Below the pieces are notes generated by a model. It saw only the letters and a program-made list of their open reading frames with translations, was not told the origin of the DNA and did no database searches. A stretch of 64,000 nucleotides of DNA from Haplodiscus bocki (taxonomy: Eukaryota). A program made the translations under genes and the position numbers. Every line of letters begins with the position of its first letter. Positions within the stretch are counted from its first letter, which is position 1. The stretch spans positions 21,824,001 through 21,888,000 of the forward strand of contig OZ296650.1 in NCBI GenBank assembly GCA_965655095.1. Reading direction: 5' to 3'. Shown piece after piece: positions 1 to 64,000 of the stretch.

Positions 1-22
1 AATGTCACTATTTACTCTTCCA

Positions 23-92
23 TTTCAAGTACATGTGGTATTTGTTTCCATTAGTGTTTTCAAGTACATGTGGTATTTGTTTCCATTAGTGT
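23..92 (+). repeat. Perfect 35-bp tandem duplication
   Basis: TTTCAAGTACATGTGGTATTTGTTTCCATTAGTGT at 23-57 and 58-92. Confidence 0.95.
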
Positions 93-1632
93 CAAATTTA
101 TCAGTTTGTTTGGTATCTTAATTTCATTTTTTTGAAAAAAATGTATCAGCTTTTCTACTTGGTGTTTTTTTACTTGGTGTTTTTAGTTATTGCTGAAAAG
201 CCCGACTATAGTAGTATTTTGTTTTTTTTTCAAGATGACAAACCTCACTCGGTATTCGACGTTCCTACTAACCTATAATTAGGACAAAGTAGATTCCCTT
301 TCACAAAAGGTTTGTTAACCTCAGTAGAAGTTTGATCACCTTTTTTCAGAAAATGGATACATGACGCATTTTTTCAGATACGTCTCATAATTTTAAAAAA
401 AACAAAATGTTCAATAATTTGTTGGAATAAAACTTTTAAAAATGGACCAAAGTTTCTGGAACTTTTACGGCGAATATCAGGCTGATTTCATTTTTCGAAT
501 AGCAGAATTTCTGACCTACTCCTGCCTTTTTCATTCAAAATGCTCTTGGAAAATCAATCGTCACTGAGCTTTTTGGAAATTCAAGTCTTTTCTAGTGTTT
601 CACACATTTTAACTTAAAAAATGTGTCAAAATCGGCTTGTCTCCGTTTTTAGTGTTCGAAACTTGCATTTTTGATATCATCAGAGAGTGTAGTCATCTAG
701 TGTAAACGGGAAAAAATGGCTTCTTTAGAGACATTTGGCAGGTCTTTGTTTGTTTTCGCGTTCAAAAAAGTACTAATTTTTCAAACATTGGTCCGAAAAG
801 AATTGAGCCACAGCGTCGTAAAGTTTCATTTTTGACATTTCAGTGTTTTAAATATCGAGACTGTGGGCGGTAATTTGTTCAGTTTCGCCTTGTTTTCAGT
901 GCGAATCTCTTAAACATTGGGCTGTAAAATGGCTTAACTTAAAAAACACATGATTGACAGATCAAGTTGCTACGTACGAAACACTTTGACAGGTGATCGT
1001 CTCAATTCGACTTTTTTTGTAACAAATGTTTGACAACTGGTGTAGTAATTCTAAAATAGTCAATCACGTATCCGATCATGATTCAATTGTTTTCAGCTTC
1101 TTTGATGTGAACTGTCAAGTCAAAATGTTTTGCGAAGTTCTGTTTCGCCTCTGTTTAACTTTAAAACTTTAAGAGGAAAGTCGTTATTGAAATATGTACG
1201 GTTTGGCCGAATAAAGTTGTTCACTCCCAACGTGAACATTTTCGCATGTGGAAATTCGGTCAAAGTGTTTTGATTGATTTTTATGTCGTTCACGTCTCAA
1301 CGAAGCATTTCCGCGAAGTGTTAAAGTTTAAAAAGCTAGAAGATCTTGAATCTTTAAAATTCTGCCATTCGTTTTCAAATGTGGTTGGCAATGATTGCGT
1401 TACTCTTTTGAAGTGCAATTTCTTATGAAAGTGGTAAAAATGGATAGGGTGAAAAAATCCTCCAAAAATTAAGTGTTCTCTCAAATGAAAATTGATGTTT
1501 GCCGTGAAAATTCAAGAAGCGTTTGTCCCTACTACACTTTTCTAAATTTAATTTCAACAAATGAACGTTTTTTGAGGCTATTTTTATCGATCCAAACTTT
1601 GATCATCCACTCACTGTATTTCAGTTTTCTTG

Positions 1633-4600
1633 ATGAACATTGAATTGTTGGAGTCGTTTGGTCACACTTATCCCGAGGAACTTGATGGGTCGTTAGAGTG
1701 TGTGGCCTTTGCAAACTGTTGTGCTTTCAACAGATGGGGGACTCTGTTAGCAGTGGGTTGCAACGACGGTCGAGTGATTGTCTGGGATTTCCTCACTCGC
1801 AGCATCTCCAAAATCATTCAAAGTCATGTGCAGGCAAGTGGCAAACATTCTGACGCTGCTTGACAGAAACATTCTGCCGGACAGACATCGTTAATATTGA
1901 TGGGCGAGCAACCGTAAAAACATTTTTGGATAAAGATTATAATTTTCATGCGTCGAATTCAAAATCAAGTGTCGACTTTTGGTTGAAACATGCTTAGCTG
2001 GACGGTAAATTTGAAAAGCCTTTTTTCAAAGGAAAACGGTTGTGAAATCCTCATAGTAGTCAAATCTTTTCACCCCGCAGAAATCTATTCTGAAACTGTC
2101 GTGTCAATCATGAAAAAAAGTTGTTGGCGTTGAATGAATTGAAATGATGACTGTTTTTCAGCCCATGAGCAGTATCAGCTGGTCAAGAGATGGCAAAAAA
2201 CTATTAACAGCTGCCAGTGACATGAACATTGCTATACACGATGTTCTGTCAGGAGAATGTGAACACAAGTTAGAATTTCACTTAACCACCTATACTCACA
2301 GAAAATTGATTGAGACTTGTACATATTCCGCTTTTGAAAACATCTCAATTAAATAAACTACATCACAAGAGACGGATTTGTACAAGAAATTGAATTGGAT
2401 GGCTGTTTGGTTAATCTTGATTGTGGATTCAATTAAATAGCAAGTCAAGAATGGCCAAAATCGGCGCATCCCGTATGGCTGAGAATATTCATAGGGCTGA
2501 GTTGTTTTTTACCATTGTATTTTGGTATTTTTTTTGGTTTAAAATGTAAAGCAAGCATAGCTAATGCTGGCATTCGAAGCCTTTACCTGTCGATTTGGTA
2601 GATTTTATAACGGGGGTATCACAAAAGAATTTTGGTCCGGAGAATGTCCCAAATTTTTTCGATGATAGTTGGGTTTTTGGTATATTTTTTTGGTATAAAA
2701 TTTAAATTATATAGTCTATACTGGGGCTCGAACCCAGGAACTGTGGATTCGGAACTCTTTTTTTTACCACTGGGCGATATAGAATGTAAAAGTATAACCT
2801 GTTTTAACCGGAACCCTTCTGTCCTACCCATTTGGCCGCGGAAATACCACATAAGATCTAGGCAGACTCTAAAATTATATCGATTCGAAGTGAGCTTTCT
2901 TGTCTTGCGATAAAAAGAAGAAACTGTAATAGTCGGCGTTTCTATTTCATAGAGCGCCGACTTAAAACGCTCCCCGGTGTGGTTTTTAGGCTAGCAACGC
3001 CAGCTTATTACGATTGACGTTTTTTTTGTTAACAACTCGCCGTGATTAACTTTTGTTTCCTTCGTTGCTTGGCTTACCTTGAGTAATAGGGATTATAGAA
3101 GTTTTTGAAATCCAGTGAAATTCTTTTTTAACGTCTATGTAGATAATTGAGATCTTACGACGAAAAGGACGAAATAAAGGATGGGACCGCCGGAAAAGAT
3201 AGTTGTCTGCCTGAGCTTTTATCATGCACTAATTTTTCATGAACTGTAGACCGGATTACAATCATCCAATTTTATTCAAACTACTCGCATTTAGGAAAAT
3301 CTAATAGAATCCAGAAGCCAGAGATGGCCATTTGAGAACACTAGCTGGAAAACAATCGAGTTCAAACTTCGAAAATTACATTAAACTTTAGCAAAATGAT
3401 GTTTGCGAAAGTGATTTTTTATTTACACTATTGTCCATATTACAATCACCCATTCTAGTTAATTCATCAGCATGCAACTCCGGAAATCTACTATGTGGAG
3501 GGAATCTTCAATACGATTCTTTCAGTGCAAAATATCCAGATTTGTACTTGGAAACCTTGATTACTTTTCAGCAAGATTGTTTCCTCAAGTGATTTCTTGA
3601 ACAATACAGATTGGAGAAAACTTTAATTGTTGCCTATATGCTTTGCTGCCCCTCTGTGTTACACTTGTGCCAGCAATTATTATAGACACGGGTAGTGGTA
3701 CTTTTCCGCTCATGGACAACTATCAAGACGTACGATTCGATGAACTTCTCGTTCAACTTCTTGCGTGTTAACATCCACGTCCCCTGCGCCTGAATTTTTC
3801 TTTGTTTTACTTTTTGGCTAAATTATTGAAGTCTTTGGGATTTTTTTCTAGGCGTTGAGACAAGTTGCCTATGACAACCCTGTGCTGCCTATGAGTAACC
3901 TAGAATCATAGGTCCTCCGCGAGTTGGATTCTTTTTTACTTTTGGGAAAGTAATACGACTGGTTGACAATCTAACCATGTTCCAAAATATTAGTTCTCGA
4001 AGTTTGTCACCGAATTGAACGCAAAATTAATTAAACTTTGGGGCTTTTGAGATGACAATTTTTTGATGAAATGGCTTCAGATGCACTGGTTACTTACTGC
4101 AAGGGTTGAACTTTCATATTTGGGGACTTTCAAGATCAGAGAAAATGCTTGCCGCGAAACAGCAGCTATGTGCCATTCCATACTTTCCACGCGAAATATC
4201 TTGACTTGTTGCTTGAACATGAAATTTTTACTACTTGCCTCCTTGGAAGCTGTTTTCAAGGGATGTCGGTAAGACTGCGGGCATCTATTGGACTTCCCTC
4301 TACTTTGATAAAACAGAGGCGTCCTGTACCCAAGCTTTCCACGCGATTTATCTTCACTTGTAGTTTAAAATTCTGGGACGATTTTAGTCTTAGGATATTC
4401 TGGCTAAAAAGAAGAGCGTTCGTTGAAACCAGCTTGTGTCCAGTTTTCTTATCCTGTTCAGAACTGGAGTTTTTTGACTTCATCAAAAGAGTCTAGTCAT
4501 CTAGTGTAAAGACTCAAAAATGGTTTCTTTTGGCAGGTACTCATTTATTTTCGGGTTGTTTACTGTGCAAGTGTCAAAATTGGGCAGCTGAATAGCTTAA

Positions 4601-7600
4601 TTAAAAAACATGATTGAAGTATCAATGTTCTGATTTTTTTTCGACTTTGAGACATTGTGGCCTTTACTTGTTCATTATCACATTGAATACTATGCAAACT
4701 TCCCAAACATTGTTCAGCAAAATATCTTAACCCACAAAAGGCCTTATTGTGAGGTATCAATTTTTTGCGTATGAGACCCTGTGACAGGTGCTTGTTTCTT
4801 TTTAGCTTTTTGAACAAAGTTTTGATTCACAGTGTTAATGTTAATTCTAATAGTTTCTATCAAATTCCCGATCATTGTTTCAAATGAGTTTCCAGATCCG
4901 TGATCTCAACTGAAGTCAAAATATGTTGCAAGTTCCGTTTCGCCTCTGTGTTTGAAAATCATTTTTCTCGAAGATAAGTTATTGGATTGCGATCATCCAG
5001 TGCACCTTCGAATGTCTGGTTTGTAGAGAAGCTGTATAGAACATGAGACGTTCTGTACCAATCTTTCCACGCGACTCAGGTCGAATTTAGTTGAAAATTC
5101 AAAAAAATGCCCTTTTCCATGGTAGTTTTTTTTGAGAGTACGGGATTGAGGGCATCCAGTGGTCATTCAAAAGCACGAAATATAACAAATTTGCAAAGAA
5201 TATGGGATGTCCTACATTATACGTTCCACGCTAAAGTTGTCTATCTCAAGCACTTGTTGGTTTTTGGACTTCCAGTGGTCATTGAAAACCACGCATATGG
5301 AGAATTCTGCGATGAAGCTGTCTTGTTGTTTCCTACGATTCAATCCCTACGCTTTAACGAATGTGGCTGGTAATTTGTGAATCGGTAATTTCTGTCATGT
5401 CTTTTTTGAAAAAGTTTTTCTTGATAGACTACCGGTTGGATTTCAGACATCCAGTGTGTTTTCAAAAACCCGAAGTGTGGCGAATTTGCAGTGTATCATT
5501 GTTTTTTTTCAGAGTAATATCTTGACGTGTACTTTGAAAGCTAAAATTTTACCACGTGTTCTTTCTGGGAGACTACTGGTTGTATTTGTAGTCATCTAAT
5601 GCATAACCGGAATCCTAATAAATAGTATTCCGATTGAACAGCCGTATTTTCTACTTTTTCATTGGAACCGTTTTTCTGTAGTTTTTTCTTTCATGCGAAT
5701 AAAGTTCATATGAATCAAGTGAGCAGCGGCTGTCGATGGGCAAATAGTCGATGAAACTCCTCACCTTCGACGGATGTGTATGCGAAGCCCAGCTTTCCTC
5801 TGTGTCAATTTTGATTGTAGTTTCTATTTATTTTCTTGCATCCTACACTGTATGAAGTTGCGTTTTTAGAGGATGTACACGATTATCCGAAAAAAGTGAA
5901 GAAACAGACAAAACCACACCCTAGTCGGCGCGCAGCTCGAAACAGAAAAAAAAACAAAAAATAAGGATGATATGTTGAAAAATGAGGTCGAACAATTTTG
6001 ACAAGTATTTAGGTACCGTTTCCCGTCGATAGTGATTACAGCGCAGTTTCACCCTCGCGATGCTGAACGATTTCTCGTGTGTCCCATGAAGCATTCAGCT
6101 GTGCTTGTTTCTGTGTCCGGAAAACACAACACACTGCCCCTGGACGCAGACTCAGTGTCAGCTGGAGCGGAGCCCAATGTCTGTGCCGTTTTCGATCGCC
6201 GTGGAACTCATGTTGTCACTGGCAATTCCAAAGGAAAAGTTTTAGTTGTCAAAACGGACGACTTGCAGATATTAGCCGCATTCAGAATATCTGCCAGCTC
6301 TTCACAAGGTCAGCATTTCTTTCCTCAAGAAGTCTTGCGTGGAAAAATACATTACAAAAATACTTTTTAGTTGGTTTAAGTGATATCAAGTACTCGATAT
6401 TTCCTGGCAGGTTCAGAGTGAGCTTTTCTTAGCGGTACTTTGGTGGTTCTGTTGCTCGAATAAATTTCCGTTTTTGCTAATTGCGTCATTTAATGAATTC
6501 CAGAATTCGGGAAGTCTTTAACCAGAAATTTTCGTAAGATGACTTGCACATTGCAATTACGTCAATTTCGGTGAAAAAGTGAACGTTGTAAAATATTTTG
6601 ACGTGCCAAAAACTTGCCCGAAATCTCATTTTTGGTTCAGAAACGTTCAAACTTTCGTCTGCTCATTGCTTCTACAGTAGTGATTTTAATTAAGAGAGCT
6701 CCTTTGCTAAAATCAGCTTTTTTAAGCTCGAAATCGGCCAAAAGCTCAAAAAATTTGAGAGGCTCAAATTTCAGCATTTTTGTCATTTTTCAGAAAATTG
6801 TAAAAATCAAAGGTTTTGTGAGATCTTCAAAGCTATAAAATTGTAGCTGAACGTTTTTCTTTATTATTTTTAGTTTGAATTTTTTCGAGAAAACTTCAAA
6901 GTCGGTCAAAAATAGCCGAAATCGGGGGCAACCAGAACTTTTGAACAATTGGTCCGATTTCAAAACAAACAACACTATTAAACTCCTTCAAAAATTGTTT
7001 TCATAAAGCCATTGTGCTTTGAGAAAAATAGTTACTAAGTTACTCAATTTTTCAGGAGTTCACTTACTTAAAATCAGTACAGTATCTAAACTTTTAATAT
7101 TTTTCGCCATATTTATAATATGGGAAGAAAATAATCATCCACTCAACGCGAAAGTTTTTTGCCAATTGATAATGTCCGGCTGTTCTGTCTTTGAAATATT
7201 AAATCACCAAATTATAGAAAATTTGCCGTAGAAAGCGACTGAAGTAGATTTCTCAAAACGTACAAAATTTGTTTTTTTTTTGAAAAAAATAGATGAATTT
7301 TTCCAAAAAAGCTTGGTTTTTTTCCAAAATTGTGAAAGGAGGCAAATTTGCTGTAAAATGTGTATCAAATGATAATATTTCAGAAATTTTTTTCCACCAG
7401 AATTGAGGGTTTTTTTGCAGAAATCAGAAAAATTTAAAATTTGGAAAAATTGTCAAAATTTGGCGAAGATAGTATTTTTTGAAATAAAAAAACGCTTTCA
7501 TCCTTCTAAGTGGTATCTTCAGTAAAGAGGGTGGAAAATATGCCAGAGGTCGTCTTGTTAATCATTCAAATGAAAATCGGTTAGATGATTTGGAACTAAG

Positions 7601-10002
7601 TAATGTAAAAATTAAGGAATGATCCTATAAGGACATGTTAGTTGTACAACGGTGATTGGTGATATTTATTTTTTTTTCATTCAAGAAAAGTAAAGATTTG
7701 GAAATAAAAGATTGACTTGAGCTACCATTGATTATGTTCTGGGAGGCACTACTTTTAGGAATCAAGCAGATAATTTTTGCCCGGACTGGTACAGACTTCA
7801 TTGTGTCGAGTGGTGACCGAATAATCAGAGTGTACAATTTGGAAGAGGTTATGTTGCGGGGAGTTACTGGAAACGGGAAACCTGAACCCGAACCAGTTCA
7901 GAAGCTACAGGACATGGTCAACCGGACAGCATGGAAAAAAGTAAAGTGGCCTGGCCATGAGTGTATTTCCTATTTTTTTATTTTTCGCCCACATAAGCAT
8001 GGAAGGAAAATCATCAAGTCTCTGCGTGCGTTTTTTACACATACTTTCCAATTGCACGATTTTCAGCGTGAAAAGTTTTGAATCAAAATTTTATTATTAT
8101 CACCAAATTGTAGCAAATGCGAATGAAATTGTAAGGTTTTGTAAATACGTACCAAAGTAGTTTTTGTGGAAAAAATAAATGAAAAAAATGGCAATTTTGC
8201 TGTGGAATATGTATAAAATGGTGATGCTTTTTAGGCATTTAGGCTTTTAAATTTTGCTTTCTTTTTTTCGCAAATCGGTTTCATCGACCGCAAAAGCGAA
8301 GCTGAAAGATAACGTGTAGCGGAATACAGTACTGTGATCAAGAAATGGAACATAAGGCTGTGAAAAAAAATGGGACACTTTAGTTTTCGTCGTTGCTTTA
8401 AATATGCCAAGATTTTGTCACATTAATCTCTAAGAAAGTTGGAGGGCGGAAAATATTCCGGTGATTGCCGGTCGTCTTGTTATTATGGTAGATTTTTAAA
8501 AAATCACTTTCCTAATTAGGATTTTCTGTGAAAAATTATCAGAAATTAAGTTACTTCATCGTGTGTGACAATATCACGGATGTCATTCCAGAGGGAGACT
8601 TTAGTGGATTGTTGAATTCGAGTTTAAGATCGCATGTTTTTTTTGGGATTGACTGATTAAACCAGGGAGAAATCGATTTTGTTCGATATAGATTATGAAT
8701 GCCCCAATAAATTTTACGATTTTCAAAAAGTATTTTAAGATATATTGATGGTACATGAGAGCCGACTTGCTGGATTGACCTCCATTGAAAATTTTCCACC
8801 GACATAGTGCTTAATTAGAAATGATGTGATGATTGACGGATGTTCAGGTTGGCTTCAGTGGAGATGGACAGTTCATTGTTGCAGCTTCTATGAGGCAGCA
8901 CGCATTATACATTTGGGAGAAGGCAGGCTCTGGTACTCTGGTCAAAGTTCTGCATGGAGCCAGAGGAGAACTGGTTTTGGATGTGGCCTGGCACCCCATA
9001 AGGCCAATCATTGCATCCATATCATCTGGAATCGTGTCCATCTGGGCACAGGTAAAATTTTACAATTGATTGGCCCTCTACATTGAAATTTCCGACGAAT
9101 CATTTTAATCAACTTGAATGCAGAGGCCGAAATGCAGCATTATGGAAGCGAGCTTGAGTCAATATTAAAAACTTTGAATTTCTTTATAGCTCAAATATTG
9201 CCTGTTACTATTTAGGCACAGGTAGAGAACTGGAGTGCGTTTGCCCCAGACTTCAGGGAGTTGGAGGAAAACGTGGAATATGAGGAAAGAGAATCAGAAT
9301 TCGACTTGGAGGATGAAGACAGATCTTTGCCTGACACTGACAAGGACGCTGCAGACGATGAAGAGGTGTAAAACATTTCTACAGTTTAATTAATTGTACA
9401 AAATATTAATGCCTTGGCCATTCAAATTAAGTGCTTTTGCGAAATTCGGATTTGAATTTTGTGGCAATCGCTTCTTAAGCTAACCCAAGGCATTTTTTTA
9501 GTGACTGTCTGCCCGTTCTGTATATTATCCAATAGAAAGTTTGACTTAGTCGATGTAATCGTTTGGGATTGTGTCATTGGAAAATAATGTGTCTTTTCTG
9601 TAATTCCAGATAGACATAGTTGGCACGGCGCCGAGCAGTAGGGCTTTTCTGGACAGTGACGAAGAGGAATTAGACTTGGAAGGAGTTTTGTTTCTTCCCA
9701 CTGCTCCTGAAATCGAAGACCCAGAAGAAACGCCCAATTCGATGGAACAAAATGCTGTGGCTGCAGGTAGCGAGGAAATGAGAAAGAGAAAACACCAACA
9801 GTTAGATGATGACTTCAGTCGAAGGACCTCGGCAATGTCACCCAAGGACAATGGGGGCAAGTCGAGGAAGACCAAAATTCATGATATCGAATTGGAACAG
9901 ATTGATGCAAATGTGAGCGGTAGCATGAGCTCAGCTAATTCAGCCGGGTCTAGTCGAGATACTTCCAGCGGCAGTCGTAAAAAAGGGAAACGAAAAATTT
10001 GA
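1633..10002 (+). CDS. RBBP5: Retinoblastoma-binding protein 5 (WD40 subunit of COMPASS/SET1-MLL H3K4 methyltransferase complexes), 7 coding exons, about 510 aa
   Basis: Exons 1633-1833, 2162-2268, 6013-6308, 7759-7940, 8848-9051, 9216-9365 and 9610-10002 join in frame (1533 nt; intron phases 0,2,1,0,0,0). The spliced peptides [112 protein letters not shown] and [13 protein letters not shown] match RBBP5/Swd1 as I recall it. Confidence 0.96.
2469..2855 (-). repeat. Repeat family D carrying tRNA-like A/B boxes; related copies at about 49410-49520 (-) and 60919-62160 (+, split by the hAT element)
   Basis: The minus strand reads TGTGGTAT..ATCGCCCAGTGGTAA..GGGTTCGAGCCCCAGTATAG..ATACCAAAAA..GTGATACCCC..CCATACGGGAT. 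The same blocks occur at 60919, 61160-61205, 62082-62091 and 62150-62160. Confidence 0.7.
2985..3960 (+). repeat. Long interspersed repeat homologous to 12195-13030 (short related start at about 31645)
   Basis: Shared colinear blocks: GCAACGCCAGCTTATTACGAT (hairpin start AGCTGGC-AAC-GCCAGCT), CTTCGTTGCTT, ATGGGACCGC, AATGATGTTT..GTGATTTTT, CCTCTGTGTTACACTTGTGC. Confidence 0.75.
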
Positions 10003-10582
10003 ATTGACCATGTTTGCATCAATACGACAGGCTGGTTTTGGTTGATGAGTCTCATTGAACCTGGAATCTTGAATAGAACCCGAAAAATAATACAGCTATG
10101 CTTCTGAATTGTGAAAATATCATCGGTGCATCAAGTTGTCAGATGTGCATGGTTTTGGATGGGCACGGAGCCAAGACGTTTGAGATGCGGAAGCGCGTGA
10201 ACTATATTTTAATGGAGTAAAGTTGAGACGATGAACTTCGGTCGAATGACGTAAAATCTTATTGCTTTAATTGTTAAATTGATGTAGTTTTGAATTCATA
10301 TTTTTGTGTTAGACATCAAATTTTTGTGAAACCCAAACTTTAACAAAAAAGTAGTTTGGAAGAACCTTAGTTTTTGACGGAAATTTTTGGAATCTGCATT
10401 GGCTGTTTTTCCGGAGTTTAAAGAAGAGCACCGTATTTTGAACCAACTAATCTCTGTTCGCAGCTACCAAGGAAATTATTTTTTGTAGACTGTTTCGTCT
10501 GAGATCATCTAATTTCAGATGAAATGTAGACAGAGGTAGGACGTTTGCATCATTGTTGATTGCTGGGAGACTCGATACAAAA

Positions 10583-13500
10583 ATGGTTGCTTCCAGAAAT
10601 ACGCAGTTCACGACTCTACTGCAGAAAAACTTCTATCTCAAGTCTGCTTCTTTGTGTTTCCTCGCACTTGAGCTGATTTGGCCCATTTTGGTGTTCGGAG
10701 CTTTGTTTGTTTACGCATCGATGACTATCAAGTTTCAAGGCTATCAAGTGGCGTCAAGATTCGCACGCCCAAGAGCCCTGCCATCTGCTGGTATCATTCC
10801 TTTTCTGCAGACTTCAATTTGTTCCGATGATTATTGGCTTTACCCGTATCAAAGGGGACCCCATGGGTCACGAGCTCCTCTAGTTGCTGCATGGAATTTG
10901 CTGACGGGACCTTTACTTCTTGAAGCGCAGGTTCGAAACTTTTGCTCTTTTGGATAAATGCTAGCCAGAAATAGAAATTTTATATTTTCAACTGGGTTCC
11001 TGGTGTAATTCATGTATTTGTTTGTGGGAGAGGAGTGAAGTGTTCAGTATACAAGATGAACTGATGCGTGAAGTCAAAAATAATTTTGAAGTTGTTTGAA
11101 AACCCCGACGCTGATTTTTGTTATTTCGATACACGTGTTTCAGAAGCTGTATTCATTGTACACTGAAAACAAAGTAAGTCTCATTTATCTGCTTTTATGC
11201 TATCAGTCTAAAAGTATAATTGTAGAAAAGCTACGGGAGAGGATTCTTCTGCTTGTTGGTGTTGACTTTTTAAGTGAAAGTTGGCGAAATAATTCGGTGT
11301 GCTTTGTCTCCACCCAGTGCTTAGTCTTGGTTTTCTTGACAAGATATTGGATAATCTTGAATTTTTTGCCAACATCTTGGATATTCTTGGTCTTCTTGCC
11401 ACAAAATCTAAAAATTTTCGGGGACTTCTTTCCATTTCTTTCCACGATCTTGAAAAATCTTGCGCACCTTGCCGAAAATAATTGCCAAGATCTTGGCAAG
11501 AAATGTCAAAAATCCAAGAATGTTCTTGATAAGAAAACCAAGACGCCAAGCACTGGGAAGAAAGATGAGCGCTTGAAACAAAGTGTTCTAATAGAAAACA
11601 ATTTCTAATTCGAGCTCGAATTTGCTCTTCCAATTTGGTTAATTTTAATTCATATTATTTCTTGTTGTTTTTGGGTGAATCTGGACTGGCTGTGGTCTTC
11701 TGGTTTGTGGGATCTGATGCAGCCAGGAAAATTTTTCAACACAAATCTCTCCTCTCTCAACACTACACTGAGTCCACTCACGATTCAGGCGCTCAATGCT
11801 GCTACGTTCAGTCTGCCGCGGTTCATGAAACACAAAACATTGCCCGGAACATTTTCGGTCATCGATGAGCTCAATAAAACTGGTTAGTCTTCAAATGTTA
11901 ACAAGAGCGCTTGTTTTTGTTTTCACTAGCTCCAAAGAAACTAATGAAAAGGCTTGGAAAACGTACAGATTTATTCCACAAACCAAAAGGCGAAGGTCAA
12001 AATGGTAGGTGACTTTGTATGGCTCAATTGCTGAACTTCTTACAAGAAATTACAAAAAACCCCAAAGTGATGGAGAAAAAGCCAAAACTTCTGTTTATCA
12101 AAAGTTATGTGTTACTTTCAGAAAGTATTAAGAGAACTTTCACTTCTTCAGGAAAACTGCGGATATACTTCAAAATGTTGTAAAATTTTGATTAAGCTGG
12201 CAACGCAAGCTTATTACGATTCACGTTTCTTTTTTTGTGTTGCCGTTGCGAAGTCTAAAATTAATTATTATATTTACTTGCTTCGTTGCTTCGCTTACAG
12301 TAGAGCGTTGCTGAACTGCTAGTTGGGCTTTGTTTCACTTACAATAAAGGTCGGTACCAGTTGATTTTTTTGAAATCGTATCAAGCCAATCTTCCTAAGG
12401 TAGGAAATGGGGCGGAAACGACAAAAAAGAAAATGGGACCGCTGAAATGGATAGTCAGTAATTTACCATAGGTTATTTTCACCTTATCTGAATGTCAGAT
12501 TACAAGCACTTACTTTAAACTCAATTGCTCGCAGCTCAAATCCATTATCCGGAAAAATTCAAGTTTAAATTTTAAACTGGATTTTTTTCAAGAATCTGGA
12601 ATGATGTTTTCTAAGGTGATTTTTTCTAACACTACTGAATGACTTTCAATCCTCCACCGTTAAGCAACATGTTCACAATCGATACAATCTGGTTAAAGCC
12701 AGGGATATCGATTTTCTACTTCATGTGGAAAGCATCTAATTTTGTGGGAAATAAGCAGATTGATGATTTGGAAAATTATTTTTCTGAACCTTAGTGATCG
12801 AAAGATCCTTGTTCCTATCGTGCTGCCAGCTTTGCCAAGCTCCGCTTCGCCTCCGTGTTCCACTTGTGCAAGCTAATTTCATATCACTGAGTTCCACCAC
12901 TTTTTTCCCGATCCGTTCATAACTCTGAACATAAAGTGATGTGTCTGGGACTCCAACATAAGACCTCTCGCGGAGCAGTCGTGTGCTCTCCCAATGGAGC
13001 TATTTCCGATCCAGAATTGACAATTTTATTTTAATTGAAAAGCAAAATAACTGCCATGGCATTTCGTAGCTGTTGATACGTATATAAACATAAGAAGTAA
13101 GTGATTTGTTTGAATTAGCTTCTGTTCATTCGTTCAATCAGAACTAGTTGTAGTAGTGTGGTGCCTTCAAAAATCGTTCATACTCCTTCGATTTGTTCTT
13201 TAGTATGTTTTATATACTTTAGTATTCCGTTGGAGCAAGTGTTCCGAAGCGTGGTTTCGCCTCTGTGTAAAACATAATTATCAACACTTTTGACGTTTCA
13301 GATGCGTTACGTACCCCACTTCTGGGAATACCCTCACCCGTTAAATTTACATCAAATACTATCGTTATTTTGACCAAGTTAGAACAGCCCTAAAGTTTCA
13401 ACACACTCATTTTTTTCGTTAATTTCAGAAAACGAATCTTTTTCAAAACCGGAAAACCTTACAGAAATCAATTCTACAATTTGTAGAACTTTTGGTCCGT

Positions 13501-16500
13501 TTTGGTTTCTCAGTGGTTTCCTCGTATTTTCCATGGATGAAAAGAAAATCATGCATTCAACTTTCCTTTTTCCACGTTGAAGTTGCCAATTGAGCGATAA
13601 GAAAATAGCTCGCTGAACCTTTATTTCGTCAATTTTTTCTTAATTAGCTGTAGAATGCATCTAGCCAAAAAAATGGAAGAAAAACATTCGCAAGCTTTCA
13701 ACTTTAAAAGGAATTTTGCATATTTGCTGACATTTTTTTCTAATTACGGCTTCCTAACGTTTTCTCTCTATTTTTGGAAACTATCCCGGAGCTGCCGTTT
13801 TCTTCGGTTGTTTTTAATGCTTTCAAACCTCAAAATTTTTGAAAAACGGTCAGTTCCGAAAATAGTCGAGAAATTACTTTTTCATGTGCACGGTTTTCTG
13901 CCAATTTATGTAATTTGCAAAATGATGCAGTTGCAGAAAGATTAAAGAAGCAAGTTTCTCGGGACCTGCTTATTCCTAAAAGGATCATGCAGGGCTCAAA
14001 AAGTTTGGACAGTCGAAACATTTTAGGTTTTTTATCTGAAATTGTTTAGAGTTTACGTTGAGTCTATTTTTGATCAAATGCATATATTTGTTATATGATA
14101 TGCCCAGCTTCCTTTGCGCCTCATTCGAATCATTGCGTTTGACACTACTCCTGGCTTAGGATGTGCTCTTCATGAGAAAAGGCTACAAAATGTTATTCGC
14201 AAAGCGAATTTTTTCATCGACTGACTAGACTTTTTACTGCTAGACTTTCCGTAGCAGCTAGAGGAGGGAGCCTCTTCTGCGCGTCATTTGGAACATTAGG
14301 CGTTTAGTTAGCACTTTTACTCGAAGCTCCGGTGCAACTCTCGTGTTGCCGATGCACATAGGTTTTCCTGTCCTTTGACTAATTTTAGCCATTTTGAGAG
14401 CTCTGATGTTTTTACATATAACGTTTTTGGGACACCTAATATTGTTTACTTTTGCGTTGTTCAATGGGTAAATCTTTAAAGGTTGGGCTCCGAAATGGAG
14501 AATCTAAAAACACATTATTGGCAGATCAACTTTTCAAGTATTAGACACCGTGAAAAAGATTTGTCTCGATTCGACTTTTTCGAACAGCTTTTTGCTAGAT
14601 GTCTGGTGTAGTATTCTAAAAGTGACAATAATGTATCCAATCGCTTCGAATGCCTCTCAGGACTTTTAATTTGTAAACTTTATCTTTGATTTTGACTGAA
14701 TATGTTCCAAAGTTCCGCTTTGCCTTCGCGTTTTATTTAGCTGCAATTCACATTGCCCTAGTGGGGGTTGCTTTCTGCGTGCCTTGCGTTAAGCACCTGC
14801 GAGCCTCTGTTATTTTCGAATTTAGTAATGAGTATATGACCTGCTGGAAATTGAAGTTAATAAATATACATTCAAGTGCACGTATGCCTTTGTAGCCCGG
14901 AAGACGATGAAATAATTATACATTCTCGATGCTCCAGTGAAACGTATTAACATTTCTCACGTGAAATTTTTACCCATTAACACATTATAGCGCTAGAATT
15001 GATACAGTTCTCGTGCGTAGAAGCTACAGGCCGAGGATTTTACGATCAGTGTGTGCTTCACCCAGATCTAGGTCTTTGAAAAGGAAGCTGGAGAAACATT
15101 AGAAAATAGCGTTGGAGTTTCAAATTTTGATGTATTGCTCTAAAGTACTAATTTGTTTTGAGCCTATAATGTCGAGGACAGGACCAAGTAATTAATCACA
15201 TTAGAAGTCAGGTGAGATGTTCAATTCAAGTAAATAAGTAATGAGCTGTGTCCTTAAAGTTGACCTGCAATGATGTAATACCAGGATATCTCAACTGGTG
15301 TGGTCAGTCGAGTTCAATACCCGATTACATCACATGGCCCTACAACACTAATGTTTCAACCGTATGTGAAATCTCTCAACCCGATTTCATCATGTTGAAT
15401 AAGTTATCCATCCATTCTACATGCTCTAAATACGATTCTTGTTCTTTCACTTTTCTCTGGCATGTATTTTTCCTTACCGAGTATTACTCTAATTCACCTC
15501 TATTTACATGCAAAAATATATACTTGGTTCGTAAAAACGCAGCAATTAGCTTTGCAATTTGTGACCTTTAAGAGCAATACAACTTGGGAATCATCAAAAG
15601 ATGTTGAAAAAGAGGCTACTTGTATTTATGAGTAATTTGAAAAAATTTGAAAAACTTGATAGTGCTTTTGAGCCCGACTTTAAAATCAGTTTTCCATTTT
15701 TATTTTCCAATATTAACGAAAAGGAAAAAAGTCGAAAGAGATTGATTAAATTGTTCCTGAAACAACTTCAACTTGAAGCCACTTAGAGAAGCTGTAAAAT
15801 AAAGGAACTAGTTTTGGCGCGTGGTGAAAATATGTAGCTCATATGCGGTATTGGAATTGTTTATAAATTCTATGAAAATTGAAAGAAAAATTAGGCAATT
15901 GTTTGAACTTTTTTCTGAAATTCTGAACCGAAGTCATGCCTCCTCAAAAGCCGTGTCTTGAAGTTTATGAAACAAAAAGGTTCAATGAGCTTAATTATTA
16001 CATTCAAGTTTCAAGGAGTTTTCAGTTTGAGTTTTCATCGCAACTTTGAAGGGGCTTCATTTTCAGGTGAACAAAGAGTTTTGCGGAATCGGGTTGAATG
16101 ACGGAAACTATTACAGGACGGATCTGAAAAGCAAAGAAACTGTATATGAAAGATTATCTCAACCGGCAGCTATTACAGCACGTAAAATTGCAATGAGGCC
16201 AGACGGAAAACAAGCCATTCAGTCTCTGTGGAACAATTTTTCATCCAATGACACGAATAAGACGTGGATAAAATTTGTGGCCGATATAACCGAACTGAAA
16301 TCTTTGTTTGGCAGATTTTCTTCCAAGTCTTCATTGAGTTAGTTCATTTGGAGCATACTTTTTTCAACTTGAAAAATTGTAATTAAATTGGCTATTTAGA
16401 GTTTTGTGGGGTATGTTATAGCCCTCTTCTGGAATTTTTGGCAATCTTTGTACATTTTGATAATCCCTCAACCTTAAAAACACTTAATGGACACTGTTTC

Positions 16501-19500
16501 CTGCGAGAATTTTGCAAGATTATATAAAGAAATTCATCGCCCGCTAGAAACTTACAGGATTCACTATTTGTTGCCAGATTTTGCAAGACATCCGATCTAT
16601 GGTAAGGTAAGCGGATCTCAAACATTTTGAATATTTAGGTACATTGGCGTCATCATCGCTCTACGAGCTTACTCCGAGAGTAACAAACAACGAGTACGGG
16701 ATGATATCGCATTTTTTGTCTAGAAAAAAAGTTCGAGATTTGAAGAAGTATGCTGTCGACTGCACAGCAAATTTAAGCAAAAGTGTGTAAAAGTCTACTT
16801 CAACTCCTGATACCAAGACACGCTGGGTAAAATGGTACTTTCCTTTCTTTCAAAACTTCGGAAAATAAACCCACTCTACAACCGGCGCTTCATTGAAGCA
16901 ATTAACGGTGCCATAGTTTTCTTGATTCCCCGTTCCTTAACCTCAATTTTTCTTGAATTTTAGATATAACTTGAGTCGATAGTAGTTCACAGCGATAAAT
17001 TGTGACATCTTGCCAACTGCTATAAGAGAATTTCACTTTGCCGAAATTTAATTTAACTAAACGCCTGACCAGCATCGGGATACTTCCGCCCTCGAACTTT
17101 GTTAAAAACGCCTTTGAGAGTTCAGAAAAGCATTCTAGAGCAAAAATCGCATTTTTCTTCTAATTTGCAAAAAGTCGATTTTTTTTTCTGAGAAACCAAA
17201 ATTTCGCGTGTTTAAAAAGCGTAGAATATTTATTTCTCTTTTGTACGCATTCTACAACGCATTTGCTATTTTTGACCATTTTGCTACTGATTTGAAAATT
17301 CTGTAAAAACCCTATATTTTGGTCGAAAAAAGGCATTTTGAAGATCCTGTTCAAAAAACATATCCAATAAGGACGAGGAAGGAGAGCTTAATTGCTCTTC
17401 GAGTCCCCGCTCTGGAGAACCACTTTTGGCACAAAAAATATGTCTCATTAGAAAGTTGTTGTACTTTAACGGTACAATTAAACAATTGGAAAAAAAATAA
17501 GTCTGTTATATGTTAAATCCATTCAATCAAAAGAAAATTGAGAAGAGTTCGCTTTTGTGAACTACATAAAGTTGTCCTATTTTGGCAGCCAGTTTTCCAA
17601 TATGAGTTCGGCTCAATTGGTTGAGGTTTTTTGGTAACAAATCCATATATTTCAGCCAGTTGGAAGCTTTCCGCAAAGTATTTTCTAATGATTTTTTTCT
17701 TTATTACTTCGATTGTATTTAGATAGGAGAAGTCCTTCTGAATTCCATCGAGTGGGATACTGACTAGGGTTATTTTCAAAAACATCAATATATTGTGCTG
17801 GTGCCTCGCAGCGTAGCTGTTTGAAAAGTTCTTTTATCATTTCGATTATGTATAGCTCAAAGACTGTGAAAATTTTTTTCTCTACTAAAATGTCGGCCAG
17901 CGAATCCAATTTCTTCCGAAAAAAAAATGAAATGAAAATCTTAGTTCATGCTGAAGGATTATCGATTATTGAGAAAAAAAAGTTGGACCAAAGGTCAAAA
18001 ATTTTTCAATACTTAATTGAGCTGGTGGAGGTTTTGAAAAAAAATGTTTTGCCTACGCGAAATTTTCTGCTGGTACGTTATTTGGGATTTCAGCGAGGGA
18101 TTGCACTTCAGGAGATCTTCTTTGTGAGGATGAAAAGAATGTGCCGCCGGATTCGATGCAAGAAATTTACTATAGAGAAGACGATCGGTTCGGGCCTATG
18201 TGCAAAATGTTGTGGCAATCTTTCAGAATTAGTCGCCACGAAGAGTGGGTGAAGTATCACAAACCTTTCTTCACTGGAGAACTGTATTACACTCCCGAAA
18301 ACACTCTAACCCAACAGATCATGAACCACGTTCAAGAATTTTTCAATGTCTTTGAGAAACAGCTTAACCTAATGCAGAAACTCTTGGAAGGTTACAGCAT
18401 CATTGAAGCAAAGATGGAAAACTTCACTACAAGTTTACAACCTTTAATGGGATTTGTGGAATCCAACAAGGATGCTGTTCGCCTCGTGTCTAATGTTAGT
18501 GATTCAACATGGAGAATTTTGATGAGGAGTTTTAAAAAAGTGATTGAAAAGTTCAATGTTTACTCTCAGTGCTTTCTTATCAAGCGTGTGAAAGGTTTCC
18601 CCAACGAAGAACGGATGCTGGAAGAAGGGAGAGCCGGTTTACGTGAAGGCAATGTGTGGGCTGGAATTGTTTTTGATAATTTGCACAATGCGACGGCGTT
18701 GCCCAAATTCATTGCGTACAGGTTGCGCATGAGCTCTGACCTAGCACAAGATACACGGACAGAAAAAGAGATTCCTTGGAATTACATGCCTGCTTCGGGT
18801 TATGTGCCGGACATGAAACACCTCTACTCAGGTCAAGACTTTTTGATGGATGTTATTGAGAAGTCCATTATTAAGGCTCAAAGTGGCCCTAATTATGCTC
18901 AAACTGGCATTTATGTTCAGCCGTTCCCGACTCCAACCTACTACCATAGCGAACATAACGACACTGATTTCTATGTGCTCGTATATTGTCTTCCTATAGT
19001 TTTTGTATTCGCATACCTGATAACAGTTGTTCATTTCATCTACCTCATTGTTTATGAGAAAGGATGGGGTATCAAGTTCTACATGTCGTTTTTTAGAGTG
19101 ACCGACCTTCTGAGTTGGCCAGCTTGGTTCATCTGTGCCTTTACTATTGGTATACTCAGTAGCATAGTTCCAATCTTGTTCACTTGTTTTATGCTTCCTA
19201 ATTCTAGCGCTTCTCTCATCATATTCATATTCTTCTCGTATGTTGTCGCCACGATAATTTATTGCTTCACAATGTCCACAATATTTTTCCAAGCTGATAT
19301 GGCTGGTATTGTAGGCGGACTGATGTTCCTAAGCACCCTTCTGCCCTATTTTCCTTTGGCCTTTTCAGAATACGTAATCTTGAAAATTCTTTTGGGTTTG
19401 CTCTTCCATAACGTTACTTTGGGATTCATTTGTGAAAGCCTAGTACAATGGGAGTATTACGGAGTTGGAGCTCATTGGACGAACATTGACCATTCACCAG

Positions 19501-22500
19501 AAATGGGCGAAACGTACAATGTGGTTTTTGGGATCATGATGTTTTACATCAATTCATTCCTACATATAGTTTGTGCTGTCGCCCTCAACAAGGCATATCC
19601 TGGTAAACATTTTATTTGCCCTGGAGTTCTGGTATCATGTAGCCGAAACACAGCGATACCGGATGAGTTTTCGTCTAAAATTGAAGACAAAGAAAATCGA
19701 GGCAAAGGAGCAAACGACGAGGAAATGATCAAGTTTCACCAAGTCCAGTTCAAGTTTCCTCTTTGCGCCGGTCCGCTGGTTTCAGGAATGTTTTCATTCC
19801 CCTGCAATAAGCATGACGTTACCTGTATATTGGGATATCCCCGAACTTGGAAAAGTTGTTTAGTTTATTCCATATGTCGATTAATACAGCCCTACAAAGG
19901 TCGTGTGACTTATCAAGGCATTCCTCCCAAAACACGAGAATCGCTTTACGACGAAATCGGTTTGTGTCCTCTATTTGAGCCTTTGTTTTGTAGTCTTAAT
20001 GTTAGAAGGCATTTTTGGTTTTATGGAAAGTTGCAGGGATGTGATCCTGTCAAAGCTCAAACAGCTGGCCAAACGAATTTATCCAAGCTCAAATTTTATC
20101 ACAGCAACATAAAACGGGTTGGAAGACTAGGCCTTAACAATGCGCGCAAACTTACCGTGGCTCTTTCGCTTATAAACAACTGTGATCTGCTTGTATTTGA
20201 TGAGCCAACTTTTGGGGTAGATGTAACTGCGCAAAGAGATATCTGGTGTTTTTTGAAAGGGATCCGACAGAAAACAATTGTACTAACATCTTCCGCGTCC
20301 AGAGAAGCGATGACTATCAGCGATAAAGTTATTGCGATTTCAACTCAGGGAGTTCATTGTATCGGAAGTCCACAGTTCACGGTGAAAATATTAGGCAGTG
20401 ATCCGACGCTAGTTTTCATCCGGAGAGACGCTCCTAACGTTGGCATTGCCAATGAAAACTATTTGTATAAGTTGGACCAGTACTTGGGCGAAAAGTTCAA
20501 ACAACTCGCTCTTGTGCGTGCTGAAGACATGCAAGTGATATACCGAATTCCCAGGGCAGTCATGAATGCGAAAAAACTGGCGGCTCTTTTTGATGATTTA
20601 GCCAAAGACAAGGATGAGTTAGGTCTTGTAGACTTTGTTATACACAATGTGGATCACATTGACTTGGGAAAAACAGTTTTGCGGACAAAGGAACAGGACA
20701 CTCGTAGCAAGAAAAAAAGCGGAGTAAGAAACAAGTATTTGGCCAATGACAGAGAAGTGGAAACTGCAAACACGCCGACTTTAAGAAAGGGAAAGCTTCA
20801 TGCTTCTCAAATGCGAGGAATATTCATCAAAAATGTTTACGCTTCGTTAAACCTTCAAATTCTTTTCGGAGCCATACTGCTACCGTTGATTCTGGTGAGT
20901 CTTGGCGTGGTGATATTCAAATGCCTGGATGGTACTAATTGGGGAAGTGCCAAAGCTATTCAATTGGTACCATGGCGCTATGGTCTTGGACAGATTGTAG
21001 CCTATGCTAACAGAGTCGGCAGTGACCCTTTTAGCCAACGTTTGCTCAAAGAGTTCTTATATCCGCCTCATTATTCAACTGGTTGTATTAAATACAACGG
21101 AAAGTCTCTTCTTGAGTGTAGAAAAAATTATGATGGTGATCATGTTAAAGTTGATGACGATATTATTACCAAACGAATGAAAAGACAGGCCAACGAAAAG
21201 GACTATGGCGTCTGTAATTTACAAGATGGAGAACCGCCAGCTGTATGCAAAGCTTTCCCAAAAAAACCCGAATACGAGACTCTCACAAATGGGGATTTAA
21301 TCGAAGACTTATCAACTTTCAATATTTCTGATTACATTCTCAGAAAAAGAAATCTGGGAAACAAGTATCAAAGGTTGTACGGCGTGGAGTTTTTAGGAAG
21401 CAACAACTTGTATGGGTACAATTTCGAAAATATGCAACATTTTGCCAAGTTTCTGGACCAGATTTTGACTAATAATTCATATCTGAATAGAACCGTTCTT
21501 GGACTGCCATCGGAGTTTTTCAGGCTCAATGCAACTTCGCACCCATTGCTAGTGTCTCCAAATAGTGTTGTGATTTGGTTCGAAAACAAAGCGTACCATA
21601 TTCTACCAATTTCCATCAATGCTGTCAACAACATTGTTTTGCGTGCCACAAAAGCCGGTAGCCCAGAACACGATCAGTACGCGATTGCGGCTTACTCTCA
21701 TCCTTGGCACCCTTTGTTTTACGAGAAAGAGCAACATCTGTATATGTATCCGAATATATTGCTCCTAGATTTTTTCTACATGGAAGCCCTTGCTATTCTA
21801 CCTTGTTATTTCTTCTATTGCTTAGCCTACGAAAATGTGAGTGGTGCCAAGCACTTGTACATTATTCATGGCCTCTCCACAACAGTTTACTGGCTCGGCA
21901 ACTATTGTTCCCATTTCATCTGTTTTCTCATTCCAGCTACCATCGGCATAATAGGCCTAGGTTGTCTCCGCAGATTGGACTACGTCATAGAGGCTATTCC
22001 GCTAATTCTGTTTTATGGGTTGGCAGTTTTCCCTTTTCTTTATTTACATGTGTTTGTAGTTCGGGATGCTAGAACTATTTTCTACGTCTTGCTAGCTTTT
22101 CTGATAGTGGAGGGTGTTGGTCTAGCGAGCCTGAGTATGTACTTTGAATCTCACTATCCGTTGGCTTCCCGGATCTTGAAACCGTTCTTTCTCATTTTCC
22201 CTCCCTATGGATTATGTGGTGGCATTTTGGAACTTCATTACACGCAATTTAAGCTCGAAAAGTACCAAGACTCGACGGGCTACTTCAGAATTTCAACGGC
22301 AGGATTATTTGTAATGATGTTGGGCATAGACGCTTTCGTGTATTTCATTTTATTGTTAATATTTGAGAACAGAATAGATTCAAAGCAGAATGTTCACGTC
22401 CAGGCGGTGACTAAAGACGATCAGGACGACGATAGTGCTAACCCTGGAAGCAAGGTCTCTGATATACGCCCATTCTTATATCGACTAACCAACGCCATTG

Positions 22501-24320
22501 ATGTTAGAAAAGTTCGGAAAGAATACAAAGTATCGGGATGCCATAGAAGTGAACGTTTAGCAGTTGACAACTTGAGATTCTCAGTGCCCAGCATGAGTTG
22601 TGTTTGCATGTTCGGTGATGCCAAAGGCGGCAAGACTACTACGATAGAAATGATAGTATCTAAAAGTGACATCACAAGTGGAAAAATCATACTTTATGGA
22701 AGTGATTCTAAAGTTTTCTATGGGCAAACAATTAACCGGCAGCTGGTTTCCTTTTGTCCTCAAAGTACAGTTGCTCTAGATCCTCATTTGAATGCAATTC
22801 ATCTCTATTGGTTCGTAGCACGTGTTAAAGGAATTGAGAAGGCAAACATACCAGTTGTTTTAAATTGGGTTATTAGTCTGTTAGAGTTGCAAGACATTGA
22901 AACCAAATCCGCTTGGCGATTAAGCGAAGACGAAAGACGCAAAGTGATTTTTGGAATTGCTCTCATAGGAAATTCAAGACTTTGCATTCTTGACGAACCG
23001 TTATCAAGAGTAGATCCTAAGGTGAAATCGGTTATCAAAGACGCTCTTCGCATTTTGAGCAGCAAGGGTAAAACGATTTTCATGACATCCAATTTATGCG
23101 AAGGCATGGAAAGTGACTATAACTCAAACGTCATCGAGGCAGCAGTCGTTTTGTCACACCGTCAAAGCATAATGCGAGGAAATAGGGCAAGCTTAATGCA
23201 GGATTTCGCAAACTATGTTGTCTTATGGGTTATTTTCAGTACCAACGCTGTTTACGCTTTCAACTTAGCTCTACATTCAAATTTCGATCAGACAAGAATT
23301 TTAGAGAGGTTACCAGGTCGAGCTGTTTACAGGATCTCAAAACTTTCAAGCTCCACGGTGTCCAAACTCATCAAGTTTATGGAGGGAAATACAAGTGGAC
23401 GAAGACGATCGAAGAGCCAAAAGAGGGGTGCAGGTAACGTTGTGCTAAGATACACCATTTCAGATCCGACTCTGGAGCTGCTGGTTTACTACGCAGTGCT
23501 TGAAAGCTATGAGTACATGGACGATTGTAAAAACCCCATTGTGCCTAAAAACACGCCTCCTCCAGATATCAACCTATCGCAGTCGAATGCTTCGTGGTCA
23601 GGTTATGGAAGTAAACCGCCAATTAGTGCTCTAGCAAGTATCAGGTCTGATTATGAGAACAACAAAACTATGCCACACGCTGAAAGTTTCTTGGCTGATC
23701 AAAATGCTGGCTCTGATAATAGGCATCTTTCAGCCGATATTTCAAAAAGTTTCGACAATTCTGACAATCGACGTCTGTCGGCCGATGCATCGAGAGGCTT
23801 TAACGGCAGAAGTGTGTCAAAGAAGGATTCTGTTTCTAGAAAAAACTCGGCTTCTCGGTCGAGTTCAAGACTATATTCAGTTTCGCCAACAGGCTCCAAA
23901 AAGGGTTTTTTGAAACGACCTGGGTCAAAGAAAGAGTCAGTTGTGCAAGAGGAGTTTAAGAAAGGATCAGTTTCTCCAGCAGGGTCAAAAAAAGGCTCGA
24001 TAACTCCAGTAGAAACTAAGAAAAGTTCAGTTACTCCGGTAGAAATGAAAAGAGTGTCAATCGCTCCAAATAGCTTGAAGAAGGATTCGGTATCAAAAAA
24101 AGCTGATGCTGAATACACGAAACACCGAAGACGTTCTAAAAGACGTTCGACTAGAAATTCCAAAGAAGTAGCCAAAATTGAGCCCTCCAAGAGTCCTACT
24201 CCTATAGAGTCCAAGACAAGTGAAGCTAAGAGGCGAGCGACTGCACCTCCTAAAGTCAGGGGATCTAAAACTTCCGAATTAAGTGAGTATGAGTACTTAA
24301 GTGATTCAGATGAAAAATAA
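10583..24320 (+). CDS. ABCA-subfamily full-size ABC transporter-like protein (TMD-ECD-NBD twice), highly divergent, about 2,420-2,435 aa
   Basis: Proposed exons 10583-10930, 11144-11173, 11675 (or 11723)-11882, 15285-15361, 16067-16337, 16639-16782 and 18094-24320 are phase-consistent. The N-terminus (LLQKNF..LELIWP..RALPSAGIIPFLQTSIC) is ABCA1/4/7-like. The large exon has WAGIVF, IAYRLR, QPFPTP, IVYEK, VIWFENKAYH.LPISINAVNN, two TM bundles and two NBDs with DEP Walker B motifs. The small middle exons rest mainly on splice signals and phase, so they are less certain. Confidence 0.88.
11313..11557. mobile_element. Palindromic MITE in an ABCA intron
   Basis: Long TIRs CCCAGTGCTTAGTCTTGGTTTTCTTGACAAGA / TCTTGATAAGAAAACCAAGACGCCAAGCACTGGG, with internal CTTGNCAAG motifs. 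Confidence 0.8.
18094..24320 (+). CDS. Giant terminal exon (6,227 nt) of the ABCA-like gene
   Basis: Uninterrupted 2059-aa ORF 18141-24320, extended upstream to the acceptor gatttcAG at 18092-18093 (phase 1, matching the donor at 16783). Confidence 0.92.
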
Positions 24321-25804
24321 TATTGCATAAAGTGTGTATTTAGTTCAGAAGTGTAAATAATTATATTTGTAAATAATTTTTATTTTACGATATTACTTGT
24401 GAAATGATATGCATATATTGAACATTGTAAAAAAAATGATGACAAAACACTTAATTTTTGGTTTGCTATGAAGACTGAGTTCAAAATTTTGAGGGAATTA
24501 TGCAATTATTTAAGGTTTGATAAATAATCAGTTTTAAAAACCATTTTGTCTCCGAAAACAACTAATTTTGAACCAAGAGTGAAATGTTCATTAACAAACT
24601 AACTCAAAACCAGCTTTAATGCTTCGTCGAAACCTGGGTAGTAACTAGTTATTTTTCCTCTGAAACTTCAAAAATGACCCGACGATGTTCATCGGTTCGA
24701 CTGAGAACAATTGAGAATACTGAAATTGAAGTTTTATCAACACCTAGGAATAGCTAGACAATTCCAGCAAAAAATGCACTAGTGGTTTGGAGCAAATTGA
24801 CTGAGTTGACTCCAAGCAGTACAACCCTATTACAGCATGAAACATGAATGTTATTTTTAGTCGGCGCTTCACTTTGCTTTTTTAGTTCTAAAAAGTCCCT
24901 AAATATTAGTAAAGTTTGAAACAATGAACGAATCCTAGGCCTACATAACAAAATCTAGCTGTCGAAAAATCGAATAGGCGCTGGATTATTGCAACCTAAG
25001 CAAATTTTTCCGAGGAAAAGACTTATCGTGAAATATTGTAAAATTTGAAAACCTTCGCCCACCAGCAAATTGTCCAGCTAGCAGCGCTTAGACGCAATAG
25101 AATTAAATTCTTGAGGGTTTTTTCGAGCAACCTGGTCCCAAATATTTTCTGAATTTCGAATTCGATACAAATATTTGGGTGAAAACAATGAATACGTAAA
25201 TCATACGGCTCCCGTTAGTTTTCTAGATAGCGAACAGTTGAATCAGCAGTGGCTGAGAGCGAGTCAATCCAATTGGTTCAAGAAACTCACTTCTAAAAAA
25301 AACATCTCTCGAACAAAGAACATTCCGAATTCGCATTAAATGGAAATACTAGCCCCCTGCACTGGTTGAAAACAATCGAATCATATGTTCCAAAACTTTT
25401 GGGATTTCTCGGTCGTGATATCGTTATTTTTGCACAGCAATGCGTCTTTAGTTGCTTCTGTTCACTTTCGCAGGACTAAGTAATTCAATTCACTTCTAAA
25501 AGCATTCACTTTACTTTCGAATGGGTGTTATGCCATTGACTATGCTGTTTTTTTTGGCGTCTGATGAATAGCATGCTTGATTCATCTGTTTCATTTGAAG
25601 GAACAGATTCGATCGAAATTGTGCAATACTCCGATATTGGAGTGCCGGTTTTAGTTGGCGCTTTTGCTTTAGTAAAAAAAGCCGACTCTTGTTACTTAAT
25701 TTTTTGAACTTCAAGATCACAACGAATTTTTTCCCCACTTTTTTCCTTGCCGTATTATTTTGAAGCATGCAGGTACAGTCTATAAAAAGCAGGGACAAGT
25801 GCTC

Positions 25805-26340
25805 ACAAACACCAAAAGGTGCGTTCTACGATTTTTTTCGGCACTGTGAGACAAGAAATGTCCAGAATTCCTGATGAATTTTTCTTTGTATAATTTTTTT
25901 TCGAAACGAGAAACTTTCATAAACTGCATGGGGTCCCCTTACGAATTTTTTGAGTGCTGTGGGACAAAAAAATTGTCCAAAATTCTTGATACCCTCCTTA
26001 TGTATAACTTTGATTCCAGAAACTTTCTGAAACATCAAAAAGAGGTCCCTCACGATTTTTTTTCTATGACAAAAAGTTTGACACCTTTTTATGTCATGCC
26101 CCTTCTATAGTTTACCGAAATTTTGCGCACGACAAATGGTCAAGGTTAGAAATTTTCAGAAACACTTAGAATTTTTCAGAGACCAAGAAAATCGTGCAAA
26201 AGTCGTGATACCGTCCTCTCTCTATAGAGTTTTTTCAATATCAATAACTTTCAGAAACACCAAAGGGTCCGCCTACGATTTTTTTCGGTAATGTGGTACA
26301 AAAAAATTTGAGGATTTTCTTGTGATACCCCCTCTATATT
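25805..26340 (+). repeat. Degenerate satellite-like array (unit with ..CCTACGATTTTTTTCGGCACTGTGAGACAA..)
   Basis: Related units at about 25808, 25925, 26030 and 26255; isolated copies at about 33325 and 52745. Confidence 0.7.
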
Positions 26341-27941
26341 TTACTCAATTTTTCGAGCGCGACGATAGGCAGCGCCGACTTTTTTTTAAACCTGTTCTCG
26401 GTTTGTTTTAAATTAAGAGGAGTCGTGTTAGAAAAAAGATCTTATGCTCTAAAATACGAAAACTATCACGTAAGAAAAGCTTCCTTTTTACTATTGAAGG
26501 CGAAAGATATTATAGGGAGGACACTGGCTATTTTTGAAACCTCACTGTAAGTTGCAAATTTGCTCAAGTTGCATGTCCGCTACTGTTGTGTCACGAACAT
26601 AAATAAGCATTTACTTAACATATAGTTCGCAAAAACAGTTCCCTTTCGTAATTTCAATTCGTATACTGCTATTTTTGGCTCATGCAAATTTTTGCTTTTT
26701 TCCCTTCAAAATCATTCAAAACTCAAAAAGCAGCCAAAAGCCATTCAAACTTTCGGTTGCAAATCTTGAAACGTCAAATTGACAGGCCGAAAACTTTAAA
26801 AAGCGCGCTTCATTTTGATTTTTCTCGATATTCAGACTCCTTTCTTATAACTACCTCCTGGATTTTTTAATCAAAGTCAGCTCCGACAATTTCATAGTTT
26901 TAGAGGAATATTCATAAATATTATCGCGGGTTTCTGGGCCTGGTATCGCAAAAATGATGGGCTAATTTTTGCCGAAAAATGCGATTTGTAATCATTTTTC
27001 TCAATTGTCCTCCAAACTCATTGTTCTCCAAATTACCGGCTACAATTTTAGATCAAGATCTTCATCGATAGTTTTCAATTCGTATGCTATTGTGTTTTCT
27101 TCCATTTGAAACCCGATAATGCCACAAAATGCAATTTGCATTTATTTTGTTGATGTTCAAAGTCTTTTTCTCCGAACCGCAGGCTGGTTTACCTCCATCA
27201 AATTCGTAATAGACTGTAACAACAATTTTAGTTCTCTTCAGTCACTTGAGAACGCAGAGAAACGCCAAAAAAGTTATTTACACTTTTGATATTTACAAAA
27301 GAGATTTCTCGTGCGTTGTTTCCTTGTTTTGTCTTGCAACAATTTCGCCAGAGGTGTCTAAATTTTTTTGAAGATACCAGGCCCCTTTTTACATATACCA
27401 TAAGTGTTTCGAACTATGAAATCACACAAAATTTGGGATAACTAACCCTATTTCTCGCTCGCATAAGCCAAAAATTTTCCATTATGTTGAATTTCCCATG
27501 GAGTGTAAAATTTAGATGCAAAGTTTGTGCCGGAACTTTTTGGCCATGAGGCAAAAAATTTGTGAAAAAAAATGCCATACTACGTGCTTTTAATGTATGA
27601 AACCTTGTGGTTACCAGTGCACAAGCAAGTGTTATGTTTTGAATTTCTTTCCGGTCCGTTCACAACTGACCTAAGATCCTAGATTTGACCAAAGAGGAGG
27701 GAGTGGCCTATGATCGAATCTGGGACCGTTCGTGCCGCAGTTGCATAATCTACCTGACTATGCCATTGTCGCCTGAGAATCAGTGTTTCTATTTAAGATA
27801 TGAAGCGAATGAAATACAGCGTTTCTTACTTGTGTATAAATAAATGTACAATAGTTAACTGAGTTTCTGTGCACTTGTTATCAGTAGTATTAGTAGTATC
27901 ATGTCCCTCCGATAATCAGTTATACTTATTCGATTTTTTCA

Positions 27942-28290
27942 CTAGTTTTCCGCTGGCGAAAGTGCTGCGAAGCACAGCTTTGCTTTTGTGTTAAAGTTGC
28001 CTACTGCGTGGTTTAGTGGGTAGGACACAAAGGCTCGAATTATTACATGGTGCGTTCGATTTTTAGCATTCGCGCACTTTATAAAACTATAAATTCCTCT
28101 ACTAATCTTTTAGGAAAACTTGGGTTCTACTTAGGTTCGCCAGAAATTTTCGGGTTAGGGAACTAACTATACCTAAAAATTTCGAAATAGTTAGGTTCCA
28201 AAAAATGGGTTAAAATTTTCTTTTTCGTACCTAATTTTTAAATAGCAAATGGTAAATTTTTTACCCCACCCTTCAGCATCCATGTTACCA
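27942..28290 (-). mobile_element. Helitron-like element end; far boundary uncertain
   Basis: The minus strand ends in hairpin GTGCTTCGCAGCAC, then about 16 nt, then CTAG|T (27942-27945). A similar hairpin + TTAG|T end lies at about 55392-55418. Confidence 0.45.
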
Positions 28291-28580
28291 GGATACCTTT
28301 TACTTATAACATTTGAGAAATTGAAAAAATTTCTGTAATAGCCGCTTGTTTGTTTGAAATGTCACCGTATGCCAAATGGTTATTGCTCTTGTTAAGATTT
28401 CGGACACTAAAGAGTTTGTGATACCTCCTTTACCGATTTTCCTCGAAACGAAAGGCATTAAAATGTTTTTTTCATTGTTTTTATGTGTTGAGTTATTGTA
28501 AATATTTCCAACATGCAAATGTTTAACTCCTTACATTGTTGTCGCTACATAACTTTAGAAACTGACTGTTTAGAAATTTC

Positions 28581-30857
28581 ATGAGAATAGACTTTTGGTT
28601 CATGTTTGATCAATTGTTTCAGAAAGTGTTTATGGAGTTCGACCCACATGCGAACCCATACTTCGTTAGCATGACACCTGGCGTTCTGGAACTTCTGTAT
28701 CAAGCAATTGAGAACAATCAGTGCACGTTTGTTGTTGAAGCCCTTCATTCCTACGTTACGAACCATGTTAACTGGTCACCTAACGACTTCAAAAAATCTG
28801 GCAGCTCTCCTCTTATTCATGCATGCCAGCACGGAAACTTAACTATTGCGCAATTTTTGATTGAAAAAATTGGAATACCTGTCAGTGATTGTGCTACTGT
28901 GAAGTTTGAAAATGAAGTTATTGAGGACGCGCCTCCGATTTGGGTGGCAAGTGCTGCAGGTCATATTGCATTGGTCAAGTACTTGTTGAACAGAGGTGCT
29001 GACGTCAATGCAGTTACCTCAACCAATTCAACGTCATTGAGAGCGGCTTGTTTTGACGGTCATTATGATATTGTTGAGTTTCTGATTAAGAATGGAGCCG
29101 ATATTGAGATTGCGAACCAGCACAACCATACTTGTCTCATGATTGCATGTTACAAGAAACATTTTGAGATTGTGCAATTGCTTGTCCGAAGCGGAGCTGA
29201 AGTTAACAGAAGAAGCCGTAAAGGTAACACGGCGTTGCATGACTGTGCTGAAGGTGGGAGTACTGAGATAATGAAGTTTTTGTTGGACAATGGAGCTTTG
29301 TTTCAAAAAGACGAATACGGGGTCTCGCCTTTGATGGCAGCAGCCGTTTCTGCCCACGCTTCCGTCGTTCGGTTCATCATGGACACTTACGTGACCCCAA
29401 TTTTTGATGAGTCTACCTTATCTCCTGATGACGACAGAGGAAGCCGTATTTCTCCGAGTGAACAAATTGATGTACTGGAAATGTTGGGATGTTCCATGAT
29501 TGATAAGAAACAAGATCTCATGGAAGGCTTGACGTGGTGGAAACGAGCAAGTCAAATGAGGTCTCTGTATTTCTCTGTTGGACTGGTTGCCCCAATTAAA
29601 CAGATAGCAGAACCTGTAAGCGACCTTGATGGAATTTCAGAATATCAGTCCATTGAAGACGTTGAAGAAATGATGAACGAGTTTGATGTGGATTATATCA
29701 AGATGCAAAGTCTTCTCGTTAGGCAGAGGTTACTGGGATTCAAGCATCCAGATACCACGTATTACATCAGATACAGAGGAGCAGTTCTCGCTGATATGGG
29801 TGACTACGCAAGGTGTTTGAAACTTTGGCGTTACGTTTTGCGCAATTTAGTCGAGAACTTGGACTCCTTATGTTGCAACATTTTACTATGTGCTATCCAA
29901 TCATACATTGAATTGTTTGGGTTTTTGTTACATATGCAAACCTTAGATAACATGCGGTCGAATATGCCACAATTGGCCGAGAGGTGTTTTATAGAAATTA
30001 GGGACGTCGTGTCCGTTCTAAGAGCTTGTGTATGTTTGTACAACTTCCACAAGTTATGGTCGCTCACCAATCCCCTTGATCAATTCATTGCATCTCAAAG
30101 TAAAACCGATTCAACATGCATGAAACTCATCTGCAAACTTGTAGTGTTTTTTGTGTTGCTCAGTTCCAAGGCTGCGTCCAAAGAAGGGAGTCGTCTGCTG
30201 GGACACACAGAAAGACATAGATCTGGCTCCGCATCTGGTTCTGGAAGAGATCTGAACGCCTTGAAAGACGAAGTTATCAATTTGTTGATCTCACTGATTA
30301 AGAACGATATCAGAGATCAAGATGGAAACAGTTTGTTACATATTGTTCTTCATCCTGACTGCTGTGGAGTAGAGAGACATCGTATAACGAAATACCCGTA
30401 CGTTGCAGCAGTTGATTTCTTGCTACGAATCTACAAATCATTATATATAAATATTGACTTGGAGAACAAGCGATATCTTTCTCCCCTTGCTAATTTTTAC
30501 AAACTCTATGAAAAGATTTGCAGCTGTGAGGAACTGCAGACTATTCTGAATCTGTTTGAAGATCATGGAGCTCACATCGACTTCGACTCAGAAACAAGAC
30601 CTGATTTTTCTCCGCTTGTTATTCACAATGAGAGAATGCTGAGTAATAATATCACAGTTGAGTTAGAGGAAGAGGAAAGACTTAAAATGAAAGAGGAAGG
30701 CGGAGAAGTGAGTTCGAAAAACAACACACCGCTCAAACCTAAGTATCCTCTGCGATGTCAGTCTTTGAAATGTTTGTCTGCGTGTGCAGTTCTGGAATAC
30801 GATTGTGATTATTCTTTCATGTGCGACCATCTCAAAAGATTCATCTTGAAGCATTAA
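28581..30857 (+). CDS. FEM1: Protein fem-1 homolog (ankyrin/TPR substrate receptor of CRL2 E3 ligase; FEM1A/C-like), single coding exon
   Basis: 758-aa ORF with FEM1 ankyrin signatures (EVIEDAPPIWVASAAGH, TNSTSLRAACFDGH, HTCLMIACYKKH, KGNTALHDCAEGG), MQSLLVRQRLLG.KHPDT.YYIRYRGAV.AD and a C-terminal SLKCLSACAV VHL/BC-box-like motif. The likely start is ATG 28632, just after the acceptor-like ttgtttcAG at 28621-28622. Confidence 0.95.
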   Translation: MRIDFWFMFDQLFQKVFMEFDPHANPYFVSMTPGVLELLYQAIENNQCTFVVEALHSYVTNHVNWSPNDFKKSGSSPLIHACQHGNLTIAQFLIEKIGIPVSDCATVKFENEVIEDAPPIWVASAAGHIALVKYLLNRGADVNAVTSTNSTSLRAACFDGHYDIVEFLIKNGADIEIANQHNHTCLMIACYKKHFEIVQLLVRSGAEVNRRSRKGNTALHDCAEGGSTEIMKFLLDNGALFQKDEYGVSPLMAAAVSAHASVVRFIMDTYVTPIFDESTLSPDDDRGSRISPSEQIDVLEMLGCSMIDKKQDLMEGLTWWKRASQMRSLYFSVGLVAPIKQIAEPVSDLDGISEYQSIEDVEEMMNEFDVDYIKMQSLLVRQRLLGFKHPDTTYYIRYRGAVLADMGDYARCLKLWRYVLRNLVENLDSLCCNILLCAIQSYIELFGFLLHMQTLDNMRSNMPQLAERCFIEIRDVVSVLRACVCLYNFHKLWSLTNPLDQFIASQSKTDSTCMKLICKLVVFFVLLSSKAASKEGSRLLGHTERHRSGSASGSGRDLNALKDEVINLLISLIKNDIRDQDGNSLLHIVLHPDCCGVERHRITKYPYVAAVDFLLRIYKSLYINIDLENKRYLSPLANFYKLYEKICSCEELQTILNLFEDHGAHIDFDSETRPDFSPLVIHNERMLSNNITVELEEEERLKMKEEGGEVSSKNNTPLKPKYPLRCQSLKCLSACAVLEYDCDYSFMCDHLKRFILKH

Positions 30858-32037
30858 CGACAGTGTGAACTTTTCACTAACATTTGGAATTGGTGTGGCT
30901 CGCAAGCAAGTTTCATGACTGCGAACTAAACCTGCTCGATTGAGAGCAACTCGGATGTTTCAACTGCGATTCGGAAATATTTGAATTGATATTGTAGCTT
31001 AAAATTAATTCATTCTACTACCTAAACTTTATACGATAAGCATATATTCATAAAAACCTTTTTCCTCGTTCATTAGGATGAATTCGAAACGTCTTATTCA
31101 GTTTATGATGCTACACTAAGCATGCACTGGAAAAGAAAAGCTCTTTCTTCATAACTTTCAGTTTTTCTAGTTTCACTGTCAGAAAAATTTTTGCTTCAGA
31201 ATATTTTAAATTTCAAGAATATGGTTCTGGATTGCATGAGGAGTATTTTAAACCTTCTTTCACAGTCTGACAGCAAACTTTCTTTACATTCTGACTTAAA
31301 GGAAGAATGTGAATAGAAACCGGTTTATAGTTATTTTTTATCCTGTCCAAAACTTGCAATTTTTAACGTCATCAGAGAGTCTAGTCATCTAGTGTAAACG
31401 GTCAAAATTGGCTTCATTTTGGCAGATACTTGTTCATTATTCGCGTTTTTTATTCTGCAGACTTCTTGAACATTGGACAGCAAAATAGCATTACCTCAAA
31501 AGACATCATTGACGTAACATTTTTTTTGGAAATGAGACTGTGACTTGTACTAGTTCATTTTCGCATGGTTTACTGTGCAAACCCTTTAAACATTGGGCAG
31601 CAAAAAGGTTTAACTTGAGGAGACAAGATTGGCATATCAATTTTTAAGCTGGCAAACCGCCAGCTTATTACGGTCGACCCGCGTTTTTTTGTATCATTCA
31701 TAACGCCCACAATCTGAAGGACGGTGGGATGAATCTGATGTCTTCCGCGTTTTTTGCAAATTTACTCCAAATTGGAATTCTCTGAACTTATTGACAATTT
31801 TTGCCGCGAAACCATGTTAGTGCGGAAAATTCAAGTCTTCGAAAATATCATCTTCGAATTTGAGCTAATTTTTCGATCGTTAAGAACAAAATATACTACT
31901 TTAGCTCGACTTTTGGCGTTTTTCTCGCGTTAAGTTTTTAAGGCGGAAATTGACAAAGTTAGAACCAACTAATAATATTCGGAATACTTAGCGATATTCT
32001 TCACCAAAACGAAAGATACCATAAAGTCAGTCTTTGA

Positions 32038-32180
32038 ATATAGCTTGTTTTTGCTGTACTTTCCGTAAATTGTGCTCTTGGCTAACTATCAATCTTTTCA
32101 ACTCAGCATATAGCTTGTTTTTGCTGTACTTTTCTAAATTTTGCTTTTTTGGCTAACTATCAATCTTTTCAACTAAGCAT
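32038..32180 (+). repeat. About 70-bp tandem duplication
   Basis: ATATAGCTTGTTTTTGCTGTACTTT...TTGGCTAACTATCAATCTTTTCAACT occurs twice in tandem. Confidence 0.9.
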
Positions 32181-33814
32181 ACAGCATAAATTAGTACAGA
32201 ACATTGAGTTTCGGAGAATTGTTCGTAATTTTGAAAGTCTCATTGAAAACAGCATTTTTAATGTTTCAAGTAGGCCGAAATTTAGCTATTTCCCGGATTT
32301 CGCCACGTGTTTCGCAAATCTGATTTCAATATAGACTTTTAGTTGCATGTCGCAGCTAATTTAGCTTTCAAAACTAATCTGTCAAAGAGCGCGCGTCTTC
32401 TTTTGGAATTTCGGGTCTTATTGATTAGCCGTGCGTTTGGCGCTATAAAGTGGGCCTCAATAGATAATATCGTGTTTTCCTTTTCAATTTGCGCACTGTT
32501 CCGTGCTTTTTCAGCCATCTTACCTCTAGCCGAAATTAATAGGACACCGAAGCACAAATATGGCTCAGTAGAGTAAACAGTTTCAAAGTTGTTCTTGGGG
32601 AAGTTTTCGTTGTTTTAAAGTAAACAAGGAAATCATTTTCTCGGTATTGGCGGAACTTTTGTTCTGATGCCTTCTAATTTTGCTTTTCAGTTGCGCAAAC
32701 AATTGAAACCAATACGAGAGGACGTATGTTTAACTTATGCATCAAGTATGAAACATTTTGTTGGAAAATGGTAGGTGTTAGGTGTTTTGATTGTTTTTTA
32801 ACCCTCAAAGTTTGCTAGCAGTACGATTTTTGCATAATTCTCATCGTTTGGCTTCCAAATTTTCTGTGTGACTACGGATACAGCCAAACTGAAGAGAAAA
32901 TGCTAAGTTTCTTGTGTTTTGTGACTTTCATCGGAGAAATGATAGACGAAATTTGCCAAAAAGTGCTCGCTGTAGTTATTTTTCAAGTCATTTTTCTCAA
33001 TAACTACTTGCTGGATTTCTTCAATCAAGGTCTCCATCGACAGTTTTTTGTGGGAAGTTTGTTGATGAAGGAAGTGAGAAGTACATTCCTTGCCTTGAAA
33101 ACCGGATAAGCTGAAAATGCCAAAAAGTTTGACTTGTAATGTTTTTTCTCGATTTTTAAAACTCATTTTTCTCTGAAACCACGGACAAGTTTCCTCCAAT
33201 GCGTCAATCGAAATATAAAATTTCACAATTGTGCCGCCTTTTTTTCCATGTATTTCGATATTGGGGCACCGCCAGTGGCCTTCATTACTTTTACCATTTG
33301 GCTTTCTTATTTTGAAGACGTACCAAAGAGTCACCTTACAATAATTCGGCACTGTGAAACATGAAGGGATGCCCACTTTTGGTAAATCATTTTGAATGGA
33401 GAAACCAAAGATTTCGGATAAAGCAAAAGGCCCCCAATAAAAATATTTTCAGCATTCAGGGTAGCGCACATTAAGGGTGTATCCGGCTCGCTGAATGATG
33501 AAGAAATCATCCAATTGAAATTTTATCAACCAAGTGAAAAGAAAATCAGTTTAGCCCATTTTCAGGTGAAATATGGACAACATATCTGCTGGTCTTCGGG
33601 CAGTTCAAGTTAGTTGTTTCCATGCATTAAGCTGTTAAGCTTAAGGCCTATAGATTTTACTTTTTCTGCAAATCCTTGTGACTGGTCGACTGAGCGATAA
33701 AGTGGAACTCTATAATTTCTTTCTGCTTTTTTACATTCATTCATTTATTTTATTTACTTTCCTCTCTTCCCCAGCTAGAGCGAGCGCTACTATTTGCTCT
33801 TCGATTTCAAGTAC

Positions 33815-36800
33815 ATGCAGGTATTTTATTCAAATTTTCTCGAATTTCAATTTAATTCACATCTAATTTTTCGATTTTTCAGAATTATCAGTCCGTTGTT
33901 GCCAGATTCGTTCAATTTTTTACTGGTCTAAATCCTTAACGCTTAATGCCTAGCATCGTTGATGCAGTTTTTTGAAAGATATTTAGCGACAGTTCGCGTC
34001 TCGAACCTAAAAGGGGAAGTTTCAAAATGAATTAAATTTTTGTCTCCTTGATTCAGCAAATTTTTAGGTCGTTATACTTCACTGTGTACGGAATGATATC
34101 TTAGTGCCCCGAAAACCCGTTCAAGCTCCATAGGTATTCCATTATTTTCGTTTTTTAGACTGCGTCGTCCTTGGACTTTGAGGTTCTAAAACTGCCTAAA
34201 GGATTCATCAAATTTGTAGAAATTGTGAGTGTCATTTTGAGACATTTCTTCAATCTTTTGAGTGCATATACAGAGCTTTCACTCGTGCTATTCTAGCTCC
34301 TCTGTCTTCTTGCCTTCTGCACACTGGCAGCCTACGATGCGAGAATCAAATTTGAGAAAAAATGTAGTCCAGAGAAAGTAGCTGAACGAACGTATACCTT
34401 TGACTACCCCTTCACGTAAGTTACTTCACCTATTGTCTTTTCAGGAGACGCGTGCAACTGGCCAAGCAATTCACTTTTTGTCGGCACTTTAATTATTACA
34501 AAATTGCCCGACTATATCTGTACTTTGTTAGGATGACAAATTCCTGGCTTCTCATTGATTTGATTTCCGTTTATACGTTGTTGTACTGTCATCCCTCGGT
34601 TGTCCATCTCTCGAATATCCGCCAACCTTGCCAATATGCCGTGATTGCTTTCTAACGGAAGTAAGTTACCGCAAAATTCGATTACATGCCTTAGACATTA
34701 TAATTACATTTTGGCGCTTCATTGTCGAAATAGATAATTGAATTCGAAACAGATCCCGGTTAACCGTCACCTTTTTCTATCATCAAATATATTTGCGCAA
34801 GAATTCTAGCAGAATATCGAGATAGTACTGTAAATGTCTTCGGAATGTATCATGATCATCATTACGTTTGTTTATGGACATCTTCCGGACTTCAGAGGTG
34901 CCTGTTGCCCACCCAGAACGGGTTTGGTGGGTATATTTTTATAAACGGAAAACAAGGGTATCGTGGAAGTAGTTGGGATCATGTGTAGATCGTGCCAGTG
35001 CAGGGCGACTGTGGACATGAGGATGCTTGCATGTCCTGGGTCGTACCTACCTAGCAAGGGCTTGATAATGAAAAGAATTAAAGTCTTGTAAGAATTGTTA
35101 ACATCGTTGGCTAAATCTGTAATGCACTTGGTTTTCAAATGGAGGTGTTTGAAAAACATAAGACTCCGATGGCTCAAACGCTGGGATCGGATGAGTTTCT
35201 GACCATTCTTGTCGAACAAACTATTTGTGCCTGTTAATGTCGGGAACCTTCCACGTTCCATTTGGAGGAGATTGACTAGCTTGTTGGAGCAGAGCGTAAC
35301 TTCTGTCCCTCCAGGGCATGAGATTGTAACAGCTTCTACAGAGAAAGTCCCGAACACAACTTAATCTCCTAATGCGCGTTCTTTTCGTTTCAAACAGTCT
35401 TGCTCTCTTTTTACACATGCTGAAATTAAATTCACATACTGAATGTGTATTAGAACGGGTTGCCGATGTTGTTTCTTGTTCGACACTTGCCGTTTTTGAC
35501 TTCATCAGAGAGTCTAGTGTAAACGGTCGAAAATGCCCTTTTTTACACAATCTGACTGAAAGGAAGAATATGCATTGGAAACCGGCTTTTGCATAGTTTT
35601 TTATCTTGTCCAAAACTTGCATTTTATGACGTTATCAGAGAGTCTAGTGATCTAGTTGAAACGGTCAAAAACTATCCTTTTGAAACATCTTGGCAGATAC
35701 TTTTTTTCGCGTTCTGAAAATTGCAAATTTTTTGAACATTGGTTTAAAAAATTAATGAAAGTGTTCTAAAATTAATGTTTCACGTAATGTTTTGAATATC
35801 AGACAGTGTGGAAAGTGCAATAGGTGTCCCCAAAAAAAACGTTACTTGTAAAAATTTCGAGTTATCAGATTCAAAGTGGTTAATATTTGCAAACAAGACA
35901 TCGGAGTTTTTTTCAAGTCGGCACATACCGCTTGTCAATCATCAAAATTAACACAAGCCCTGAATCTCAAACTGTGAGAATTTAGATTCAGATTGCGAGT
36001 TGTTTTCACTTATTTGACCAGAATTATGCAACTTTCTTTTTGATGTGTCAACTAAGAGTCACAAACAAGTCTTCATAATTGACAAATGAGATGAAAAATT
36101 TTTCAAGCGGTTTTAACGTCCTGTTGACTAATAATAGCCATTTTGAGAGCTATAAATTTTATACAGGTAATTTTCGGGACACTTCGGTAATTTAATTTTT
36201 TGCTTTGTTTACTCTGTAAACCTTTTCAAACATTGGGCTACAAATTTGCGATTCGCGAAAGACATGATTACAAGATCAAGCTTTTGACTATTAAACACTG
36301 TGTCACTTACTTGTCTTAATTGGATGTTTTGGAACAAACTTTTGATAGACGGATGGTGTAGTATTTCTAAAAATCTCAATTATGTCTCCGGTCAAGGTTC
36401 AAATGTCTCTCAGGACCTTCAACCTGTCAACTTCATCTTTGATTCTGACTGACAAGTCAATGTGTTGCGAAGTTTCGCGTCGCTTCTGTGTTGACATATT
36501 TCGAAGGTAGTAGTTATTTGCGCATTCTAAACTATGGGCGTTTCTTGAACATATGACTGTAAAAAGGCATGATTGCCAGGTCATGTTTTTGAACTTCCTT
36601 CTATGTCATCCTAAATAGCTGATATTATTCAACATGACTGCAAATTTGTTTTGAAGTAATCCCATCTTTCCTTTCAATCATCAGGATTGACAAATCTAGG
36701 TCTCATGAAAGTAAAAGTTGCATGACAATTTCAGTTTCATATAATGAAAGTTGTATCGACTTTTACCGACATGATGCACCTTTTATTTTAATTTTGAAGC

Positions 36801-39800
36801 AAGTTTCATAATTTCGAATGATTCACAAGCAAAGAAGTTTCTGAAGCATTTTCAAATCCATGTGTTTAAAAGAAATTTTGACGGCGCTAATTTGAATGCG
36901 TTTATGGTTGTGTTTAGGTGTTATCTAGCAAACTAATTTTTCGGTATTCGAACAAGCGCTTGATTAACAGTTGCTCTCGTATCGCTCTAAAAGTCAATTA
37001 CATCTGCTATCGTTGTATGAAGTAATTTTCAGGATCTCCCTTTGTTTTCAATACATTTTTCAATTTCGGGTTTGGTGTTTTGTGGTCAGCCTCTTCTTCG
37101 CCAATGTTGACTTTTTCTTAATGAATTTTCTTGATGAAGGTATCCAAAACACAAAGGCTCCTCTATAGGTATTTCGAGCCACGTGGGCTGTGACGACTTT
37201 AACCCTTCCCGGTTTGTTCCGTTGCTAAATTTTCTAATGAAGGAATTTGCTAAAAATGAAACTAAAAGCAGTTGTTCATGTTTATGCAAATGCAGTCATG
37301 TTCATCAGTTAAGTCAAGGTGTTAGTTAGTGTTGCGGAGCGAAATATATAAACGATAGAAGTATTTACGTTTACAAGAAGCGATTGTCTAGAGGTACAGT
37401 GTCGGTCTGAGGTTCGAAGGTCAGCGTTTCGTTTCCCGCTAAAAGCAAAAGGGTTTCCATTTCTTAAGATCTCAAATATCTTCAGATTTTCGATATAATA
37501 CCGCTGAAAAAGTCTTGCTATCGATTGAAATGAATTGTTAACTGATTTTTGTTAATTGTATTGTTTTGCCAGTTTGCTGGTTTTTGCTGCGTTGTTTTGA
37601 ATTTTTTTTGGCCGAGAATCGTGACAAAACAGAGAAATGTCTTATTCTGAATCCGTATTTCGAAGCACACGAGGTCTTTAAAGCCAAAATCACAGCTTTT
37701 TATGCTAGCCATGGAGAGGTCTATCTCTGTATAAGAAGATCTTTTCAGAGTCCCCCAATATTTTGTCTGAATGAAATATTCCACCTGTGAGAGCCAAAAG
37801 TCTGCTTCCTTGTATGCTAAACATTTTATCCTAAAGAGCCTTATTGTTAATTGTAAACTGAAGCTTCCCCAGTCGTGGACGCTTCGAGTACGCAGTTCAG
37901 ATTCTCTTCGGAAGAAATTCACGGTATTTATTCAACAACCCTGATTTCAACCACCCCAGACGCCCCACCTCTCGAGCGTCTCCTTCTATCAAACATCGGC
38001 TATAAGCGACTTGCCCCCGTGGACGAACACTTGGCGACACCTCGACCTTCTCGACAAGCAGCTTCTGAGAACGAACTGGAATCTGTCACAACTTCAGCAG
38101 CCTTTCTCAAATCCAAAGATTTGCCTTATGCGAATATCAGACAAGCTAACAGTCTCTTGGCCAGTGGTGCATTCAGAGGATCCGGAGATGAAATCTTCAC
38201 CTCATCATGATTTTAAGAAAGAAAGGCGTCTGGCGAACCGTTCGTCTGGAGCTGCGCCAGATCATGAAAGAATTTCCTATTCATCGTCATCAGAAAGAGT
38301 CAGCGGTCGCAATAGAACGATTTTCAAAACATCAAGTGCTGTTTTGATAAAACTTGAACTCAATATCTTTGGTGTCTTAAATTTTGACTCTTCGATTGCA
38401 AAACCTTTAGCTCTTTCTCGAGAATTTTTCTGAAAAATCCGCGTTTTCGTTTTCACTCCCCATGATAGTTTCTCAATATCCTGTTGGTTAGTCTAAAGCC
38501 CCGATTCCTTTGGTTATTCGATTCTGCTGTTCAGCTGTTGAAAAGAGTGTTTATTTTTTTATGAAACACGTTTTCGCAAAAAAAACATTGGAAAAATTGT
38601 GAGAAATTTCCATGGTTCACATCATCGCCTCAAGTTCTGTTCATCATGTGATAGATACCTGAAGCCCTTAACAACAATCGAAGTCTAGAATAAAGTTTAC
38701 TCCATCTCGGGCCCGAGTCCTAATCCTTATGCGAAAAATCCGAGTAATTTTGTGCAAAATCTGCTTTCAAAAGATCTAAAAGTTAAAGCCGAGATTGTGT
38801 CGGATAAGAGCCTTTGCAGATATAAAAGTAATAATTACAGATCTTTATCAGTACCGGATCTGGTAAACGTGTTGCAATGTTTTCACAAACGCAGTGCTCT
38901 TGTGTATTACCAGCGTAACCGTAGGCCCGATATATTTGAGTTAGTTCTAGAATTTGAAAAAGATAAATTTATTGAATTGCTCAGCATTGTACAAGGTTTT
39001 TTTCCTAGAAAGCAGAATAATTCCGATCTTTTAAACCAGTTTAAGTAGTTACACAAGTGCCCTTGGTTGAAATGAAGAACATCAATTATTTTCTTGCTCA
39101 AAAAAAGTGATCTTTACTCAATTACCGATGAAAGCCGACCCGAACGACTTTGTAAGCGTGCCAGGGACGCTCAAAGGATGACGAGCGCCGCTTCACTTGC
39201 GTAAACCCCCCTCTTTTCCGCGTTTGCGTCCAGACTTCATTCAGTGATTGATTTTTCAACAGCTTCACCCTTCTTGTCACGGTTGCGTCCAGATTTGTTT
39301 GTCAGGCTCATACCTTGAGAGGTAGTCCGCCTGCTTTCTCTTCGCCCTACTATTAGTTTCCAGAGTTCGCTGACTGGTTGAAGTCCTTGGGTTTTGGAAG
39401 AATTTCTGTTTACGTAACGCCGTGTTCGAAAGTCCCGTGGTAGATCGCAACTACTGACAAAGCCAAAATAAAAATTTTTTCGGTCGTTTTCCCGCCTTCA
39501 ACTTACCCTAAAACTTGAGAAATATTCAAAAACCGGCGCTCAGTTTAAAAATGGCTGATTCAGAACCCGAAATAGTAAAAAAAACTTTTAAAGTTTTGCT
39601 GAGGCGGAAGTAGAGCTGAAAAAGTACGAACAACAGCTTATGGAAACAGTAGATAACGCAGGAAGGAAGGTACGAGTTGAACGCTTGTCTAATACTTGTG
39701 ATGAGGCAATGACCAAATGATTTATCAAGCAAGAACACCTCTACCATTTCGCAGATAGAAATACACATCCATCAGCATTGAAGTTTGATTTGAAAAGGTG

Positions 39801-42800
39801 ACTAATGGAAACGACAAATTTTTGGAAAATGCTCCTGAGTACATCGATGGCCTTCCTCAAGCGGAGAATACCTTTCAGTCTTCCCTCAAAACTGTTCCAA
39901 AAAGCCTAGTCTTCTTCGTAGACTTCCAAAACGTCTGCTTCCCGAATTTCTAAGACGTATAGCCAGCGAGAACGTGAACTCCTCTTTGCACAACACCGAC
40001 GCGAGGATATTGAGAGACAGAACGAAAGTATGTTTCGTCTGGCTCAACTGAAGCTAGTAGTTGACCTCGCAGGAACAACAGCGTCTGAAGCAGGAAGAGC
40101 AGCGAATGGTGAAAGAACAAGCGTTCATGCTTGCTGAACTTGAGGAAGATAATGGACGGAAACTGGCGGAAACATTGACCGAATTAGATTTCGGAGATGT
40201 GTTAGAAGCCAGCCAATCGTTGCGAGGCATTGTCTGAACTTAGTGCGTCACAGTCAGAGTGTTATCTCTATCAGATTGACTAACTGGGCAACTAACGCCT
40301 CAACTGAAGTCGCAAATCAACTTGGGCAGGTACATGGCTCTACCGTAGAGTAGGAAACATGCGTAGCTCAGGGCGGATTGCAATTGATTTTAATCTTTAC
40401 ATCAGCTGCAGTGGCTCCAGGGTTTCGAAGCAATCTCGAACAGTTTCTTCCAACTGCTGCAAGAAGACGCCTTGGTTCTCTAAAGAGGATTCGTTCAAAG
40501 GTTTTGGTATACCTAACAGTACACCGCCTTTCGTTATTGTTCATAAGCCCACTAATTCGAATCAGACATCGTTAAACAATGCTAAATACTCTGTGCAGCC
40601 GAATGCCACTCAACCGCAAAAAATACCCAATCCGGATTCTGTGCTATTGATGGCTCAGCAGATATCCACTTCGCAGCCAACTTCAAGTTTTACCGTGCAC
40701 GCCAACCTTTTCTTCCAAACCTCTCAGCATCGAGATTTTCCTCAACAGCAAGAAGTTCAGTGCCAAATACTGACACATCTCGGTTGGCTTCGCAAGGTTT
40801 TTCAAGAGCACCAAATATCACTACTGGAAAAAACAATAGTTTCACAAGTGGTTGCCGTAACAAGTGGTGGTGGTACCAGGGTTTACAAAAAAGTGTTATT
40901 TTACAAAAAAATATATTTTCAACGTTCAGTTTTTTTTGTTTCCCGATAATTGCTCATGAACTCAACAAATGAATGAATAATTGACTTTCAGAAAATGAAA
41001 AATAAATCTTTTTTCGCCGCATATTTAAGTATGCAAGAAAATTTTTTCATTCAAAATAGTGGGGACGTTTCTTTTTTTCATCAGTGTATTTTTCCAACTA
41101 TTTTTGTTTTCAACTAAATGGTTTCGGCTGTGGGGTTAGGACAACCTTTTCTCAAGCACTAGGTCCGGGTTCGAAGCTCTGTGGGTTCAAATTTTCGAGA
41201 TTCAACTGAAATTTGTCCAAATTCAATGTGTTCCCATGGCACAGTGACCGCGGGCAGGACAGCAGGGTTCAGAAGTGGTAGGTACGCGATCGAATCCCAG
41301 CTTTTATCTTCATTTTTTGAATTTAACTGTTAATTGTCTCATTTTTAATTGTTTGCGAAGTTTGATCATAATATTTGTAGCTGGGCGAAAAATGTGCCGG
41401 TGGTAGCCGGCGGTCTTGTTTTATCATTCAATCATCGTTCAGACATATTCGGCAAAAAGCAAGTTTCGCAATTTTTCAGGCATGAGCCTGTTCCTCAGTG
41501 CAGAATGGACAAAAGCCATATTGCTATAGATGCTCGAAGCCAACCCCTGACAGAGTCAAGATTTCGCCTCGTACTTGTCATGTCTTATCGGAAAAAAAAC
41601 ATCTAAATGAAACATGCTAACACTGGGTAGTGCTGTTTAATATTTGAATCCATCATCAGGGCAAAAGATTGTAGATGTTGCCGTTTATCGTTTTTTCAAC
41701 GGCTCCAATGAGCGTTGGAGGACCCACAGTTGCACCCACTGGTTCTCTTTCAACGCTTCGACTGTCACATACTGCTTATAAGGTGCTGTATTTATCCGAA
41801 TTGCTGGCGTATTCAAAGAAATACCATCTGCCCGAGTGGAAACTTCCAATTTAACGGCGATCCTCTGTAATGGCACCAGTGGTTCGGCCAGTTTAGGAGT
41901 GCCTTTGCCTCGGCTCCACTAAAGACAATGTTGAATTGACGTACCTGAAGACTCTAGTGACGCATTGCGAAAACCAATCGCTGAGTTTGCATACTGCAGA
42001 ACTATGTACAAGGACGCTTTGATGACTTTAAAGCAAAAGTTTGGGCAGCCACAGGCAGTGGTGAATGCATATTTGGACAAACTCAGCAATTTGCGGCTTT
42101 TGAAAATGATGACAGTGAAAGTCTAATCGGTTTTTCCGCGACAATCTCTGCCTCGTTTGGACTCTTTCGATGATTGCAGTGCCATCAAGATCTATCCTGT
42201 GCGTCATTCTTAGGCCAAGAAAAGATGTTGTCACCAATGTTGGAAGATTCTTGGTGAGGGCATACGGTAAAGAACTGAGATCGTCTGACCTTACTTGAAT
42301 TCAGTGACTCAAAAGACAAAGCAGAGGCACATGATAGAATAAAACTCTCTGCTGGAAAACCGACCACAGCATTCCATCTGCAATGTCACGAAAACGAAGA
42401 CCGGAAAGAAGTTTTTGGGTTCGACCAGCTCAAGTCTTACCATCAATAGGAGACAAACCCGAAAATACACCCACTAGTTGTATTGCTTGTGAAAAGAAGC
42501 ACCCCTTGTGGCGTAGTCAGGTGTTCCACTAGAAGTCGCCCACCCAGGGGCCGAAACTGGTTGCAGACCAGGAACTTTGTTCGTCGTGCTTGAATGGGCA
42601 ACAGTCGTTCCTTCCGTAAATGCACAAAACCACAGAGGTACTCAAAGCAAGGTAGCTCAAACACTCATTACGTTACTCTAATGCTCCGAAACCACCTTTT
42701 CAGAAAAATGCCGCAAAAAAAGCTGACGGAACCAAAGAAACTATGGTACGGCGAACAATGTAACTGTTGCTGCAAAGAGAGCTCTGGCATGTCTTTTTTG

Positions 42801-45800
42801 ATTGATGTAAAGAGATCTTTTTAGATAACTGAGGTCAACTTCCAATCATCTCCTAAATTTGAAAAAAATCCATCAATGTGATTCTGCATGCAGTTACTCG
42901 TGGATACCTCAAGATTCGGCCCAAAACTTGATTGTGCAAGGCACACCTATGAAATTACCGTTGATGGAAGTAACTCACATTAAACCATTGTTGCGCAAAT
43001 TGTCGGGCTGGAATTGAACCTGGCTCGTTCGGGTGGCGGTTGCCCAGCTTTTGTGGTCAAGTTGTTCGGGAGGAAATGTTGGAACCGACGTAATTGATAT
43101 CGAATCGTTACAAGTCCAGTACCCACTGTTCGAACCGATTCTTCTGAAGTACTTTTTTGTAGGTGTGGAATTGATTCTTGGTCAGGATATGTTCCAGTCT
43201 ATGCGCTCATTGGAGTATGTTCAAACCGTTCAAAACTCCAAAAGCCGTCCGATTAGCCTTGGGTTGGGTACTGAATGGTCCACTCCCCTTGACACCAGGT
43301 CTATGATCGACATGTTTCGAGGCTTTTTCAAGGTGAGACCTGTTCAAAGTTAGCCGACCAACTCCGCAGTTGATATGACATCGAGTCATATGGGGCATAG
43401 TGACGAATCGACCCGCGTTCCGCCGCCGAGGCGCCAGCACAGAAGATTCTCCAAAAAGCCACATTCTACCATTTATCCCGATATCACGTTCGTAGGATCT
43501 GGGCTGATGACAGAAGTATTTTACCGAACAACTAATTTTCCTTATTAGTTCAGCTCAAATCCTTTGAACTGCGTCTTGGAAAAGATACGATTTTATACCA
43601 GCAGTTTTTTAGACTGTCCGTGATGGTAATTCAAAAGGTTCTACCGTCGAAGTCGAGAAGTTCACTCTTGTTAAGACCGACCATCCCGATAGCTGGTATT
43701 TACCACAGCACGCGGTATTTCACCCGCAGAAATCTGGCGGAGTACGACGAGTCCTCCTTGGCACAGCTACATGTCGTAACTATTCGCTGAAAGAAGCACT
43801 TCTAACCGGGCCTGACTTGCTGCACTACTTGATCCATGTGCTACTCCGTTTCCAAAAGCAGTCGTAAGCAGTTTCAGCTGGCATTGAGGAAATTTCTCTC
43901 CAAGTAGGAGTCATTCGGAAAGACCAAACGTCTTTCCGTTTTTTTGTCGCTGCAGGATCTCAAAACTGAGGTTGCAGTGTTTCAGTGCGCTCGTCACATT
44001 TTTGAATTAAAAGATTTACCAACGTGTAATGACTACGCTCTTCAGCAAATTGCCACTGACAGCCAGTGTGAGTTTTCAGAAGCGTCAGAAAGTATCCGCA
44101 AAAGTTGTTATTAGATGACTTTATAGTCAAGTCAGACTGTTGAACAAGCAACCCAGGAAAGCCCTAGATCTCGTGAAGCTGCTCACTTTAGGTAGGTTTA
44201 CACTAACAAGTCTGTGACAAATGTACCAAGCATTTCGTGTCAACTTAAAAACATGGCTGCGAATCACCCGAAAGTGACAATAAAGTGCTACCGACCGTCT
44301 CAGACTCTTCCCATGTCTTGGGTCTCAATTGGAATTATCGAGCTGACACTCTAGTTGTCAGTCGCGGTGCAATTCCAGAGTTTAACAAAGCCATTGCCCA
44401 GCGAGTATTCCTCAGTCGTGTCTCGTCAGTGTACGACCCCATTGGCCTCATTGCTCCATAAACCATGAAAGCCCTGCTCCTGTTGAGGTGCATCTGAAGA
44501 TTGACTGGACAACAATGAGACGATGGTAAGTCATTGTTTCTGGACTGAAGTAAGGATTTACCGCTGTTGAGTCAAATTGAAATTCAGAGAAGTTAGTTCC
44601 AACAACCCGTGGAAATATTAAATTTATATACGAGGACAGCTCGCAAGACGTCTTTGGTGCGGTAGCTTTTGGAAGCAAACTTGTAGCTAAGGGAACCGAC
44701 ACAACCGCATTGGCGTTTCTCTTCCGAAAAACGCAGCTCGTTTAACAATTCCGAAGTTGGAGTTACAAGCTGCTCTGCTGGCATCCCGACTGCGACAAGA
44801 AGTGCAACGTGCAATTCCACTAAATATCGAAAGATGCTTCTTTTGTACAGACAGTACAAACGTACTACAGTAGTTACACTCGCTTGAAAAACAGTCTGTT
44901 TTCATTGCCAACCGTGTGACTGAAATTTTGGGACTGGCGACAGTTGACGAATGGAATGATGTACCGACGGCTGCCAAACCTGCAGACTCCGACAGTCGTA
45001 GATTATCTGCCACTCCTCTGTTCGAAAGCCGCTGGTTGAGAGTTCCTGACTTCCTCAGATGTTCTAACTGGCCATTTAGTCGTTTTCCTGACTTGATTAT
45101 GATTATCAAATCCGGGAATTTCGCACCCGAAATCGAAATGTTATAAGATATCCATGAAATGATGACTTTTAGGGCACATGTCACCACCAATGCATCAACT
45201 TTCGAGTGGCAAAACTGCAGCTCTTACTAGAAGTTTTTGCGCATTGTGGCGTAGGTGTTATGCTTTTTGCCAAAATTCAAGGTAATGGAACCCACAGTGG
45301 GTCTATACCGGACCTAGGCGAGCTCTTAAAAGCTGAACGCTGACTGTTCGCTCTTGTACACAGTGAATCGTTTCCTGCCGAAAAAAACGCTGTCCCCCAT
45401 CAGCAAGGCTTCAGTATTGATAGCTTTTCCACCCTTCATTGGCCCTAGTGAACTGCTTCGTGTTACTGGACGTACCAAACAGTTGGAAATCACAGGTTTT
45501 GACGTGAAACATCCTATATCACTGGATAGTCGTCTCGCTTTAGTGCGTTTATACTTGCAAATATTCCACAACAAGGACTGTCACAAAGGTGTTGATTATC
45601 TGAGGGTCTTGATGCAACAAAAGTTTGCCATTGTAAAACTTTGAACTACTTTGAGATCAATTCAGTCTAACTGCGTCGCTGTCCGTAAATCCAAAGCCGA
45701 AACGCTCAACCAGATGATGGTTGTTGTACCGAAAGAGCGCCTGGTTCTCGGATACCCTCCCTTCACCAACATGGAACGCGACTACTTTGGCCAATTCTAC

Positions 45801-48800
45801 GTGTCATTGAAACGTTCAACTGAAAAACGATGGGATCCTCTTCACTTGCTTAACTACTCGGGCAGTCCATTTTAAAATAGTAGTCATCAATGGACACCAG
45901 TAGTTGAGTGATGGACATCAAAAGGTTAGTCTCCAGGCGAGGCAGTGCCTAAATGGGTCTCCCACTAGTTCCAGCAAATGCCGATTCGACTGATTTGTAT
46001 GTTTTAATCCAAACCCATTCCTGCTGGCTCAGTTTTGTCATCGAATTCGAATATCGATTTCGACCAGAGAAATCATTGCGCGCGTCCACAAGCGTACTCC
46101 GATGCCATCTGGAGTCGTTGGTTGAAGGAGTACTTCCCGACTTTGAAGCGCCAATCCAAATTGTCTTCGGCAGAATGGGACCTGAAATCCTGTGATCTGG
46201 TCTGGATTGTGGAACCTACCAGTCCAAGAGGACACGACCCGCTTGCCCGCGTTGTTAAGTTAACTTGCAGTACTGGCGCCATTGCTAGATCCGCCGAAGT
46301 TAAGACGATGTCCGGAAACCCGATACGTCCAATTGTAAAACTCGCTCCTGTTTTCCCATCACCTGATCCTTTTTAGAATTCCTTTTTTGCCCCTTAGCCA
46401 CAGTAATTCCAAAAACACTTTTTCTTACTTCTCTAATAATGTAAACGCTGTTGGAAAAACGATTAAAAAACACATTTATGTTCTGTTCATTTTTCTGCAT
46501 TTTCTTGCGACCGGAGGTTGTTGCGACGCAAAGTATAAAAAAGGTAGACATATTTACTTTAACTTACAACTTACAAGGAGCGATGGTCTAGATGTACGGT
46601 GTCGGTCTGAGATTCGGAGGTACGCAGTTCGAATCCCGCTTAAGCCAAAAGGGTTCGTATTTCTTAAGAACTCAAATATCTTCAGGTTTTAAATATAATA
46701 CGGTTGAAAATGTCTTGCTATTGATTCAAATGTGTTGTTAGCTGATATTCAATTGTAATTTTTTTATTTTGCCAGTTTGCTGGTTTTTGCTGCGTTGTTT
46801 TGAATTTTTTGGCCGAGAACCGTGACAAAACACAGAATTATCTTTATTCTGAATCCGTATTTCAAATCAAACGAGCTTTATAAAGCCAAAATTGCAGCTT
46901 TTCAATTAGGTAAAGTTATTTTCACATGTTTTTTGCTGCAATTTTTATAGAGAGTGGCAATTGCGCGAGTTGTTCAAATATAAGGTAACGTTATCACGAA
47001 CTCTTTACTTTTGTAGATTTATCCACGTCTGTAAGTACCCAGTCAGTGTAATTTTCCTTTCAAAACTGAAGTACATCTACGTACATCGAATGAATTTGTA
47101 TGAATATTAAGTAGAAATTGCCATCGCACTGCTTGAATGCCTTAGTATTGCATGTATATAGTTGCTATAATTGCATCATAATCGAAATGGATTATAAATT
47201 TGTGTTAATTTCAGTTTTGAAAGCCGCATCAAAGTTCCGCTATGTGCGGGCGAAGCAGACACAGGTGAAGTGCATATAGCCCATGACAACGTGTCTTCTT
47301 CGCCGAAGTTCTTTGTCTTTACTGGAGTGATATCTTTCCTATACGCAATTGTCATCTTAGCTTCCTATGTCTGCATCTCGCCCACTCTTAGTGCAAATAG
47401 TCAACTAGGATACAAAATTGTAAGTTGGTCTCCATTTGTTTCTTGCAATTATTTTATCAATGCATCATTATCTCAGTATTTTCGATTGTGAAAACTAAAA
47501 TGTCAGTATTTGGATACTTTGTTCTAAATTCAAAGTAGGGCTTAAGCTTAGAAGTGAGTTAAGATATTTCCCAATTTGTTTTTCTGATTACTAAAACCTC
47601 AAACTGCTGCGGTGAGTGATGTAGGTCTATAGTTTTCTGCCTTTTCACTATCCTTTTTTTAATTTTTTAATATCGATGCCTGAAAAACTGCTTTTGGTAT
47701 TACGAAGTAAACGAAAATTTTTGCGTTTTTCAATTTCTCTTTCATATCAATTTTAACACATTCTGAAAGAAAGAATGTATATTGAAACCGGCTAATATCC
47801 TGTTTTTTCCTGATCAAAACCTGCTTTATCACTTCATCAGATATATACTAGTGGTATAGTGTAACGAACTTTTTTTGAGACATTTAGTGGGTACTTGTCC
47901 GTTTTCGCGTTCCGAGAAACGCCAATTTTTTATTACACTAACCTGAAAAATGTACGTCAGTGTACCAAAAGTTCATGCTTGTATAACGCACAGAACAGAA
48001 GGAACCTTTTTTTAATTCATCCAAAAATTCTGTACCGTAATGTCAAAGATCTAAAAGAATACTGTCGAGGATATCCGCACTGAAGTTTACACAGCGGTGG
48101 CATTCCTATGCTTCACGATTTAATGTATCATTTCTGCGCCCCTAATCATGAATATATGACACGTGTTTACAGTAATACGCTTTTCTACAAATTCCTTGAA
48201 TGCTGCTCGTCTTCATCCCTGGCTGATATCAAAAAGAATTACTATCGTCTAATGCGCCTCTGCCATCCCGGCAAACACCCTCACATCGCCACCCATATCT
48301 CTCAGCGACTCCTTGAAACTTACAACATTCTTTCTGACCAACGTTCTGGTCAAATTTACGACTGTTGCGGTTCCTCTGCAGTTCTCCGCCGTGACAGCTC
48401 TCACTTCTGCCGTATGTGCAATCCCCGCCCCTTTTACGCGTCGTGTGATGACCTCTGGACCTGATTGTCATGCGAGGACGCATTCCTATAAGATGGGTGT
48501 AATGTAACACACAGAACAAATTGAACCTTTTTTTAATTCATTTTTTTTCAGTCAGTCATTTATCCAGTCCATGTGCATTTTCATTTCAACAGTGCATTGC
48601 GATTCCCTCCCATGACTCAGCCTTTTTTTGTTGTTCATCTGTCCCTTCATTTTACATCATAGCGCTCGCCTGCAATTAAATTGCATTTCAACCTCTCCAG
48701 TGAATTTCCTTTTTTATGTAATTTTTTCGTATTTACTCGCTTGCTTTTTTACTGATGTAATAACTTCGTTTTAAATCGTACCAACCATCATTATGTAATC

Positions 48801-51800
48801 TAATCGCCACCAATTAGTACTTCAAAACTGTGTCACGTGACTATCACGTGATATCTTCGTTTTACTCGAAAACAGCTTTGGAATCTATCATCATCATTTG
48901 TGCAGAAACATCCACTCTGTAAAGCTTGCTACGATGTTAGTTTTTTCTTCACCAAATGAATTCTATTTTCCTCTCAAGAAAAATACGTTTTCAGTTATAA
49001 AAATAGCCGCAAAATTCAAGTCTTAGCCAAAATAATCAAAACAAATAGCTGCCCACGCTAAGGGACGCTATACTTGGAATACCAAAATTTTGCATGAGAC
49101 AGTCTAGCAGGTACTTGTGCATTTTTGCGTTGTTTACTGTGCAAATCTTCTAAACAGTAGGATGCAAAATGGCGCAAGTTAAAAATACATAATTAACAGA
49201 TCAACTTTTCGAGGATGAGAAAACTGGGGCAGGTACTTGTCTCAAATCGAATTTTTTGAACAAACTTTAATTGAAAACTGGTGTAGTTGTTCTAAAAGTG
49301 TTAATCACATCTCCAGTCATAGTTGCGAATGTCTTTCAGGATCTTTGATCTCAATTGGCCAGTCAGATTTTTTTGCGAAGTTTCGCTTCACCTCTGTGTT
49401 TGACAATAAGTGGATTTTTGGTATATAATTTAAAGGTATATTTTTCGGCATAAATGTACGAAAAATTAGACTATACTGGGATTCGAACTCCAGACCTATG
49501 GTTTTGGTACATTTGCAAAGGTATCACATCGAAATTTTGGAGCGAAGCTCCCAAATATTTTCGATCATACATAAAAATTCTCAGGATATTTTTCTTGGAG
49601 AAATACGCAATGTCATACGTGTGGCTCCTACAAATTAATCTGTCAGAAACAAAACAAGATTTTTTTACTTCTTTTGATATAACTTTCAAAAGTCAATTAA
49701 ACAAATCCAAAACTCTAACGATCTTGAAAAATCTAATTCTGAGCACCAAGAAAGAAATCACGCGCAGTTTGTGTCGTACTTAAGTTAAAACTCTGAAAGG
49801 ACTTTGATTTGTCACAGACTTTGAACATTTTTCTGAAGAGTTAGTCTGAGTGTGCTAAACTTACTGCCGATCTCGCGAGACTAAGTGTATTGGATCTATC
49901 TGTACAACCACTCATGTAGATGCCCTGAGTGGCACTTCGGGAGGGCGCTAGGAGGTATCACTAAATTTTCTTCTGATCTATTTTTTCTTTTATTTTTTTT
50001 TGAAAATGAACCAAAAACTGAATCTAAATGACAAGACAAAGTGAAAAGGGTTCATTTTGGGCATCTTGTATAAGGATATTTTGGTTTTTTTCTTGAGTGA
50101 AATTTTTCGATTGGTATTTTTCCGCCTGTAAATTTGTTTTGTTGTCCGTTGAACCTTGTTAACGGTTTAAAAAGTCCAGGAACTTATATTTTGTAGCGTG
50201 GGGTGGACATAGCCCAAGTTTACTTATATTGCACAATGCCATCCCTTGACTGCAGCTTTTTGATGGCCATTTTAGTACTGGCACCCCATTTGGTAATTGA
50301 AATTTGTTACACGTCTGCCTCCTTGTAAACGCGTGTCAACAAGCTAGGTTGCTCCAGAACAGTTATACGTTTTATGTTGTACCTTTTTCAGCCAATTTTG
50401 TTCGCGACCTTCTTTTCCGAAAACTATCAGTATGCCTCATTCCGATATTAAAGCCAACGGACCAGAAATCTTCAAGCGTTCTCTGATGTCTGCGCTATTT
50501 TGATACTTGAGCGCTATTTGGACCCTCTGTACCGTCCTCCAATTCTCTTGAGCGAAATGGAAAAAGCATCTTTTTATATTGACGGCGTTGAAAGAACTTT
50601 GTAATTTCAAATGAACAATTCAACATTTTGTAATTTCAAATGAACTATGCAACGTGAATATTTGCAACTTCGAAATCAGTTATAATTCCATGTTTTTTGA
50701 GCCTTTCTGTTCGTATAAGGGTGTGTACCAGGGGTACTGTTGTGTCCTTAACGTTTCTGTGTTTTGAATAGAGTTGATAGAAGGGAAACTGAAACTCAAA
50801 GTAGCATATGCCACCCATTTGGATCCATGTTCCAAATTCATCTAAGTTAGGAGTGGTAGTAGAATTGTGTAGGGGACATTTGAACTAGCCATGCGCATTG
50901 AACAGCTTTCTTTTTTATCGTTCAGTTCAGGAGGATTTCGAGGAAAAACAAATTTGGTTAGGTTTTTGGCCACATTTTATTTCGCCGAACTCGACTCATT
51001 TGACTTTGATTGCTAGGAAGTGCAAAAGCTTCGTAGATTTGCGGTTTGCTTCTTGCAAGACAACTCCCTGTGCTCCAATGCTCTTTCCGCTAAATGTTCT
51101 TTTTTGCAAGTCTTTGGTTTCACAGTTTGGCCTGGTTGTAATGCTCGTTGGATGATTATTGATTTCGAAGCTTGTCAATTTTTAACATCCGACCGCATTT
51201 GACCGAGAGTTGCCATGTTATTTAATGCCGGACGATTTCCGCTGATATTTCAGGTTCCTGTTATTTTCGCAGCAGATTAAATACCATGCTTCTTCGATTA
51301 CATGTCGCCGCGGCTTGTCATAGATGAAATACATTACTAACTACATTATCCGTGTATTTCGGTCCGAACTAAAAACCGGGTCACAAACTGACCGAATTGT
51401 CCGAAGACGTAATGGGCCGCATTTGATGTACTGGGATCTCTTGCGCAGAAAACAGTCAGGCTGAAAATTGTTTTTCGAAAATCGACTGTAGTTGGAGTTT
51501 TGATTGTTGGGTGGGTGGGTTGTTCCGATAGATCGGACAATTTTCAGATCATTAAAAAAACGTCGATTGTTGAATTTACTGAGATTAATTCGGTTTAGAA
51601 TGTCTCAAGGGTGATTCATTTTTGTTTCAGGATGTTTTTATTCATGTGGTTTTGTGCGTGCTCTGGTTATCGGGCTCCTTTGCGCTCATTAAAGCTAAAA
51701 ATGACATTGAAATGTGGACGAGCTCCAAAGAGATCTTTTCCGCATTGAAAGAATGTGTAAAAGACGAAGATTCGGAAAATAAATGTCGCGTGACATCTGG

Positions 51801-52464
51801 AGCGTCCTACGGGGCTATTGTATTTGCTATTGTAAGTAGAACACTTTAAAGCGCCTCAACCGCCATCCTACAAATTTTCTGTCGAATACACCTTCTGATT
51901 CTTAAATTAAAGATCGAGGTACGGATTCTGAAAATTTCTGGGAGGGTCGATCTGAGAAAGAAGAACGCTTAAATTTACCATGTTTTAATGCAAGCTGAGA
52001 GAAAATTGGTCGAAAATGGCGGAGGTGCCAGGCTGCCAGGCTTCAAATCCCCTTCAAATGCTACCTTGCATTGGTCGAAAACTTTAAGCTGACATAAGGT
52101 AATTCCTTCTCAAAATTTTTGCTGTGATTAATTGGGAATCCGAGAATACTTTTTGGCAGTGTAAGAATGGAAAGCTGAGGCGCCAAGGCAACACTTAACC
52201 ACTTATTCTGAATCGTTTTTGATTATAGACAAATATTTCTGTGAATTGCAATTTGCTGTAGTTAAATTGTATGTTTCATAGGGCATGGGCTTCACCAATC
52301 TGTTTGCTTGGAGTTGCAATGTCTACTTCATTCTGAAGGACACTCCCTGGTTTGAAATTATATCTGATAGATTCGGCGGACCAAAACCGTCAACGTCTGA
52401 TAGATATGCTGCTGGGCGTTCCAACAACATGCATCCAGGGCAACCCGGGGCGGCACAGCCTTAG
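33815..52464 (+). CDS. Synaptophysin/synaptoporin-family MARVEL tetraspan vesicle protein, 6 coding exons, about 259 aa
   Basis: Exons 33815-33820 (MQ), 34159-34224 (FEVLKLPKGFIKFVEI), 34297-34415 (LLAFCTLAAY..FDYPF), 47215-47419 (SSSPKFFVFTGVISFLY), 51631-51831 (DVFIHVVLCVLWLSGS) and 52282-52464 (GFTNLFAWSCNVYFILKDTPW) total 780 nt. All introns are GT-AG and in frame, giving four TM segments and the synaptophysin motifs. The 6-nt first exon is the least certain. Confidence 0.92.
37330..37702 (+). repeat. 5' LTR of the BEL/Pao element (373 bp)
   Basis: Starts TGTTGCG and ends CAGCTTTTTA (CA decayed to TA). Aligns colinearly with 46519-46904 at roughly 80% identity by eye. Followed by a degenerate PBS-like TGCTAGCCATGGAGAGG. 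Confidence 0.9.
40877..41625. mobile_element. Non-autonomous hAT-like DNA element nested in the gag region of the BEL/Pao element
   Basis: Imperfect TIRs (CAGGGTTTACA / TGCTAACACTG) and an 8-bp TSD with 2 mismatches (GGTGGTAC 40869-40876 / GGTAGTGC 41626-41633). The AT-rich interior interrupts gag-like sequence. Confidence 0.65.
46519..46904 (+). repeat. 3' LTR of the BEL/Pao element (386 bp)
   Basis: TGTTGCG...CAGCTTTTCA, preceded by a short purine-rich GGAGG (PPT remnant) and followed by the TSD ATTAG. Confidence 0.92.
46577..46647 (+). promoter_or_regulatory. tRNA-derived Pol III type-2 promoter-like module (A box + B box) inside the 3' LTR; homologous copy at 37377-37447 in the 5' LTR
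   Basis: GGAGCGA-TGGTCTAGATGTA (A box)...AGTTCGAATCCC (B box)-GCTTAAGCCA, with tRNA-like spacing over about 71 nt. Confidence 0.7.
48108..48464 (+). pseudogene. Orphan J-domain (DnaJ/Hsp40) ORF inside intron 4 of the synaptophysin-like gene; HPD motif reads HPG
   Basis: FYKFLEC.SSSSLADIKKNYYRLMRLCHPGKHP...RLLETYNILSD..SGQIYDCCG aligns with the J-domain consensus (YYEILG..AS..EIKKAYRKLA..YHPDKN..AYEVLSD..KR..YD..G). Intronless and embedded in repeats. Confidence 0.75.
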
Positions 52465-55400
52465 TACGTCACTCGAATTTGACTTTCCAGATGTTTAGCC
52501 GGTGCTTCCATGAAAAGTGACCGACTATGGTTGTGGATTTTCCTCACGTATGCAACGAGCTGTTCAGAGTGCACATGTTCTGAACTGATAAAATTCTTTT
52601 CAAACATTAAGTTTTACAGGCCTCTGGCGCATTGCGTTTTCGAAAAAGAAATGGGAAGGAGGTATATATATTCATTTTTTTGGGAAAGCTATTCAAGGAA
52701 AAATTTTGATCTGTTAATGTTCTCAGGAAGTGTATATCATGCAAAAGAGTTCCTCTACTAAATTTTCGGCACTGTGCTTTAAAATTTGAACTATTAATAA
52801 GCGACTTGGGCCGTTCCCGACTATCTAAATTTGCTTTTTTTCTGCAGTAACTCTTGGAAACCTACGTGCTGATTTTGGTTAAGTGAACTCCTGAACCATA
52901 ATTGAGCAATTCTGGAGCCTCATTCTGAAAGCACACTGTTTTTATGAAGAAACGTGAAAAGCAAAAGTTTCTTCGATTTCACGTAATAATTTTATTCGTG
53001 TTGTTTGATTTAAAATTGAGGCATTAGTTGAAAGTTATGACAACTACAATTTTGTTTAATTTTGACCAAATTTGAAGTTTTTCTCCAAAATTTAGTAAAC
53101 TACAAAAATTGCAGCTAAACGCTCAGGTACAATTTTGTCGATTTGAATCTTTACCATAGCATGTAACTCTGACGATTTTTTGGAAAATGAAATCCTTAGA
53201 AATTTACGTTGCTTACTTAGCTGAAGTGAGTTTTCTTACTTTCACTTACAAAAAAATTACCTTTTTTGCAGCTCAGATCTCAGAAAATTATTGAGGCCAA
53301 AAATTTTAGGAGAGACTCAAAACTGTTAAACGGTGCATACTGTGCTTTTCTACCCCGCTTGATCGATGGGATTTTGAATTATTAAAGTATAGATAACAAG
53401 ACATCACAATTTTGGGAGAACGAGCATTTTTAATATCGACGCTGAAGGTGAAAGTTCTATTAAAATGAGGTCGTGTCCGTTTTTTTTCCGATTTGCAATT
53501 GTAGATGTGATGTAAATTAACTGATTTTACATAACGTGCTCTCTTCAACAGTTACATTGTGTGAATCTTTACCGTACCAAGCTGGGCAAATCTTCTTCAC
53601 CGTTTAGAAGGACGAAAATACTCTGAGGGCCAAATAATGGTTTAGGTCAATTTTTCATTTGGGAAATCTTTTATTTGAATATCAATGTCTCCTGCCATAC
53701 TTGTAGAAACGTTGTGACAAAACGTTTGTGTAATTAACACTCGAAAGGTTGCTGTTAGTTGCATTTTTGGATTTTTTTGCCAAAAACATGGAGTCATTTT
53801 TTGACGGTTTCAACACTTATTTTGTAAAATTCGAAGTATGTTGTCTTGGTGCTCACGATTCCAAATCATCTGAATTTTTCATGGAGGCTAAAAGACTTTA
53901 TTCTACGAGATAATAATTTTTGATTCTGGTCCGAGAGGTTTTCGATGGGTCTTTAAATGAAAATCTCGGAAATGGCGATAATTCTGCTGTCAAGTCGATA
54001 CTTAAAAACCATATTTGAAATACTATTCCGTGGCAGGCAAGCCTCCATATTACTTAAATTGTGCGAAGAAATACCAGAAGACTTCTATTGACAACATAAT
54101 ATTTTTTTCTTCCATCTCAAATTTTTTTCCATCTCAGGTTTTCCGATGAAAGAGATAAAGCTGATTTTACTGTTTCGTCGATCTTTAATCTTTTTCGGAA
54201 TACTATATATTGTCAATTTGGACTTCAAACAGACTATATTTTGCAGGGAGATACAAAGACGCCTGTGGTCGGCAATTCAAATCTTAGTTTTTCCAAAAAG
54301 TGTCAATCCGAATAAAACGATCATGTGAAAATTCGAGCTAATTTGGTTATTTTATCGATACTAGATCATTTTGAAGTGCTATTGCTTTGCACCTAGGCTT
54401 TCAAATCTCCTCAATTTTACAAGGAGATACCAAGCATACTCCTATAGATGACATATTAGTTTTAAGTTCCTGTCCGAAATTGTAGTGATAGGTTTTTCTG
54501 CGGAAAACTCTTGGAAAAATTGAGCTGATTTGACATTATCTCTTTGCAATTGCTATATTTTTTTTAACAAAAGTTTTATGTAGAGATGTTTTTATCGACG
54601 ACCATTTAATTTTTCGTTCTAATCTACCATTTTCTTGGAACGTTTTTCTGCGGAACTTTGTTGAAATTCTAGTTCTTATGGCTATTTTACTTTTACTTTA
54701 GAGCTTTCTACATAATAAAACATTTTGCTGCAATCGTCAAGCCCCAAAAGAGGCTAGTTTCAACGAGAATGATATTTGGGACGAGAATGAAATCTGCATA
54801 CAAAAATGGTGAAAAATGACCAAAAATGGGGGTCTCAAACTCCTTGAATATTGGTCCGATTTTCACCATACAAAAACTTTGTCCTCTTATCAAAACTAGT
54901 AGAAACTTGTTTTGTTCTACTTTTCTAAATCTCTTCGTTTTTGAGATTCTGAGCGTCAAAATGGCCATTTTTGCGCTGGAATTCACTTCATTACAATCAC
55001 CACTGTACACCTTTAATAAATTGCTTTTAATCTCCCTCACTGTTGGAACAAACTGAATAATATCAGGAGAGAACTTATGGAGCACCCATGTACATGTTTA
55101 GATGCCTCGTTTTATTTAAAGGAGATCAAGAATTTTGAAAGAATCCTTCATATATTTTTCCACAAGCATAAAATCGGCCAAAAGTTGAAAATTTAAATTT
55201 GATCTGATCACAATGCAGTCAGGTAACCATGCATCCAAAGTCTCAAAATTGATTTTTAGTGGTGTCGACAAATTGCTTGTCTTGCGTTGATAGGATACAA
55301 TCAAGCTCAGAATCAGAAATTTTGAATTTTCCGTGTTTTTTGAACCTAACAAAATCATTTAAATGAAACCGGTCCAAATTTTTGGATTAATACTAACAAA

Positions 55401-56133
55401 GCGCTTCGCAGCGCTGCGATTATTTCTGTCGACGGTGGGTAAGAAATAGCTCTAAAATGAAATGGCTGAAAATTTCAGCATAGGCACCCTAAGGTGCGCA
55501 GATGCCCGTTCTTAGCACAGTAAGTACAATTGTAGACAAAAATTGCTATTTCCAAAACTCATTTCTACGTGTTTAAAGGAACATTTTTGGCGATTTTTGT
55601 GAAAAAAAACTAGAAATTTAGAATTTTGTTCGGACTCTGCCTGAAAAAAATTTCAGCAGCGTTGTCAAAACTATTCTATGTGTCCAGAAGAACATTTCAG
55701 TAAAAAAATATAAATTTCTAGTTTTTTCGGATTTTGAGCAAAAATTTTTCGGCAGGGTTCTCAAAACTGCATTCTACGAATCCCGAGGAACATTTTGGGG
55801 AATTTTTTTTGGAAAAATTGGCAGTTGACGCAGCCGAAATTGGCAAATCACGGAGAAAAATGTCTACTACATACTGGGGGAATGATTTTCCGTAAGACTG
55901 AAATTAACAAGAGGCACAGCAATACTACCATACTTTCCGTCGCCAAGCGATCACTAGAGATTACTCAGCATAGGCCCCTATTTACGGTTGAATTATTATT
56001 TCGTTAAAAATTTGATAGCTCTGTTGAAAAATAGGTGAAGACTCCAGTCTTAAAATGCACAAAGAAGAGCTTTCTAGGAGCATTCCTAAAAAAGAAGTAT
56101 TCCTACTCCATCGAAATTTTGTCGAATTTTTTA

Positions 56134-56587
56134 AACACAATCTGACTGAAAGGAAGAGCGTGTCTTGCAAACCGGCGTATGCTTATTTTTTTATCCTCTC
56201 CCAAACTTGCATTTTCTTGCGTCATTAGACAGTCTTGTCATCTAGTGTAAATGGTCAAGAATGGCCTCTTTTTGACATGCACTTGTTCATTTTCGAGGTG
56301 TTTACTTTGTCAATAAATCTTCTTAACATTTGGGCTGCATAATGGCGATTCTAAGAAAACATACAGTTACTGACAGATCAAATTTTTGAGTAGTTGACAC
56401 TGTGGCCGGTACTTGTCTTAATTCGATGTTTCAAACTAGTTTTTGATAGACATCTGCAGTCTTTCTAAAATGTCAATCGTGTATCCGATCAAGGTTCAAA
56501 TGTCTCAGGACCTTCGATGTTTAAACATCCTCTTTGATTTTAACTGACAAGTCAGAAGGTGTTACGAAATTCTGCTTCGCCTCTGTT
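56134..56587 (+). repeat. Abundant ~450-600 bp interspersed repeat family A (representative copy)
   Basis: Starts ACACAATCTGACTGAAAGGAAGA, has the core ACTTGCATTTT..CATCAGAGAGTCTAGTCATCTAGTGTAAA, and ends in a hairpin + CTCTGTGT. Other full or partial copies at about 600-1156, 4420-4951, 14420-14731, 31280-31640, 35430-35800, 36190-36491, 47755-47975 + 49080-49399 and 56890-57000. Confidence 0.85.
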
Positions 56588-58019
56588 TTTAATTTTATTC
56601 GGTACTTTTAAATTATGTAGCGTTCCAGCTAGTATAGTAACTACGATTTTTTTCATCATGTATTCGACGAAAATAAAGACTTTTTCGAGTACTAACAAAA
56701 GAAGAGTGGTCATGACAAAGAGTCATGCATTACTATTAACGAGTACAACCAGTACAGAAAGCATATAAGTTTTTAAAAACGTCAAATTTTGAAAACGAAA
56801 AATTTCGCGACAATTATGGTTTGTTGGACAACCTTTGCCTCAACAAAAGTTTTTGAAAACCATAATTTTTCAGAATAACTGCGGTAATGTGGTACAGTAT
56901 TTCTAAAAGTTTCAATCATGTATCCGATCAAGGTTCAAATGTCTCTCAGGACCGTTGATATGTAAACTTTATCTTTGATTTAAACTGACAAGTCATCATA
57001 TGCGCTCGAAAAAGTGTATTCAATGAAACATCAACGTAGCGGAAATTTGAAAAGCATTGTGTGACTGTACTCAGACTGGAACCCAGATCTTTGCTCTCAC
57101 TGAATTTCTCTGAGGCTATGCTGAAGCCAAGTCAAATGAGTAACTCACGTTTGTTTGTCAAGAATGCCTTCCAATGAATTGGCAGAATTGAAAAAATGAA
57201 AAGTAAAGCAGGCTACTGAGTTGAAGAGTTTCTTTTTGTATTAAATTGAAACGGAACTAATTAAGTATTGATCCAGCCTTGATATAATCGATATGAATAA
57301 AATCAATGAAAAGTTACCTCAATGTGAAATTTATTAGTTCGAGGTAAATTTGCTTGAAAATCAGAATTGAATGGTTTATTTCATCAAAATCGGACGAAAA
57401 AATGTTGGAGGCTACCAACTTTAGGCGTTTTTTGTTTATTTTGAAGATAGACTGAATGGACGCATAATCTGGATTTAATGGGTTCAAATGTATCTTTACA
57501 ATCCACCCGATGCCATGATACGCAAATTTGACCCAAATTTCATTTTCCTTTTCAACGCTCGTTCTTCCAAGATTGTGCTGTCTTGCTTTCCATGCAGTAA
57601 AACTGAAAAATCTTGACCGTCCCAGAATGTATCAAGACTACCATGTGCATCGTTCTACAGTTGAGAATCTCTCCTAGAACTTTTGATTTTAATAGTTGTT
57701 TGGGATTTGAACTCTGAAAACGATGGTCTTCCATTTCATGACTCAAAGTATAAAAAACTCACTTCAATTTGAAGACTAAACCCTTCTAAAGGTCAATGGT
57801 TTTGGAGAGCTTCAAAAACTAAACGTAAACGAGAAATATAGTCAAACCAATTATATTTGAAAGTTGTTCGGTATATATAGTCGGCGTTTTGAAAAAAGCC
57901 GACTATTACAGTGACTATTTCCTTCTCACTTCGAATCGACCCAGTCTTCAGTAATTTTTTTGTCTAAAATTGCAAAATCCTACCAAAACTGCTACCAACG
58001 CACTCGCAAAAATTTTACA

Positions 58020-58610
58020 TCACCATTGGCGGAAAATCAAGGGTGTACACTGAACTTCTTAAGTATTGGCGGAAATTCGAGTTATTACTGAACTTCTCTG
58101 TCTGTTAACTTCTATTCTCTTCCAAATTAAAAACCATGGTGTCGAAAGACTAATTGTAGTATCTGGTTTTCCGTTGAAGGTCCGCCACTCGAGTTTTTGC
58201 CAATTAGGTCTGCCAATTCCCGAATGTTGGCGGATAATGGAGAGTTAACTGAATTTCTCTTTTAGTATATTGAGTTTTCTTCCAAAACAGAAACTATGGT
58301 TTCAAAAAAAATTCTATTGCCATATGTTCCCTCGAATAAGCGCGACTCGGATTTCATCCAAGTAGGTTTGCCAATTCGCGAATTTTGGCGGAAAATCTAG
58401 AGTAATGAGTTTCTTTTTTGGTATACTTAGTTTTCAAAACAGAAAAAATATTTGTACCTGGTGTTCCCTGGAATACCCGCGACTCAATTTTCCACCAATT
58501 AGGTCTGCCACCGCGCGGATGCTGGTGGATAATCGAGAGTTTACTGAATTTCTCTTTTAATGTTCTGAGCTTTCTTCCAAAACAGAAACTATGCTTTCGG
58601 GAAAACATTA
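58020..58610 (+). repeat. Degenerate tandem array (TTGGCGGA..GAGTT.ACTGAATTTCTC..TTCCAAAACAGAAACTATG)
   Basis: The motif recurs at about 58026, 58066, 58227, 58385 and 58523. Confidence 0.75.
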
Positions 58611-61209
58611 TACCAAAAAATTACCAAAGTACAATTCTTTTCAAACATCAAAGGCAACTCCGTCCTTTGAGTATTTTGAGCCATATGAGTGGCGCAGCTC
58701 TGGCCATTCTTGTTTGTGGTTGCTTAGGATTAGCTTCTCGAGGAAAACTTCAACTTTGGCCAAGAAGCCGAGAATGGTCCAAGTCGGCGACGCACGTCAG
58801 GCGAAATATCAATGGGGGGTCCGTTGTTTTTTTTTGAAAAATTATGACCTTTCCCACAAAAATTTGCTATAATCTAATTTTTTCCTGGAAACTTGGTCTC
58901 AGAGCGGCAAAAATTGATAGAGGCACTCTTTGTTACAATATTTCTTGCCTGAGGAAGTCATTTATTTTGAAATTATTGGTATTTGACTTTGCAAAAAAGT
59001 TCTTTTTATATGTATCACGAAGGTCCAAAATTTTGTTGATAACGCTATCTATATTCACGTTTTCTTTACAGTTTGTGCTTGTTAGGAGTAGTATATTGGC
59101 CGCTCTTAAATACCACTCTTTTTTTGCTAGTGGACAAAATCGCGTCTTCATTTTCGTCGGAAATAAGGGGAAAAAATAGCCACTGTAATTGTGGGGCACT
59201 TTTACTTAATTGTAAAGCGCCAACTAAAAATAGCCAAAGTCAGGGGTATTCTTTTATAGCTTTCATCTATTCATAACTTGTATTTATTGGTCCGGTTTTA
59301 AAACCAAAAGAACTTATAAAATGTAAGAAACTTTTTTAAACTGTTTTCTCGTAAAACCGGTGTGCTTTGAGAAAATGAGCTCCCAACTTGCTGAGTTATG
59401 GCTCTGGAGTTTACCTAATTAAAATCAGTATTTTGTTTCTCAAAGGAATTTTTTATTTACTACCTGTTTCAGTAACCCCCAAATGATGTGATTGCTGTGA
59501 AGGTCGCAATCGGACAACTGGCCGAGAACTCCCATCATAAAAGAAGCTAAATGCATACATGTGTAGCTAATTCATAGCTAGTTGGACAATCAAATATCAA
59601 ATTAATTATGAACCAATTATCAACTGACCCGTGCCTTTGTCTTCCATGAAACTTCTTCCAAAGTTGTATTTCTAGATTCTTGTAGATTTTTAATTCTGAG
59701 TTAGTGATCTAGGTGACACATAGAAAACAGTAAGCATTATTACTTATCCGACTGACTTTAACAGGCTTTAACTTAGCGTTAAACTGAAACCTGTGCTTTT
59801 TTTATAGTGGTTTCTCGGTCTATTGCTGGAACTGTGTCTACTAGTGATGCAAAGTTGTTTATACATGTAGTGTTTTGGATGAAATGGCCTTAATGTTATT
59901 GAATCTGTGCTCAATTGTTTGTAGATTTCGTATTATATGCAAACATTGATCTTTAGCAGAGTCTTGTATGTGCTCAATTTTATTTAGCGAGGCTGCGCTT
60001 ACCAGCGTTGTTTCAACGTATCATTGTGGTTTCTCTTGATCCAGTGATTCAAAATATTAAACATATTTTTGCTCAGTATAAGCCAACGATAGACGTTTCG
60101 ATTGCAATTCATGAGTCCGGAAATATAATTTAATTCCCATAAGTCCGAAAGCTTTGTTGCTGTCAGCACTGAAACCAGAGCGTTTGGCACCCCATCATAG
60201 ACCGTACGCAAACTGCGCGGTGGTACGCGTGTCCTGGCTACGCCCTACTTAATAGGGAGCTGGCAAGTGGAATTTATTATGTTTTTGATTTTCGCATTCA
60301 TGGGAATTAAAATTCAATTTCGTACTCATGGTCTTGCCGACTCGTGGGATGAAACCGACTTTTCTGGTGCTTTTGTGTTGATTAGACATGCAAGTTGCTT
60401 TCGAGTTCCTGTGAAATAAAAGCTTCAAATAGTCATCACCTGGAACGATTTCAAATTGATTATTAATAATTTTGAAATACCATTCAATGAAGCATATGCT
60501 GATTTAAATTGAAATATTTTTTGCAGTTGTTTCTGCAATCACTATAGATGCTGCGAACAGAGAAAAAATAAATATTATTATTTTCCGCCTATGGAAAGAA
60601 AATCTTTCTCGCTGCGTGCGTTTTTTTACGTTTACTCGCCAATTGCACAATTCTGGCAAAGTGCGCGAGTTCCAACGTTGGGCTTCTAGTTAGAAATGCT
60701 TTCTGTGAGTGATTGACCAATAAAGATAGACGAGCCGGGGTTGTGACGTAGAACAACTACATGTAAGTCGGCGCTGGTCATCGGTGATTTCCTCGCTCAC
60801 TCTTTCCAGTCGGTGTTTTGTGAAGTAAAATGCGCGACCATTATATTAGCCTGGCTCTATTTCTTCAGCTTCACTCCTAAAGGATAAGTTTTTGGGAAAA
60901 TAATTATATTCTTGTCTCTGTGGTATCATCATGGCCTAGTGGTAAAAAAGGGGGGTATCTCCTGCTGTTAACTCCACCCCCGCCCACCAGTAGTAAGGAG
61001 AATTTTGACTCCCCGCCCACCTCCCCCCACGCATAAACGAACTCTTCTCTGATTTGCTAAAATTCACTCGCGCGTGCGTTGAACCATTACGCTTATTACA
61101 TGGCATATCCTTTATGGTGTGGGCGAGGGGGAGAGACTTGACAGAAACTACAGGTCATAAATTCGAATCCTAGTGTAAGCAACTACAATACCAAAAAATA
61201 TACCTACAA

Positions 61210-62028
61210 CAGAGGGGTGTTTCGCTAATGAAAAATCGCTATTTGCTAATGCCGCTAATGGAATAATCGCTATTAGCTAGTTACCGCTACTCGCAATCGC
61301 TAATTAATCGCTAAAATCGCTACTGCTTGTGAACAATGGCATCATCAAGTATTCTAAGGTATACTTGATTTTAAAAAGAGAAATTAACCTAGATGATCTT
61401 CTAGAGATATCTTGCAAGGTTCTTAAAAGAAAGGCTGGCATCAGAAAATACTTGCAAGAATCTTACAACAACAGAGTTATATTGCAAGTACAGAAAAACC
61501 TTGCAAGTTTGTTGAGAGAATCTTGCAAGGAAACGTCTGATCTGCTCAACAGACATTTCATGCAAAAGAAGTGGACAAATCAGAAGTCTCTTGCAAGAAT
61601 CGTCCGAGGCTTTGCATTTCTAGCAGTTTTTGGCAAGATTCCTGGAATTTTCTGCAGGAATAATGCATTATCTTGCAAGAAACTTCGAAGGGTTTTACAA
61701 GTTTTGTCTGATAGTTTACCCTGGGTAATACCACTAAAACGAAATTGCTTTGCAATTTAAAAGGAATCAGCCACACAAAAATGCGTCCCCAAAGTTAGCA
61801 GACTTCTTTCTTTGCGTTGCAAGTATGTTATCCGAACGACAAGCTTCTGACAAACTTTCAACCGTTTGGAATACTGGAATGCTTTCCAGAATGGACGGAG
61901 AGTTTCGAAATTCCAAAACCCGCTAATAGCGCCGCTAATACTTATTTTATTGGCTAATAGCGATCGCTATTAGCAGCTGATAAATTCCCGTTAATAGCGT
62001 CGCTACCGCTATCGTTAACACACCTCTG
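61210..62028. mobile_element. Non-autonomous hAT-like DNA transposon with a nested CTTGCAAG-repeat element (about 61380-61727)
   Basis: Perfect 8-bp TSD ACCTACAA (61202-61209 / 62029-62036), TIRs CAGAGGGGTGTT / AACACACCTCTG, and clustered subterminal CGCTA motifs at both ends. Confidence 0.88.
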
Positions 62029-64000
62029 ACCTACAACCTACCTATTTGAAAAAATTTTGGACCTAAAGTACAAAATTTTTCGTGATACCCCACAAATGTA
62101 CACCATTTTTCCCACCATTCAAAACCTCCCCATCTTGAAGTATGTTGAGCCTTACGGGATTTTTCAGCTCAGCAATTGTTGAGGTTATTGAATAATCGTT
62201 TAAGCGGCGTCACTGATCCAGGTAGTTTTTCTGCTGAGTTATGGTTATTTTCGTTCTAAAAAATTCTCGGTAGATCTTTCAAGCGACAGTTTTTCTAGAG
62301 TAATCGAAAGTAGAAAGATAGCCATTCAAAATAGCAGAATTGTAATTTCACGTTGAACGAAATATGTTGCTGGAAATCGGTTAAAAATATGCGATTTTAC
62401 AATTTAGACGGAGATAATGTTGAATCAACTAAAGCGATACAAACAGCTTTTTATTGTCGATTATGGCGGTTGTCGAACTTACCACTTGCTTCCGGTTCTT
62501 TCACAGCTTCCGATCCAAACGATGAAAGGACGGCTGGCCAATTGCATTATAGTGAGCTGGTTATCGTGATTTTAATTGAGTATTGTGTCACTGCAAAAAA
62601 ATCGGTACAACATCTATTGCTTGTCTTTTTCTGTATGATGAGAGGAACTGGTTATTTATGCAATGTTTGCCCCGCGAATGTGAAGTGATAGTCACACTAC
62701 TTTGACAGTTCGAAGTGTTCTTAAATTGCGTGACATCGCATGTCATTCTTATCAAAAATGAGCGACTGGAAATTTTCCGAGAATGGGCGCAGAAATGAAA
62801 TGATTGATCTAACGTACAAATCACTTTCACGAAGAAACCCGTTTTTGACAAAAACTTCTAGATGCAGATATTGAAGGTAGAAATAAAGCCGGCAGCTTTA
62901 GAGATTTATGAGTTTGAAAATCGATTAGTTAGCAATATATTTTTTGAAATTTTTAGTATTTTCGGCGTATTAAGATTCCAGTCTAAGGAGTAAAATCAAA
63001 GACTGTACAGTCTGAGAGTCCTATATTTGTATAACAGCATCAATTCAGATCTTGATAGAAGAATTCAGAGCTGTAGTTTTCGAAAAGGATGTTTTGAAAT
63101 ATCAAGATGTCTATACTGATAGCTCTTTCCACTTTTGTCACATCAGGTTTTCGATTCTGACACAGAAAACAATTTTAATGATTTTCAAAAACGAATAGTC
63201 CTAAAGTAGAGAACCTTCGATTGACTAAAAGGCCTTCGATTGACACCTCGATGGAAAGGGGAGGCAAGTAAAGCTGAGGGTGTTTCAATGTCGAGGTATG
63301 TCAACACATAGCAATTTCTGGTCCATCGGGATTCCATTGCTTGAACAAAGTCAAAGATCAATAAATCGGAACCTCCGCCACAAGTATACAGCTTTATATG
63401 GAGGCATTGAAGCAAATAACGTCAGGACTTCGGGAGTTAAATTTTGAGTTTGCTTATCGAAAAAAAAAGTCAAAACTGATAGAATCTTTTGACATCTCGA
63501 GCTAACAAAAACCGAACGTAAGGGAAAAAATCATAGAATTTCTATTCCGGAATTCTTCTAAAGTAAAAACATCGATTGCGACGTTGTTGTTAGAAATCTA
63601 GTTGGTAGTTCTGGAGAAACAGGAGTTTGAAAACCGAAACAAGTCAAAGCTAAAATCTTCACCGGTTTCTTTGGGATTGTTTAGGTTTCGATGCAAGGAA
63701 CAGAATCAATCGTTTTCAAATCGTGTAGTTCACCAGAATCAGAAAAATTTTGATGGAGACCTTGATGCAAGAAATCATGTCGGCACTGTTGGAGAAATAT
63801 GAGCCTGTACGTCACAAAAATGTCGAAACGGGTAATATATCTTTAGCATTTTCAGGATACCAAAATTCCAACGCAAGGAACAAACTCCGATTTTTCGATC
63901 GGAAGCTTCTAACTGTGAAGATATCACTATTAACGATTCCTTGCTGAAAGAAAGGTAGCTTGTAGTTTCTCAGAAATAGGAGTTTGAAATTAGTGTTAAA

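What the first reader, a model, noticed from the sequence alone, without database searches (positions are those of the whole stretch)
37377..46647. BEL/Pao retrotransposon whose two LTRs both carry a built-in tRNA-like Pol III cassette
Seen: about 50-60 bp inside each LTR (37377-37447 and 46577-46647) is a ~71-nt tRNA-shaped module. Combining the two copies gives A box TGGTCTAGAGGTA, an anticodon-arm-like TCGGTCTGAG(A/G)TTCG, B box GTTCGAATCCC with a T-arm-like stem (AGCG(G)/CCGCT), and a 3' copy ending in CCA with a T4 run about 40 nt later. Inference: because it sits at the same place in both LTRs, it was in the element when it transposed and is not a later SINE insertion. Established: plant Cassandra TRIMs carry 5S rRNA Pol III promoters in their LTRs. 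I do not know of a tRNA-type equivalent in animal BEL/Pao elements. It could drive Pol III transcription, recruit TFIIIC as an anti-silencing insulator, or produce a primer or decoy RNA.
Basis: partly seen in the sequence, partly recalled or inferred. Interest (0 to 1): 0.8.

Follow-up and report, generated by a model that had tools for sequence, protein, structure and literature searches.

The report
tRNA-derived promoter block inside BEL/Pao LTRs
Both end-repeats of an old, broken BEL/Pao retrotransposon carry a decayed piece of tRNA-gene promoter (A box, B box, right spacing) that the whole lineage, including young full-length relatives, has kept for a long time, which extends a feature so far described only in miniature non-coding elements to full-size ones.

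Summary
The case rests on the family.

The element (37330-46904, 9.6 kb) is a true BEL/Pao insertion with a 5-bp target duplication, PBS, PPT and DUF1759, Peptidase_A17 and DUF5641 remnants. Its LTRs are 80-85% alike.

All 30 integrase-linked LTRs sampled in this genome carry a homologous block about 46 nt into the LTR. They belong to two deeply diverged lineages. The genome holds about 1,800 pattern matches above control.

Between the lineages the A and B boxes are conserved (95th and 87th percentile of LTR windows), the spacer is not, and the spacing stays tRNA-like. A T-run usually follows.

It is not a tRNA. Rfam, ARAGORN and RNAalifold find nothing.

In another assembly, a full-length relative has near-identical LTRs and long ORFs, and both its LTRs carry a perfect B box. 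Three related families lack the block.

The closest known case is Helenus (Kojima 2024), which is a miniature non-coding element, so this is a new variant. Pol III or TFIIIC use could not be tested because no RNA runs exist.

The scan had already found the same thing twice on other DNA of this genome.

The parts
37325..37329 (+). 5' target-site duplication GTTAG
   Evidence: Matches ATTAG after the 3' LTR in 4 of 5 positions. The young relative L099 has a perfect 5-bp TSD, CCTGG.
37330..37702 (+). 5' LTR (TGTTGCG...CAGCTTTTTA; family end ...CTTTTCA)
   Evidence: nhmmer with the family LTR profile covers 37330-37700, E 1.5e-98. It is 80-85% identical to the 3' LTR.
37377..37447 (+). Left tRNA-derived block: A-box-like 37384-37394 (TTGTCTAGAGG) and decayed B box 37426-37436 (GTTTCGTTTCC)
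   Evidence: The module profile hits 37372-37443, E 9e-18.
37513..37523 (+). TCTTGCTATCG, the most conserved LTR block between lineages; role unknown
   Evidence: It is the top 11-column window, with between-lineage identity 0.83.
37703..37719 (+). Primer-binding site remnant TGCTAGCCATGGAGAGG (family: TGGTGGCCATAGAGAGG)
   Evidence: The same motif follows the LTR end in L007, L009, L012, L013, L018 and L025 and in L099.
41935..42123 (+). gag remnant (DUF1759, weak)
   Evidence: Pfam PF03564, E 0.006, below the curated cut-off.
44691..44870 (+). pol remnant, Pao retrotransposon peptidase family (Peptidase_A17)
   Evidence: Pfam PF05380, E 3e-7, 31 bits against a cut-off of 22.3.
46035..46373 (+). 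Integrase C-terminal tail (DUF5641)
   Evidence: Pfam PF18701, E 9.3e-15. It has 815 first-look relatives in the genome.
46509..46518 (+). Polypurine tract remnant GACCGGAGGT (family: GGGCCCGGAGGA)
   Evidence: It is conserved immediately before every 3' LTR.
46519..46904 (+). 3' LTR
   Evidence: nhmmer covers 46519-46904, E 3.7e-91.
46577..46647 (+). Right tRNA-derived block: A-box-like 46584-46594 (TGGTCTAGATG) and B box 46626-46636 (AGTTCGAATCC)
   Evidence: The module profile hits 46571-46643, E 2e-18.
46905..46909 (+). 3' target-site duplication ATTAG

Best explanation
The window holds an old, coding-dead, full-length BEL/Pao LTR retrotransposon. About 46 nt inside each LTR sits a block of about 70 nt that descends from a tRNA gene or a tRNA-derived SINE head.

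The block keeps only the two internal Pol III promoter boxes at tRNA-like spacing. The A box is TRGYNNARNGG-like and the B box is GGTTCGANNCC, with an A-to-B start distance of 42-44 nt. A T-run usually follows. The cloverleaf is gone.

Shown here: the block is an inherited, lineage-wide feature of a large BEL/Pao clade, not an insertion into this copy.

Inferred: it lies in distal U3, and a poly(A) signal (AATAAA or TATAAA) lies 35-65 nt before the LTR end. This is read from the sequence and was not mapped.

Inferred mechanism: in active elements the block works at the DNA level as a binding site for TFIIIC, and possibly for Pol III. That would either make a short Pol III transcript of about 95-110 nt, or keep the LTR's downstream Pol II promoter in open, insulated chromatin.

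My odds are about 0.85 for the identity and descent part and about 0.45 for a Pol III/TFIIIC role. In the window's two copies the boxes and the proximal T-run have decayed, so they are almost certainly inert.
For: Element anatomy.

Lineage-wide presence:
- All 30 top genomic LTR copies carry the block in register.
- All 30 LTRs lying downstream of DUF5641 hits carry it: 11 of this family and 19 of sister families with 52-61% integrase-tail identity.
- The pattern GTCTAGNGGTA-N27-31-GGTTCG gives 100 genomic hits against 1 control. With up to 2 mismatches it gives 2,121 against 317.

Signs of selection in the active lineages:
- Between the two lineages, mean LTR column identity is 0.48.
- The A box scores 0.67 (95th percentile of 11-column windows) and the B box 0.62 (87th percentile). 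The spacer scores only 0.37, and the 29-nt gap is unchanged.
- Within a family the boxes sit barely above the LTR mean, so inserted copies decay neutrally.

Terminator-like feature: a T4+ run starts 10-29 nt after the B box in 33/39 and 14/18 copies. T4+ occurs inside the block in only 2/39 and 1/18.

Other assemblies:
- L099 (ERZ25074608) is a 9.16-kb element with LTRs that differ only at one short indel site, a CCTGG TSD and ORFs of 1380 + 423 aa. GGTTCGATTCC is present in both LTRs.
- L098/L100 (ERZ25071359) carry GGTTCGAGCCC.

Precedents: Helenus and Cassandra (PMC10886601). Pol III cassettes occur in foamy-virus LTRs and in BLV (PMC3993851, PMC7693620, PMC12498455; titles and abstracts only).
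Against: - No expression data. No RNA run holds the sequence, and only DNA-like contigs could be laid.
- No tRNA covariance score in any copy, no conserved fold, MFE z about 0.
- Similarity of the inner 29 nt to the genome's tRNA-Pro(CGG) is only 18-20 of 29, with shuffle p of 0.03-0.13.
- The boxes are not the best conserved part of the LTR. TCTTGCTATCG is.
- The T-run test is weak. The background chance of a T4 run in a wider 5-45 nt window is 0.3-0.5 in this T-rich LTR, and L098 has no nearby T-run.
- Three related families lack the block (L094, L095, L096), so it is dispensable for BEL/Pao.
- The block lies far upstream of where a Pol II start is likely, which fits an ordinary enhancer just as well.
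Confidence: 0.6

Rival explanations
1. It is a relic with no Pol III role. A tRNA or SINE fragment was captured in U3 long ago. Its box sequences survive either because they were reused as ordinary Pol II enhancer or transcription-factor sites, or simply because they ride along in successful master copies.
For: - The block lies in distal U3, where enhancers sit.
- Another LTR block is more conserved.
- Box conservation is high but not extreme (95th and 87th percentile).
- Three related families do without it.
- There is no RNA evidence.
Against: - Both boxes, their order, their orientation and their 42-44 nt spacing are kept across lineages whose LTRs are otherwise at 48% column identity. They are also kept across three assemblies, while the spacer drifts.
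- That pattern is what a bipartite TFIIIC site predicts. Two unrelated factor sites would be less likely to produce it.
Confidence: 0.3
2. It is a chance resemblance. A conserved LTR block merely happens to look like A and B boxes.
For: - In the window the left copy is at chance level, and the right copy is expected 0.3 times per 64 kb.
- No tRNA model score was obtained.
- The scan reads very many windows, so some such matches will turn up.
Against: - The majority state in four diverged lineages is a perfect or one-off B box plus an A box within 0-1 mismatches at tRNA spacing.
- A pair with at most 1 mismatch is expected 0.01 times per 64 kb.
- There are extra matches to tRNA-Pro in the D-loop and in the variable/T-arm segment AGGTCCG.GGTTCGA.
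Confidence: 0.07
3. It encodes a functional tRNA-like RNA, such as a primer mimic, a decoy for tRNA-fragment silencing, or a processed tRNA-like structure.
For: Some Helenus LTRs can still encode a tRNA (PMC10886601).
Against: - There is no acceptor stem, and the anticodon arm is not formed.
- RNAalifold gives an open chain, and the T-stem is not kept in the main family.
- No covariance-model score was obtained.
- The PBS (TGGTGGCCATAGAGAGG) is not complementary to the block.
Confidence: 0.03

Closest known systems
Helenus (TRIMp3), LTR elements with a tRNA-like sequence in the LTRs (Kojima 2024, PMC10886601)
   Same: The LTRs carry a tRNA-derived block in which mainly the A box and the GGTTC of the B box are conserved. 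The block is unlikely to encode a working tRNA. PBS, PPT and TSDs are normal. Helenus occurs in animals as well as fungi and plants.
   Different: - Helenus is by definition a non-coding miniature element (311-1263 bp) thought to use Pol III to make its whole template RNA. The elements here are 9-kb BEL/Pao elements with gag-pol, which Pol III could not transcribe through their many T-runs.
- Animal Helenus makes 4-bp TSDs and is linked to Gypsy. Here the TSD is 5 bp and the superfamily is BEL/Pao.
- The paper argues that autonomous partners 'must use' a Pol II promoter and are unlikely to share LTR sequence with TRIMp3.
Cassandra TRIMs (5S rRNA-derived Pol III promoter in plant LTRs)
   Same: A small-RNA gene promoter is built into both LTRs and conserved across a lineage.
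   Different: Cassandra has a type 1 (5S) promoter rather than type 2. It is found only in plants, is non-autonomous, and its Pol III transcripts are validated according to PMC10886601.
Pol III cassettes of retroviruses: foamy-virus miRNA units in the LTR U3, BLV miRNA cluster (PMC3993851, PMC7693620, PMC12498455)
   Same: An autonomous retroelement that replicates through Pol II also carries a short Pol III type-2 unit. In foamy viruses the unit lies in the LTR. I read only the titles and abstracts of these papers. The placement in U3 is from my own knowledge.
   Different: Those units end in pre-miRNA hairpins. Here only about 15 nt lie between the B box and the T-run, and no hairpin or fold signal is present.
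tRNA-derived SINE heads (SINE2)
   Same: Both are degenerate tRNA-related regions that keep the A and B boxes but lose the cloverleaf.
   Different: A SINE head sits at the 5' end of a LINE-mobilised unit. Here the block is internal to an LTR, 46 nt from its start, and is flanked by LTR sequence in every copy.
Ordinary BEL/Pao elements (e.g. L094 from GCA_029980085.1)
   Same: The PPT, the TGTTGC... LTR start, and the DUF1759 / Peptidase_A17 / DUF5641 order are shared. Integrase region identity is 61%.
   Different: The U3 of L094 has a CRE-like TGACGTCA and CCAAT motifs and no A/B-box block.

Membership tests
BEL/Pao LTR retrotransposon | Pol with the Pao-type peptidase family and an integrase with the DUF5641 tail, plus DUF1759 gag | tested here: met
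   PF05380 at 3e-7, PF18701 at 9e-15 and PF03564 at 0.006 (weak), in the order gag-pol-IN. L099 and L094 relatives show the full set.
BEL/Pao LTR retrotransposon | Two direct LTRs (TG..CA), a PBS after the 5' LTR, a PPT before the 3' LTR, and a short TSD | tested here: met
   LTRs at 37330-37702 and 46519-46904; PBS 37703-37719; PPT 46509-46518; TSD GTTAG/ATTAG.
tRNA gene / tRNA-like RNA (Rfam RF00005) | Cloverleaf scored by a covariance model or by ARAGORN | tested here: not met
   No hit in the window LTRs, in 20 + 19 + 4 loci, or in a 101-nt best-looking copy. Positive control: 13.4 bits at window 2713-2784.
Pol III type-2 (tRNA-type) internal promoter | A box and B box in this order with tRNA-like spacing | tested here: met
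   - Own family, A box: 0-1 mismatch in 33/39 copies.
- Own family, B box: 0-1 mismatch in 22/39 copies.
- Sister lineage: 15/18 for each box.
- A-to-B start distance is 42-44 nt in four lineages.
Pol III type-2 (tRNA-type) internal promoter | Oligo-T terminator downstream, none inside the unit | tested here: inconclusive
   A T4+ run lies 10-29 nt after the B box in 33/39 and 14/18 copies, against a background of 0.3-0.5 for a wider 5-45 nt window. It is absent in L098 and decayed in both window copies.
Pol III type-2 (tRNA-type) internal promoter | Actual TFIIIC binding or Pol III transcription | not testable with these tools
   No RNA run is on record. The runs laid were DNA-like contigs.
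Helenus / TRIMp3 | tRNA-derived sequence inside both LTRs | tested here: met
Helenus / TRIMp3 | Non-autonomous miniature element (no coding region, up to about 1.3 kb) | tested here: not met
   The window element is 9,575 bp with gag, pol and IN remnants. Relative L099 is 9.16 kb with ORFs of 1380 + 423 aa.
Later SINE insertion into one LTR | Present in some copies or in one LTR only, with its own TSD and tail | tested here: not met
   It is in register in every LTR copy examined and in both LTRs of the window element, L091 and L099.

The most novel reading that the evidence does not exclude
A whole clade of autonomous BEL/Pao retrotransposons has kept a working TFIIIC/Pol III entry site in the distal U3 of its LTRs through long diversification and across species. 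It uses the site either as a portable chromatin boundary that shields its own Pol II promoter from silencing, or to make a small Pol III RNA. Such autonomous elements would then be the source from which tRNA-bearing miniature elements (Helenus-type) arise by internal deletion. That differs from the published model, in which a SINE inserts into an existing TRIM.
Probability: 0.3. Interest if true: 0.75.

Novelty: new variant of a known kind. Interest (0 to 1): 0.55.

Why it matters
The published view (PMC10886601) is that Pol III promoters in LTRs belong to miniature elements short enough for Pol III to transcribe. On that view their autonomous partners must rely on Pol II and should not share LTR sequence with them.

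Here full-length, coding BEL/Pao elements carry the tRNA-type boxes themselves. One copy has LTRs that differ only at one short indel site. The lineage has kept the boxes while the rest of the LTR diverged.

If the block binds TFIIIC, it would be a natural case of a retrotransposon carrying its own insulator or Pol III unit. It would also offer an alternative origin for Helenus-like elements, and it would add thousands of scattered potential TFIIIC sites to this genome.

On the practical side, such blocks can inflate tRNA-like and SINE annotations.

Tried and rejected
- tRNA detection. ARAGORN at default and relaxed settings, and the Rfam tRNA model on the window, on 43 loci and on short stretches, all gave nothing. 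At an 80% ARAGORN threshold the hits are noise spread over the loci.
- RNA structure. RNAalifold gives an open chain, shuffled-sequence z is about 0, and T-arm pairing is not kept in the main family. This rejects the tRNA-like RNA, primer and decoy readings.
- Source tRNA. tRNA-Pro(CGG) is the best of four tRNAs compared, but the match is only marginal. No source is claimed.
- Self-priming or a primer link. The PBS is not complementary to the block.
- Expression. No RNA run was found. The laid contigs only show LTR depth 5-10 times that of the internal part, and an identical 151-nt piece under a second organism label.
- Intact 2137-aa and 2126-aa BEL/Pao families of this genome. Their coordinates are not among the 100 exact-pattern hits, and the listing of the looser pattern was cut at 100 of 2,121. 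This stays open.
- Organism identity. A comparison with an ABC transporter near a Convolutriloba macropyga hit found nothing. No identity is claimed.
- Consensus. I used per-copy scoring, per-column statistics and search profiles instead. The majority line that DNA alignment printed for the two LTRs was not used.
- Complex prediction and structure tools were not relevant.


Full report
**The observation**

They lie 46 nt inside a pair of direct repeats, 37330-37702 and 46519-46904. The repeats are 80% identical by global alignment and 85% by aligned columns.

- Left copy: TTGTCTAGAGG ... GTTTCGTTTCC.
- Right copy: TGGTCTAGATG ... AGTTCGAATCC.
- The A-to-B start distance is 42 nt in both.

The tidy A and B boxes in the finding are a composite of two decayed copies. 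I scored each copy alone against TRGYNNARNGG and GGTTCRANNCC at 40-47 nt. The right copy has 2 mismatches, where 0.3 such pairs are expected per 64 kb of first-order Markov sequence. The left copy has 3 mismatches, where 4.8 are expected. The window by itself therefore does not prove much.

**The element**

The repeats are true LTRs of a BEL/Pao element.

- They begin TGTTGCG and end CAGCTTTT(C/T)A.
- They are flanked by GTTAG and ATTAG.
- The 5' LTR is followed by a PBS remnant, and the 3' LTR is preceded by a PPT remnant.
- The interior has no long ORF, but stop-to-stop pieces match three families in the expected order. These are DUF1759 (weak, 41935-42123), the Pao peptidase family PF05380 (3e-7, 44691-44870) and DUF5641 (9e-15, 46035-46373).
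- Its pol aligns at 64% nucleotide identity over 3 kb with a coding relative, L097.

**Not a tRNA**

- ARAGORN finds nothing in the window, in 30 LTR loci even at a relaxed threshold, or in six loci from other assemblies.
- The Rfam tRNA model gives no match in the window at gathering score.
- It gives none in either LTR at E up to 10, none in 20 + 19 + 4 loci, and none in a 101-nt stretch holding the best-looking copy, where a 7.7-bit match to another family was listed.
- As a control, a decayed tRNA-like element at window 2713-2784 (minus strand) does score 13.4 bits with acceptor and T stems.
- The 7 nt before the A box are not complementary to what follows the T-arm position.
- RNAalifold on 39, 18 or all 57 aligned copies gives an open chain or a 3-bp remnant. 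MFE z-scores average -0.08. The T-stem is not maintained in the main family.

**Family and lineage**

The genome is 1.5 Gb, and the window is C3:21824001-21888000. It holds at least 173 first-look copies of this LTR. All 30 that were cut out carry the block in register. The 5' copies are followed by TGGTGGCCATAGAGAGG, and the 3' copies are preceded by ...GGGCCCGGAGGA.

A search with the DUF5641 tail found 815 candidates. Among the 30 best loci, 11 have this family's LTR. The other 19 share only 52-61% identity in that tail, but have an LTR of about 410 bp (TGTTGTAAACA...GATTTACA). That LTR carries a homologous block at the same place, typically ...TTAGTCTAGCGGTAG... ...GGTTCGATCCCC.

The pattern GTCTAGNGGTA-N27-31-GGTTCG hits the genome 100 times against 1 control hit. 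Most hits are one block type with many identical copies. Same-strand LTR pairs lie 4.4 kb apart (six cases), 8.5-8.8 kb apart (two) and 1.13 kb apart (one). A few true tRNA-Pro and tRNA-Glu genes are also hit. With up to two mismatches the count is 2,121 against 317.

DNA-like contigs laid on one such LTR show 5-10 times more depth on the LTR than on the internal part.

**What is conserved**

I aligned 39 LTRs of the window's family with 18 of the sister lineage.

| Region | Between-lineage column identity | Rank among 11-column windows |
|---|---|---|
| LTR mean | 0.48 | - |
| A box | 0.67 | 95th percentile |
| B box | 0.62 | 87th percentile |
| 31-column spacer | 0.37 | - |

The 29-nt gap between the anchor motifs is the same in both lineages.

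Within each family the boxes are only a little above the LTR mean: 0.77 and 0.74 against 0.71, and 0.82 and 0.74 against 0.72. Inserted copies therefore decay like the rest of the LTR, and the constraint acted on the active lineages.

Boxes kept, spacer free and spacing fixed is the pattern expected of a two-part DNA-binding site. It is not the pattern expected of a folded RNA. The boxes are not the top block, though. TCTTGCTATCG (window 37513-37523) reaches 0.83.

A T4+ run begins 10-29 nt after the B box in 33/39 and 14/18 copies. The chance of one in a wider 5-45 nt window is 0.5 and 0.3. T4+ occurs inside the block in 2/39 and 1/18 copies. This fits a Pol III unit of about 95-110 nt but is weak evidence in a T-rich LTR. 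In both window copies the proximal run has decayed, and the first T4 is 50 nt after the B box (about 40 nt past the end of the block).

**Source tRNA**

The pattern search printed part of this genome's tRNA-Pro genes. The block shares the D-loop GGTCTAG.GGTA and the variable/T-arm AGGTCCG.GGTTCGA with them. The inner 29 nt, however, match only 18-20 positions, with shuffle p of 0.03-0.13. A tRNA or tRNA-SINE origin is likely, but I do not name the donor.

**Other assemblies**

One protein search with a 388-aa integrase ORF of the sister lineage returned thousands of BEL/Pao fragments.

- L091 (ERZ26859043) is 100% identical to this genome over 3.3 kb. It shows a 4.5-kb gag-less derivative with the block in both LTRs.
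- L099 (ERZ25074608) is a 9.16-kb element.
  - Its 418-bp LTRs differ only at one short indel site.
  - It has a perfect CCTGG TSD and the PBS TGATGGCCATAGAGAGG.
  - Its called ORFs are 200, 265, 1380 and 423 aa, covering DUF1759, RVT_1, Pao peptidase, integrase and DUF5641.
  - Both LTRs hold TAGAGTAGCGG ... GGTTCGATTCC, 43 nt apart.
  - The full LTR profile of the window's family recognises only a short stretch next to the block there, and the block profile recognises the block.
- L098/L100 (ERZ25071359) come from the assembly that also holds a protein named in NCBI for Convolutriloba macropyga. They have TAGCGCAGACGG ... GGTTCGAGCCC, 44 nt apart, about 105 nt into the LTR, with no nearby T-run.
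- Three relatives lack the block. L094 (GCA_029980085.1) has a U3 with TGACGTCA and CCAAT motifs. L095 and L096 (ERZ25071359) also lack it.

A quick FastTree of the integrase region, midpoint-rooted and with supports not inspected, puts the window's family, the sister lineage and L099 in one clade. L100 groups with the three block-less elements. This would fit an old gain followed by losses, but I treat it as tentative.

**How it probably works**

Both lineages have a conserved poly(A) signal (AATAAA, or TATAAA in the window's family) 35-65 nt before the LTR end. R and U5 are therefore probably short, and the block probably sits in distal U3. This is read from the sequence, not mapped.

A 9-kb T-rich element cannot be made by Pol III, so the genomic RNA must come from Pol II. 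The block then has two plausible roles:

- a separate short Pol III unit, as in foamy-virus LTRs (PMC3993851, PMC7693620) and BLV (PMC12498455), though here without any hairpin;
- a TFIIIC-bound site acting as boundary or enhancer for the LTR promoter. tRNA genes and SINEs are known to act this way; this is established knowledge that I did not test.

I put about 0.45 on a Pol III/TFIIIC role in active copies, 0.3 on a relic reused as an ordinary enhancer or simply carried along, and less than 0.1 on chance. The window's own copies are decayed and presumably inert.

**Comparison with what is known**

Kojima (2024, PMC10886601) described Helenus. These are TRIMs of 311-1263 bp from fungi, animals and one plant whose LTRs hold a tRNA-like sequence with conserved A and B boxes.

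- Animal Helenus makes 4-bp TSDs and is linked to Gypsy.
- The paper notes that 'not a few' Repbase LTRs have tRNA-like parts.
- It also argues that autonomous partners must use Pol II promoters and are unlikely to share LTR sequence with such TRIMs.

The present elements fail the defining 'miniature, non-coding' feature and belong to BEL/Pao. I therefore file them as a new variant of that kind, not as Helenus. Full-text searches found no paper describing such a block in BEL/Pao LTRs.

Two earlier notes of this scan, on other DNA of the same genome, reached the same reading. I saw them only after reaching mine.

**Limits**

- No RNA data exist here.

Noticed in passing
window 2713-2784, minus strand: A decayed tRNA-like element: A box TCGCCCAGTGG, perfect B box GGTTCGAGCCC 43 nt later, and an acceptor stem still pairing. 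The Rfam tRNA score is 13.4 bits, below the 29-bit threshold. An A-rich tail follows, so it is probably a tRNA pseudogene or a SINE head.
   Followed up: partly
G000 C7:23.68-23.78 Mb, C4:107.93-108.14 Mb, C11:32.11-32.18 Mb (L031-L060): Very large tandem arrays of tRNA genes with 0.5-1.7 kb periods: Arg-TCG, Lys-TTT (with Arg-TCT and stop-anticodon variants) and Thr. The first look found about 138,000 tRNA-like candidates genome-wide.
   Followed up: partly
L091 (= G000 C11:16.86 Mb); LTR pairs at C3:67193247/67197640, C3:69810899/69815310, C8:7448075/7452328, C8:64121266/64125671, C12:28356532/28360945, C12:67331348/67335760: A repeated derivative of the sister lineage, about 4.5 kb long, goes from the 5' LTR almost straight into RT and lacks gag. 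In L091 the 3' LTR is again followed by the PBS-like TGGTCCGTCGACCCGGA, which suggests tandem or recombinant LTR-internal-LTR units.
   Followed up: partly
G000 C7:17237535/17238664 and C1:71174011-71188705: Two block-bearing LTRs lie only 1.13 kb apart. Elsewhere a run of blocks has 2.2-2.9 kb periods. These may be miniature (Helenus-like) or tandem-array derivatives of this BEL/Pao clade. I could not fetch the sequence.
   Followed up: no
window 37513-37523 and 46713-46723: TCTTGCTATCG is the most conserved LTR block between the two lineages (0.83 column identity against an LTR mean of 0.48). Its role is unknown.
   Followed up: no
G000 C10:71310393, C10:80554003, C8:55222748, C4:79963251, C9:55883758 (2137-aa open frames); C6:61842162 (2126 aa); C7:8387473 (2186 aa): Several BEL/Pao families in this genome have fully open polyprotein frames, with equal scores across five 2137-aa copies. 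They look recently active. Their LTRs were not examined.
   Followed up: no
L093 9615-16000 and L100 587-2368: Satellite arrays with 26-27, 41 and 81-nt periods directly flank BEL/Pao fragments in the assembly that holds Convolutriloba macropyga proteins.
   Followed up: no
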